From Hydrolagus colliei (Eukaryota): a stretch of 64,000 nucleotides of DNA. The notes below the pieces were generated by a model. The model had not been told where the DNA came from. It ran no database searches and worked only from the letters and a program-made list of their open reading frames with translations. The stretch covers positions 95,108,001 to 95,172,000 of the forward strand of contig CM068742.1 in NCBI GenBank assembly GCA_035084275.1, in the 5' to 3' direction. The position numbers were made by a program, and so were the translations under genes. How positions within the stretch are numbered: position 1 is the first letter of the stretch; every line of letters begins with the position of its first letter. Of this stretch, positions 1 through 64,000 are shown piece by piece.

Positions 1-146
1 CAGAGCCCCGCTTCCCACTCACCTCGGTCATGGCCTGTCTCAAATTTACCTCTTTGACCATGCTTTCAGTCATCTTTCCCGTCCTCACACCACCCTCCTC
101 CCACCCAGATGGTTTGTTAAGCTAGGACGATTACAACAATAACAAA

Positions 147-429
147 GTCCCATAGCTCATTGGTTAGAGCACTCGCCTTGCAAGCGAGAGGCAGGGCAAA
201 ACCTGGCCAAGTTGCCTTACTTCACATGCCTAATAATAATCCCTCCAAAGAAACAATAATAATTTAATCACTCAATCCACTACTGTTTGTGGGACACTGC
301 TGTGTGCAATTAGCTGACGTGTTTCATCCACAAATGTGCAGTCAATTCACTTTACAATATATTCTGTGAAGCGCTTTTAGACATCTAGAAGATGTGTAAA
401 GCGCTATATCAAATGCAAGGGTTAGTATT
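147..429 (+). mobile_element. tRNA(Ala-like)-derived SINE with L2-type tail
   Basis: A-box-like TAGCTCATTGG, TTGCAAG anticodon-like loop, body GTGGGACACTGCTGTG, tail GCGCTATATCAAATGCAAGG. Confidence 0.85.
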
Positions 430-645
430 CAAATTACATTTATATAGCATCTTTGACGTCAGAAGGATGCCCCAAGGCTCTTTGGGATGTCCTCCCAATG
501 TAAAAGGCCAAATGTAAATGTAAAATTGCATTTTATAGTGAACAGAATCTACTCTAAAATTGCCGCTTCAGTCTGAACAAGATTTTAGTTAATTGTGTTC
601 AATAGCAAGGTAACATTTTGGAATTACACCCTGATGGCTCAATGG

Positions 646-750
646 ATAATAATAATAATCCTTGCATTTGATATAGCGCCTTATCACTTTTTCAAGACGT
701 CTCAAAGCATTTCATAGAATATACTGTAAAGTGAATTGACTGTATATTTT
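646..750 (-). mobile_element. SINE 3' fragment (same family)
   Basis: (TAA)n followed by CCTTGCATTTGATATAGCGC...GTGAATTGACTGTATAT. Confidence 0.8.
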
Positions 751-3734
751 AACATGTGCTGTGTGGTTTAGCACTAAATTTCAGCATTCTGGAAGACTTG
801 AGATATAATCGTTTCCTGGTATATGGTGACAGATCTGCTGCTTTGTCTTTGAGCAATACTAACCAGAAGTAAGAACGCAGGTGCTTGGGCATGCAGGGTA
901 GGTTACCTTGCCACTGCTCACAGGGTAAGTGTAGGGAAAGGTCAGATAGAGTTCTCATTCAGAGTTAGTCATAAAGATGTGCAATACCAATTTCAGCATT
1001 CATGCAGCAGTGGCTGGTCTTTATGTGTGAGTCAAGTCGGTGAGCAGCAGCAGACTACACAACCTTGAGGGACATCACTGGCAAGTCTGATCTCGTCTCT
1101 CCCTGTAACCTCAATAGCAATGAACAAACCTTAGCTGATTGTTTTACCCTCTCTGTAGCCCAGCATTACTGAATTGTAATGCTCTCCTGACTCAGAACAG
1201 ATCAAGGATCATATCTGGGACCCTCTTGGCCTCTGATGTTCATTAAAATACTCCCTGAGTGGTTTTAACAACTGAGCTTGTAGGAGTGCTCAATGAATTC
1301 AGTTTTTCATATTAAAAAAATCCATAAAACAATTTTACACCAGGCTTATGAGTGAAAACCTACAATGTAATGAATCTGCTGCCTGCTCCTTCTTTAATGT
1401 CATCCGACAAGGATTGTGTACTCCCAGTCAGAGTTCTCGACTTTGTACTCATTATGCCGGCACTGACCATAACACACAACACCCAAACCTAATCTCCCAG
1501 CTCACCAAGATCAATACCTCCAGCTGCTGGGTCTCTCTCTCTCTCTCTGCCTTGTTTTTCTTCAGGAATTATCTCATAAATTACTTCTGGTGACAAACTC
1601 TTTAGATTGCTGTGATATTGACATTCGTGATTCAATATTTTTGCAATTCTCCAGACAACCATTGAGCTCAGGCCAACTTCCATCCAACCTAACCATTCTT
1701 GGTCCATGAAAGAATCCGGTTATTGTCTGATCACACTTTAAAGGCAAACCATGACATTGCAAAATTTAATTTTGAGATGCAAAGCACTTGACTTATCAAC
1801 AATGTGATAAGGACAGAGCGACACAGCACCCTTGTGAGCTTATCATAAATATCAGTTTACTGTACCGTGACATTGTACCTGTAGCTGTAGGTTTGCCTTC
1901 AACATAGAAGCATCAACATATTTTTGTTTCATTGCCAATTTATTTCTCCTCTCAATTTTCTCCCCTCCTCCTCTCCTGATGAAGTATTTCATCAAAATCA
2001 CTCATTATTTTTTAAATGGGGCTTAATGGTGACTATCCAACTATTGCTGGGGCAGCATACCTCAGCTCAATTCTTCCTTACCTGATGTTGTTATCAGCTA
2101 TTCCTTACCTCGCACACAGACCCACCAGTTGCATTTTCTATTTAGTGATCAGTAGGGGAAATCTTCAGTTTTTTTCCTAACCCTCCTTAAATCAGGTACG
2201 CTGAGGCTAAATTTAGTAACTTAACTGCTGTCACTTTTTATTTAGCGCATCTATTTAGCACCTTTCTTGCTGGGGGGGTTGTCCCAAAGCACTTAACAGC
2301 ATTGGCTATTCTAATTAAGTGGGAGATACTCTCAGTGGTATGGAGTAAACATAATGTGGAGTTTACCGCCTCAATTCACCGTGCAAAAAATAGATCATAT
2401 GTGTACACATGATCATTCCAGCTACACATTATAGGCTCACAACACAACTGTGAACCAGCAAAGCAAAGTCAGTTACAGGCACAGCTAGGATTAGAGGGAG
2501 AGAAATGTAGAGCCAGAGTCAGAAAGAGAGGATGGGAGAAAAATAAACAGAAATCTAAAGAAATGAGAGGGAGACTCAGTGTGTAACATTTGCTGGCACA
2601 ACGCTCACAGCAAATTCCTGATGGTAGACTTTTTTTTCCTGGCAGTGTAATCAATCTGTATTTTGTTTGATGACCACTGTTGCCATGTCCACAAGGAACC
2701 ATTCCTAATCAGTGTATATAGCGGTCTCGCTACTCTTTTTGAAGCTAATTTCTGTCACTTGTCTTGCTATGATCAGCATGCAGTTAGAATGGTTCTTAAT
2801 TAATTTCTGGCAGTAAAACACCAGTGTATAGAGGAATACCCAATTAACACTCTTCTATTTTAATTTGTTTTATCCCATTATATTACAGTTTGGAATAACT
2901 TTAGTTTCTAAAATTAATCTATTAATATTAAAATAACAAACTGAAACATATTACATTTTCTGATCCATGCTGAGTGTGATGGTCAAAATACGATGCATGG
3001 GGAGATTAAATTGGCATAGCCCTTCCTAGGGCTAGAAAGGATAAAACCAGCCAGGATTTCTGTTCCTGCTCCTTCAACAGCTATGCAGCAGCTGGGTGAG
3101 AAAAGGTCAGGTCTCTACAATTGAAATGTAAGATACCCTGCACAGTTGTGGAGCTCGCCGACACTCACTGCAAAGCTTCAAAAAAATAAGAACAATGGAC
3201 ACTTAGAGAGTATACAAGAGTTGAAACTAGCGCTTGTGTAATTGCATTTCACCGAAAAGAGGCCAGACCAATAGCAGAGAGCCAGATACCAGTTGGTAGA
3301 AAATAATAATTGGATACAAAAAATACAGCCAAATATTGTAATACTGAGCATTTGGCAGACATCTTGTTGATGTGTTGTTCTGAGCCTTTATTATAAATTG
3401 TCCTGGCTTTTATTTCAGAAGTAGCAAAGCTCTGTTCGTACATAAGTTTCTGGTGATTCACCGAATAGATTTTTTGATTTACATCAAACTATCAAAAAAG
3501 ATTGAAGTTTTATGTAGTTTATGGGTAGAGTAGAATATTGTTGCTTATTTTAGTTGAGCTCTTAATTAGAGCACAAAATAAATTTCTGACAGTAAACGTA
3601 TCTTTATTCACTTTAATTTTGGTAAGAGGCCATTATTTTAGCAAAAAAAATTAGTACCATAGGATAAATTTGAATTCTCAACTCCCAATTTATGTCTTAT
3701 CACCTGTTACACTTATTACACTTATTTGTCATTT

Positions 3735-4128
3735 GTCAGCCAGGCTCAGTTGATTGCACTTCTATCTGAGTCAGAAGTTTGTGGATTTAGGCCCCATATC
3801 GGAGCTTTGAGCTCATAGGGTGAGGCTCAGAAATTTATACAGTATTGTATTGTGAGAGATGATGTCCTTCAGATGAGATTTTAAACCAAATTTCTCTGAC
3901 TGTTCAAGATCTCATGTCAGTACTAAAAGTGGAAGGAGTTTCTCCTAGTGCCATGGTCAAATAAAATTGGTCATTCACTTCATGACTGTTGGACATTTGT
4001 GGTTACAAATTTGCTGCCACGTTTGCCCTTAAAATACATAGTAACTGTAATTTACAGTATATCCTGTGAGCACTTTAGAACACACTCCTAAAGAGATAGG
4101 AGCTATACCGAATGTAAGGATCGTATTA
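3735..4128 (+). mobile_element. Older Deu-domain SINE (SacSINE1/AmnSINE-like), degraded
   Basis: GAGTCAGAAG head and GTCCTTCAGATGAGA..TTAAACC core; similar copies near 12090-12422, 13430-13740, 19800-20095(-), 21075-21390, 25020-25420, 31520-31860(-), 47220-47470. Confidence 0.65.
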
Positions 4129-5343
4129 TGGTTGTGCTTGTAGTATTGAGTTATTTAATAATAGGTAGGAACCTAGTAACAGGAGGAAGCCTCTCAAACC
4201 ATCTAGCCTATTTAACCAGTTTATTAGATCGTCACAGATGTTTAAATCTTATATCGCTATTGTTAAATACACTATTTAAACGTTTTGAGGAAACCTCCCA
4301 AAGTGAAAGGTGCCCTATCAATTTAATATCTCAAAAAATTAATTGTTATTGATATAGCACATTTCATGTGAGGAGGACGTCTTAAAGTATTTTACAGAAT
4401 TTGTTGTAAAGTTAATTCCATTGCTATTCTGCTGCATTGCGGAAGGTGCTGTCCTTTCGATGAGACATTATTCTTATTGAATGTCACATTTATTCCACTG
4501 AAGAGGATGAAATTCACTTCTGACTTTTGTCACCAAAGAATTACATGCTTTACTTGACATTTCAATTAAATCTTGGGCTCACCAACTTTGTAAGCAATAG
4601 CTTTGATTTTCCTGCTATGAAAGATGTTTCTTATTATAGCAGCTCTGCAGAATACAGGGCAAGTTCCTGGCTCAATTACAGTGCAGCTGGCAGCAAGGTT
4701 ATGCCAGGCTCAGATGTGATACATTTTTTTACTCATTCTTCGGATACATGCAACTCTGGCAGGCCAGTAATTGTGGCCCATTCCCTAGCTGCCTTGGGTG
4801 GGCACTTGTCTTTCAAGCACCACAGTGCTTGTTAATATTCCTATGACTGGTGGGTAACAGCTTATTATCAGAACAGCGCATCATCAATAGGGTTAAAATT
4901 GTTTTACGATGCTCTAATCCCAGCTCACGTTCCCTATTAGTAGGTGAACAATCTGATGCTCAGCAAATTCTGCTTCCCAATGATTGTTCCCCCTCCCCAC
5001 CCCCTCGGCTCACAGCTCCCCAGCTTGGGTGCCCATCCAGCACTGTGCTATCCTGATGTGAAACACACTACTTTATATAAATGTAAATTGCATTGTATTG
5101 TAAAGGAAGATTCACTTTGGCCCAGTGATGTAGAAGGAAGAATATATATATATATGTCCAAGTAAGGGCTTTGATTGATTTGGAGGGCAACGTTGGGGTG
5201 GTAATATTCCCATGACCTGCTATTCTTACTTGTTTGATTAAATTTCCATAGGAAAGTAAAGTTAATGATCAACGTCAACTCCGGGTTGGGAGTTTCCCTA
5301 TGGCTGCTGTTACCAATGATGCTTTTTCTCCCCTTTACTTTAG

Positions 5344-5496
5344 ACTGTCACCCACAATGTCAGAGTTGTGTGGCTGACCTTCATAACACAGGTAGTATCT
5401 GCCTGGACTGTAAAAATCCTCGGGAGGTGCTGCTGGGAGATCGCTGCTTTTCTCATTGTCCCACAGGGTATTTCCTGAACAGAGGAACCTGCAAAC
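5344..5496 (+). CDS. FRAS1: FRAS1 exon, furin-like repeat (DCHPQCQSCVADLHNTGSICL...GTCK)
   Basis: tttag| acceptor, C|gtaagt donor, 153 nt, phase 1-1. Confidence 0.95.
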
Positions 5497-6805
5497 GTAA
5501 GTAGAGGGTTGAAGAGCCCAAATTTACATCGCATTCCTTGTTGTTTTCTGCACTGTCCCTACAGCCTGAGCAGCCCCTTGACCCGAATGGAATACAGTAC
5601 TTCAAAGCCACACTGAACACAATACTGTCCAATTTGAACATGCTCTTTGCAATCCAAATTCAACTCAACATGATGGGAGCAATTTTGAAATACTTTGAAA
5701 TACAAAATTCCATGTTGCTTCAGAATTTAATTTAGTAATATCTGGCTAACAGGTGTTTCATGTTTTGGGATTCATTAATTATACCTACAGCCACTTCTGG
5801 GTCTAGAGAGACTGTCTGAAAGCTTCTGGCAGATGTTACAGCAGCTCATTACTTTGCAGCTTTGAAAGATCCAACTCAACCTTTGGAGGATACAACGCCA
5901 AACCTAAAATAGACTTTCAACTTCTTGGCATTCTGCTATTTCCAGATATAATGAAATAATGAAATAAAATAACATATGGTACATTGATAATATCACAGCA
6001 TGAGAACCACACGATCACTTCATGCAATGATTATTTCTCAAACATATAATGTTCTGTGTAGCTCTGTCATTGACTGAGTGTTAAATATGTCAAGTTGTCT
6101 GGTACTGCTTCATGCAGGAGAGAAATGGCCCAGATTTGATTTTCTGATCTCTTAAGTTGGCAAATCTCCTTGTGGGAGAGGTAAGCAGGGTCTCTGTACC
6201 CTGAATTAGCTTCAAGGTGACATCCTTGGCAGCAGAAACAAGTCAATTCTCATTGGCTGTCTGGGTAGTCCGGTGTCTGAGCCAGGCAGATTCACAGCTT
6301 TTCCAAGTCCAGCCATGGCTCACTTGGTAGAAGCAAAATGGCAGACCAGTCACTGGCTACAAGGATTCTTCCCACTCAACTTCTGCTAACCTTGTGGGTC
6401 AAAGCCCTAATGGATCGGGAGGCTCCAGCTGACCAAGCAGGGGGAAGCTTTCCAGACAGTGCTCTCAATGACAATCAATAGCATTGAGTTATCATCAAAT
6501 TCACACTATACAGAGGTGCATTATAAGGAGACCACAGTGCGTGTGTGTGTGTGTGTATGGGATGGGGGGGGAATATATCAGTGAGAACTGGACCTGCCTT
6601 CGTAGATAAGCCACGTGTAAATGCATGTGTACAGACGAAACTGCAAGTAATCTTAATCATAAAATTGACAAGCAAAGAAACTAATTTTACAGAAACTACT
6701 ATAGATAAGAGAGTATCTGTTATAAATATACAGTATAAATTGCTGCAGCTCTTTTCATTCTTTCTAATTAACCAGACTCACACGCAGTGGTGGTTTTCAT
6801 TCCAG

Positions 6806-6952
6806 GGTGCCATGCATCATGTAAAACATGCAACAGTGAAGGACCCTTTGGTTGCAGTGCCTGTCGAGCTGATCTGGTCCTCGCACTTAACAACATGTGT
6901 GTCGCTGCCTGCTTCCCGGGGTTCTACAACGACGACACCCAAGTGTGCCAGT
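6806..6952 (+). CDS. FRAS1: FRAS1 exon, furin-like repeat (RCHASCKTCNSEGPFGC...QVCQ)
   Basis: ttccag| acceptor, T|gtatgt donor, 147 nt, phase 1-1. Confidence 0.94.
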
Positions 6953-9376
6953 GTATGTAACTTTGGGCGTGGTCTGTACAGCCCATAGCTATCACGTTTG
7001 CGTAACCTTTTCTTTAGAATTATTCCGTACTACATGCAATGCCCCACAGCAGGGAGTGCTAAACCTAATCTGTGCGTTCGCTATGTTTGGTATTAGTATT
7101 AGTCATGCAAATTAAAATAACATTTTGGCCCATGTAAGAGGGCATATGGTACATCATTCTCTGTCACGGCAGAGCACTAAACCCTTCTCAGACCTGTTGT
7201 GCTAAGCAAAAACAGACTGGAAGGCCCCTCATCTGATCCCTGGCTTGTGCTCAGTTGGTTTATTTCACCTGTGGTATTGTAGTTGTTTCATTTCAATTTG
7301 GGCTAGGGTCGGGAAAAGGGAAGGAAACATGAAGAGGGGATAAAAATCAGCCTGGCTTTCCCTTCCCAGTTAATAGCTCCTGCTGCAATCTACAAATTTA
7401 TGTCAGATGTGGACAGGATTAAGATTTGAAAAGATAACTCTCTACCTTGATAAAATTAAGCAGCCTGCCTGCATCCTACCAACAGAGGCTGCTTGGGGTC
7501 ATGTTAACAGGATGCTGGAAGATTGCAACTGAATGAACTTGAGGCCCGAGTTTTACGAGGGTCTCTAACCTCTCAGGTTGAAGTACATAATACACATTAA
7601 AATCTGGCCTTTTCAAACCCTGCAATTAAACATGACTGTCCTCTATTTCTGTGGTTTAATGCTGTAACTATCCGAATGCTGCCATCACATAAATAAACAG
7701 GAACCAATCCCTAAGGACCTTTTGCCCACCATTGTGTACTGAGATTGTTATCTGGACATTTTGCTAAATAATGCTGTCAACAGAATATTCAATGCCATAA
7801 CTGGATCAAATGTAAGAAGCTGACATGCTCGGCTCTGGCTGAAATTATATTTTACGCAGTGGTTTGTGTCTCTGACAGCTGATCCCTATTCAGTGTGTAC
7901 TCCCTATCGGCAGTGAACCTAAAGTAATTGTAGGGTTCTTGTAGACACCAGGAGTAAGGGGGTAGGGAAAGAGGGTTAATTCAGGTGAAGCATTCACGGT
8001 GGTTTATTCTCTGACTGGATTACAGTGCAGGGTTGTACTGTCACCGCAATTGAAATGTTTTGCCTCTTCTTGCATTTCTCCTGAGTTGCCTCAATTACAC
8101 CTGATTATGGGATGCACTATTCCTGAGAGTGGCATGAGTCAGCAGCCACGCTCACTTCTGCCTGGGAGTGCTGTCAAAAGGCGGAGAGAGAGAGTGAGCC
8201 CTGAGCACTGCCCAAGTGATCGCTGACTGCTGGGGACATTTACAAAGATCATCACACCAGAAAAAATCGGGCATTCTCATTCAGACTACCTGTGCTCATT
8301 CAAAAAAAAATGACCTTTAAAACGTTGGCTGTGTGCCGGCAGTGAGTTTTACTGACAGCGAGTATTACTGGGTCTATATTTACTCTACTTGTATAGCATT
8401 TCAGATTGTCCAGAATTTGGAAGCCTCAATTTTGAAGCCGGTTTTCTGTAAGTTTATCTCCTGTAAATTAATTAGAGGAAATCTGGACCCAGGTGGCATT
8501 TTGTCCAAATTGATATAAAAATCATTTTTTTTACAGTACTGCAATATTAAAAAAAGTATTGTATTTAGCTTCCAACACTGAAAGTGCATTTACCTTTTCA
8601 CCAAGAGTAAAGACTGTGAGAGGTATGTACTGCCAAACAGCTCTGAAGCTCTAAACTAGCCAAGAACAGTACCATACAAGTTTTGTGTTTCAATAGTGCT
8701 TCAAAGAGCTCTGTTTAGAGCAGGGCTCGGTGATCACAAGTCTTAAAGTTTCCCCTGAAAAATATGCAGTATATTCTGTGAAGCACTTTGAGACGTCTCA
8801 CTGACCTAATAAGGTGCTCTAACAAATCCAAGATTAATATTATTGTAAGATGCTCCCATACTGCTTTGTTTCAACATGTTGTTTTGCCCACAAATATACA
8901 GTGAATTCACTTTACAGTATACTCTGTGAAGCGTTTGAGATGTCTAGAAGACATGAAAGCGCTATCTCAAATTATTAAGGATTATTATTATTTTGTTGAA
9001 AATGCCATTGCTAAAAATGTAGCAATCCCTTTTGAATAGTTTGTCACAATTGCTAACAGTATAGGCTTGTCATAATAATTTTCCTGTGACAATGTGCTTG
9101 AAATACAAGCAATTGTTTTCAGCTACACAAGAACAAATGAACAATGTGACGTGAAGCGAAAATTATTACTCCAGTAGTTGGTAGAAAGTTATTCCAAGCT
9201 TGTTTCTTTGTGTCAAATGTAATTCAATACAATTTGCATTTATATTGCACCTGTCATGTAGGGAGGCCATCTCAAAGAGCTTGGGATGTAGGATGACTCA
9301 CTTTGTTCTAACCTAAGATAGAGCATGTGATAATTGAGTTTGATTGCAAAAGCTGATTGTGTATTACTCCTCACAG

Positions 9377-9523
9377 CCTGCAGTAGTCAGTGTTTGACCT
9401 GTGAGTCGCGTTCTGCCTGTTTATCCTGCAAAGACCCCGCTAAAGTTCTGCTGTTTGGGGAGTGCCAGTACGAGGCCTGCGCCCAGCAGTACTACCTTGA
9501 CTACTCTACCATGACTTGCCGAG
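9377..9523 (+). CDS. FRAS1: FRAS1 exon, furin-like repeat (SCSSQCLTC...KVLLFGECQYEAC...TCR)
   Basis: cacag| acceptor, G|gtaaga donor, 147 nt, phase 1-1. Confidence 0.95.
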
Positions 9524-10494
9524 GTAAGAACAGTATGAGTCTAGATTCTCTCTCAGTCTTGGATTCATTTATTTCATCAGCTGCTATGCTCTTCAACGAC
9601 AAATAGTGAACGAAACACTGGGAACAGTGAGATTGCATGAATACTTTGCTCTGCAGACTCGATGGGCTGAATGGCCTCCTTCTGTGCTGTAAATATCTGA
9701 CTCTTAATCAGGTCATAGAGTTTCCACGGAAATGAAACACAGTCTGACAGCATGCAAGTTCAAGGCACCGCAGCTCATCCAGAATAGACTCAGACTTCTT
9801 GTTGCTCGGCAAGTGTGTGGTGATTTGCAGTGTGGCTTGGCCAGAGTAGAGATTTGTGGCAACAGGATTATAGCAAATCTCTCTAGTTTGTGGATGATTT
9901 AATCCCTAAATGTTGAAGAATTTTAGAAGGGAATTGATCTCGATCTGCTAAATCTGCCTGTACTCAAATTAGAACAAAGGTTTTGATATGATTTAGGAGT
10001 GCACCACCTGCAATGAATTAGTCGGTGTAATTAATTTGGATTCAGAATAGGTTCATAATTAGGAAAGATTAAGATAAAAAAATATTTGTTATGTACAGAT
10101 TTGAAATGTGCTAGGGCAGAAAATATGGACTGTGCAGAAAGACTCTGAAATGTATGTGTTCACTAACTCAGAAAGATCAAGATGCCTATTTGTGGACTGA
10201 GAAATAAATATTAGTATTGGCTTTAGAATGAATATGAATGCTGATGATTGTTAATGAAAACATTTGCATCAGAATTTATCCTGAGTGTCCAAAATGTAAT
10301 TTGTCACTGTGTGAGTTAATGTTAATGTGGAATGATTCCATTCGGTTATTACTGTGTACAGAGCACTTTAGTACTGATGTCTAATGGCCTGTCTCCATAC
10401 ATGTTGTATCCATTTATTATTTATTATTCAAATGCTTTTTTGTTGCCTTTACTGCTTTCATTATCGATCTTTTATTTCCTTTCACTTGTTTATA

Positions 10495-11900
10495 CAACAA
10501 CAACAAATTGCACTTATAGAGTGCCTTTCACGTCAGGAGGACGTCCCAAGGCGCTGCACAGGAGGCGTGTGACCCAAGCTGGGAGGGAAGTGTTCGGGAG
10601 GGGGTAAAAAACGTAGAGGAGGTTGAAGAATTAGGGGGGGAACAGAAGGCACGGTCGAAAAGGAAAGTCTTCAAACCGGCCTTGAAAGAGGAAAGGGAGG
10701 AAACAAGGCGGAGGGATTGGGGGATGGAGTTCCAAAGGGTGGGAGCGGAAAAACCGAAGACCCGGCCTCCGATGGTGGGGCGGTTTGGGCGGGGGGCTTG
10801 GAGCAAGCCAAGTCCTGCTGAACGGAGGGTTCGGGTGGGCTTATAGGGGGAGAGTAGGTCGGAAAGATAGGGCGGGGCAAGGCCGTGTAAGGCCGTAAAG
10901 GTGAGGACGAAGATCTTTAACTCGATCCTCTGGGGGATGGGGAGCCAATGGAGACGGGCGAGGGTGGGGGTTATGTGGTCGCGGAGGCGGGTGCGGGATA
11001 GTACATTGGCTGCAGAGTTTGGGATGATCTGCAGCCTGTGAATGGAGGAGAAGGGCTATTTTACAAGTTCTAGGATAAGTAGGAAATGCAAGTCTTTCTC
11101 CTTCAGAGGTAGAAATCCAGACAATATCAGGTTTGAGGAAGTCATTACCAGGCTCTGCAACTATCTCACTCCCCACGCTGCTGAAACACTCGTGCACGCG
11201 TACCTCACCTCACGGCTGGACTATGGAACTCTCTCCTTGTCCTCCATTCACAGGCTGCAGATCATCCAGCCAGCTGAGCAGAGGGAGCAGGTAGGTTGGT
11301 AGGAGGTTAGAAGGTACAAGACATGGGGGGACCAAGGCCATTGAGGGCTTTGAAAGTGAGGACTGTATCCTCTGTGTGATGGGAAGCCGGTGGAATTGGG
11401 TGAAGATGGGAGTGAAAGGGTTGTGAAGCCTAGTGTGGGAGAAGACAAGGGTTGCAGAGTCCTGGATGATCTGCAACCTATAGAGGGAGGAGTTGGGGAG
11501 GTCGGCAAGCAGGGAGTTTGCTTACTCAATCCTGGATGTTATGAATGCGTGTATGAAGGTCTCGGTGGCCTGTGGTGTGAAATAGTGGTGGAGCCAGGTG
11601 ATGTTGTGGAGATGAGGGAAGGCAGAGTGGATCATGGCATGGATGTGGGGTAGAAAGGATAATTGAGGGTCAAACAAGATGTCAAGGTGCTGACTCAGTG
11701 AGGTGAAGTATGCATCCTTGGATGGTGATGCTGTCGGTGCTTAAGGTGTAGAGGCAATCATGAGGGCCTCGGTCTTGTTTGCATTCAACTGTTGAAAGTT
11801 AGCTCTCCTCCAGGACTTGATGTCTGACAGATATTCTGTCAAGACAGCTGTGGTCCTGGAGTCTAGGGTGGAGGCAGGTTTACAAGGTATCATAGGCACA
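10495..11900 (-). mobile_element. Cluster of L2-type LINE 3' fragments (one CpG-rich copy 10495-11049, a + strand piece ~11140-11269, an older copy ~11270-11900)
   Basis: (CAA)n tail on +; translations GGRVFGFSAPTLWNSIP...FKAGLKTFLF and AAETLVHAYLTSRLDYG are typical of the L2 ORF2 C-terminus. Confidence 0.85.
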
Positions 11901-13220
11901 AAGGGTCTTGTCTGATGGGAAAGGCGTATTGAGCAGGTGGTGTTCTCACACCCATTTCACAAGGGAGGGGTTCTATTTCCAGCAGTAAATATTTTGCAGA
12001 TGTAATTGTGCCATAGTAGACACTGTGTAATCAGGGCAGTTTCTGCATCTTTGGCGAGAAGGGAGTGAGAAATTGATTGCATAGTTTAAGATAATGCTCC
12101 AATGCAGTATTGGTGGGGGGGTGTTGCATTGTCGAAGATGTCGTCCTTTGAATGAGATAGTAAACAATTTCCCATTAAAGATCTCTTGGCACTATTTGCA
12201 AAGAGAAGGGAGTTTTTCCCAATGTCCTGGCCAACAATCCCCCGCCCTCCAAAAAATGATCATCTCATGGCTGTTTGTAGAACATTGCTCAGCTCAACTG
12301 GCTGCCATGTATCTCTCAAAATAAACAGTCAAAAAACACTTTATAGTAAATCCTGTGAAATGCTTTGAGATGTCTCAATGAATTAATAAGGCATTATATC
12401 AAATGTGAAGGTTATTATTATTAGAGATGTCAGTCTGCATTAGGTACATAACGCTGTTGAGTGCATTGAGTATATATGTTTACTCAGAATGATAGACTGT
12501 TGGATTTCAAATCTGGGATGCACTGGATCTGGTATCAAACTCACTACCCTCAATTTTATGAAGAAAATAATAATAATATTAATAATAATAATCGTAATAA
12601 TGATTAACACCAATTTTCCATAAACTGATTTAAGTTGCAATATAGTACGAATACAGAGTCATTATTCTCAAGTTTCCATTGCTGCAGTCCTTGACCTTCA
12701 AACACTTTCTTTTATCCAGCTGATGCTGCACACTGCAACACACTCAGATAATGTTATTAAATACTATCATTCAAAACCACAAAGAACTGTTGGCTTTGCT
12801 CCAGGTACCTTCTCTACTTGCATTCTGTTCACAAAACACTCTATACCAGACGCTGTTTAATAAAAAAGAAATTGTACTGAAGAAGCCTCTAAAATAAGCT
12901 TCTACAATAGTGGCAGATGGATATGAAAAGTCACTCCGTGGCCTTAAACGTGTTATACCCGCTGCCTGTGTCACATATGTGGTGTTAGCTTGAAAACAGA
13001 ACTAGTCCTACTCCAAAGCAACTTATTTTGCAATTGTTTTCCGATATTCTCCCTTCCTCTTGAAGGTAATGTCCCTTGTTGGAGTACAGTTCATTGCACA
13101 CCCTGGTACTTGCCCAGGGAGCAGTTCTTCATGGAATAGTCTAGTCAATGAGTACTAGTGATAAAGAGGGTGGGAAGTTGGCGTACTGGAGATGTAAAGA
13201 GAGGGAACTGCGAAGAGAGG

Positions 13221-13427
13221 GAATATAAGAACAGGAGTAGGCCATTCAGCCGTTCGAGCCTGTTCCGCCATTTAATAAGATCATGGCTGATCTGTATCTC
13301 TACTAATCCTTTCAATTCCAATTTCCCACTTTCTCCCCATAATCCCTTAATACCTTGACCTACCAAAAATTTATCAATCTCACTCTTGAAGGTGTGGCTG
13401 GATCCAGCATCCACGACCGTTTGCAGG
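13221..13427 (-). mobile_element. CR1-type LINE 3' end
   Basis: AGGAGTAGGCCATTCAGCC...GATCATGGCTGATC; minus translation FKSEIDKFL. Confidence 0.75.
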
Positions 13428-14060
13428 CCTAAGGGTGAGCTACATTGTTAGAAGTGCTGACCTTCAGATGAGATGTCAAACTGAGGCCCTGTCTACCTGT
13501 TCAGGTAGATCCCATGGAACTATTCGGAGAGAAGGGAGTTTATCCTAGTTATCTTGACCAGAAATTCCCTAAGTAAAATTGATCATTTACTACCATGGCT
13601 GTTTTGAGGTTTATTGCTCTGCACAAATTGGCTGCCTCGTGCACCCACAAAATATACATGGTTACATCACTTTACTTAATATCCTGTGTTGCGCTTTGAG
13701 ACATGTTGATGGCATAATAATGCACTCTATGAAATGTATCATCATTTTATATCATATACATTATAATGTCGATGATATCAGTGGAGGAAGGAGCAAAGAC
13801 AAAGGGCAGTGGATATTTTATCTCTGCTTTTCACAGTGACTTTAAGTACAATGTCCATTATCTTATAAATGCAAGTTCAATTAGATTTCAAACACCTGAT
13901 GTCTGAAACAGGGTAAAACTACAGACCTAGCTGTGGTACCTGGTTTGAGAATTCCTGCATCACTGAGAGTGGAAACAGTACAAAATCATAGATAGCACAT
14001 TACACTCTGAAACCATCTCTAATAATAGTTTTCATTTGACCAGAACTTAAATTTAACTTT

Positions 14061-14152
14061 AGGGTCGTGGACCCGAAATGTTGACTCACTTTTCCTTTCT
14101 CCATAGATGCTGCCTGACCTTTTGGTTATTCCCAGCAATTTCTGTTTTTGTT
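14061..14152 (+). mobile_element. Probable Penelope-like element terminal remnant
   Basis: GGGTC-GTG-GACCC-GAAA followed by AGATGCTGCCTGACC...CCAGCAATTTCTGTTTTTG resembles chondrichthyan PLE termini as recalled. Confidence 0.5.
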
Positions 14153-14274
14153 TCTTAAATTTAGCTTGTTTGCTGCTGACTGTTTCCCTTATCTTCTGGT
14201 ATATTTCCCTTGAATATTTGATGGCACTTTAGCATAACTTATGGGGCAAAAATGATGGCTGTATATTTTGGCAG

Positions 14275-14415
14275 AGTGTGACTGGAGTTGCAATTCTTGT
14301 AATGGACCTCTCAGAAACGACTGCCTGCAGTGCATGGATGGCTACATACTACAAGAAGGATCCTGTGTTAAGCAGTGTTCATCAGGCTTTTACAAAGAAG
14401 GGGAAGAATGCATGC
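14275..14415 (+). CDS. FRAS1: FRAS1 exon, furin-like repeat (ECDWSCNSCNGPLRNDCLQCMDGY...)
   Basis: gcag| acceptor, C|gtaagt donor, 141 nt, phase 1-1. Confidence 0.95.
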
Positions 14416-14722
14416 GTAAGTCTACACCATCTTCTATTATGCTTCACTGAGATGCTGATTTACATTCTAGGAAAATGTGACAGGATGTTTTCGAGCTACT
14501 TTTTTCATTTGAAATATTTTGATTGTCAAATCAAATAGGGATGTGATCAATCATAACACAGAAGTTAATTGACGTTTACAAACCAACCGCAACTTAAATC
14601 AGTTGTTTCAGCTCAGTCATTGCGAGAAAAATATATTTTAAATCCATTTTACTCCAGTCGAAATAAATTTGTTGCTACCAACTAACCAGCTACAATATCT
14701 TTTATTTCCATATATTCTGTAG

Positions 14723-14863
14723 CTTGCAGTGACCATTGTTCGCACTGCACTGGACCCAGTCTCTGTAGCCGGTGTGAAGCATCGTACTTCCTGTTAGAAA
14801 CACAATGTGTTCATGTCTGCGCGAAAAGATATTACACCGATGACAGCCAGCACAAATGCATAG
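14723..14863 (+). CDS. FRAS1: FRAS1 exon, furin-like repeat (PCSDHCSHCTGPSLCSRC...HKCI)
   Basis: ctgtag| acceptor, G|gtaaag donor, 141 nt, phase 1-1; absent from the ORF track, translated by hand. Confidence 0.94.
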
Positions 14864-15327
14864 GTAAAGATGAATTCTGTGCCAGAAGACAAATGCTTAT
14901 GCTATATTACGTTTGCGTATTATAAGAATGCATTATTATAAAACATCAATTTAATTTATGTTTTGTATTTGAATATGTTGTTACAGAGGTGTTGATCATT
15001 CACTAAATATCTCAGAAGATGAAAAGGCAGTTATATTATCACAGACTTTGTCTAGGGCAAGGACATTGCAAAGATAAGGAGCTCAGAATAGGTGCTTTGT
15101 GTTTCTTGATGACATCCAGGATCTGATGCAATTCCTTAGTGCACAGATCTGCAGCGCAACAACTTCACTCGTGTGCATATCTGTAAAATATCACATTCAA
15201 TCATTTGTTCTTCAAAAGTCAGTCGCAAATTGTAATCATCTTATGCAATATTTACTCTGAAAGTTCAGATGCTTTATTCAGCCTTACTTTGTACCTCGTT
15301 TTCTCTTGTTATTTCATCACTGGCCAG

Positions 15328-15468
15328 CGTGTTCCACTGGATGTTTGGAGTGCGACAGCAGCTTGCAGTGCACGCTGTGTGACAGTCCCCACTTCCTGAA
15401 GAATGGGCACTGTGTTGGTGATTGTGGTCTGGGATACAATGGTAATACACACAAGGATGTGTGTGAAG
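15328..15468 (+). CDS. FRAS1: FRAS1 exon, last furin-like repeat (ACSTGCLECDSSLQC...DVCE)
   Basis: ccag| acceptor, G|gtaaga donor, 141 nt, phase 1-1. Confidence 0.94.
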
Positions 15469-17404
15469 GTAAGAATTTTCAAAAGAATGCAACCGTTCTT
15501 TCGACTGGTCGTATTTCTTCTTTCCATTTGGAACAAATTATTCATTCCAATTTATGTAAATGAGAGTGACTCTAAAGTCTATGAAGAGGTAAGAGATAAC
15601 TGGATAGACTTTATCAATCCATCAATTCCGGAGAAAGGTTTGGACTATGATTCTGATCGGGATCAGAGATTCAGTGGAGCACAGATTCCAAGAGAGCAGG
15701 ACAATCTCTGAACCCAGACTAGGAATTTAGTTTTAAACTAGGAATCTATACATAGATTAGCCTGAGATATGTGGTGCAGAGTTTAGAGTTTCAGGTGCTA
15801 TGAGAATGCTGTTTTGCTGACTGCAGGGCAGTTTTTTTTTTACACTGTTCAAAGACCAATCTTGTAATGAATTTAACTAGTCTATGAGACTATTTTGCTT
15901 AAAATTTGAGAGGACACAGAATTGTCGAAAATTCTTAAGCCTGAGGGCAATTCAATTTAACTTTTAATTTAAGAGTTAGTTTTCTGTAGCAACGTCTAAT
16001 TCAAGACTTTTCACAATTCTGTGCGATCTTGAATTTTAAGAACAAAATGGCATAAGACTAAAAACAACAACAAACTTACATTTGTAGAGGGCCTTTCATG
16101 TTGGGGTGTAGAATTTTCATTTTCTTAAGACTCAGGTTGGTGGTTATTGTATCAGTATCAGTGAAACTGTTACCCTAACCCTAAGCTCTACCTAATTATT
16201 ATCCTCACCCGCACCAAACTGTACTCCCATCATCCCAGTCCTTGTCAGGCTCCACTGGTTCCCTATTACAGAAAGCATTGATTTACAGATCCTCACATCA
16301 AGCCATGTAACCTGCCTCTGACCTACTTACTCTTGCTCCACTAACCGCCTCCTACGCTCAGCGGGTTCCAGCCACCTGAATGTCCCTTATCCCCTCCTGC
16401 TGTACTTTCAGTCATAATGCAATAAAACTATGCCTCCTCTTAGCCCATCTTCAGATCACACCTGAAGTCCTTCCTCTTTGACTGTGCCAAGAGTCACTTC
16501 CCCCTGGCTCTGCATCAAGCTCCGCCCCTATCAAATGCTTTGATACACTGCCCCGCATGAAGAGCGCTATGTAAATGCTGGTTGTTGTTAATAAAATGCT
16601 CAATAAAACCTGGCACTTTTATGCATTGCTAACATCTGGGGGGCAGTCTTACATAGATTGTACACCGCAGGAGGAGGCCACGTGGCCCAACTAATCCATC
16701 CTAGTGTTTGTACTCCAAATGAGTCATGGAATTGGGCAATGTGTATCTGAGGTTAGCCAGTGAATCCACATGGCTGTTGGCCAATAGTGACAAGTGAGAG
16801 GTCCATAATGCAAGTTTAAGATGAGTCACAATCTTGAGCACCACAGTGTGGATATGTTACGACAGTTGACTGAGTCAGGCGTTCATTGGACATAAAGTGA
16901 TCCTTAACTGAAATAGTTGCTGCTGTGGTAAAATGTAAAACTGCCAACACGATTAGGGTAAGGAGATCTTACCTTAAGCACTCGCCTCACAAGTCTTATG
17001 TGCTGGTAAACTGCCTGGTCGGCAATATAATGATAGGGTGCATGGTTCAGTGGATACATGTTATAAAGCACTTCAGGAAAGGACTGTGTACCCCGACATT
17101 TACTTACCTAACAAATCCAAATGATGCAGCTCAGCTCCATCAGTTCAAGGTGTTGAGATGCTACCCTACATGGAGGGCACTATACAAGTGCCGTTTGTTG
17201 TTATCAGCCCTTCAGAACATCAGCTGGTTTGCTGAAAGGCAAAATAACCCACTTCTAGGTCCTTGGGTTACTTCTGTAGATAGTCACAATAGTGGTAATT
17301 TGATAACCCAGAAATCATTGCATTTTCCTTCCTACCCGCTGACTAGCTGGCATTGGGAAGTACTGATGGAGCCATCAACATTTGTGTGCTGATGTGCAGT
17401 GAAT

Positions 17405-17760
17405 GCAACAACTACAACAAAATTACATTTATAGAGCGCCTTTCACGTCGGGAAGTCATCCCAAGGCGCTGAACAGATAGGCCGGGACCTGAGCACGGGA
17501 GCAGGCCAGAGGGGAGGGCCGGGGTGGGAGAGAATTAGGAGGGTAATGAGAGAGTTGGGAGGGCAGCAGAAGGCATGGTCGAAGAGGAGGGGACGGGGAG
17601 GTTCAAAGGAGGACAGCAGGTCGGAGAAATTGGAGGGCGGGGACAAGGCCGTGAATGGTCTTGAAGGTGATTCAATCCTCTGGGTGATGGGGAGCCAATG
17701 TTGCTGGGTGAGGATGGGAGTGATGTGGTCGCAGAAGGGATGGTCAGTGATAGTGCAGTC
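17405..17760 (-). mobile_element. L2-type LINE 3' fragment with internal deletions
   Basis: CAACAAAATTACATTTATAGAGCGCCTTTCACGTCGGG tail, similar to the 10495 copy. Confidence 0.8.
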
Positions 17761-17774
17761 CTCGATCTTTAATA

Positions 17775-18200
17775 CAGATATCCCTCCCCAACCGCGGGGG
17801 AATACGTTCCTGAAAACACCGTGGTTGGTAAAACCGTGGTTGGCAAATACAAGGCCCTATGGAAAACATGGGGTTAGGGTGAGTAAGTTGCTTGTTCTTT
17901 TACTAAACACAAAAAAAACACAATAACCTAACAAAAACAATAAATGTTCAAATAACACTATCAAAAAGAATATAAAAAACAAGAAATTCATTTTTTACCT
18001 TAATCCTAAGAGAGAAGTATCATCATGGCTGGTTGATTGCGACATCGCAACTGGGTCCTATTGCCAAAAGCTAGTGGTAGTGTTAAAATCCTTGGATATG
18101 CAAAATTCACTGCCATGGTTGGCAAAGGTTGTCGCAGAGAGGAAACCGTCGATATGTGAAATCTGTGGTTGAAAAGATCGTGGTTGGGGTGGGGTACCTG
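17775..18200. mobile_element. Tigger/pogo-like non-autonomous element (MER2-like ends)
   Basis: TA|CAGATATCCCTCCCCAACC ... GGTTGGGGTGGGGTACCTG|TA; imperfect TIRs and TA target duplication. Confidence 0.75.
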
Positions 18201-18274
18201 TATATTAGTTTGTGGAGGTTAAAAAAGGTAATCCTCTCCAATCTTTAATTTGATAAATAATTTGGTTGTTGCAG

Positions 18275-18545
18275 TTAATGTTCAAGCACCCATCCTTCAT
18301 AGAACCAGCCCAGTACTTGTGGAAATCGGTGGAACTGAGGCACTAAACACTTCCTTCGTCAGCCTGCGTGATCCTGACACACCAGTTGAAAACCTCATTT
18401 TCCATATTGTCAGCCCACCTGCCAATGGGAAACTCATTAAAATAGAAAAGGGCAAGGAGATCCACCTTCAGAAAGGGAGCACATTCACTATCAAGGAGCT
18501 TAGAGAGCAAAACATACGATTTCTTCACGACAAAGAAAAATCAAG
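18275..18545 (+). CDS. FRAS1: FRAS1 exon, first CSPG repeat (VNVQAPILH...FHIVSPPANG...RFLHDKEKS)
   Basis: ttgcag| acceptor, AG|gtaagt donor, 271 nt, phase 1-2. Confidence 0.94.
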
Positions 18546-18742
18546 GTAAGTGCGGCTTTGTTACAATTGTTACAATATTCATTGCAAGTGCTGGAATCCT
18601 TAATATAACTGCCACTTGAGATATTGATATCAATGTGGAATGAAGGTAAGATTTTTTTTTGCCTTGCTTGAAGAGAAACTATACATTGTTCCAACACATT
18701 GAATTTAATCATTACAAAACATGAACACTCGTGTTTGTTATA

Positions 18743-19137
18743 CAGATTGAGCGTCCAAAATCCGGAGTTCCGGAATCTGGACTCCGGGACGATTGGTAGC
18801 AGGGTCGCCCGGAATCCGTAAAATGTTCTGGAATCCGGATACCCTGTCAAAATGTTTCTGCCGCCAGCCGGGGCCAGTGAAAAGTCAAAAAATGAAATCC
18901 AACTACTGTACAGTGACAAAAATTACAAGAATAAAAACGCCAATCCTATCTTTCCAGGCCAGGTCTTCACAGTCACCGCACCAAAATATCGCAACCTGGG
19001 CCCAGGCATTTCCGGACTCGGGACGCGCTTCTGGCGTTTCCGGACTCTGGACATCAGAAACACGTTCCGAAGTCTGGAAAAACACAAAAACCGGCTCGGC
19101 CTTGGTCCCAAGGTGTCGGATTCAGGACGCTCAACTG
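18743..19137. mobile_element. Tigger-like MITE (MER46/Tigger4-like ends), CpG-rich
   Basis: TA|CAGATTGAGCGTCCAAAATCC ... GGATTCAGGACGCTCAACTG|TA; repeated TCCGG motifs. Confidence 0.8.
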
Positions 19138-22100
19138 TAGTACATTCTCACATTGAAACAAAATTAAAGCACTTTCCATGGAGTATGTTGTGGTTGTTAC
19201 TGCTTTTATTTAAGCACATGTGATAGGTAATCTGCACCAGCATTGTTTCTCAAACTGCAATGAAATGAATGATTCATTAATCTGATTTCGGTGAAAGATA
19301 CTCTATTCTACTCACAAATTTTTAAAAATGTATTTAATACATATACTTGCACAGGAATTGCCACAAGCTTGCAATATTTCCACCCAAAACATATCACGGT
19401 TAAAAAGTAAGTTAAACGTTTCACATTAACAGATTGCAGGAATCAATTGTGTGAAATCAGGAGCCGATTGTGTTAGAAACACAATGTGGGTACCAGTTGT
19501 TGAATGTAATTTGGAACTGAATGAACAGTTTTATGGGATATTGCAGCTTTAATAATGTATTTAATTGTGTAAACCTATGGTGCATTATTGCATTATTATA
19601 AGTGAGGCGAGGGCTTTTAGTTCAGGAAGACACAGTGACTCACAAGCGTGAGCTTGTAGGTTTGTTTCAGATTAGAGATAATAATAATAATTCTTGCATA
19701 TGATATAGCGTTTTTCACATCTTCTAGACGTCTCAAAGCGTTTCACAGAATACAGTGTGAAGTGAATTCACTGATAATCACAATAATAACAATGCTTTCA
19801 ATTAATATAGATTATTTCATGTCGGGAAGTCTTCTCGAAGGATTTCACAAGATTTACTGTAAATTGTAGTGACTGAATAAGTGATTGCGGCAGCCACTTT
19901 GTGCACAGCAATGCCCCACAAACCGTCATGTAGTGAATGATCGATTTTATTTGGGGGAATGTTGGCTAGGTCACCAGGAGGCATACTCTTCTCAAATAGT
20001 GCCTTGGGATCTTTAACATTCATGTGAACAGATTTAAAGGTTAAACCTTGGTTTGACGACTCATCTGAAGGATGGCACCTCCAACAATCCAGCACAACAG
20101 CACATCCACAACATTGATTTGGATTTCAGTTTGATAGATCCAATAAATTCAAGGAATCATGCTTATCAGAAATATAGCATTTACTTGCTGATGGAAAAAT
20201 ATTTGTGTTAACTCAGCATCCACTTTGAACCTTAGACAAGAAATAGGTTCTGATTCCAATCTGCAATAACAAAGAAATGCTCTGAGATGCTATCCCATGT
20301 GAAAGCTGTTATTTTTGATGAGACTGCTGTCAGGTGGAATGGTTCCAAGCCAGCAGGATTCAACATGTCTCAGTCTGGCTCACTTGGTAGCATACTCTTG
20401 AGTCAGAAGCCTGTGATACAAAGCAGCACAAAATTGGCCACTTGACCAGAGAATGTTGCTGACAACTAACTATCCCAGCAAACTTCTTCCTTGTCAACTT
20501 ATTAAAAGAAACTCAACTGATTGGATTTATTCATACATCTCATTATTGTTTGAAATCTTGCTGTTGCAGTGCATTTCTTGCCTGTGTAAGGGCAAAAGTA
20601 ACTGATTATGTGAAGCATTTTGAGGCCTTGTGATATAATCGGTTCTTTAAATATAAGTGGTATTGATGCCCACAATGATACTTTGATACTTGTAAAACTG
20701 CCTAAACGTAGGAAAAATAATGCGTTATTTTTTTTCCATGAACTGAAATGAGAAGCAATGATTAGAATAGCAAGAGCTACTCAGATAATTGAAAAAAGTC
20801 TCCTGTGGAAGTTAAATGGGATTTCTGAATCAAGAGGGAATAATTTGTATTTCTTACAATTTATAGATTAAAGGTTTATAAAGTGATGCAGTTGAGTGTT
20901 ACACAGGATATTTATTATCCCGTGAGAAAAACAGATTTCTTGCAGTGATTACCATTTAATAACAGTAATGGTGTGATGGTGTTTAGCGTTTGTGTACTTT
21001 ATCTACAAACTCCATTTGTTAACGTCATCCAGCAGCCAGGACTGTACATTACATGGTATGTCAACAAGACCATACAACATGTCTCAGTCTGGCTCACTCT
21101 TGAGTCAGAAGTTTATGACTTCAAGTCCCATTTCCAGATTTCGAATTCCAAACTCTACACACACCCAATACAAGGCTCTGGAAGAACTGCTTTGTTGGAA
21201 CTGCTGTCCTTCGGATGACTTGAAAAGAGTAGGGTATTTCTCCCATTGTTCTAGGCAAAAAAAACAGATAATCATTCACTTAATTGGTTGCTTGTAGGAT
21301 ATTGTTGTGTGCAACTTGTCTGCTCCGTTTGCCTACAAAATATACAGTTACTGAGCTTTAGTATATCTTATGAAGTGATTTGAGATACTTAAGACTAGTT
21401 TAGAGATACGTTCATTTTAATTTAGTGCGCAACATTGGAACACACTTCAAAAGAGCTCAAATCTTCACACGGTTTTTGAATAAAATCACTTCTTTGAGGA
21501 GATATCCCACCTTTGTCTAGATTTACTGTTTTTATGCAACCTTTTTGAGAGACCAGAATTTGGCAAATTGTTGCATTCAGCCTGGACTTTGGAGTTGATT
21601 GTCTGTGATTCTTGAAATACTTATTACAATAACTTCAGTTATGGAACACTTTGAGTAAGAATAAGTATTATGATTCTTTGCAATGGCATAAATCAATATT
21701 ACCGCTTCACAGAAATAATTTTTCGCTATTTTTACAGAGAGTAAATTTATGCATTTTCAGAGCCTCAGAGAACAATTTGTTACTCAAAAAAACTGAAGAC
21801 TTGCAGTGTACTAGGCAACAGACTAAAACTTCACAACAGGAAGAATGCCTGCAGCAAGATCCTACTATTAAACCATTCATTTGAAAATGGATGAAAAAAT
21901 CAAGCGAGTCTGATAGCCTGCAACATAGATTGTAAAGCTGTGCCATGAATAATTAATATCCCCAGTTTTTGCTGCACCCTTTGATGACTCACCACATGAT
22001 TTGAATTAACATCCACACATACAATTTACACTGGTATAGTAAACCTCACTTAAATCATATCAATTGGCATAGTATATTTAATATGACTTGAGCAAAGTAT

Positions 22101-22306
22101 GATTTATGTCAAATTTGCATAGAATATGAACTCTTCAACGGGACTTGGGTAGTTTTACGACTTAGGCGATTATCTGATTTTTTTACCAATCAGACTTTAG
22201 GCGCAATATAAGTGCAATTTTGTTGTTGTTGTTATGCAAGTTTTACTGTTTTTGTTTACAGAGTTTTTAACATTAGTCTTGTCTTTTGTACCTTGTTTTT
22301 TGACAG

Positions 22307-22391
22307 GAATGGTCAGTTCACTCTGAAGGCCAGTGACCGGCAGCTGTTCTCTCGTCCAGAAACGATTAATATTCAGGCCTTTTCACTTAAG
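22307..22391 (+). CDS. FRAS1: FRAS1 exon (RNGQFTLKASDRQLFSRPETINIQAFSLK)
   Basis: tgacag| acceptor, AAG|gtagga donor, 85 nt, phase 2-0. Confidence 0.93.
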
Positions 22392-24687
22392 GTAGGAATA
22401 GAAACTACATGTTTCTTGCCCATACTGAAAATTCTGTGGCATTAAACCTTTTTTAAAGAAACGTGGGGATGTTATCTAACAGAAAAATCGTTTAAAGAAC
22501 AACAATCCGAATTATATTCTGAACTAAAAACTTGATTATGTCAACGTTTTACTCTGCTTACAGATTTCAACATGATACTGTACATGTAATGTAAATTGCA
22601 ATAGGAATCTCTTGTGTCTATTTTCAAAAGTGGAAAAGGAAAAAGGATCTGGGTGTGATTATTAATTATTTCAATGAATGTTCCCAGTCAATGTGAAGCT
22701 GCTCATAATTAGACTTTCAAATGCATCTTGTGGGAATGAGCTGAAAGAAGTTGGCCTTACCTATTAGCGATTGCCGGTGAAGCAATACTCAGTGGTGTGT
22801 GTAGTTTTGCTATCCAATCTTCAGAAGGACATTGATGTGCTAAAGAGAGCACGGAAAATAGTGACAAGGATGATTTCAGAATCTGAGACCCTAAATTATG
22901 AAGGGAGGTTTAAATGTTTTGTCATTAGGGAAAAGAAGATTGAGAGATGAAATAATCCTGTATCCCAGCAAAGTATTGTCAGCAGTGATCTGATCACCCA
23001 GGACCATTGATTGCTAGTTAGTTTATAGCACTGCTCATTATAACATAGACCTAAACCACAGTAATACAATGGAATCGGCTTGTACTTGCTTATTCAGAAA
23101 TGGAATGGTAACACGCTTCCTGGAGTGATATAGTAAGAGATTCTGTTGCTATGGCATCTTGCTAATAACCTTGACATATGATTCAGCTCATTAATGGCAA
23201 AGCTGTTTTTGTGTTGTAAATGTCTGCCCAGTTTGTGGAATTCAGTGAACTCTTGTATTATTTACAATGGATTGTGGCACTTTTATTTGGGAACAGAGGA
23301 AAAATATTTTGCTACAGGGTTTTTGAATCTGTGGCTGCAAGTGTTTTAAAATGTGTTCAATTGCTTTGGTTCTCAATAATAATAATCCTCCATATGGTAG
23401 TCACATCTTCTAGACGTTTCAAAGCATTTCACGGAATATACTGTGAAGTGAATTGACTATATATGTGGGTGAAACGGGAAAGAATCGGAAAGAAAATCAA
23501 GCAAACTTAGATAATTATCCACCTTTACAAATGGATACCTACACAATACCTACACACTTATAGATTCCTATCTTAATTTAAATCCACTTACATATATGCT
23601 GATGAAATCTGTAAGCACAGTAAAACATTGGCATAAGGGGAAGTGAGTTTTTAGTTCAGAGTAAAGGCTTTAGAATAAGATACAGCACCTGATACCCTTC
23701 ACCTGGACAAGTATAAAATAAATCCACCAAAAACACTGCACATTTTTTTTACAGAAACATTACCGCAAAATTTGTATTCAGCATTCACCACCACAGCATT
23801 GCTAAGATAACCAAGTTTGACCATAACAGGATGCTATGTTTTAGCCCACACAGTGTCATAATTTGGGTTCTGTTTCTCTTTTATTCATGAGCTAAAGAGA
23901 AATGATTTGCGGATAATAGCCAATGACAGTTCCACTATACACAGAATACAAACTAGAAACAGCAGCACAGCAGTTTCCTTTTATTTATGGATATAACATT
24001 TTTAAAGTTTCTAATTCAATGCAGATTATTCTTTGTTACATTTCATATCTAATTGTGAAAATCCTTTGTGAGCCTTTATCTTTTAAACGGTTTGAGGAGA
24101 GATTAACGTTGTGTTTACTTTGCTACAAATAGTGCACTTCTGATTGAAGTGTATTCATCTAAACCTTGCTTTATTTTAAGCATTATTATTGATGGTAATT
24201 CACTGCAATGAGAAACTCCCAATTATCCAAATTTGCTTGATTTTGTTTCTCCATTCAATTTTTTTCTTTGCGGATCTTCAAGAGCCACAATTTTCCTTTT
24301 ATTCTTATGTGAAAATCAACTTGTTTCTCATTCGCATCAGGAACTGGAAAGAGCTTTCACTTTCATTTTCACACATTATCATCCACACATAGGTCTCTTT
24401 GAAGTGAGTTGTTTAGATTTATTTCGTATATCATTTTAAACAAAAAAACTGGAAAAATGCAAAATTTCAGTCTGGAATACCTTAAGCCCACCTTTAAAGA
24501 GTGGGAGATGAAATGTTTTAAAATTGTTGTCACTTACTATCAGCATCAAGCACACACGAGGCACGTTTAGTGTGGCCTATGCACAGAGCAAAGATATTTC
24601 TTCTCTGCTCCAATAATGTTTGCTGTTTGGTTTCGCTGTTATTAAGAAGAACTAACTTTGCATTCATCAAGGTCAAAGACCTTAGAT

Positions 24688-24903
24688 CAGTGGCTTCCAA
24701 ACTTTGAAAGCGGCACCCCGCCACTAACTCAACAACGTTTTCGTTGCACCCCCTCCTCCTTCACACTCGACTCACACACGGGTCCGCTGCTCCGCCTCGG
24801 CTCCACACGCATTCGGGGGCTCGAGACTTTAAAGCTCCTCCCCTCCCCAGCCAATGGTTCATGCCCCCCAAGGGAGGCACACCCCAGAGTTTGGAAACCA
24901 CTG
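24688..24903. mobile_element. hAT-Charlie-type MITE
   Basis: TIRs CAGTGGCTTCCAAACT / AGTTTGGAAACCACTG; 8-bp flanks CCTTAGAT / CCTTCGAG (6 of 8 match). Confidence 0.85.
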
Positions 24904-25804
24904 CCTTCGAGTGATAAAAGGTGGACCAATGTTTCATATTGGGCAACCAGTGACACCCAGGTCAGATGTATGATGGTGAGCTGCAGTGTAAAACTTGTAT
25001 TGTTCTGCCAGCCAGACTCAGCACTCTGACCTTTGAGACGTAAGAATATGGGTTCAAGCCAAAGGACTTTCATCTTGTAATCTAAATTGACACTTCAATT
25101 TAGTGCTGATACTCCAGTGTAGTGTCACCATCCTTCGGTTGAAATGTTAAATGGAGGTTCAAGTTGGTCTGTTCAAGTAGACATAAAAAAATGCAATGCT
25201 ACTATTTATAAAGGGGGTTGCACCCTGCACTTGCCCCAAAATCCACTGAAAATAAATAGGTCATTCAGCTCCTGCCTGTATGTGGAGCATTGCTGTGCAC
25301 AAATTGTCTGCTTTGTTTGCTTATAAATATGCAATCACTCTACTAAATAGAAATTACTGTAAAGTGCTTTGAGACATTTCAACTTCAGAACTCTGTATCA
25401 AATGCAAGGATTATTACTATACAATGATCTTCAGATGACTGTTCTCACACTAGCTATCCTGAATTCACTCCAAGCGAAATTGCTAATTTCATTCTAATTT
25501 GGGAACAAATATTGCCTTGTGCGTGTTCATCCCTACATGGACATCGATTGACCATGCTCAGACTCATTTTGTGCAGATTCTTGCGTGAGAACAGATTTAT
25601 CCCCTCAATTTGTACTCAAATAAACCTAGGTCCGCAAAATGAATGGACCTTGAATTAAACTATTAAAATCTCCCAAGGCCCAAGCTTTTGACTCAGACCA
25701 TAGGAGATTCCTGCTGTGATTCACACTCTACTTTGGTTCCCTCACATGTTGGAAAGAGCTTGGTCTCTGAATAGTGACTGCTCCCAATGACATGGACAAC
25801 ATTG

Positions 25805-26016
25805 GGAACATGCCTAATAATAATCCCTCCAAAAAACCCACAATAATAAAAATTTCAATCCACGACCGTTTGTGGGACACTGCTGTGCGCAATTGGCTGC
25901 CGTGTTTCGCCCACAAATATACAGTCAATTCACTTTACAGTTTATTCTGTGAAGCGCTTTGAGACGTCGATAAGATGTGAAAAGCGCTATTTCAAATGTA
26001 AGGATTATTATTATTA
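25805..26016 (+). mobile_element. tRNA-SINE, 5'-truncated
   Basis: ACATGCCTAATAATAATCCCTCC ... AAGCGCTATTTCAAATGTAAGG(ATT)n. Confidence 0.85.
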
Positions 26017-26219
26017 CAGTAAAAGCCCGTTTATCCGGCACCCGATCAACTGTAACTTCCGTATAACCGGCATCGCAAAAAAAAGGTCCGCATTCGATTA
26101 ACTGGAATTTATCCAGAAAAATGCATTGAAATGTTGTTATTTTTAATTTTGTTTGCGTTTTTAGCCGAATAACCGGCATTGGCCAGGTCCCATGGGTGCC
26201 GGATAAAGGGGCTTTTCTG
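26017..26219. mobile_element. Tigger/pogo-like MITE (family A), inserted in the SINE tail
   Basis: TA|CAGTAAAAGCCCGTTTATCCGGCACCC ... GGGTGCCGGATAAAGGGGCTTTTCTG|TA. Confidence 0.85.
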
Positions 26220-27893
26220 TATTATATTACTCATACCGTGCCATTTCAAAAAAATTAAAGGGATGCTGCGCTTTCCCCAGAGTAATGTGTTTTAACATCT
26301 AGAATTCACTGCAGTAGAGGAACAAAATTAATAAGGGACTACATATCTTCAAGGTGACTTAGCTGCAAAGGAATAGTATCCAATATATGGCATGCTCAGT
26401 TCACTGGATCCTTTGGGAGACATTCCACAGATTGACTGAACTCAAAACAGTAAGTTAGTAGTCAAAACATGGAACTCTGAAGACAAACATACCTGATATC
26501 AGGTATTGCAGCTCTTTGAAATCCTGTACCATTAAAGTGCGTTTCTAGTTCAGAGGAATGATTGGCCCTGCAGCTTTGTGTTGTGGTCTGGCATAGACTA
26601 GTTATTCAGTCAAGTGAAAAGATAATTGAGCGACTAGTTGATTCGAATCATAAAGCCTACCAGAGAATGTTTGTTCAACATTGCATGGAACAGACTTTTG
26701 AATCAGCTTGCACAACATGCAAAGCATTGATTTAACATTGCAAACATAAAATACGCTCAGATACCTGCCGGATCCTAATGCTTTCTTCCCCTGCTAGTTG
26801 TATGGGTGGGATAATGCAGACAATGGATAAAGATTATAAAAGAAAACCCAGAGACTACGTACGTGTCCATTCAATTCAAACAGCGCTTTTGCTTGCATGT
26901 AAGGTTGCACCAGGGAACATTTGGAGAGGCAAGTAGAAATAATGTTTGAATAAGTAATTCTGTAATCGGTCAATCCACTTTGTCCAAAACTATTAATATT
27001 AGGATTTCAGGCCTTTTGAACAGTATCTTCAAACAAACCTTCCCTGAATAATTTATAAATTACACAATTATCCTGTCAGCTGACACAGGATCAATGTTTT
27101 ATACTCTGCATTAATCACACAAATTTACATATCAGGCTAAAATGGTAATCTCTCTTGTTTATGAATTTTGATAGACCATAAACTGTACATTAAAGTTCAA
27201 TATAATGAATAATTCACAAATATAATGTACCCATTTTCAGTTTCATTAGTAAGAAGGTACAAAAATGCTCACTGATCTGTTCCAACTCCACTATCCACAT
27301 ATTAATATTTCATTTGTCAGGAAATTGCCAAGAATGATTTCTGATTCAGACTTTATCAGGGGAGGATTCTTAAAAGATCTTGACTAAAAAAACCTGAGAA
27401 TTAGATGCAACAAATGGCCCACAAAAATAAAGAGCTGTAAGGAGCGCCACTTTAGTGCACCTATCTATAGCATTCTACTATTTGATAAAATGCAAATAGT
27501 AAAATAAAGAGTACCTCCATTGCCAATAGTGATAGGTTCAGACACACGCACACACACAGTGCTATCACTTTTTAAATATAAACCTGTAAATTGAAACACG
27601 CCAGGACACAACTTGCGTGAAGGCCACTACAAAAATGCAAGTTGTTGTTGTTGTTGTAAACCATTGGTTGGATCTCGCAGTTCCCTTACATTGGTTTTTA
27701 AAAAAAAGGTGAAATATTTCCTGTCCTTTTTAAAATATTCCAGTTGTTCATCAGTTGCACAACACACACTGCAACCAAAAAAAATCAACCAAAAAAAATC
27801 TACCTTAAGTACGTTATGTTTAGAAATATAATTCTGGACTGCTTTCAAATGAGAGATAGATAGATGATTGTCAATGACTCTGTGTTTTCACAG

Positions 27894-28220
27894 CCTCCTT
27901 ATGTCCTGACAAATGAAATGTTACTGGTCAGCAGAGGTGGAATGGGAGCCATTTCTAATCTCGTCCTGGACATTGAGGATGAGGACAACCCCACTGACGT
28001 AGTCCTTGGAGTTTTGGACCCTCCAAGACATGGTCGTCTGATCTTGCTCTCAGCGAATGTGGATGTACAGCATTTTCAATTAGAGGACCTGAAACGTGGA
28101 CAGCTCCGTTACATTCATGATGGGACAGACAACATGTACGATCGGACACTCCTGCAAATAAATGATGGGCAGAATTTCCTGAACGTTCTCTTCCAGATCA
28201 AAGTTATTCCAGATCAAAAG
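27894..28220 (+). CDS. FRAS1: FRAS1 exon, CSPG repeat (PPYVLTNE...DPPRHG...RYIHDG...KVIPDQK)
   Basis: tcacag| acceptor, AAG|gtacca donor (weak), 327 nt, phase 0-0. Confidence 0.92.
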
Positions 28221-28340
28221 GTACCAAGCTTTTTGAAACCTATCTTTTTGCTTTCCATAAAAAGCCTTTGTATTTAATGGGAGATCCTTGATTCGTCAAA
28301 CGTTGAGTGATATGGGCTGGAAATTGGAACTGCTGAAGTA

Positions 28341-28696
28341 CAGTAAAAGCTCGTTTATCCGTGACTGGATCAACTGGATTGCGTGACCCCCTCCCGGGGC
28401 AATTCCCCATTCCAGCAATCACGGGTATGCTCACTTTGCGCATGTGCGCAATGCGTGCACATGCAGACTTATTAAGCTTACGAACTCTGGGTTTTTACTG
28501 ATCATTTTATCGAGTTTGCTGGAATCTTTATTGGTAAGTATCCATACAATATTCTGTTACTATTTAGTATATTATTAATATGATATGTTTTAAAATAAGT
28601 ACATTTTTTGTGTTGGCTTTTCGGCAACATGCCGCCTGATTATCCAGTCAATTAGTCGACCCCACCGGAGGGTGCCGGATAAATGGACTTTTACTG
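28341..28696. mobile_element. Tigger/pogo-like MITE (family A)
   Basis: TA|CAGTAAAAGCTCGTTTATCC ... GGATAAATGGACTTTTACTG|TA. Confidence 0.85.
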
Positions 28697-28799
28697 TATA
28701 TACAAGTGAAATTGTTTTAAACACTGGTCCTTGGGTAACCATTCTCAGCAGGTAAATGTTTGGATATAATTGTGTGCTTTTCACATAATCGACCAGGTG

Positions 28800-29095
28800 T
28801 GAAGATGCAGGTGTGAATTCAAGATCCTTGTCACACTTTCAAGGCCCTCCACGGCCCTCTCTGCCCCTACGCTTTGAAACTCCATCTCACAATCTCTTCG
28901 CCTTGCTCCCTCCCTTGCACTCTTCAAGACCAGTCTCAAGATCCTCCTCTTCAACTGTGCCTTCAGTCGCCCTCCTACCTCTCTGTCCTCCCTCATCCCA
29001 ACCTGACTCACCCCTTGCTCGTGTCCTGACCCAGACTGTTCAGCACCTTGGGATGTGAAAGGTGCTCTACAAATGTAATTTTTTGTTGTTGTTGT
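28800..29095 (+). mobile_element. L2-type LINE 3' fragment
   Basis: GAATTCAAGATCCTTGTC...GGTGCTCTACAAATGTAA(TTG)n tail. Confidence 0.8.
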
Positions 29096-29877
29096 CATTT
29101 CTGTGGTTTCAAATACAGACCCTGAAACACTCAGTGCTTGACATTGGATAAGTGATGGGTTGGTTACTCTTTGACTGAATGTTCATTTAAGGTGATGAGC
29201 AATGAGGTAATAAGTGGGATGGAGTTTACCAATCAACTCAGTGCAGGGGGTGGGAATGCGACTAGGCAGCATTACAAAGCATTCAGAGTTTTCAGCAAAA
29301 GTGTAAGAAGCACCAATGGTTTGCAAACTCCAGAGCCCTCAGCAATGCCCAGCAGAGCAAGGTTAAACATTTATGTAATTTGCAGCGTAGAAAGGGTGCA
29401 AATTTTGTTTTGCTTCGCCCACGGGCTTACCACATATGAAACATGCGATTTCTTCATTCGTCTGGTGAACACACAGCACTCCCTGAGAGTGCAGTTAGCA
29501 GGTGCTCAGGTAATTGATGATAATTATTACTTCAGTTTTGTTGCCTTGGGAAATGAGCTGGGATTGAGTTTACAATCTGATGACGTGCCTGTCTAGACAT
29601 GGCTTGAGTAAAATCTTCTACGAGTCAGTTGGTGCCTACGGACAGTATGCTGCCCTGCACTAAGTGAGAGTCACCAATAGCTGTTGGTAATGTTGTTCTC
29701 CCAGTTGTTCTCAGCCATATATTGTAGGGAAGAGATAACTGACAACTGAAGGGACAGGGTCTAAACTGGAAAAATATCCAACATGCATCATCATCACCCA
29801 GAGCTTGCCTGTTCTTCCTCTCTAGGACAGTGTGTGATAGAGAACTTGTGACTGAAATTCCAGCTGGTGTTACGTGT

Positions 29878-30376
29878 AATAATAATAATATAATCGCGTC
29901 TTTAAGACGTCTCAAAGCGCTTCACAGAATATACTGTACCATGTAGTGGTTGTGTATTTTGCGGGTGAAACACGGCAGCCAATTGTGCACAGCAGTGTCC
30001 CTCAAACAGCAGTAGATTGAAGTGGCTAAATTATTAATTTTTTTTGAATATAGTAATAATAATCCTTGCATTTGATATAGCGCTTTTCACATCTTATCGA
30101 CGTCCCAAAGTGCCTTACAGAATATATTGTAAAGTGAATTGACTGTATATATTTGTGGGTGAATAGTGGCAGCCAATTGCACACAGCAGTGTCCCACAAA
30201 CAATGACCAATTTTATTATTGTGGGTTTTCTTTGAGGGATTATTATTAGGCATGTGGAGTAAGGAAACTTGCCCAAGGATTCGCCCTGACCTGCCTGGAT
30301 TCGAACATAGGTCTCCCCAGCTTGGTCTCCCCAGCTTGCAAGAGAAGTGCTCTAACCACTGAGCCACAGGAGCTCC
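29878..30376 (-). mobile_element. Two tandem tRNA-SINE copies (partial 29878-30030; full-length 30051-30376)
   Basis: Minus strand GGAGCTCCTGTGGCTCAGTGGTTAGAGC (A box), TGTTCGAATCC (B box), (TTA)n tail. Confidence 0.88.
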
Positions 30377-30529
30377 ATGCAAGCTTCGAAAGAGGGGAGC
30401 ATGGCGGTGGGGTGGGGAGGGTGCGTGGTAAGTTGGGTGGTAGTGAGATGGAGGAGAGTGGGAGAGCCAGATGGAGGGCACAACACCGTATTTGGTATGT
30501 GGTGGTCACACATACTATTGGGAGTGTGG

Positions 30530-30951
30530 CTATTCGCAGTATTTGGTGAAAACATTGGCTGCGTAGAAGTAGGTACTGTTCCAGTAAGAGCAAGAAACAA
30601 GGGTGGGAGTCCCTGGGAGTCCCAGAGAAAGCGGCTGGTGACTAGAGCATCTCCACTGTGATTTTCATCCACTGTCACCAGGCACAGCAGTTTATACCTG
30701 GGCAGCAGAACATCGTTCACAAACTCTTCAATTTTGTCACTCATCTCCTTCATGATTACAGACACAATCAAGCAACTATAGGAGATGCTGTAGAGATTAG
30801 TATTCTTCCGGGAACTTCTGAACATGGAGAGTCGTAATTTCTCTTTAAGGTTGAGGCAAATCCGCGGCACCTCCTCATTCACTATCTTGGTAACCACTGG
30901 TTTCTTCACTGCTATCTTCAAAGCTCTTCTTTTCTTTAAATGATTTGTCAT
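30530..30951 (-). pseudogene. Nested antisense Tctex1-domain dynein light chain gene (DYNLT4/DYNLT5-like), frameshifted
   Basis: Minus ORF contains KEMSDKIEEFVNDVLLPRYKLLCLVTVDEN...SRFLWDS. After a frameshift at a 10-bp tandem duplication (30604-30623), another frame gives TLVSCSYWNSTYFYAANVFTKYCE*, a Tctex-type C-terminus. ATG-to-stop span is 422 nt, not a multiple of 3. Confidence 0.85.
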
Positions 30952-32016
30952 TTAGCTGAAATGAATAGGATCAGAGTGGCCACAACCCAACAGCATCACT
31001 ATACATATGTGAAGACGTTACACGTTTGTGAGTGTGTGAAATATTATTGTGTCATCAGTACCCTCTTGAAGGGCATAGGCTTGAATGCCACTGAACTGCT
31101 GTTTATCATTGCACATCAAGCCTCCATAGCCACACTCTAAAAGTGGCATTAACTAGACCTCCAGTCATCCTGTTCTCTAAATGAAGAGAAAATATGTTAA
31201 GCACATGCATTCCCTAGCTCAATGTCTCAGTTAGAGAGTTGTTGTCAAAACTGAGATATTCAGAGATGTGGAGTAAAAATTATCCAAACCACTGCATTAG
31301 TTCTAGCATGGGTACCAATCTTTGCATTTCTAATTATATCCATGAACCATAAGATAGCTAGGGTTTGTAATGAATGTTTAATAGACCCTGTACCACTGTG
31401 TATTACTTCACCAATATTCTGCATCACTGGGTCACTTAATGCTTGAAGTCTTTGAATGAATATTAAAATGGCACATTGTAATCAGTGTGCCATGCTGCTT
31501 TTTGTGTAAAAAGTTTGTCTCCACAGCTTATCGCAAAAAAATCTGATTGTTTGCATTTGATATAGCAACTAATCATATAGTTCAAGTGTTTAACGCAATT
31601 TATTGTCAAGTTTAGGGACTGTATTTTGTAGGCAAAAACAGAAGCCAGTTTCACATTGCAATGCCCCACAAACAGACATGAAGTCAATGACTGATTTTAT
31701 CTGGGGGAATTGTTGACCAGAATACTAGGAGAATTCCTTTAATTTTTAAATAGGGCCACAGAATCCTTAACATCTACCTCAATGGGCAGACAGGACCTGG
31801 TTTTGAGAACATATCATCTGAAGGAGGCACCACTGACATACTCTGTATTGAAGTATCAGCCTTGTGAGCTCACAAAGTCCAAATCAACTGAGCTGACTTG
31901 ACCGTCTGTTAATTGCTAAGCAGAGCAACATTTCAGGGCCACAGATTAAATTCAACATAGTGACAGAACTGCCAGTTACTAAGTGTGGCATTTGTCTGGC
32001 ATGTTCTTTGTATATA

Positions 32017-33199
32017 TAGGTAAACCTCTATTTACGACGGGGTTGTGTTCCTGAAAAAGTATATCTAAATCAAAACGTCCCAAATCAAAACGCAATTTCC
32101 CATGCAGTCCCATTATATAACCAGAGATGCGTTCTTTTCACAAAATTTTCGGACCTTAAACCCACTAAATAACACACAAAACCACATAACATAACACAAA
32201 TTAACACACATAGACAAGAAGGGGTACTTGGGGTAACTGTACAGAATTGTACTTTAATACTGGCAAACTTTAATACAGTACACTACTGGCAAAGTTTAAT
32301 ACTGGCAGTGTGACAGTGGTAGTGGCGCTTGCAGCTTCCCCACTCATCTTGATGTTGTGGAGCCCATAGCGTCTTTTAAACCTTTGAAACCACCCTCTGC
32401 TAGCACTGAAAGATGTTGCTGTTGAGCCTTCTCCTTCCTGATCATTTAAGTCCCTAAACAATGATTTTGCCTTCTCTTGGATAACCAGGGTGCTGAGTGG
32501 TATATTACGCTGGTTCTGATTCTCAATTCAGACACTCAGAATTCTTTCCATGTTTTCCATCACTTTACTCCTATGTTTTGCTAATCTGCTTGCACCTGTA
32601 GCTGTAACACACCTTGAACTTGCCAGTATAATGTCCTTGTTCTGTTTTATAGTAGCCACCATTGATCTAGCTGGCCGTAAAGCCCTCCCGACATCTGTAC
32701 CTTTTTCCACCAGAATCGATGCACTTTATCACCTCCAATTTGGTATTCAAAGTGATGACTTTGCGGGTTTTCTGGCCGCTAGTGATATTACCGCTGCTTA
32801 TTTCACTTACTGCTGTCTCTTCCTAACTTGCTATAATCGCGGTAGAGGCTGTAAATTGCTCGAAGTTGTTCGGTAATGTTTGGAAATGACTGTAATACTG
32901 ACGTGGCGTGGTGTCCTTTCAAAATCAGCTGGCTTTTAAACAATGAAGTGGCGACATGCTATTGGCCAGTTCAAATGCTTGGATTTACCTGGGAATACAC
33001 TATGGACTGTGCATACGGACAAAAAGGACGCGCAAAATGCGACCGCGATATTCAAAATATGTACTGCACATGCACAAAAAAAAATTGGGTCCTTAAAACG
33101 AATCCAAGTGTCGTATATCGATCAAAAGGTGTTAAAAAAAATTGTGGTCCTTCAATCGAAGTGTCCTAAATACAAGCATCGTAAATCGAGGCTCACCTG
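32017..33199 (-). mobile_element. Tigger1/TIGD1-like pogo transposon, internal-deletion derivative retaining the N-terminal DNA-binding coding region
   Basis: TIRs AGGTAAACCTCTATTTACG / CGTAAATCGAGGCTCACCTG with TA flanks. Minus ~32780-32325 encodes RKVITLNTKLEVIK...MERILSV*IENQNQRNIPLSTLVIQEKAKSLF...FSASRGWFQRFKRRYGLHNIKMSGEAASA (psq and CENP-B HTH) with one frameshift and one stop; no DDE domain. Confidence 0.9.
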
Positions 33200-34029
33200 T
33201 ACAGTAGTATTTAATTCCAGTGCATATTTTACTCAATAGGTAGCTGACAGTTTACTCAACAAAACACATCCTTTTCATTATTTTTTGAGTCTCTCGGCAA
33301 ACTCTTCAAAGCCTTTTAACTTTGTGAATTTCATTGTGCGCTTTAGATAATAAATGAAATTTAATTCAGAGTCGATTACTTGTTTTCTCTCTGGGGGTGG
33401 TTGTAACCACCTATCTGTCTTTGATGCATGTTTGTGGGTCATTTAATCTAGGTGTTTCTATACAGCGGTATTTTTTAATTGAATTTTTTAAGCATATAGT
33501 AGCACTCTGTAGATGAATTGAATGATCTTCAATATGGAAGTGCTGACAAAAATTTGCAGGAAACAGAATTGTTTGTATTACATTCAATTACTGCTCCAGG
33601 CTGCATTTTCAAATACAAACCCATACCAGGATTTAAGTGTTCCGAGACTCTACCCTGAGTGAATTATTGTTGTTTGTTTTGATAGACCTTGCCAAAAGCA
33701 ATTTAGAGCAGAAGGTTGTGTTTGCACACAAGCAGGGAACAAAATTTGCTTTGGAGCTGAGGCCAGAATACAATAATTACTGTTTCAGAATTAAACCCAT
33801 ACATTTCTACCTAAAATAAAGGAAACTTTGATTGACTGGACACATTTCCTAAACAAAAAAAAAGTTCATTATATCGGGCTTCTTTCTCCTCCTTTCCCCG
33901 ATTTGAAATGAATATGTCCAGCGTACCTTAGAGATTGGACCTAGAACAGTATTATAATAGTAATACAGTATTGCCTCTTATGTTGAAACACTTCAAAACA
34001 CTTTATAGGGTTCCTATTAATGCAATTTG

Positions 34030-34220
34030 ACCTGAAAAGAAAACAGTACTAAAATTGGTCATTTCAATCCACGACTGTTCGTGGGACACTGCGATGCACA
34101 ATTGGCTGCCGCGTTTCACCCACATATATAGTCAATTTAATTTACAGTATATTGTGTGATGCGCTTTGAGACACCTAGAAGACATGAAATGCACTACATC
34201 AAATGCAAGGATTATTATTT
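34030..34220 (+). mobile_element. tRNA-SINE 3' part
   Basis: CATTTCAATCCACGACTG...GCGCTTTGAGAC...AAATGCAAGGATTATTAT. Confidence 0.8.
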
Positions 34221-34589
34221 TAATTATACAACCACAGATGTGGGATGTGAGTTATGGAGGAGCACTATGCTATATCTCAGTGATGCCGTGGGTAGCTCCC
34301 ATTTGTTCTTTTTCGTGATAGTTTTATACCCTTAAAAAAAAACAGCAGGCAATACATTTCTTTCACAATTAATAGGATTTGGTTGGCACAATTTAGATTT
34401 TCAAGTAAGGAAATTCAGGTCTATCCCCAATCTCATTATAAGTGAATTCAATCCGCCTTTAGTCAGACTTGTGGCAACTGAGTTGTCTTGCATGAATCAG
34501 TTGAATTCCGAACCCAGGGAGCTATTCTCAAACTGTACAATTCTATGGTCAGGCTACACTGGAGTATTTCATTCATTTCCAGTTGTTGT

Positions 34590-35166
34590 GATATAAGAGT
34601 CATGCCTGGGTCCTGGAGACAGTGTAGAGGAGAACACCAAAGATTCCTACTGCTGGAAGAATGAGCAATGAGCAGTGATTAGGTAAGATGAAGCTTTTCA
34701 GCCTTGAAAAGAGACATCTCAGAGGGGCTGTTATAAGGGTGTGTAAAATTCTAACTGATTCTAAATGGGATTGAAATTAGGAAAACAAGAGGGCAAATGA
34801 TCAGGGTTGCAAATACCAATTTCAGGACGGACACAAGGAAGTTTTTTTTTCAGAGAGTATAATTAACAACTGGAATGAGTTACTAACAAGGGTGATTGAG
34901 GGTAGAACGCTGGACTCGTTTATGAAAATGCTTCATGGGAGGACAGTAGTATTGATATTATGGAACGATTACTGTATATCATATTGGCCGAAGGAGACTT
35001 CTTCATCTGAACCTCTCTTGTGAACCATAATAGAGGAATTAGGGGATATGGGGATAGGGCAGGTAATCAGAGTTAGGTGAGAAGATCAGCCATGATCTTA
35101 TTGAATGGCGGAGCAGGCTCAAAGGGCCGAATGGCCTACTCCTGCTCCTAATTCTTATGTTCTTAT
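34590..35166 (+). mobile_element. CR1-type LINE 3' fragments (two ends)
   Basis: Degenerate FSLEKRxLRG..YKIL and WNEL-like coding; terminal GAATGGCCTACTCCTGCTCCTAATTCTTATGTTCTTAT. Confidence 0.75.
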
Positions 35167-35579
35167 TAATCCAGTATTAATTTATAACAAATTAAATATT
35201 AATTTATGAATCTATATTAATTATTAATTTTTTAAATGTCTGTTTTATTACTGAATCTATATTGCTGTGCTTTCAATGGATAAAAGCCTACACTACAAAA
35301 TTGGTCAGAGTTCAGGACTAAACAGCAATATATACTTATGTAGCATCTTTCAGAACGGGATGAAGTCTCAAAACATGTCATATAAATAACTGGAAGTTTG
35401 AGTTAGGGAAAAGGGCGGTTGGTGAGAAGGAGAGGGTAAAGGTAGTTGAATGTGCAGTTGAAGAGCTGAGCTTGAAGCAGGTATTAAAGGTCGAGACAAA
35501 TTTGGAAGTGTCACTTAGAAATACTTTGAAGATAGATGGAGGCGCAACTTTCTAACCAAGACTTGTACTTGGTCGGTAG

Positions 35580-36041
35580 TAGTGTCCGGCGATATATCGA
35601 TAAATCGGTTATATCGGAATAATTTATCATATCGATATGCCGATATAGGAATTTAAAATATATCGATATATCGAAAAATTCGATATAATAAAAAATCGGT
35701 ATATCGTAAATATCGGTATATCGTTTTTGGCAATATATCGGTATTATCGGTATAATGCGAACTTTTCCAACTTACCTTGTTGCCGGCACTGTAAACCTCC
35801 TGGGCCTAGAGCATGGAATGCGCGAGCACACCGCCCCGAATGCATCCGGATGCGCGCGCGCACCCCCTCTGGATGTGCACGTACCCCCGGGATGCGCACG
35901 CACTCGACGCCCCCGAAAGCGCACGAAACTCCGAATGCGCGTGCATGCGCAGTATAAAAAAACCTGGAAATATCAATATATCGGTATATATCGATATGAG
36001 CTCACCGATATATTGGAAAATTTCTATATCGACGGACCCTA
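35580..36041. mobile_element. hAT (Ac-like) MITE with 8-bp target duplication
   Basis: TIRs TAGTGTCCGGCGATATA / TATATCGACGGACCCTA; flanks GTCGGTAG / GTTGGTAG; many subterminal ATATCG/CGATAT motifs; CpG-rich. Confidence 0.9.
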
Positions 36042-36859
36042 GTTGGTAGTGTAGATGATTTCATCAAGTACAAAATGCTTCATCGTCCAGAGTTAGGAAC
36101 CCTTGCTTTGATGTAGTAAACACAGAAATATTAACAGAAAAATTCCCCTGGGTCTAGATTTGCTCAATTTATGTAGCACCCAGAATTTGGCAAGTTGTTC
36201 AATTCACTCTTAACTTTGAAGTTGATTTTCTGTAGTTACTTAGAAGAATTTGCCAAATTCTGGACACTGCAAAATGTTTTGTAAATGGAATAAATATACA
36301 CCCAGGTTGAATATCTCCCCACTGTGGAGTGTGAAAACCTGTTCAATCAATGCTTTGTATCTGCCTCTGAAAATGTTGCCCTTTAGAATAACACAGTGCA
36401 CAATTTAATTCAAGTGGTGGTAGATCAGCACTGCAGGTCTTTGCGGAGAGAAAATTGTAATGCAGAAATAGCTGCAGCTTATCAGAGTGGCCTCCAGGTT
36501 TGTTTGGCAAACTTGCTTACTTGTTTAATTCTGAAGCGTTGTGCACATATGTGACTAACATGGCACTTTAATGATGTTTGTCCTTTGCAACAAAACCCTT
36601 TCTTGTAATCATTTCCGTCTCCCAATTTAAACCACAAGCGTGGGTTCTTGCAATGTTTCAATTTAGTTCATTTTGCAAAGTGATTGGCACAATTACTGAA
36701 GACTTTGGCTCAATGTACACAATTATTTTGCCCCCGTCTGAAAGCTGGAGCATTCTTCAGTGGGAAAAGCACTGCATGAAATAAACTGCTGCAATAACAA
36801 CGACTTGTAACAAAACCCTCACACAAACACATTTGTCACCTGAAGACTCAACAATGGAA

Positions 36860-37320
36860 ACTCCCTCCTTGTCGACCTCACCAACTCTTCCCTCCAAGCT
36901 GCAGATCATCCAGAACTCTGCAGCTCGTGTCCTCTCCTGCACCAGGCTCTGTGACCCCATCAACCCCACCCTCGTCCAGCTCCATTGACTCAGAGGATAG
37001 AATTCAAGATCCTCGTCCTCACTTTTAAGGCCCTCCACGGCCTTGCCCCCTCCTACCTCTCTGACCTGCTGACTCCCTATCAACCTGTCCGCTTGACTCC
37101 GTTCAGTAGGCTCCAGCCTGCTCCATGTCTCCCATCTGACCCACCCTACCATCGGTGGCCGAGCTTTCATCCCCTCTTGCCCACTCTTTGGAACTCCATC
37201 CCACAGTTCCTTCACCTTGCTCTCTTCCTTGTGTCCTTCAAGACTGGCCTCAAGACCCTCCTTTTCAATAAAGCATTCAGCCACCCTCCTACCTCTGTGC
37301 ATGCCATCTTCCCAATCCTG
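36860..37320 (+). mobile_element. L2-type LINE ORF2 C-terminal fragment
   Basis: QRIEFKILVLTFKALHGLAPSYLSDLL...LWNSIP...FKTGLKTLLF. Confidence 0.85.
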
Positions 37321-37767
37321 CCAGATAGAGAAGGGGCATGAGCCAGATGCATCAAGGTAAGATTTTAGGAGCTTAGAATTGGAAAGCAACTGCTGTGTGC
37401 AGCAAAGATCAGATGCAACATACGCCTCTGCTGCTGATACTGAAGATCTTTGACTTTGTCCTTCAGTCGCTGTTTGAACTAAATTATTTTATTCATCACT
37501 ACTGTGTTCCTGAAAGCTTGTGAATAACCCAGACATTTCTTATTTTGCAGTCTTCACTCTGATCTCTGAATTTGAATTTCAGGGTCCCTTACTGTTCCAG
37601 CCACAGACCTTGATCTTCCGAACATGCCCCCAAATCCCCAAAAAGAAAGATTAATTTTTCCATTCAGAAATTGAAGTTCAGTCACGGCAGACAGCATTTC
37701 TTTTATTATTCTTCTTAATATTTTTGATTGTAACAAACTTTTGGACTGCAAGAAAAGGATGTGTACA

Positions 37768-37781
37768 CTGCCCCCCTGTGG
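37768..37781 (-). promoter_or_regulatory. Possible CTCF-like motif
   Basis: Minus strand CCACAGGGGGGCAG, 12 of 14 matches to CCASYAGRKGGCRS, in non-repeat AT-rich intron; motif match only. Confidence 0.25.
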
Positions 37782-38481
37782 TGACAGCGAGAGGGGTCAT
37801 TCAGCTATTATGACTGACCAAATTGGGAAAATTATTGGGAAGAAAGAAATTCCATTTCAGAACCTTAAGAAATTGATAAATTCTTAAATACAGCCTTAAC
37901 TTTGAAGCCAATTTACTGCAAGTTGTATTTTTTTAAAATAAAGAGCTTTAAGATACGACTGAATTCAATAATTTGGTAACTTTTGGTTGGTCCGAAATGC
38001 TACCAAGAATAATTCTGTCTCCTGGTGAAATTTCGTAGTTTTAGTGCTGTGGCAATGCAAATAAGAATTTGAATTAATTCACCATTGCTTGCATCAGTAG
38101 CATCTTGGAATGATGTTGCAGACTGTCGGAGTTTGATGCTGAACCAGGGAGAAAGAGGAGATGGACATGGCAGGCACTGTCAAAGAGGAAGGTATTGAGA
38201 TGTGATCTGAAGACAAGTAAAGAGGAGCAAGGCAAAGCGATGGAGGCAAAAAATTCCCGAGGTTCAGGCTTAGTAGCTGAAGGCACAACCGCCAATGGTG
38301 GAATGCAGAAGACACCCACTAGAACTGAGCTGACATGGTCCAAACTCATTACACAGAGGAGCTTTGTAGCTATAAGGCTGCAGAGAGTTTAATCTCAGAT
38401 GTGGAACAACTGTATGGTACCCTTTTAGCACCCATTTCTCTGGATTTTATTGTCTCTTAATGTATTTCATTTTCATTCCAG

Positions 38482-38644
38482 CAGAGAGATAAAGGGCCTC
38501 ATCTAGTGACTAACTTACCAGGATGGGTACCTGAGAGGGGATTACTGCAGATCAACGACAAACTGTTGAGGGCAGTGGACAAAGATGCCAGTGATTCAGA
38601 GATCATCTTCACCCTAACACGTGCAAAAGGAAATCCTAGATTTG
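38482..38644 (+). CDS. FRAS1: FRAS1 exon (QRDKGPHLVTNLPGWVPERGLLQI...NPRF)
   Basis: CAGCAG tandem acceptor (alternative start 38485), G|gtaggt donor, phase 0-1; absent from the ORF track. Confidence 0.92.
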
Positions 38645-39400
38645 GTAGGTAATTAACCATCAATGTTAATAATCATCCTTGTATTTGATAAAGTGCCTTA
38701 TCACATCGCAAGATGTCTCAAAGCACTTCACTGGATATTCTGTAAAGTGTTTTGACTGTGTATTTTGTGGGAGAAACACATCCAGTTACTCAGAGTAATG
38801 TACCACAAACAACCCTGGAACCATGGTGTGAGTGATTCCATTCTATTTCGGAGATTGTTCAATGCAGCCGATAAGCATAGGAGTAATGGAGGATAGGAGA
38901 GCAGGTTTACTAGCTAGGAGGTAATTAATACAATTATTGCAATGAAATCTAAGTGGTTTTGATAGGAAACTCAATGGGACTTGGGTGAATGTGTGACTTA
39001 GGTGATTATAGAGTTATAAAGAGATTTATGCAAGTTTTACTGTATTACCAAAAACGCAAAGGGAAAAGTTAGGAAAATACATATTTCAAACAGTAAATTG
39101 TTGAGATGTGTACTGCCCAAACTAGAACTGTGCTTAAGGCAGAATCCATTCAGCTTTTAAGTGGGAATCAGATCAATATATAAAATATAAATTATAAAGG
39201 CAAGAGAAAGGGATAAAGTTCTTTTATAGAACCAGCACTGATAGGATGGACCGAATGGTCTCCTTCTGTGTCTCTATTTTGGCAATTAATGTTGAAGTTG
39301 AATATCTAACTCAACTTTAATCTGATGTTGTTTATCTCCAGGAGAACTGATTGAACAACTGGTAGTATTGAGATTCACCACTAACCCTTGCTGTCAACAG

Positions 39401-39579
39401 GTGACATGGTCCTATTGGTGCCGATGCCAGCTGATGGTCCGGCAGATGGGTGGCAAAGTCTTCCAGATGGGAGGATAGCTACTGTGACCACCTCCTTTAC
39501 TCAGCAGGACATTGATGATGGTATTGTGTGGTACAGGCACTCTGGGACAATCTCTACAGAGGATTCATTCAACTTTCAG
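39401..39579 (+). CDS. FRAS1: FRAS1 exon (GDMVLLVPMPADGP...FTQQDIDDGIVWYRHSG...FNFQ)
   Basis: caacag| acceptor, CAG|gtacaa donor, 179 nt, phase 1-0. Confidence 0.95.
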
Positions 39580-40989
39580 GTACAATACTGCCCAGTACTG
39601 CAGTTAAATAGATCCCCTTGTCCCTAAAAAGCAGGGTTAGGGTTAGCACCAAAACAATTACACTTATTACACTATTCAAAATTTACAGCCCACTTTGAGC
39701 CAGTAGAAGCACAACATTTGGAAAGGTATTTTAAATATTTTCTGGAATCCACTGTCAAAACAACAATTAAATCAAAATGAATATGTTTGTTATTGATTCT
39801 CCCACAAGTAATCTACCTCCCTGCTGGAAGCAATTATCGTACAATTTACATTTATATATGCTTTCACGTCAGGATGAGCTCTCAAAATACTTCACAGTGC
39901 TGATGGATACCCAATCAGGGGATTGGTAGGCAAGAGGAGATGGAGAGGGAAAAACATTAACTTTTAAGTGACTCATTTTCTTTTCTTCACAAATCTTTCT
40001 CTATCTAACAAGCACCACGGGAAGTATTCCCAACATGCAAGTCATTGTATAAATGTAAATTTGTATTGTAGCATCTATTTTATTTTACCCTGAATGTGTT
40101 TGACTTATTTTACATTTTCCTGAGGTACGGTTTTGAGGGCACCAGGCACTTCCTGGTGTCTTGCCCAAGTGACTGTATAGGGCATGAGCCTTGATAATTT
40201 GTTTGACCACAAAGAGTATTATAATCAAGAACAAGACTGTCCTCACTCACCAATCAGATGTGTAGCTTTCAGCAGGGGTGGAGGGGTCTCCGGGTGACAG
40301 TCAGATGCAGGAACCCTGGTTTAAATCCCTCCCCCGCTAGTCAAAGCATCCCCCATCACTGTCATTAGTTCCACAGCACATCCTGAGCATTGAGCCTGAG
40401 ACAGTTAACAACCTAAGTGACTAATTGAATAATCTCACCTGAGCCATTGGGAACTCCACTTGAAAAGCACTGTAAAAAGATGAATGGGAAGCTCAGTAAC
40501 TGGAGGAAACGGTGAAGACTCTGTGATTAACTATTTATTTAACAATGTGTTTGCTTTGTACTAAAGATGAAACACAAGTATAGCTGTTGCAGCCACCAAA
40601 TCTTTGCCATGTGCAAAAACTCCATGAAATGTTTATTGTTTTACAGAAAGGTCCCTGTGGAGCAGTCTGCTAAGAAACAAACCTTCCTCTGCCTTACCTA
40701 TCTTTGCAACCGAGACTTGGATATGGATAACCTATTTAATTCCAGTAAAATTAATCAACCTCACCTTTTTAGGCTGTACCAGTACTGAGGATGAGTCAGT
40801 ACTGGTTTCAGGACCTTGGAGAAATAGCAATGTGCAGCTGTCTAAAGTTCCTTGATTTACATTTATATGAAGCATCTTATTGGGGCTTTTAGGCTAATTT
40901 CTTAAAGATATCTATAACCTTATCATTTTGGTTGCAAATCCACATTCACATTGAGTTTTACTTCACAACAACATTGCAAGCCCTGTTCT

Positions 40990-41595
40990 CTGATGTAAGG
41001 ACCACTTGGACCACTATGGAAACTCCTTCCTCGTTGGCCTTCCCGGCTCTTTGCTTCACACGCTGCAGATCATCCAGAACTCTGCAGGTCATGTCGTCTC
41101 CCACATTAAGCTCCGTGACCACATCACTCCCACCCTTTCCCAGCTCCATTGGCTATCCATTCCCAAGGATCAAATTCAAGATCCTCGTCCTCATTTTCAA
41201 GGCCATTCACGGCCTTGCCCCTTCCGAACTCTCTGACTTGTTGACTCCCTATCAACCTGCCTGCCCACTCCATTCAGCGGGCTCCTGTCTGTTCCATGTC
41301 TCCCACCTGACCCGCCCTACCATCGGTGGCCGGGCGTTCAGCCCCTCTGCCCTCACACTCTTGAACTCCATCCCACAGTCACTTCACCTCACTTCCTCCC
41401 TTGACTCCTTCAAGGTCGGTCCCAAGACCCTCCTTTTCAATTGTGCCTTCTACCGCCCCTCCACCTGTCTCCCTCCCCTACCCCCCACCATGCCCCTTCC
41501 CCGTGCTCGAGTCCCGACCCCTGATTGTTCAGCACCTTGGGATGTCTTCCCGACATGAAATGTGCTCTATAAATGTAATTTTGTTTGTTGTTGTT
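40990..41595 (+). mobile_element. L2-type LINE 3' fragment with tail
   Basis: DHYGNSFLVGLP...LQIIQNSA...HITPTLSQLHWL; FKILVLIFKAIHGLAP; (TTG)n tail. Confidence 0.88.
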
Positions 41596-42951
41596 AGTGC
41601 TCTATCCCACTACCCTGCACTATAATGAATAGTGAGATAGATTACAGGTGAATTAATTAACTGGACCATTTATATTCTGTTCACATCATTTCAGAATAGC
41701 TAACAGAAATTTGAAGAAATTGTCTAACCAATTTTAAGTCAATGGGAATCTTAATAGGAAGAAATGTCAAATTAGATTTAATAGAAACAGCAGGAAGAAG
41801 CGTCACTAATTTAAAAATCTGAGATGTTAAGTGAAGAAACCTGGGTTCAATCCCAGAAACGTGGGAAAAGATACATGTTTTGAAGTTTTAGGCTTGAACA
41901 CTTTTTACAAGTCTTTATGAATGGTTTCTTCCAGAAGATTGAGAGAGTGGTGGAGTTATGGTGGGAAAGGTTTTGTGTGGTCAGTGGAAGGAATGGTTGG
42001 TGACCTTTTCTTGCTCTGTGCCTGTTTTGCATTCTTTCTCATCCTACCTTTTCTAAAATTATGTTAGCTACTTCTATCTGTAAATCTATTTTAGACATGA
42101 GTACTTTTTTTTCTTTAGAAAGACATTTGATGGCTGGGAGTTTATTTTGGAGTCTGGTTTTCCAGTCAATCTAACCCCAGCCTCCGTGTTTCCAGGTAGT
42201 TTGTGACCACGTGAATTATTGATGTCTAACCCTAAAGTCCAAAAGAACCTCCTCGGAATAAAAGCATCTAAGGAACTAGACAGTGTGTGAACAAAGAATC
42301 CATGGGGATTAAATGATAGAAATATAGGAAAGGAAGAGCAAGAGGAAGCCATTCAACCCATCAAGCCTCTCCACCAATTCACTAGATCCTCCTAACCAAG
42401 CGCTGCCTATCTGATCATAGAATCATAGAAATTTTCAGCACAAAAGGAGGCCATTCGTCCCATCAAGTCTGTGCCGGCTCTTTGAAAAGAGCTATTCAAC
42501 CCCCATAACCCCGCAGCTTAAAACATCAACCAATCAAGTCCACCCCAAAAAACCATCCAAACATTCCTTTTGATTCCTCTTTTACAACTTTCTGGGGCTG
42601 AGCAATCCACATCATCACTACAGTCTGTGTGAAAAAATATTTCCTGACCTCTCTTCCAACCGTCTTTGTTATGATACAAGCATTTATATAGCACCCTTCA
42701 CCAGAGTAGGGTCTTGGAGTGCTGATGACTTCAGGTTAAATAATGAATTACATTTGTGGTCTCACATTTATCCTATTACAGCTCCATATTAATGGAGCTT
42801 GATTTTCTTTGCACTGAAACATGCATTCAGTTAACATTTCAATGACTCAGCAATTGTGCGTAAGTAAAAATAATCCTTTGATGTGAATGTATCAATATGC
42901 TAGGTGATAAATCAGTGTAAGAAAGGATTTTTTTTCACACGGTTTTTGCAG

Positions 42952-43074
42952 GTTACAAATGATCCCAGGACGTACAGTGGGACTGAGAGCCACGTATTTC
43001 AAATTGGAATTTTGCAGGAAAGTGAAGAGGCCCCTCAGCTGGCTCCAGGGATTATTACCCCTCTCCAAATCACA
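42952..43074 (+). CDS. FRAS1: FRAS1 exon (VTNDPRTYSGTESHVFQIGIL...PLQIT)
   Basis: ttgcag| acceptor, ACA|gtaaga donor, 123 nt, phase 0-0. Confidence 0.92.
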
Positions 43075-44325
43075 GTAAGAATTGCCTCACTAATTTGCTC
43101 CACGTCTGGTGTGTTTTTCCAAGTAAAATGCAGTTAGATCCCTGCATTAGGTTCTAGATCTCTAGTTTTCTCCCATTTTTGATGTTTTAAGCTGCTTTCT
43201 TTTCATATAGTTTTCTAAATAATGTGGAACAGCAGAATGATCTCACCCACATCGGGAATGATGTGAACTTCATACTTTAACATATACTGTATAATACAAA
43301 AATCAGGGTGTTAAAACATGCACTTGCCTATGTCCACCGTTGAACAAAGGTGGATATTTCAAAGCTCTTCACAGAGATGCAAATGGACAGGAGAGGAGGG
43401 AAATTTAAGGGTTTAACTAAAGAAATGATGAAAGAGATACGTTTTTAATTGAGTTTAGAAAACTGAGAGGGGGCACAAAACAAAGAGATTTGGGAGTGCC
43501 ATAACAGTAGGGTTTCTTGAGTATGAGGGCTCAGAGGGTAAGATGCTATCCTGCATGAAGGATATACATGCGAGTTATTGTGGTTGATTTCATCATTGAG
43601 TAATTCAAATTTTGTAATGATCATCATATAACTACTGGGTAGCCATACATAATTGTTTTCATCTCAAAGCAATGTTAGTTGTCTGTTTTAATTGCTTGCA
43701 CTGTATTTGATTGTTTCTGGACAAAATTAGTATTCCAACCGTCATTGCTTTGAACAATTCTTAACCTCCGCGAGTCAATTAAAACCACAATGTAGCTAAT
43801 GTAACCACATAAAAGCACATCTGCATTCAAGGCAATCCTGCAACTCAGAGCAAGGCTTGCAATCTGAATTTCCTGCTGACTGCATGCTGCTGAATATCAG
43901 ACAAGAAACGGTGAACATCTGGGTATTTTATAAGTGCTGTAAAATATACACGATCAATCCGGTTGCTGACTACCTTGGCAATAGAAGTGGAATTTTTTGA
44001 ATGCTGTGTTTAATTTTATTTATTGATTTATGGCATTTTAATTTTGTAAATTAAAGATGTTGGGGGTGAATATGCCTTGCCAGTAAATGTAGTCACCTTT
44101 GGCAGTACCAATATTCTACTGATAGAAAAGATAACCTTGTTTTTTTTGTCCTTGGTCTAAACACACACTGGGTTTATTTAGTATTTATGCAGCAAAAAGC
44201 ACATATGCACATTGATGCGTCCCACTTACCATCACCATCCTCTCTATTCGCAATGGAGACATGCTGAAAACTGGGCCTTCTGCTAGACTTCCAGCTCACA
44301 GATGCTTTGACTACCAATGGGATAC

Positions 44326-45157
44326 TAGGGAACGGCGATGTATCGGTTTTTCGATTAAACCCGATATGATTTTCAGATCGGTATGCCGATATGGTGATTC
44401 TAAAAAAACCATTATATCGAGAGATTCGATTTTAAAAATATACATCGTTATATTTTTTAAATCGTTCCTGGCAATATATCAATATTGTTGGTATTATCAG
44501 TGTTATGCAATCTTTTCCAGCTTACGTTGTCGCCGGCATTGCAACCTCCTAGACCTAGAGCATGGAATGCGCGTACATTCGGTGCGCGCGCACAATTAAC
44601 GGGCGCGCACATCCGATGCGCGCGCACACTTTACTGTGTATACTCGACGTGAGTCGTGGCGTCTTAACAAAGTCGCATCGCTGAAAATTGTAGTTTGAAA
44701 ATTTACCTTTCTCATCATGGGGAAAAGAAGCCCCGTATGGGACTACTTTGAAAACAATGCAGTCAGTAATGGTGTGTATAGATGTACAGTTTGCAAGGTC
44801 TTGGTTAAGACATCTGATTCGAGCACGAGCAACCTGCGACATCACATTAAGCAGCACCACCCCGCCCAGCACGCTGCCCTCAGAGCGAAATCATTGTCGA
44901 CAACAGCAGGAAGTCGAACCAGCGCTTCGGAGAAAGCGACAGGTAGTGGGGCCAGTGCAGCTCAAACAATTCCTGCTTTATTTAAGAGGAGAACATTGTA
45001 CCAGAGAGGGGACAAAAAGTGGCAAAGTATCACGAACGCTGTCACTTTTTGCATAGCAAAGGAGAGCTTGCCAATGGCGATTGTTGAGACGCTTGGGTTT
45101 AAGCAACTCCTAAACGAACTGGACCCCAGGTACAAACCACAATGCGAAGGACATTAA
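44326..45157 (+). mobile_element. hAT (Ac/ZBED1-like) transposon 5' half with truncated BED-finger transposase ORF (44717-45157)
   Basis: 5' TIR TAGGGAACGGCGAT. Subterminal block shared with the MITE at 35580. ORF SPVWDYF...CTVC...STSNLRHHIKQHH (BED) then ITNAVTFCIAKESLPMAIVETLGFKQLLNELDPRYKP. No 3' TIR visible. Confidence 0.9.
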
Positions 45158-45459
45158 TTCAGACTTCAGACTACATAAAAAGAAGTGGCATTTTGTGGCT
45201 GTAAGTGTTATTTTTGTGTGTGAGAGAGTTAGAAGCCAGATTATCACTGCTTCTATGTGTGTGTCTAGTCAGACACACACAGCAGTGATAATCTGGCTTC
45301 TAACTCTAACAGTCAGACTGTCTGTCTCTCTCTTTTCTATTGTAATAGATCTCAATTACACGTGGACATTACATACTAGTTTCAAGCAAGAAATGGAGGA
45401 GAATAAATCTCTAGATTTTGTTTTTGGTGTGTGTGTGTTCTATTTTGTGTTTAGAGATG

Positions 45460-45878
45460 GAGTGAGAGAAGGAGAGGGGGAAAGTTAGGAGAGAAGGAGA
45501 GAGGAAGAGAGGAGAGGGAGGGAGAGAATGAGAGGGGGAAAGGAGGGAGAGAAGGAGCGAGGGGAAAGGAGGGAGAGAAGTAGAGAGGGGGGGAGGGAGG
45601 GAGAGGGGGAATGTTGGAAGAGAAGGAGAGAGGAAGAGAGAAGAGGGAGGGAGAGAAGGAGAGGGTGAAAGGAGGGAGAGAAGGAGCGAGGGGAAAGGAG
45701 GGAGAGANNNNNNNNNNNNNNNNNNNNNNNNNNNNNNNNNNNNNNNNNNNNNNNNNNNNNNNNNNNNNNNNNNNNNNNNNNNNNNNNNNNNNNNNNNNNN
45801 NNNNNNNNNNNNNNNNNNNNNNNNNNNNNNNNNNNNNNNNNNNNNNNNNNNNNNNNNAGGAGAGGGTGAAAGGAGGGA
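45460..45878 (+). repeat. Polypurine (GA-rich) minisatellite, ~129-bp period, spanning a 150-N assembly gap (45708-45857)
   Basis: Units starting at 45472 and 45601 are near-identical; the motif resumes after the Ns. Confidence 0.85.
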
Positions 45879-46140
45879 GCTTGTTGTATTTTTACAATAC
45901 AACAAGCTCAGAGGAGCGAGGAGCTCCTGAAGGATGCCAAGTGTGGCTGGCTTGCAGGAACTCTGATACAAGTAAATTTAATTGCAATGGAGCACCCAGA
46001 GATCAGAGTAGTGCCAGAAGGAGCTGCTCTGCGTCTCAGAATTGCTATGTAACAAATTAAGGAAGTGAATGCCACATTTTGAACCCCAATGTTTGTTCCA
46101 TTCAGTATTTTTAGATTAAACTAAACTTCTCTTTTACTAG

Positions 46141-46255
46141 GCACTTGAAGATCGAGTTACTGTGATCCAGGCTACCCAGCTGTCATTTCTAGATAGACAT
46201 ACTCCCAGCCAAGATCTGATCTACAATGTCACTGTGCCACTGGCCCCAGAACATG
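46141..46255 (+). CDS. FRAS1: FRAS1 exon (ALEDRVTVIQATQLSFLD...LIYNVTVPLAPEH) with GC donor
   Basis: tactag| acceptor; G|gcaagt non-canonical donor is required for a phase-1 join to the next exon; 115 nt. Confidence 0.9.
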
Positions 46256-46317
46256 GCAAGTATTGATATAAGATTGTTAGCTCCTTTTATACGTATGTAT
46301 TGCATTGGAATGAAAAA

Positions 46318-46575
46318 GAAGATCTGATTACCTGCCCCATCCCCATATCCCCTTTTTTTTTTAGAAAATCTATCATTCTCAGCCTTGAAAATGTTCAGGG
46401 ACTGAGCATCCACAGCCTTCTGGGGTAGTGAATTCCATAAATTCACTACCCTCTGAATGAAGAAATATTTCCTCAACTCCGTTCTAAAAGGCTGACCCTT
46501 AATTTTAAGACTGTGACCCCTTATTTTTGATTCTCCTACCAGGGGAAAGAGTCCCTCAGTGTCTACTTTATCCAT
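46318..46575 (-). mobile_element. CR1-type LINE ORF2 C-terminal fragment
   Basis: LFPLVGESKIRGHSLKIKGQPFRTELRKYFFIQRVVNLWNSLP. Confidence 0.88.
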
Positions 46576-46800
46576 AATTTATTATCTATAATAAATAAAT
46601 AATTGTACGTTTGATATAGTGCCTTACCTCATCGTTAAAACAGGGTTTTACTGTGAAGTTTAGTGACTGTGCATTTGTGGGCGAAAACTGACAATAAGAA
46701 TAAACAGTATTACATTTAAGAGTGTCAATGCTCACAGGTATCTCAAATATAATTTTTCTGAGTTTATAGATAGGGTTTAGGTATCAGTTTGATAAGATGT

Positions 46801-47106
46801 GGAGTCCTGTAGCTCAGTGGTTAGAGCACTCACCTTACAAGTGAGAGACCAGGGTTCGATTCCAGGCTGGGCGAAACCTTGGGCAAATTTCCTTACTCCA
46901 CATGCCTAATAATAATACCAAAAAAAAATTGAATTGTCATTTCAATCCACCACTGTTTGTGGGACATTGCTGTGCGCAATTGGCTGCCGCGTTTCGCTCA
47001 CAAATATACAATCAATTACCGGTAACTTTACAGTATATTCTGTGAAGCTCTTTGAGACACCTAGAAGACGTGAAAAGTGCTATATCAAATGCAAGGATTA
47101 TTATTA
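46801..47106 (+). mobile_element. Full-length tRNA-SINE
   Basis: A box TAGCTCAGTGG, B box GGTTCGATTCC, L2-like tail ending (ATT)n. Confidence 0.9.
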
Positions 47107-47538
47107 AGTTTCATTCAGATCCAATGCTTTGAAAAATATTTTTCTCAGTATAAATGAGTTTTTGAAATGAAGGAGAGTCCTCTGCTGCTGACTTGCTGAT
47201 CCTGTCCACCTACGAGCCAAGCTGATCCTTCAGATAGGTTGTTAAACTAAGGCCCCAACTGTCTGTTCAGGTGGATATTAAAGATATCCCATGGCACTGC
47301 TTGAAAAAGTGTCCTGGTCAACAATCTCCCCAAATAAAATTAGTCATTAATTTCATGGCTATTTGTGGGGCAATGCTCTGCGCAAATAAACTGGGGAAAC
47401 AAATCATTGTACAATTAACAGTTACATCTGTTACATTTACAGGTATATTATACAAATGCAATGTTGTTGTTATTTTACATCTGGGAAGATCTAAACATTT
47501 ATTTTTTTAAATATTTCTCAAACTGATCCTTCATAGTA

Positions 47539-47765
47539 TAGTAAACTCCTAATAACTCCACCCTGGTTCAACTTGTCATCGGTAACTACGACTTAGTCAT
47601 CATTCTATCAATATCCTGGCCACATTCATTCATTCATTCATATATATTATATATATAAATAAGATATATATTATATATATATATATAGATATATATATCC
47701 CCAACTCACCATCCCGGATAACCTGTCACTTTCCCTGGGAGTAACGAGTTATCAGGAGTTTACTG
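47539..47765. mobile_element. Tc1/mariner-pogo-type MITE with (TA)n core
   Basis: TIRs AGTAAACTCCTAATAACTC / GAGTTATCAGGAGTTTACTG, TA flanks. Confidence 0.75.
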
Positions 47766-48492
47766 TACCATTGGACAGAGGCTGGATCAGTTTTAATAAA
47801 ACAGTATATCATAAAATAATTACACTGTTTAAAGTATAAAGTTTCTCGTCAACAACAACAAAATTACATTTATAGGATGCCTTTCACGTTGGGAGGAGTG
47901 AATGTCATATCATTAGAGGGATAAGTGTAGTACATCACTGAACAAAAATTTTGATACCAGTGTTTTGACAGCTCTAGGTTGCTGATAAAGGTTTGGGATG
48001 CTATCCTGAGTGAAGGGTGCTGTATGCAAGTTGTTTTTGTTGCACTACCCATCGTCTTTACATTTCTGTACCGTGAATAGCATTGTATGACTCAGCAGAC
48101 ATTTATGGCTGTGACGTAATCCCAGAGTTCACATTACCTTTGCTGAGTTTTTTCTCTCACAATTTATTATCCCCCCAAAACTCCTGATTTTCTGTACTGT
48201 TATCCTGAACAGGGGTATTCTACAAAGTGGTAACCTGGAAAATCAGGAATTTTTTTCAGTGAGATACTATGGGACTTATTCTTTGATGTTGAAGTGGATG
48301 AAACTATATTCTCAAATATTTGACAGTCTCAATTTTGACGCCAAATTGATAATTTTATACATATTGACCTTTGCACTAATTAGCTTCAATACAATTTTCA
48401 TAAAAAAAGGAAATTCCTGTTAAAAGGATAGCAGTTCTAATTCAGTTGTCTTTCTGCTCCTTTTGTAAAATCGTGTTGTCATTTTACTTCAG

Positions 48493-48630
48493 GTGCTCTT
48501 GAACACTTGGAGGCACCTTTCTTCCCAGTCACATTATTTACTCAGGCTGACGTTAACAACGGAATGATCCTGTACCGTCCACCAGCAGCATCTCCCAACG
48601 TACAAGGCCTATTCAAGTTCTCCTTCATTG
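48493..48630 (+). CDS. FRAS1: FRAS1 exon (GALEHLEAPFFPVTLFTQADVNNG...FSFI)
   Basis: ttcag| acceptor, G|gtaaga donor, 138 nt, phase 1-1. Confidence 0.94.
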
Positions 48631-49217
48631 GTAAGAAATATACAAAATTAATAGGATTGGTTCCTGTTCTCCCTCGCTTTTTGGGTGAAACTTTAAAATG
48701 ATTGTCGTGAAAAATGTGCTGTTCAAAATTCAGGCTGGGCACTGATCTGAACCTGTGCACCCACCAAATACCATTGTGTGTGTGTGTATGGGGGGGAGGG
48801 GGGGAAACGGGGAGGGAAATATAACTACTCATTAGCTCTGCAGGAACGAAGAAGCCAGTTGTAACATTACTATTTTGAATTACGGGGCATTTAACACTAA
48901 TTAAACATTATATGATTTTAAATAAATATATAATTTACTCGAACTTGCCCCCTGCGTGCCTGTTACGTTGTGATAGGGACACTGAGGCCAAACTGGAGCA
49001 GTGAAGGACACCAAAAAATGTTAACCTTGAGATTCTTATGAGGCAACATGTTCCCACCCGGCGCTGTGCAAGGCTTGTAGTCCCATTTGTAGTGTATTGA
49101 ACTTTAAACAAGTGTTTGAGGGAAGTCTTCGTGTTACGGCAAGCTCATTTATTTATTCCATTTCCCATGAGGGGCACATGTAAACTCTGTAATTTGAGCC
49201 TGGTTTTATTCCCCTAG

Positions 49218-49250
49218 GTCTGCCTGAGTCGGTGAGCTTCCTTTTCACAG
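49218..49250 (+). CDS. FRAS1: FRAS1 33-nt micro-exon (GLPESVSFLFT)
   Basis: cctag| acceptor, CAG|gtatat donor; peptide resembles mammalian FRAS1 GLPESVKFHFT as recalled. Confidence 0.88.
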
Positions 49251-49802
49251 GTATATAGTTTTAACTTGAGGACAAACTTTCCCCAAATTGACTTGAGGCG
49301 CATGAGTTTCTAATAACCCCCACATATGCTTATCTATTACAATCTTTTGATGGTGGCTTTGGACCTGACTCTGATTTTGTGAACTTGGTGTAATTGAGCC
49401 CTGATGTTCCTGTCACCTGTAGGTGTAGACATTTGAACGCATGATGGCACCTTATCTAGCTGCTAGGGAAATTACAGCTCTCTGGCCCCAATATTGATTT
49501 CAATAAGTTCAGGCCACACTAGCTCAGCTTCCCCCTCCTCTGGGATTATCTGGTCTGCCTGTTCTTTTGCAATTCCCCCCACCCCTCTTTGTTTAACGTT
49601 ATTAACATCTCTTATTTCCATTTTTGTTTCAATTCCCACTTTCGTTTCACAACATTAACAACTCCTTAACCCATCATTCCTGTAACTGTTTTGTGTTTAT
49701 TTTATTTTTGTGAAATTAAGAATGTAGCTTTGCAAAATTTTTGTTTGTGGCTGCAAGTTTCAGTTGGGTACATGAAAGTCATTTTTTTTTTTACCCTCTC
49801 AG

Positions 49803-49934
49803 TCTCTGATGGTGAACATGCCTCACCAGAAATGGAGTTCACTATTCATCTGCTGTCCACAAATCAGCAACCGCCAGTTTTCCAACAAGCACATCCTTTC
49901 ATAGAGGTCAGCCGGGGAGGAAGGGCTGCTGTCG
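49803..49934 (+). CDS. FRAS1: FRAS1 exon (VSDGEHASPEMEFTIHLL...GGRAAV)
   Basis: ctctcag| acceptor, G|gtaaga donor, 132 nt, phase 1-1. Confidence 0.94.
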
Positions 49935-50024
49935 GTAAGACATAATGTTAAATTGCTCTAAGTTTCGAGTTAGTATTTAAAATCTTCAGTATTAAATATC
50001 TAAGTTCAGGCAGCCTTGACAATA

Positions 50025-50280
50025 TTATAATAATAATAATTCTTTCATTTGATATAGTGCTTTTCAAGTTTTCTTGACGTCTCAAAGCACTTCATAGAAT
50101 AAAGTGAATTGACTGTATGTTTTGTGATGAAACTCGGCAGCCGATTCCGCACAGCAGTGTCACACAAATAATCATGGATTGAGATGCCAAGTTTTTTTTC
50201 TTATTTTTTGAAAGATTATTATCAGGCGTGTGGAGTAAGAAAACTTGCCCAAGGTTTTACCCTGTGTGGAATCGAACCAT
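50025..50280 (-). mobile_element. tRNA-SINE (lacking the extreme 5' end)
   Basis: (TAA)n tail on +, GTGGAGTAAGAAAACTTGCCCAAGG, B box remnant GGAATCGAACC. Confidence 0.85.
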
Positions 50281-51375
50281 AAAGGGATGCTACCCCACAT
50301 GAGGGGTGTTTTTATAAAGGCCTCATCCTGGAAAGGCTAAATTGGTCTCAGCCTTCCCAGTATTGTGGAAAGAAGCAATGAAAGCCACCTCAGAATCCTG
50401 TTTTCAGTTCCTCTGAAGCACTCTCTACTGATTCTGCATGAGTGGCAGGCAAGTACAGGGAGATCAGGATTGGATTAATGTCCTCTACAATCAATTGGAA
50501 TGCTGATTTTCACAGTGAAAGCGCCGACATGAATAATTATTTATTGAGCAGGGAACCAAAGGGCAACCAGCACCTGTGAAACATCACCCTGCCAGAAAGG
50601 AGGTCAGAGCAGGAGCAGATAGGTACATAGCAAGGAATAATATTAGAAAAATAACTGAACACAACAAATTAATCTGCAAAAAAAAATGAACATCCAACTC
50701 AAGCACCTATTCATAGGAAAATGTGCATGAAATGGATAGAATGGATAGTATAAAACACAAGATAGTATGGATTAGTGCAATGACCTCAATCCCAAGATAT
50801 CTTATATTGTTGTAGATACAATACAATTATACAGCACCCATCATGATAGGAGGATGTCTTAAGGTGCTTCTCACTGTGGGCTGGGCACCTGAGATGGGGG
50901 GTGGGAGCCAAAGATGGGGAAAGATGAGGAGGAACAATGACAGAAAGCACAGTCACAGAGATGTGTGTAAAACGAACAACATACACTGTTCAGATTCTTT
51001 AATACTCTGTAAATGGGTATTTATTTTGCACAATATTTTTTCAGTGATGTCTTTGTGGGTTGGCTTGACTGCACACCTGTATAGAAGGAAGTCACTTCAA
51101 AATTATAGGCGCTTGTAAACAAACACCCTCCATATACAGACATAGGCACATGGTTAACTCTCAATCCTCTCCCAACCCACACCTACCCCATCCAAGGTTT
51201 GACCATGGTTTGTTAACCCAACCCACACATGAGACCTCAATAACAACTTGCATTTATGCAGTGCCCTTTTGTGCAATAATGTGGTGGAGGTGGAGCAATT
51301 TACAAAACTGGGATCATTCACCAAGAGGTGAGATTACCCCAGTGAGAGTTGTTGATCAATTCATGTGATTTCATT

Positions 51376-51690
51376 GTAGCTCAGTGGTTAGAGCACTCAC
51401 CTTTACAAGCACGAGACCTGTGTTCGAATCCAGGCAGATCAGGGCAAAAACCTTGGGTAAATTTCCTTACTCCGCACGCCTAATAATAATCCAGCCCCCG
51501 AAAACACACAATAATAAAAATTGGTAATTTTCAATCCACAACTGCTTGTGGGACACTGCTGTGCGGAATTGGCTGCCATATTTTGCCCACAAATATACAG
51601 TCAATTCACTTTACAGTATATTCTGTGAAACGCTTTGAGACGTTCATAAGATGTAAAAAGCGCTATATCAAATGCCAAGATTATTATTAT
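51376..51690 (+). mobile_element. Full-length tRNA-SINE
   Basis: TGTAGCTCAGTGGTTAGAGC, TGTTCGAATCC, tail AAGCGCTATATCAAATGC..(ATT)n. Confidence 0.9.
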
Positions 51691-51823
51691 TATATATTAT
51701 AAATAAAATGACACTTGTTTAAGCTGTGCAACATTTTTCTGTGTAGAGTAAAATTTCTCGAATAAATTCTTCAAAGTAAATGCTGCCATTATGTAAAGCA
51801 GCGTTGCTTTGTTTCTGTTCCAG

Positions 51824-51952
51824 GTTTGAGCCAGCTCGCAGTCAGTGATGTAGATACATATCCAGATGACCTTCTGTTTGAGCTGGTGGAGCCCCCTCAG
51901 TTTGGTGATCTGATGATAGCTGACTATGGAACCCAGAAAAAGATGAAGAAAG
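51824..51952 (+). CDS. FRAS1: FRAS1 exon (GLSQLAVSDVDTYPDDLLFELVEPPQFG...KMKK)
   Basis: ttccag| acceptor, G|gtgagt donor, 129 nt, phase 1-1; absent from the ORF track. Confidence 0.93.
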
Positions 51953-53020
51953 GTGAGTGCTTCCCACAGACAGAGGTGCATTAAAGTACGGGTTTGAAAC
52001 TTGGATCATGAGGAAGGCACATAACTGAGAAGAACAAAAATGCCAGCTGATACTTCTTAGTGATGTAGCCTTCTAAGCCCATCAGTATTGCAGTACATGA
52101 TCCTTTTGAAGGCTTTGATAATAGCAGCATTCCTCTATTCCTGGTTCTGTAGATGTCAGCACTGTATCTTTTGGCAAAACATTTATTTTAAAAAAGCGCA
52201 CTGTTCCAATGTCATCATAACATTTTAGACACAGAGCTATGGAATACACTATGCCACAGAACATCCCCATGTTACAGATTTCCTTAAGTCATTTGCTTCT
52301 AACAGGATTAAAAAGTCATTCATTTTGATGGACAGGTTTTTTTTCTGGCTACACTGTCCTGCACTGTGAAAAGGAGGCACTGTATTACAGTTATGGGCAA
52401 ATCTTAAGCTTTCCTTCCTGAAACTATCATGTTGCTGATAGTGTAAAGCCCTTGTGTTTATGTAAACAGTACATGCTGAGATTTGGAAATCATCCAAATC
52501 AGGAACTGGCCTGGATTATTCACATTGCCTACACAGTGAGGACATTATGTTATCTGTCCAGGCAGCAATAATTCAGCAACCAATTCATGCCCTTGAGTGA
52601 ATAGAATTGGCGATGGCTTTTATAATCTCTGCTTTCCTGCCAGGGCTTCTTTATTCTTGCCCCACGCCACCCACCTCTACAATCTCCTCCAACCTCACAA
52701 ACTCAACCACTCGATCCACTCAGTAGGTATTGACCTGCTTCAAGTCCCTTGCCCCACCAGAGGTGATCACACTTTCAACATGACTGTCCCCATTTTTTTG
52801 AACTGTATCCTGGAGTCCCCTTGACTCACTCCTTTCCTCGTATCCTCCAAGGTCTCCCTCAAGACATTCCTCTTTGACCTCGCTTTCAGACATCTGTACC
52901 TGCCCATTTATTCAAATCCCTCGACCCCCACCCCCGGCTCTGGTGTAAGCGCTAGACTGTCCAGTGCGTTGGGATAGACATAAAAGGAGCTATGTGAATG
53001 AGCCTTCTTGCTTTCTGCAG

Positions 53021-53262
53021 GAGATACCTTCACACAGGACAATGTGGAACAGAACGCACTTCAGTACATTCATGATGGCAGTCAGACAACGGAAGACAGT
53101 ATGAGAATCCTGGTCACCGATGGAGTTACATCAGTAACAGTGCTGGTGAACGTGTGGGTAACGGTCAACAATGGACCACAGCTTGTACCTGGTTCTCTGC
53201 TGTCTATTTCAGTGTCGGAGAAGAATTCTGGGATAATAACAAGTTCTCACCTGGCATACATT
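53021..53262 (+). CDS. FRAS1: FRAS1 exon (GDTFTQDNVEQNALQYIHDGS...SHLAYI)
   Basis: ctgcag| acceptor, ATT|gtacgt donor, 242 nt, phase 1-0. Confidence 0.94.
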
Positions 53263-53675
53263 GTACGTACAGTATACTACCTGCAACTTGGGCATTCGGG
53301 CTTGTGTTTAATTTGTTGATTCCCACGTTATTATTTCTTTTTTTCTGATATTCTCCCTGCTTATTCTATACTTATTTTTATGATTCAATGTCATTCATTC
53401 CTGTGTAAGCTCACAAATATCCCTCACTCCCTGTTCTCCTACACACTCTCACTAAGATATCCTTTGCTCCCCGCACTAGTAGATACACTTAGATAGCCCT
53501 TGTTCCCCACTCTAGCTACAAACCATCACAAATATCCTTTGCTTCCTGATCTTCTACATACCGTCACAAAATGTTGTCCTTTTCCATGATTAAATAAATT
53601 GAGCATAAAAGTACCTTAAAACCCTGAAAAGAACAAAACGGACCTATATTTAACCAATTATCCTTTCTCCTCTAG

Positions 53676-53827
53676 GATAATAATTCTCCTGATGCTGCAA
53701 TCCAAATTCAGCTAATATCTCCCCCCATGTACGGCATTCTCACCAGGACTAAATTGGGGAACAAACACCAAGAACTCTCAAAACTGGCAACTTTTACAAT
53801 GGAAGATATTAAGAACCAGAAGATCAG
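53676..53827 (+). CDS. FRAS1: FRAS1 exon (DNNSPDAAIQIQLISPPMYG...FTMEDIKNQKIR)
   Basis: tctag| acceptor, AG|gtaagg donor, 152 nt, phase 0-2. Confidence 0.94.
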
Positions 53828-54303
53828 GTAAGGGTTAAAACTACTAATAATAATTCATACATTTTGATATAGGACCCTTTCATTATCATAGCAGTTGTGA
53901 AGTGTGTCTCTGGCCGATATCCAAGAGCAGATAAAAAATAAAGAGCAATTGATAAAAACAAGTTAAAGAATTGAATTGACAGAAAGAAAAACTTTTTTTT
54001 AAGCTTTATGCATAGGATTTTCCATCTATTTGCACACATTTTGGTTCTTGCATGGACCAATGACTATGTTACCATGTTAACTATTCATTGCAAGTTTGTT
54101 AAGTGCTTCATGATGCCTTTTACTAATTGTATACTGGCACTGTTTGACCCTCAGGAATTACTGAGTCGCTCTGAGTAAAGTTAAAATTTATTCCACATGC
54201 TAATAATGGCAATTTTCTGCTCAATTTCTTTCTAATGGCCATAAGGAGTGACAAGAGCAAAATGATTTTATTCCCCCAATGTTCTTAAATGAATCCCATT
54301 ACA

Positions 54304-55001
54304 CAGTAGAAGCCCGTTTATCCGTGACTCCATATAACTGGCACTTCCATATAACCGGCACGCCCAAAAAAAGTGCCATTTCGATATCTGGAACAATAGC
54401 GGTGGAGCATTTGTAAATGCATAAATAATAAGATAATAACAAAATATTGTGTTGGTACTTATTGTTACAACTACTCTCTTGCGCTTCTCACCTTTACTGG
54501 TAAATGCTGCTCTTGAAGCCATGATGCTGCGTTTGAGATTTATAGTCCAGCGATTCTCTTAAAATGGAGGACGCCAAGCAGGTAAAAAAACAGAGCGCGA
54601 CTGTAAAGCCTTACTAGCGGCAAGCCGATAACCCTAGCCTATAACCCACATTGTCGCACAGGTACAGTATTTCAGTTTGCTGCTAGTATCAGCTTGTTGT
54701 TAGTAAAGTGGCGCGACTTTAAAGTCGCGCTGCCGTTTTTTTCACTCACACGGCATCTTCCACTTTAAAAAAATCGCTGGACTGTAAACCTCAACCAGTA
54801 AAGGTGAGAAGAGCAAGAGAGTAGTTTTAACAATAAGTACCAATACAATATTCTGTTATTATCTGTTATTATTTAGTCTGGTGTGTATGGTGTTAATTTT
54901 TTTGTGGTGGGTTTTCAGCTGCAGGCCGCTCGAATATCTGGCAGGCGCTTTAACCGGCACTGGCCATGTCCCGTGGGTGCCGGATAAACAGGCTTTTACT
55001 G
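54304..55001. mobile_element. Tigger/pogo-like family A element with a long internal inverted repeat
   Basis: TIRs CAGTAGAAGCCCGTTTATCC / GGATAAACAGGCTTTTACTG|TA; internal arms 54423-54610 and 54715-54874. Confidence 0.85.
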
Positions 55002-55825
55002 TACTTCATGTTGTGGTAATGTGGACTGTCTATTAACACTTTGAATTCACAGAGGTTATTAAGTCAAGTCATCATCATGCTTAGCCTTCATGTGGACAAA
55101 GTTGCAATATCACATCAATGAAAGCCCTAGGATTACATGAGACAGCAACAATAACAAATTGCATTTATATTGTGCCTTTCACATCGAGAGGATATCACTA
55201 GGTGCTGGACAGTCAAGGGTTTACACCCCAGCTGGAGGTTTGATTTGGGAGAGGTGGGAACCAAGGGCAGTGGAGGTGAGGGGTGGGGACGATGAACTAA
55301 GTTGTGGTCAAAGAGGAAAGTCTTGAAATTGACCTTGAAAGAGAGAAGGGGACAATGTCATAAAGGTAGGCTAAACTGTGGAAATATTTAAAAGTGAGTA
55401 TGAGGATGTTGAACTCAATCCTCAGGAGAATGCAGAGCTAATGGTGCATGGGATGATAGGCTCACAGAGCCTAATACGAGAGAAGGAATGAACTGCAGAG
55501 TTCCTGATGATCTGCAGCTTGTGAATGTAAAAGTTGGTTAGTCTGGCAAGCAGACAGTTGGCGTAGTCTGTAACAAAGTGCTTATCCCTAGAAAACTCCA
55601 CAAGACTTCAGTAAAAATGCTATAAACCTACCTCTTTGAACATGCCTTCACTCACCTCCCCATCCTCCAAGCTCTCATGCTTGTGAAACGCTCGAGAGTT
55701 TATCTGATGCGGAGAGCACTATATAAATGCAAGTTGTTGTTATTATCTGTAATACTGTGATAAATTAATAATTAAATGAAACATTGTCTACATTATGCAA
55801 CTGACTTACTCCGTTGCCTAAACAG

Positions 55826-55988
55826 GTACATCACAGACTATGACACTGGCAACCAACCAGTCACGGATATTTTCTACTTTAATGTCTTCGATGCTGATAA
55901 CAATCAACTCAGTGACCAAATGTTTACCATCACCATCACTGCTGTCGAGAGCCAGCCACCAATGGTTACCATCAGAGATGAAGTCACT
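55826..55988 (+). CDS. FRAS1: FRAS1 exon (YITDYDTGNQPVTDIFYF...RDEVT)
   Basis: aacag| acceptor, ACT|gtgagt donor, 163 nt, phase 2-0. Confidence 0.94.
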
Positions 55989-56015
55989 GTGAGTTTTGAA
56001 AAAGTTAGCAAATGC

Positions 56016-57385
56016 TGTAAGGAGACCATGGCAATGATTCAATGCGCGACATAAACGTGTTATCCGTTAACTCCATAAATATTTGTGGATACAGAAACAG
56101 TCGGTAGCCAGATACCTTGAGTCAGATTTGAAACCATCTTTATTGACAGTAATATTAAAGGTGGATACAAACAACTAGGTGCTAATAGTTATAATAATCA
56201 ACACATCGCATCATATGGAATATACAAACAAAATACATCAAGATAAACAAGCTTATACTCTAAGAATTAGTAACTTAACTACTCCACGTATGCGTACTGC
56301 TCCCACCCAGCAGTGTGTGGATGCATGAGTGTGCAAATATACTACTGGGTTTGGGATGTCTGTCAAAAAGCACCACTGCAAGGTCCATTTTCTCTCTGCT
56401 GGTATGTTTCTTTGTTTCTCTGCTCTGCCCTGCTTGCTCTTTACTCAACCTCCATCGGTCTCTCTCTCTCTCTCTCTCTCTCTTTCTGCCAGGCTGTGCT
56501 TTGGTTTTGCTAGTTGGATCGACACTCTTCTTGACGGACGATCTAGACTCCTCTCTCTCTAGACTTAACCCTTCAGTGCTGTTACCCAGCTACAATACTG
56601 GCTGAACACACAGCAGCTGGACTCTCAGTAGCACAAGTCTATGATAGTCTGACTCTTGATTTCGGTTGATCGCACAATCCCCAAACAGCTGGATCTATCC
56701 TCTTCTATTCTCACTGTCCCGCTGCTTCCTGTCCTCCTGCTAGAATGACCTCTAACTTTCCTGCTTGTTCGGAGTTGTTGTACCCTTTTCCCTGAAACTG
56801 TCTTATCTCTATACCTTTCTGTCAGCATCAGGATGATATCCAGATTTCTCCTAATTGGGGTCTAATCAGTGTCCTGCGTCTCCCTTCCTTGCCTTATTTT
56901 CCTTGTTAAAACTTTGTTTTAACTCCCTCCTGTAACCCTTGACCTCCTCCTTACTTCACTGACTTCATTATCCTATCATGCCTCCTTGTACCTTTGTTTA
57001 CCTCATCATTTTAATTAGCTAAACTTTTCTAACGGTCTCCACATGATTGATTCATGGCACTCTGCCCATTCTTCTACTACCCTCATGGTCTTTCCTAATT
57101 TTCCTTTGCTCGCCTCCCTTCTTTTCCCAGACCTTGATATGGATACAGTTGTTAATTACATGTGTGCAGATGTGGTCCATGCCTTATCTCAGCCAGCTCA
57201 TACCAATCTGTTCTTTCACAGTCAGCTGTACGTGACTATCTGCTAATGAATTCAGGCAGGGCGAGCATGGCCCTTCTCCCAGCATTCTTCTGGGCACTTC
57301 TGAAATTATTTTGTTACTATTATTAGTCAATTTATATTATAAGTACATGACTTTATACTAGTATGTTTAAGTCTGCTGTTTCACA
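56016..57385 (-). mobile_element. Possible solo LTR (antisense)
   Basis: Minus strand begins TGTGAAAC and ends CCTTACA, with AATAAA about 125 nt before the 3' end; composition differs from the flanks; no clean target duplication found. Confidence 0.4.
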
Positions 57386-57768
57386 CAATAAAGAAAAAGA
57401 GATTACTTATTGATATAGCCATATATTTACAAACTCGATGGGGTTTCATTTGCGATATTCACAAACTGGATTCAAATATACACAGAATTAAAACACCCAA
57501 TTAATACAACAAAACTGCTTTGCAAACAGCTGGAAAGTAGACCCACACATATAAATGTCATTGAGTCTATCCCTGATGTATTTTTGCTCCGTTTCTTCCT
57601 TCTGTTGGTCCATGTGTCCATATTTGTCAGTCAACAGCCAAGGTATCACACAAAGGGTCTAATAGTTTAACCTGTTCCAAACTCAAGCATGTCCACCTCT
57701 ATATCAATATACAGATATATATATTATACATATAGATAACTGTTGAGATATATTTGTGCTTGATGTAG

Positions 57769-57901
57769 GTGGAAGAGGGAGGCCGTGTCCTGTTGTCATC
57801 ACACAGTATTCTAGCCACGGACTTTGACACCCCGAAGAGAGACCTGTTGGTGAGGATAACCACTGCCCCAATCTTCGGCTACATTGAGAACCTCAACAGA
57901 G
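57769..57901 (+). CDS. FRAS1: FRAS1 exon (VEEGGRVLLSSHSILATDFDTP...GYIENLNR)
   Basis: atgtag| acceptor, G|gtacag donor, 133 nt, phase 0-1. Confidence 0.92.
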
Positions 57902-58142
57902 GTACAGTATCTGCAAGTCTAATATACAGTATTATGTAACACATTTCTCAATTTACCGTCAAATACACTTCTACTGTTTTATTAATAATAATGATCCTTA
58001 CATTTGAGGTATAAGGCCTTGCTGAAGGTATGATACCTTTATTCAAGGTACAATACCTTTCATGTCAAGAGGAAGTCTCAAAACGATTCAGAGAATAAAC
58101 TGCATTGGAGTGAATATGTGCTTTTTATGCAAAGTGCAATTT

Positions 58143-58474
58143 ATAATAATAATAATAATAATCCTTGCATTTGATATAGCGCTTTCCACATCTTATCAAC
58201 ATCCCAAAGCGCTTCACAGAATATACTGTAAAGTGAATTTGACTGTATATATTTGTGGGCGAATCGTGGCAAACAATTGCGCACAGCAGTATCCCACAAA
58301 CAGCCGTGGATTGAAATAACCAATTTTATTATTGTGGTTTTTTTGGAGGGATTATTATTAGGAGTGTGGAGTAAGGAAACTTGCCCAAGGTTTCACCCTG
58401 ACCTGCCTGCATTTGAACACAGGTCTCCCCAGCTTGCAAGACAAGTGCTCTAACCACTGAGCCACAGGAGCTCC
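58143..58474 (-). mobile_element. Full-length tRNA-SINE
   Basis: Closely similar to the 30051-30376 copy; A box and (TTA)n tail. Confidence 0.9.
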
Positions 58475-58768
58475 ACAAATTTATTCACAGTAATATCCCA
58501 CAATTATCCATGAAATTAATGACGCATGTTTAATTTGTCGGATTGTTTCCAAAGAGAAACTCCCTTCTCGAGCAGTGTCATGGGATCTTTGATGCACCTG
58601 AGCATGAAAGCAAGACCTTGGGTTAAAAACTCATCTGAAGGACAGCGATGAGTCACAGTCACTTCGACAGGTCCAATGTTGCCTTGTCTCTGACTGCCAC
58701 ACTGGCACCACTTTAGATAATGTTCATAATGTGGGATTGAATTTTTTTGTTGTTGATTTTATTGACAG

Positions 58769-58959
58769 AAGAAAGAAACGACAGAGCAGTTATCATCAGC
58801 CCGGGCATTCCCTTCTCTATTCAGGACATTCTTGATAACAGTATTTACTATGTGCAAAGCGTCCATCGAAATATTGAGCCAATATTGGATGGCTTCGACT
58901 TCTATGTAACTGATGGCACATCTCGGTCTCCATCGTACCACTTCAACATCACTATTCTG
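58769..58959 (+). CDS. FRAS1: FRAS1 exon (EERNDRAV...IQDILDNSIYYVQSVH...FNITIL)
   Basis: gacag| acceptor (CAGAAG tandem), CTG|gtatgg donor, 191 nt, phase 1-0. Confidence 0.93.
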
Positions 58960-59469
58960 GTATGGTTAGCTGTCACTTCACCTTACATAATAATATAAAT
59001 TAGTCATGCATTTGATAAATGGTTACAGCAATGATGTTTTTCAACTGCTTCTGCAAAGAATTACCCGCTGGGGCCTGTCCTTCACCTGACCCTTTGCTTC
59101 CTGTTGCTGCATTGGTGCATCTGAAAGTGTTCTCCTGAGTTTACTTTTTCAATACCATCTGACATTGTTACACAGTGAATCCTTGTTGTCACAATGTTTT
59201 GGGATCCATAGAGTAGAGTCCTGATAACCCGGAAGTCAGCAATTCGGGTATACACAGAGCACTGGAAATTATGTCGAAGGTGATCTTAAGACCAAAATGT
59301 CAGCTGTTTTTCTAATGCAGGAACTGAGACGGCCAGCTGGAAACTTGCCTGGTGGAACCAGCAATCACAGCCTTGTTATATGATGGGTTGGGCTTTTATA
59401 GGTTACAATGAGGCTCCACTGTATTATGGAAAGAACAGCTTTGAACTCAGCCTCCCTGTTTGTCTCCAG

Positions 59470-59623
59470 CTGAAGAATGATGAGCCTCCCAGAATAACTG
59501 TTGAAAGTGCCCATGTGAAGGAAGGAGCTGGCATGGTGATCACAAACACCTCCCTCAGGCTGCAGGACCTGGACACACCAGAGAATGAATTGGTTTTCAG
59601 AGTGACCAAGAAACCAAACTATG
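59470..59623 (+). CDS. FRAS1: FRAS1 exon (LKNDEPPRITV...LQDLDTPENELVFRVTKKPNY)
   Basis: ctccag| acceptor, G|gtatta donor, 154 nt, phase 0-1. Confidence 0.93.
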
Positions 59624-59625
59624 GT

Positions 59626-59950
59626 ATTATTATAATAATAATAATAATTCTTGCTTTTAATATAATGTCTTATGTCTTTGAGACGTCTCAAAGTGCTTCA
59701 CTGTAAAGTGAATTTTACATTTTGTTGGTGGAACGCTGCAGCCAATTGCACACCACAGTGTCCACACAAACATTTTGGGATTGAGTGACCAAATTACTAT
59801 TTTTTGAAAGGAATTATTACCCCTGGAGAAGTGATCCACCAATCAACTAATAATCAGGTTCCTACTTACTGCTAGGTAAACCTGCTAGGCGTGTGGAGTA
59901 ACAACAAAATTACATTTAAAGAAACTTGCCTGACGTTTCGCCCTGTGGGA
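59626..59950 (-). mobile_element. tRNA-SINE (variant) abutting a FRAS1 splice donor
   Basis: The (TAA)n tail starts within a few nt of the GT at 59624; body GCAGCCAATTGCACACCACAGTGTCC. Confidence 0.8.
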
Positions 59951-60707
59951 ACTTGAATAATACAAAAAATCTGAGATTCTGCTTTTTTAAATAATTGTAC
60001 AATAATTTTAGAATTTTATTTGGAGGTTGTGGGAGTCAGAATTCAGCATACAAATTTAACATTCAATGCAGATTTGTATCTGGCTTGCTCTGGATAGCAC
60101 TATTTTTAAATAGCATTATAAAGTAGAATGTACTCTGATTTGTAGCATATGTTGAAGCCAGTTTCATTCAGTAAAACATTTTGCGAGTACTTGGTAGGTA
60201 GCATACTGCATGGAAGAATTATGCCTGATTTATGCATTTCTTCCAGCAGTAGAGTAAGTAGCAAATCCTTACATTTGGTGAAGTCCATTTCTCAGAGCAC
60301 TTCACAGGAAATAGTGTGAAGTGCAGTGACTGTATATTTTGTAGCTGAGCGCCCACTTCTCTGAAATGCAAGCATCTCTGAGAAGAGAAACAGCATTCAA
60401 ATTGTTTGCTTTACATTTTCTCTGGGCTCAGAGAAGCTACTACGCAGATTTGCTAAACCCTCAATGTTTTTTTTTATGTTATTTTGTTGAAAGATTCACT
60501 CATGTAGCTGGTCTTGATGTATGAGGTGACTGAACCACTGGGAAAGCTATCAGTTTTTTAAATTATTGGGGAGGAGGATGGGTGGGGAGTGGAATGATTA
60601 TTTCAACAACTCAAATATTTTATGGTTGAATTTTTTTTCTAGTTAAACAAAACTCAGAACCATTTCTCTGACAAATGGTTCATTTCTGTTTTTTGTTGCT
60701 ACTTAAG

Positions 60708-60971
60708 GCAAACTTCGGAGGAGGCAGTTTTATTCAGAGCCTCTAGAAAATGGCCGTGTGCTGACCCAAGGCTCATCCTTCACATACCAGGATGTGCTGG
60801 ATGCTCTGATAGTTTACACCCACGAAGGGCCCAGCATCCAACCCGACGAATTTCGATTTGCCTTCACGGATGGGCTGTACACAGAGAATGGGAAAATGGA
60901 GTTCCAAGTGGAAAAGCAAAAGAATGAAGCACCAAGATTAACTGTTAACCGTGGTCTACAGTTCACAGCAG
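60708..60971 (+). CDS. FRAS1: FRAS1 exon (GKLRRRQFYSEPLENGRVL...NRGLQFTA)
   Basis: ttaag| (AAG-type) acceptor, G|gtaaga donor, 264 nt, phase 1-1. Confidence 0.93.
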
Positions 60972-61796
60972 GTAAGAGCAAGAGTTCAGACAAGCCCATA
61001 AACACGTACAGAAAACAGTCAATACCTTATCTGAGATCTCTTTTGTCAGAATTGTTTTATCATTTTTCCATAAAATGGTCCAAGGGCTCTGGTTATGAAG
61101 GCTGCTTTATAACTAGACTTTGATGTTGTTTTGGTTTTGTCTGGTGGTGGTGTTGATGGTCATCAGGTAACGCCCCAGGCCTGAAATTCCATCTAGCCTT
61201 AAGCTGTCAATTCATTTTATGTCTTAAAATGAAAGACTCGAACAAGAATTGTGGAAAATTCTCAAATTCAATCTTAACTCAGAAACTGCTTTTCTGCTCT
61301 TAAAAAGAATTGACTTCCAAATTAAGACTAATTCCAAAAATTTCAACAATTCTGCACAAACTTACATTTTCAGGAAAAAACTAATGTTGCAGGCTAACAC
61401 TAAGTGGAATTTCAGGGCTGTCTGCAAGACAATACCAGATTGAGATCATTTGTGAATAAATTTACTGAAGATTCCCCATTCCCCAGAGTATGTTAATTCG
61501 TAGTATTAATGTACAACACCAACAAAATTACATTTGTACAGCACCTTTCACGTCGGGAGGTAGCAATGTTAGAGTTAGAATCAACCAGACCATTAATCAA
61601 CCAATTATCAATAATTGATCTGGTATTTGCGTAATAGGAGTGTGGGCATCAGGAGTGGGGCTAATTTAAATTGCACTTAAGACATTATACTTGGTTAGAT
61701 ATTTGAACTCTCTTATATTTACAATGCAGAACCACAAAAAGTGATTTACCATCAACCAGTACATGATCATTCAATTATTTCTTCTATTGCATTTAG

Positions 61797-61985
61797 GCTC
61801 CATGTCGGTGATCACTGAGCAGCATCTAAAGGCTTCGGACATCGATTCTGAAAATGAGAAGCTCAAATTTGTTATAACCAAAGACCCGACAGTGGGACGT
61901 CTGCAAATGTCCAAAAATGACAATTTGGTTCAGATTTCTATCAGGGGACCTATTAAAAGCTTCACCCAAGCTGACATCAAGAAAG
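61797..61985 (+). CDS. FRAS1: FRAS1 exon (GSMSVITEQHLKASDIDS...SFTQADIKK)
   Basis: tttag| acceptor, G|gtgaat donor, 189 nt, phase 1-1. Confidence 0.95.
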
Positions 61986-62121
61986 GTGAATGAATCCTAC
62001 CTACTTTCTCCTTAGACCCTAAAAAAGACATCTGGCAAAATATACTGAATCATTTGTTTAACGTTTGACTTTGAACTTGCAATAAACATAAGGTATAACG
62101 TTGGCAAAGTAAAAGAGAAAC

Positions 62122-62375
62122 CATAATAATCCTTGCATTTGATATAGCACTTTTCACATCTTCTAGACGTCTCAAAGCGCTTCACAGAATATACTGTAAA
62201 TTGAATTGATTGTATATTTGTTGGTGAAACGCGGCAGCCAATTGTGCACAGCAGTGTCCCACAAACAGTCGTGGATTAAAATGACCACTTCTATTATTGT
62301 GTATTTTTTGGAGGGATTATTATTAGGCGTGTGGAGTAAGGAAACTTGACCAAGGTTTTGCCCTGACCTGCCTGG
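62122..62375 (-). mobile_element. tRNA-SINE, 5'-truncated
   Basis: ATAATAATCCTTGCATTTGATATAGC...GTGGAGTAAGGAAACTTG. Confidence 0.88.
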
Positions 62376-62447
62376 ATAATATTATGACACAACACTCCTC
62401 AACAAGATGTTTTTTAAACCACTCACAACTTTCTACTGCGTTGGTAG

Positions 62448-62567
62448 GGTATGTGGAATACCGTCATGAAAAAGGCGAGCCTGGTGGGAGTTTCGCTTTC
62501 AAGTTTGATGTGGTCGATATAGATGGAAATAAATTAATCGATCAGTCTTTCTTCATTAGCGTGCTGG
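62448..62567 (+). CDS. FRAS1: FRAS1 exon (GYVEYRHEKGEPGGSFAFKFDVVD...ISVL)
   Basis: ggtag| acceptor, G|gtgagt donor, 120 nt, phase 1-1. Confidence 0.95.
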
Positions 62568-63499
62568 GTGAGTGTTTTTCTAATTCCTGTTAGTAACTTG
62601 TTTCATTTATGTTTTATTTTCTTGTATCCAATACTTTGTTCTAATTTCAATAACAACACATTGTATTTGTGCATTCCTTTCACATCGGGTGGATGTCCCG
62701 AGGCGCAGGACAGTCATTGGTGGTGAGGGAAGGGGTGAGTCAAAGGGATTCCAGAATGCAGTTCCAAAGAGTGAGGACAGATAGGCTGAAAGCCTGTCCC
62801 GTGTTGGTGGAGCAGGTAGGGCGGAGGCCATAAAATAGGCTAGTGCTTGCCGAGCAGAGGTAGTGGACAGGTTGGTAGTATTTTAAAAGGTCACAGGGCG
62901 AGGGTGGGGCAAGATTGTGGAGGGATTTCTAAAGGAACAAGGATCTTGAACTCAATCCTCCAGTCTCTCTCCCATTGTTTACATGAGACCTTTGGCAGTC
63001 AACAAGTCACTCGACCAGAGGGTGTTATAGCCGAGCCTGAACACTGAGCTCATTGCCATACAACCAATAGAGGGTGCTGTAGAGATAACAGAAGCAGGAA
63101 CCCCTCTCTAATCCTAAAAAGGCTGGACACAATACACTTCTCATTACAACCCTGGCTGAGACCAGCAAACTCAGCACATGCAGGTTTCCAACCAGTGAGC
63201 TCCTGGTTTGTAAGATACAGCTCTAATCACAACAACATCAGGTTTGGAAATCTTAACATTTGCCAGGCTCGTTGACATTGCAAGTAGAAATTTTATAAGT
63301 AAAGTGAGTAAGTCTGATGCTTTTGCTACTCAGAGCCAGGATATGGAATGTGAGGAGCTCACTCTGATACCCACATGGATGTGAATTACGCTTCTTTTTT
63401 TTAGCAGTGCTTACTGAATGAACACAGTCTGTATTAAAAGCTGCTATAAGCCATTATTAATTTGTCTTCTTCCTTGATCACAGTTATAATGTTTGAATC

Positions 63500-63995
63500 C
63501 CACTGTGTGCTACAACAGCAACTTGCAAACAGATACATAGCAACCTCCACACAGGGTAGCACCTTAGGGTGCTTAACAGTGGAGGAGCATGACTGGCAGG
63601 AGCTATGGCTGTGAGAAGGTGGTGTGGATAGTTTGGGGTGGGAAGGGACATAGGGGAGGTGGTGTTGGAAGGGGACTGGGGAGGGTGGAAGGGGACGGGG
63701 GGGTGGAAACGAATGTTTTCAATCTTTGAGGTGAATATGCCTAGGTCCTCTTCTTGCTTGGTGTTTGATGTGAGGATAGCGGGAGCTAGAGGGGTTGCAT
63801 GCAGGAGGTGATGGATGCTGGAAACCAGTATATTTGGATTGTATTTGACCTCCAGGGTGACTTTGGAGTTTTGGCCTGTGAAAGGCAGAGGCAATAGGTG
63901 TGAAGATGCTCAAGCCACAGCTGACGGTGAAAAGTGAGGCCAGATTTCTGCCATCTGCGCTCGAACGTCTGGGTTTGAGTTTTAAGTGAGCAGAG
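63500..63995 (-). mobile_element. L2-type LINE internal fragment
   Basis: Minus translation EEDLGIFTSKIENIR resembles the L2 endonuclease-RT linker (FFxxKIxxIR). Confidence 0.55.
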
Positions 63996-64000
63996 ATGAC

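What the first reader, a model, noticed from the sequence alone, without database searches (positions are those of the whole stretch)
30530..30957. Hidden antisense Tctex1-type dynein light chain (pseudo)gene nested in a FRAS1 intron
Seen: the 199-aa minus ORF carries the Tctex-1 core (KEMSDKI..V...PRYKLLCLVTV.EN....SRFLWD). It slips frame at a GGGACTCCCA x2 duplication, and the shifted frame ends SCSYWNSTYFYAANVFTKYCE*. A second short shifted stretch (HVQKFPEEY) fits the family's first helix better than the main frame, suggesting further compensating indels. Known: this signature resembles DYNLT4/TCTEX1D4 (PRYKLVC...SRALWD...YCE) and DYNLT5, which are ciliary/flagellar dynein light chains. 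I know of no such gene in mammalian FRAS1 introns. Inference: a lineage-restricted nested paralog that is decaying here and may be intact in related chondrichthyans or other fishes.
Basis: partly seen in the sequence, partly recalled or inferred. Interest (0 to 1): 0.8.

Follow-up and report, generated by a model that had tools for sequence, protein, structure and literature searches.

The report
Old broken retrocopy inside chimaera FRAS1
This is a broken, intron-less copy of a dynein light-chain gene that sits intact elsewhere in the same genome; it was likely pasted from an mRNA into a FRAS1 intron long ago, is broken in every relative that could be read, and is an ordinary pseudogene rather than a hidden working gene.

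Summary
Window 30530-30952 (-) is a Tctex-1 family sequence (PF03645 over cut-off), antisense in a 10.3-kb intron of a FRAS1-like gene. The interpretation changes. The genome holds an intact four-exon parent on contig C41, 212 aa and 91% identical to Callorhinchus milii XP_007905296.1. The copy covers parent CDS nt 210-638 and crosses two exon junctions exactly, lacking the 84- and 464-nt introns: a 5'-truncated processed pseudogene. Its lesions are -1 (~30833), -8 (~30799) and net +2 at the 10-nt duplication. An independent sample shows them letter for letter, and all 5 runs that bridge the -8 site carry it, related lineages included. No lineage has a whole ORF. The copy has 32 own amino-acid changes against 4 in the parent, with no sparing of conserved columns (6 of 25 vs 28 of 115). 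Against this: 7 of 10 substitutions among relatives are synonymous (P about 0.003-0.015, post hoc). Cartilaginous fishes carry thousands of retrocopies. Ordinary; low interest.

The parts
30530..30952 (-). Processed pseudogene (retrocopy) of the C41 Tctex1-domain gene; covers parent CDS nt 210-639 (codons ~71-212), 5'-truncated
   Evidence: 345 of 420 aligned nt identical (17/19 exon 2 part, 58/63 exon 3, 270/338 exon 4)
30934..30952 (-). 3' end of parent exon 2; includes the ATG at 30951, which corresponds to an internal codon (Met71 in C. milii, Ile in the parent), not to the parent's start
30871..30933 (-). Whole parent exon 3 (63 nt), joined exactly to exon 2 at 30934|30933 (84-nt intron absent) and to exon 4 at 30871|30870 (464-nt intron absent)
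   Evidence: the parent's own exon-3 contigs run on into intron sequence at both ends when laid here (loose ends at 30869 and 30940)
30530..30870 (-). Parent exon 4 (the Tctex-1 domain) to the stop codon TAG 30532-30530
30832..30834 (-). 1-nt deletion, found only in organism A (present in X4; absent in X7, X8, X9, X10, X11)
30797..30800 (-). 8-nt deletion, the oldest shared frameshift; puts a TAA right after ...EEY in the parent frame
   Evidence: no gap listed in 5 of 5 bridging runs (X4, X7, X8, X9, X10)
30604..30623 (-). Perfect 10-nt tandem duplication, net +2 against the parent; shifts the C-terminus out of frame (one extra G, net +3, in X6 and X10)
30050..30377 (-). High-copy interspersed repeat (likely SINE, inferred) 152 nt past the stop; the 199-aa ORF ends inside it
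   Evidence: many 70-80% matches in 70 kb of C41
27894..28220 (+). FRAS1-like exon upstream of the host intron (CSPG/Cadherin_3 repeat)
38482..38650 (+). Next FRAS1-like exon (start from the acceptor and frame, end approximate); host intron 28221-~38481

Best explanation
It is a broken, intron-less, 5'-truncated copy of an intact four-exon Tctex1-domain dynein light-chain gene on contig C41 of the same genome, likely made by reverse transcription of that gene's mRNA and inserted antisense into a FRAS1 intron, where it has likely decayed neutrally. Shown: parent identity, two exact exon junctions, loss of the first 70 codons and of the parent's start codon, three frameshifts, presence at the same intron position in relatives. 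Inferred: germ-line mRNA capture by a LINE reverse transcriptase (element unknown; L2 or CR1 are candidates); an insertion date near or soon after the split from the Callorhinchus line (the copy keeps the C. milii residue at all 4 sites where only the parent differs, and the parent residue at all 3 where only C. milii differs); and no present function.
For: The own-genome DNA search finds only the locus itself and two separate C41 pieces (93% and 77%). Parent exons have GT-AG introns and a 639-nt open CDS, 91% identical to C. milii XP_007905296.1 and V9LBK4. Junctions are exact at 30934|30933 and 30871|30870. Tree: copy + parent + C. milii at 99% SH-aLRT, branch 0.38 vs 0.022 and 0.022. In 132 codons there are 32 copy-specific, 4 parent-specific and 3 C. 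milii-specific amino-acid changes. 6 of 25 family-conserved columns are substituted vs 28 of 115 overall, among them G168D (97 of 100 homologs have G, none D); two further conserved columns fall in the indels. 18 of 21 parent CpGs are lost and GC3 drops from 0.70 to 0.56. Organism A vs B substitution density is 9/422 inside vs 11/532 in the flank, P=1. Three lineage-specific 1-nt indels lie within 430 nt. ORFs from the ATG are 199 aa with a wrong C-terminus (A), 22 aa (B) and 51 aa (third lineage). A neutral simulation fits the amino-acid count once 12-20 substitutions are put on the parent branch (P 0.11-0.45).
Against: No poly(A) tail or target-site duplication was found (longest shared word 7 nt), and no homology to the parent's 3' flank (P=0.31 vs shuffles), so the LINE step rests on the lost introns alone. 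Pairwise dN/dS is 0.37 (bootstrap 0.21-0.63), and no point-mutation stop lies in the parent frame (neutral P 0.08-0.32). If the parent branch had no substitutions, neutrality would be rejected (P<=0.02), so an early functional phase is not excluded. Among relatives 7 of 10 substitutions are synonymous (expected 24-32%; P 0.003-0.015). Each of the three young indels offsets an older frameshift. Expression could not be tested.
Confidence: 0.9

Rival explanations
1. It began as a functional retrogene (expressed from an acquired antisense promoter or splice acceptor, perhaps in testis) and was inactivated by the 8-nt deletion before the sampled chimaera lineages split.
For: dN/dS 0.37, no point stops, PRYKL, SR.LWD and terminal YCE motifs retained. 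An AG after a pyrimidine run sits just 5' of the breakpoint (30957) and the ATG at 30951 is in the parent frame.
Against: Conserved columns are hit at the background rate (6 of 25 vs 28 of 115). Neutral simulation reproduces the counts with a modest parent branch. The first 70 codons are missing.
Confidence: 0.07
2. One reading: a lineage-restricted nested paralog that decayed recently here and is intact in related fishes.
For: The locus is conserved in position in related organisms. In one lineage the C-terminal frameshift is offset, leaving a 74-aa in-frame core from an internal ATG.
Against: The 8-nt deletion is in 5 of 5 bridging runs. No lineage has a whole ORF. The copy derives from a known-type parent by intron loss. 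The 74-aa version lacks the first part of the domain and carries G168D.
Confidence: 0.02
3. The frameshifts are assembly errors in an intact gene.
For: None found.
Against: Run X4 (another sample and study of the same organism) has one contig over 30380-31054 with 0 other letters and 0 gaps. Relatives share the -8, and organism B also the +2.
Confidence: 0.005

Closest known systems
Vertebrate processed pseudogenes (retrocopies); 14,081 counted in cartilaginous fishes, 15.7% with an intact ORF (bioRxiv 10.64898/2026.06.26.734816, abstract and passages read)
   Same: Intron-less, 5'-truncated, on another chromosome from its parent, frameshifted, CpG-depleted, about 420 nt long.
   Different: No poly(A) tail or target-site duplication can still be seen. 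It is shared across several related organisms, whereas that paper.7% of cartilaginous-fish retrocopies species-specific (among its sampled genomes).
Callorhinchus milii XP_007905296.1 / V9LBK4 ('Tctex1 domain-containing protein 1-like', also labelled '2B' or '2-like'), ortholog of the C41 parent
   Same: 212 aa, 91% identical to the parent, colinear without gaps; same 99% clade as the copy.
   Different: It is an intact protein; the copy lacks residues 1-70 and has three frameshifts.
   Same: PF03645 domain with PRYKL...SR.LWD...Y.E motifs. Both are described as poorly characterised Tctex-type light chains (PMC8754002, passages).
   Different: Proteins labelled DYNLT4 (P0050, trout) and DYNLT5 (P0051 mouse-like rodent, P0075 axolotl) fall outside the 22-row clade holding the parent (89% SH-aLRT; quick tree on 125 columns). 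The parent lies beside DOCK6, SMARCA4 and an S1P-receptor gene.

Membership tests
Processed pseudogene (retrocopy) | Identifiable intron-containing parent elsewhere in the genome | tested here: met
   C41 four-exon gene, sole other hit by DNA and by protein
Processed pseudogene (retrocopy) | Precise loss of parental introns | tested here: met
   2 of 2 junctions inside the copied span are exact; 84- and 464-nt introns absent
Processed pseudogene (retrocopy) | Lacks the parental promoter and 5' end | tested here: met
   Alignment starts at CDS nt 210; upstream 348 nt shows no match to parent exon 1-2 (P=0.51)
Processed pseudogene (retrocopy) | Disabling lesions | tested here: met
   -1, -8, +2 in A; -8 shared by all bridging runs
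Processed pseudogene (retrocopy) | Neutral sequence evolution | tested here: inconclusive
   For: conserved columns not spared, density equal to flank. Against: 7 of 10 recent changes synonymous, pairwise dN/dS 0.37
Processed pseudogene (retrocopy) | Poly(A) tail and target-site duplication | tested here: not met
   None found. These marks are often eroded in old copies (general knowledge), and repeats have inserted 152 nt downstream; they are supporting, not required, marks.
Processed pseudogene (retrocopy) | Not expressed or not translated | not testable with these tools
   No RNA holder listed
Tctex-1 family (PF03645) | HMM score over the curated cut-off | tested here: met
   27.1-30.2 bits vs 22.8 for the uncorrected frames; parent exon 4 scores 83.3
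Tctex-1 family (PF03645), as a functional light chain | Complete domain in one reading frame | tested here: not met
   Only profile positions 13-73 of 95 are in frame in A; relatives give 22 or 51 aa from the same ATG
DYNLT4 or DYNLT5 ortholog group | Groups with named DYNLT4 or DYNLT5 proteins in a tree | tested here: not met
   Separate clade in a quick IQ-TREE run on 102 rows (P0001-P0100 of 150 hits, parent exon 4, copy core); human sequences not included, deep forks mostly unresolved

The most novel reading that the evidence does not exclude
The copy is a retro-exon under residual selection: a minus-strand transcript inside FRAS1 splices into the acceptor-like site at 30776|30775, which has a branch-point-like word 21 nt upstream created by the 8-nt deletion. 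In the third lineage this would give a shortened Tctex-1 core with an intact C-terminus that could bind dynein partners or act on the parent or FRAS1 RNA. This would explain the synonymous excess and the frame-offsetting indels.
Probability: 0.03. Interest if true: 0.5.

Novelty: new member of a known kind. Interest (0 to 1): 0.14.

Why it matters
Little as it stands: it is one of the many retrocopies expected in a cartilaginous-fish genome. Its uses are practical. It should not be annotated as a nested gene. Its shared and lineage-specific indels are a clean presence/absence and neutral-rate marker for chimaera phylogeny. It also shows that the parent was likely expressed in the germ line. 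The by-product is slightly more interesting: the parent appears to belong to a widespread vertebrate Tctex1-like clade (chimaera, shark, sturgeon, bowfin, teleosts, amphibians, alligator, platypus, jerboa) that databases label inconsistently and that the six-gene human DYNLT nomenclature does not seem to cover.

Tried and rejected
The search for homologous proteins with the copy and with parent exon 4 found nothing; the length window excluded the 212-aa ortholog, which the profile-library search then found. The PF03645 own-genome scan listed 9 matches of 19 candidates and missed the window copy itself; the other Tctex loci (L002-L009) are DYNLT1/3-like or DYNLT2-like by eye and did not appear in the copy's DNA or protein search. 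PDB search with the 199-aa ORF gave only weak hits (best E 0.037). No RNA holder listed; this says nothing on expression. 8 of 13 listed runs were laid; X1, X2, X3, X5 (same sample as the possible source) and X13 (small share) were not. X12 and X6 do not cover the -8 site, and X11 has only about 11 letters on one side, so these were not counted. Poly(A), target-site duplication and 3' UTR homology searches were negative. Two intron-vs-copy alignments beat shuffles (P 0.005 and 0.035) but are gapped, low-identity, and in one case involve an L2-like fragment in intron 1; I rejected them as evidence of retained introns. The idea of an L2-mRNA chimera was rejected: an L2 3' profile from 6 local copies hits the parent's flank (E 6e-21) but not the copy's 152-nt flank. 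The L1 ORF1 family PF02994 gave no match in the own genome, and nothing rang in the controls either, so this is uninformative. In one search one 10-codon block was read in the wrong frame; one search corrects it and is the one cited. Earlier-findings look-ups returned nothing. No structure or complex prediction was run: it would not change the reading of a frameshifted copy.

Full report
1. The observation. The 199-aa minus-strand ORF at 30352-30951 and the shifted frame at 30530-30664 are present as described. Without any frame correction the ORF scores 27.1 bits on PF03645 Tctex-1 (cut-off 22.8), and the core 30610-30831 scores 30.2 bits. The 10-nt tandem repeat is at 30604-30623. tblastn with vertebrate proteins, whose named members are FRAS1 or FRAS1-like, maps about 20 colinear + strand exons across the window. 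The finding lies between exons 27894-28220 and ~38482-38650, in a 10.3-kb intron. So the family call and the nesting are confirmed.

2. What it is. A protein search and a DNA search of the own genome each return only the locus itself and one other place, on the 2.57-Mb contig C41. The DNA match comes in two pieces, 93% and 77% identical, about 460 nt apart on C41 but adjacent in the window. The C41 gene has four exons (2379566-2379679, 2379987-2380100, 2380185-2380247, 2380712-2381059) with GT-AG introns and an open 639-nt CDS. That structure was set with the help of the C. milii protein; no RNA confirmed it. The 212-aa product is 91% identical, without gaps, to Callorhinchus milii XP_007905296.1 and V9LBK4. 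This also places the genome, by inference, among chimaeras other than C. milii. The window copy aligns to CDS nt 210-638 and crosses both junctions in its span exactly (30934|30933 and 30871|30870); the 84- and 464-nt introns are absent. The first 70 codons are missing, and the upstream 348 nt show no similarity to the parent's 5' exons. The ATG at 30951 corresponds to internal Met71 of the C. milii protein. This is the anatomy of a 5'-truncated processed pseudogene.

3. Lesions and relatives. Against the parent the copy has a 1-nt deletion (~30833), an 8-nt deletion (~30799) and a net +2 at the duplication. Thirteen DNA runs hold the stretch and none is on record as RNA; 8 were laid. X4, another sample and study of the same organism, covers 30380-31054 in one contig with no difference, so the lesions are not assembly errors. 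Organism B (X8) and a third haplotype group (X6, X7, X9, X10, X11; treating these as one lineage is my inference, and four of the five have depth under 5 but agree with each other) carry the copy with its flank at about 2% divergence. All 5 runs that bridge the 8-nt deletion share it. The -1 at 30833 is private to A, B has its own -1 at 30899, and X6 and X10 have one more G at 30604. From the 30951 ATG the frames give 199 aa with a wrong C-terminus (A), 22 aa (B) and 51 aa (third group); in the third group an internal ATG gives a 74-aa partial core. No lineage read here is intact.

4. Selection. In 132 codons the copy has 32 own amino-acid changes, the parent 4 and C. milii 3. In the tree its branch is 0.38 against 0.022 for each of the other two. 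Family-conserved columns are not spared: 6 of 25 are substituted vs 28 of 115 overall, including a glycine kept in 97 of 100 homologs. 18 of 21 parent CpGs are gone and GC3 fell from 0.70 to 0.56. A-vs-B substitution density is the same inside the copy and in the flank (9/422 vs 11/532). Results against neutrality are as follows. Pairwise dN/dS is 0.37 (0.21-0.63), dS 0.40. This mixes in the constrained parent branch, and simulation reproduces the amino-acid count with 12-20 parent-branch substitutions (P 0.11-0.45) but not with none (P<=0.02). There is no point stop in the parent frame (P 0.08-0.32). Among relatives 7 of 10 substitutions are synonymous where 24-32% are expected (P 0.003-0.015). 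That excess is mostly a high synonymous density (6/85 vs flank, P=0.02) rather than a low nonsynonymous one (3/311, P=0.28). Each of the three young indels happens to offset an older frameshift. These are small, post hoc counts, and I leave them unexplained.

5. Mechanism. Most likely a LINE reverse transcriptase copied the spliced parent mRNA in the germ line and stopped inside exon 2 (inferred). No poly(A) tail, target-site duplication or 3' UTR homology could be found; a high-copy repeat begins 152 nt past the stop. The enzyme is unknown. The parent has a sense L2-like 3' end about 115-245 nt past its stop, and holocephalan SINEs are reported to use L2 enzymes through a shared 3' tail (PMC5499810, abstract only). 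The copy's flank does not show that tail, so L2 capture is only a guess. The copy keeps the C. milii residue at all 4 sites where only the parent differs and the parent residue at all 3 where only C. milii differs. This points to an insertion near or soon after the split from the Callorhinchus line, long before the sampled relatives diverged (inferred).

6. Comparison with what is known. A VGP-wide survey counts 14,081 retrocopies in cartilaginous fishes, with the lowest intact-ORF fraction of any group, 15.7%, and credits CR1 or Tx1 elements outside mammals (bioRxiv 10.64898/2026.06.26.734816; abstract and passages read). Its supplements were not seen and may list this copy. A coelacanth study likewise reports retrocopies overlapping annotated genes (PMC4641402, passages). 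The human Tctex family has six genes, with DYNLT4 and DYNLT5 poorly characterised (PMC8754002, passages). In a quick tree of 102 rows (the best 100 of 150 listed hits, the parent exon 4 and the copy core; 125 columns, half the forks unresolved) the parent sits in a 22-row clade (89%) apart from proteins labelled DYNLT4 and DYNLT5. Five literature searches (listings only, apart from the papers named) showed no paper on this copy or on a gene nested in FRAS1 introns; the library is partial.

7. Verdict. New member of a known kind; interest 0.14. The most novel reading left open is a selected antisense retro-exon (probability 0.03).

Noticed in passing
G000:C41:2379566-2381059 (L001, L012, L013): The intact parent falls in a vertebrate Tctex1-like clade (chimaera, Heterodontus, sturgeon, bowfin, eel, shad, caecilian, toads, alligator, jerboa; platypus just outside) separate from DYNLT4- and DYNLT5-labelled proteins and named inconsistently in databases; possibly a further vertebrate DYNLT lineage, perhaps two, outside the human six.
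   Followed up: partly
G000:C41:2341001-2411000 (L012, L015, L016, L017): The parent lies head to head with a DOCK6-like gene, with SMARCA4-like and S1P-receptor-like genes nearby. From recall these are human 19p13.2 genes and their paralogs lie near DYNLT5 on 1p, so the parent may be a genome-duplication paralog of DYNLT5; not tested.
   Followed up: partly
window 30776-30802 (-): The 8-nt deletion creates a branch-point-like word (TACTAAT in A; TACTAAC in relatives) 21 nt before an AG at 30777-30776, an acceptor-like arrangement; a second AG after a pyrimidine run lies at the 5' breakpoint (~30957). Could be chance.
   Followed up: partly
L002 = G000:C3:108099652-108099834 (+): A DYNLT1/3-like Tctex-1 match covering profile 34-95 without an intron and with an internal TGA: probably a second Tctex retrocopy in this genome.
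   Followed up: no
window 44699-45157 (+): BED zinc-finger ORF fragment (PF02892, E 4e-8), likely a remnant of a hAT-type DNA transposon in a FRAS1 intron.
   Followed up: no
window 10528-11055 (-), 17443-17856 (-), 36955-37341 (+), 40893-41558 (+), 46189-46578 (-): Several LINE 3' fragments (L2-like and one CR1-like by recalled motifs; no Pfam hit for the three tested) in FRAS1 introns.
   Followed up: no
G000:C41:2381175-2381303 (+): A sense L2-like 3' end lies about 115-245 nt past the parent's stop codon and may be in its 3' UTR.
   Followed up: partly
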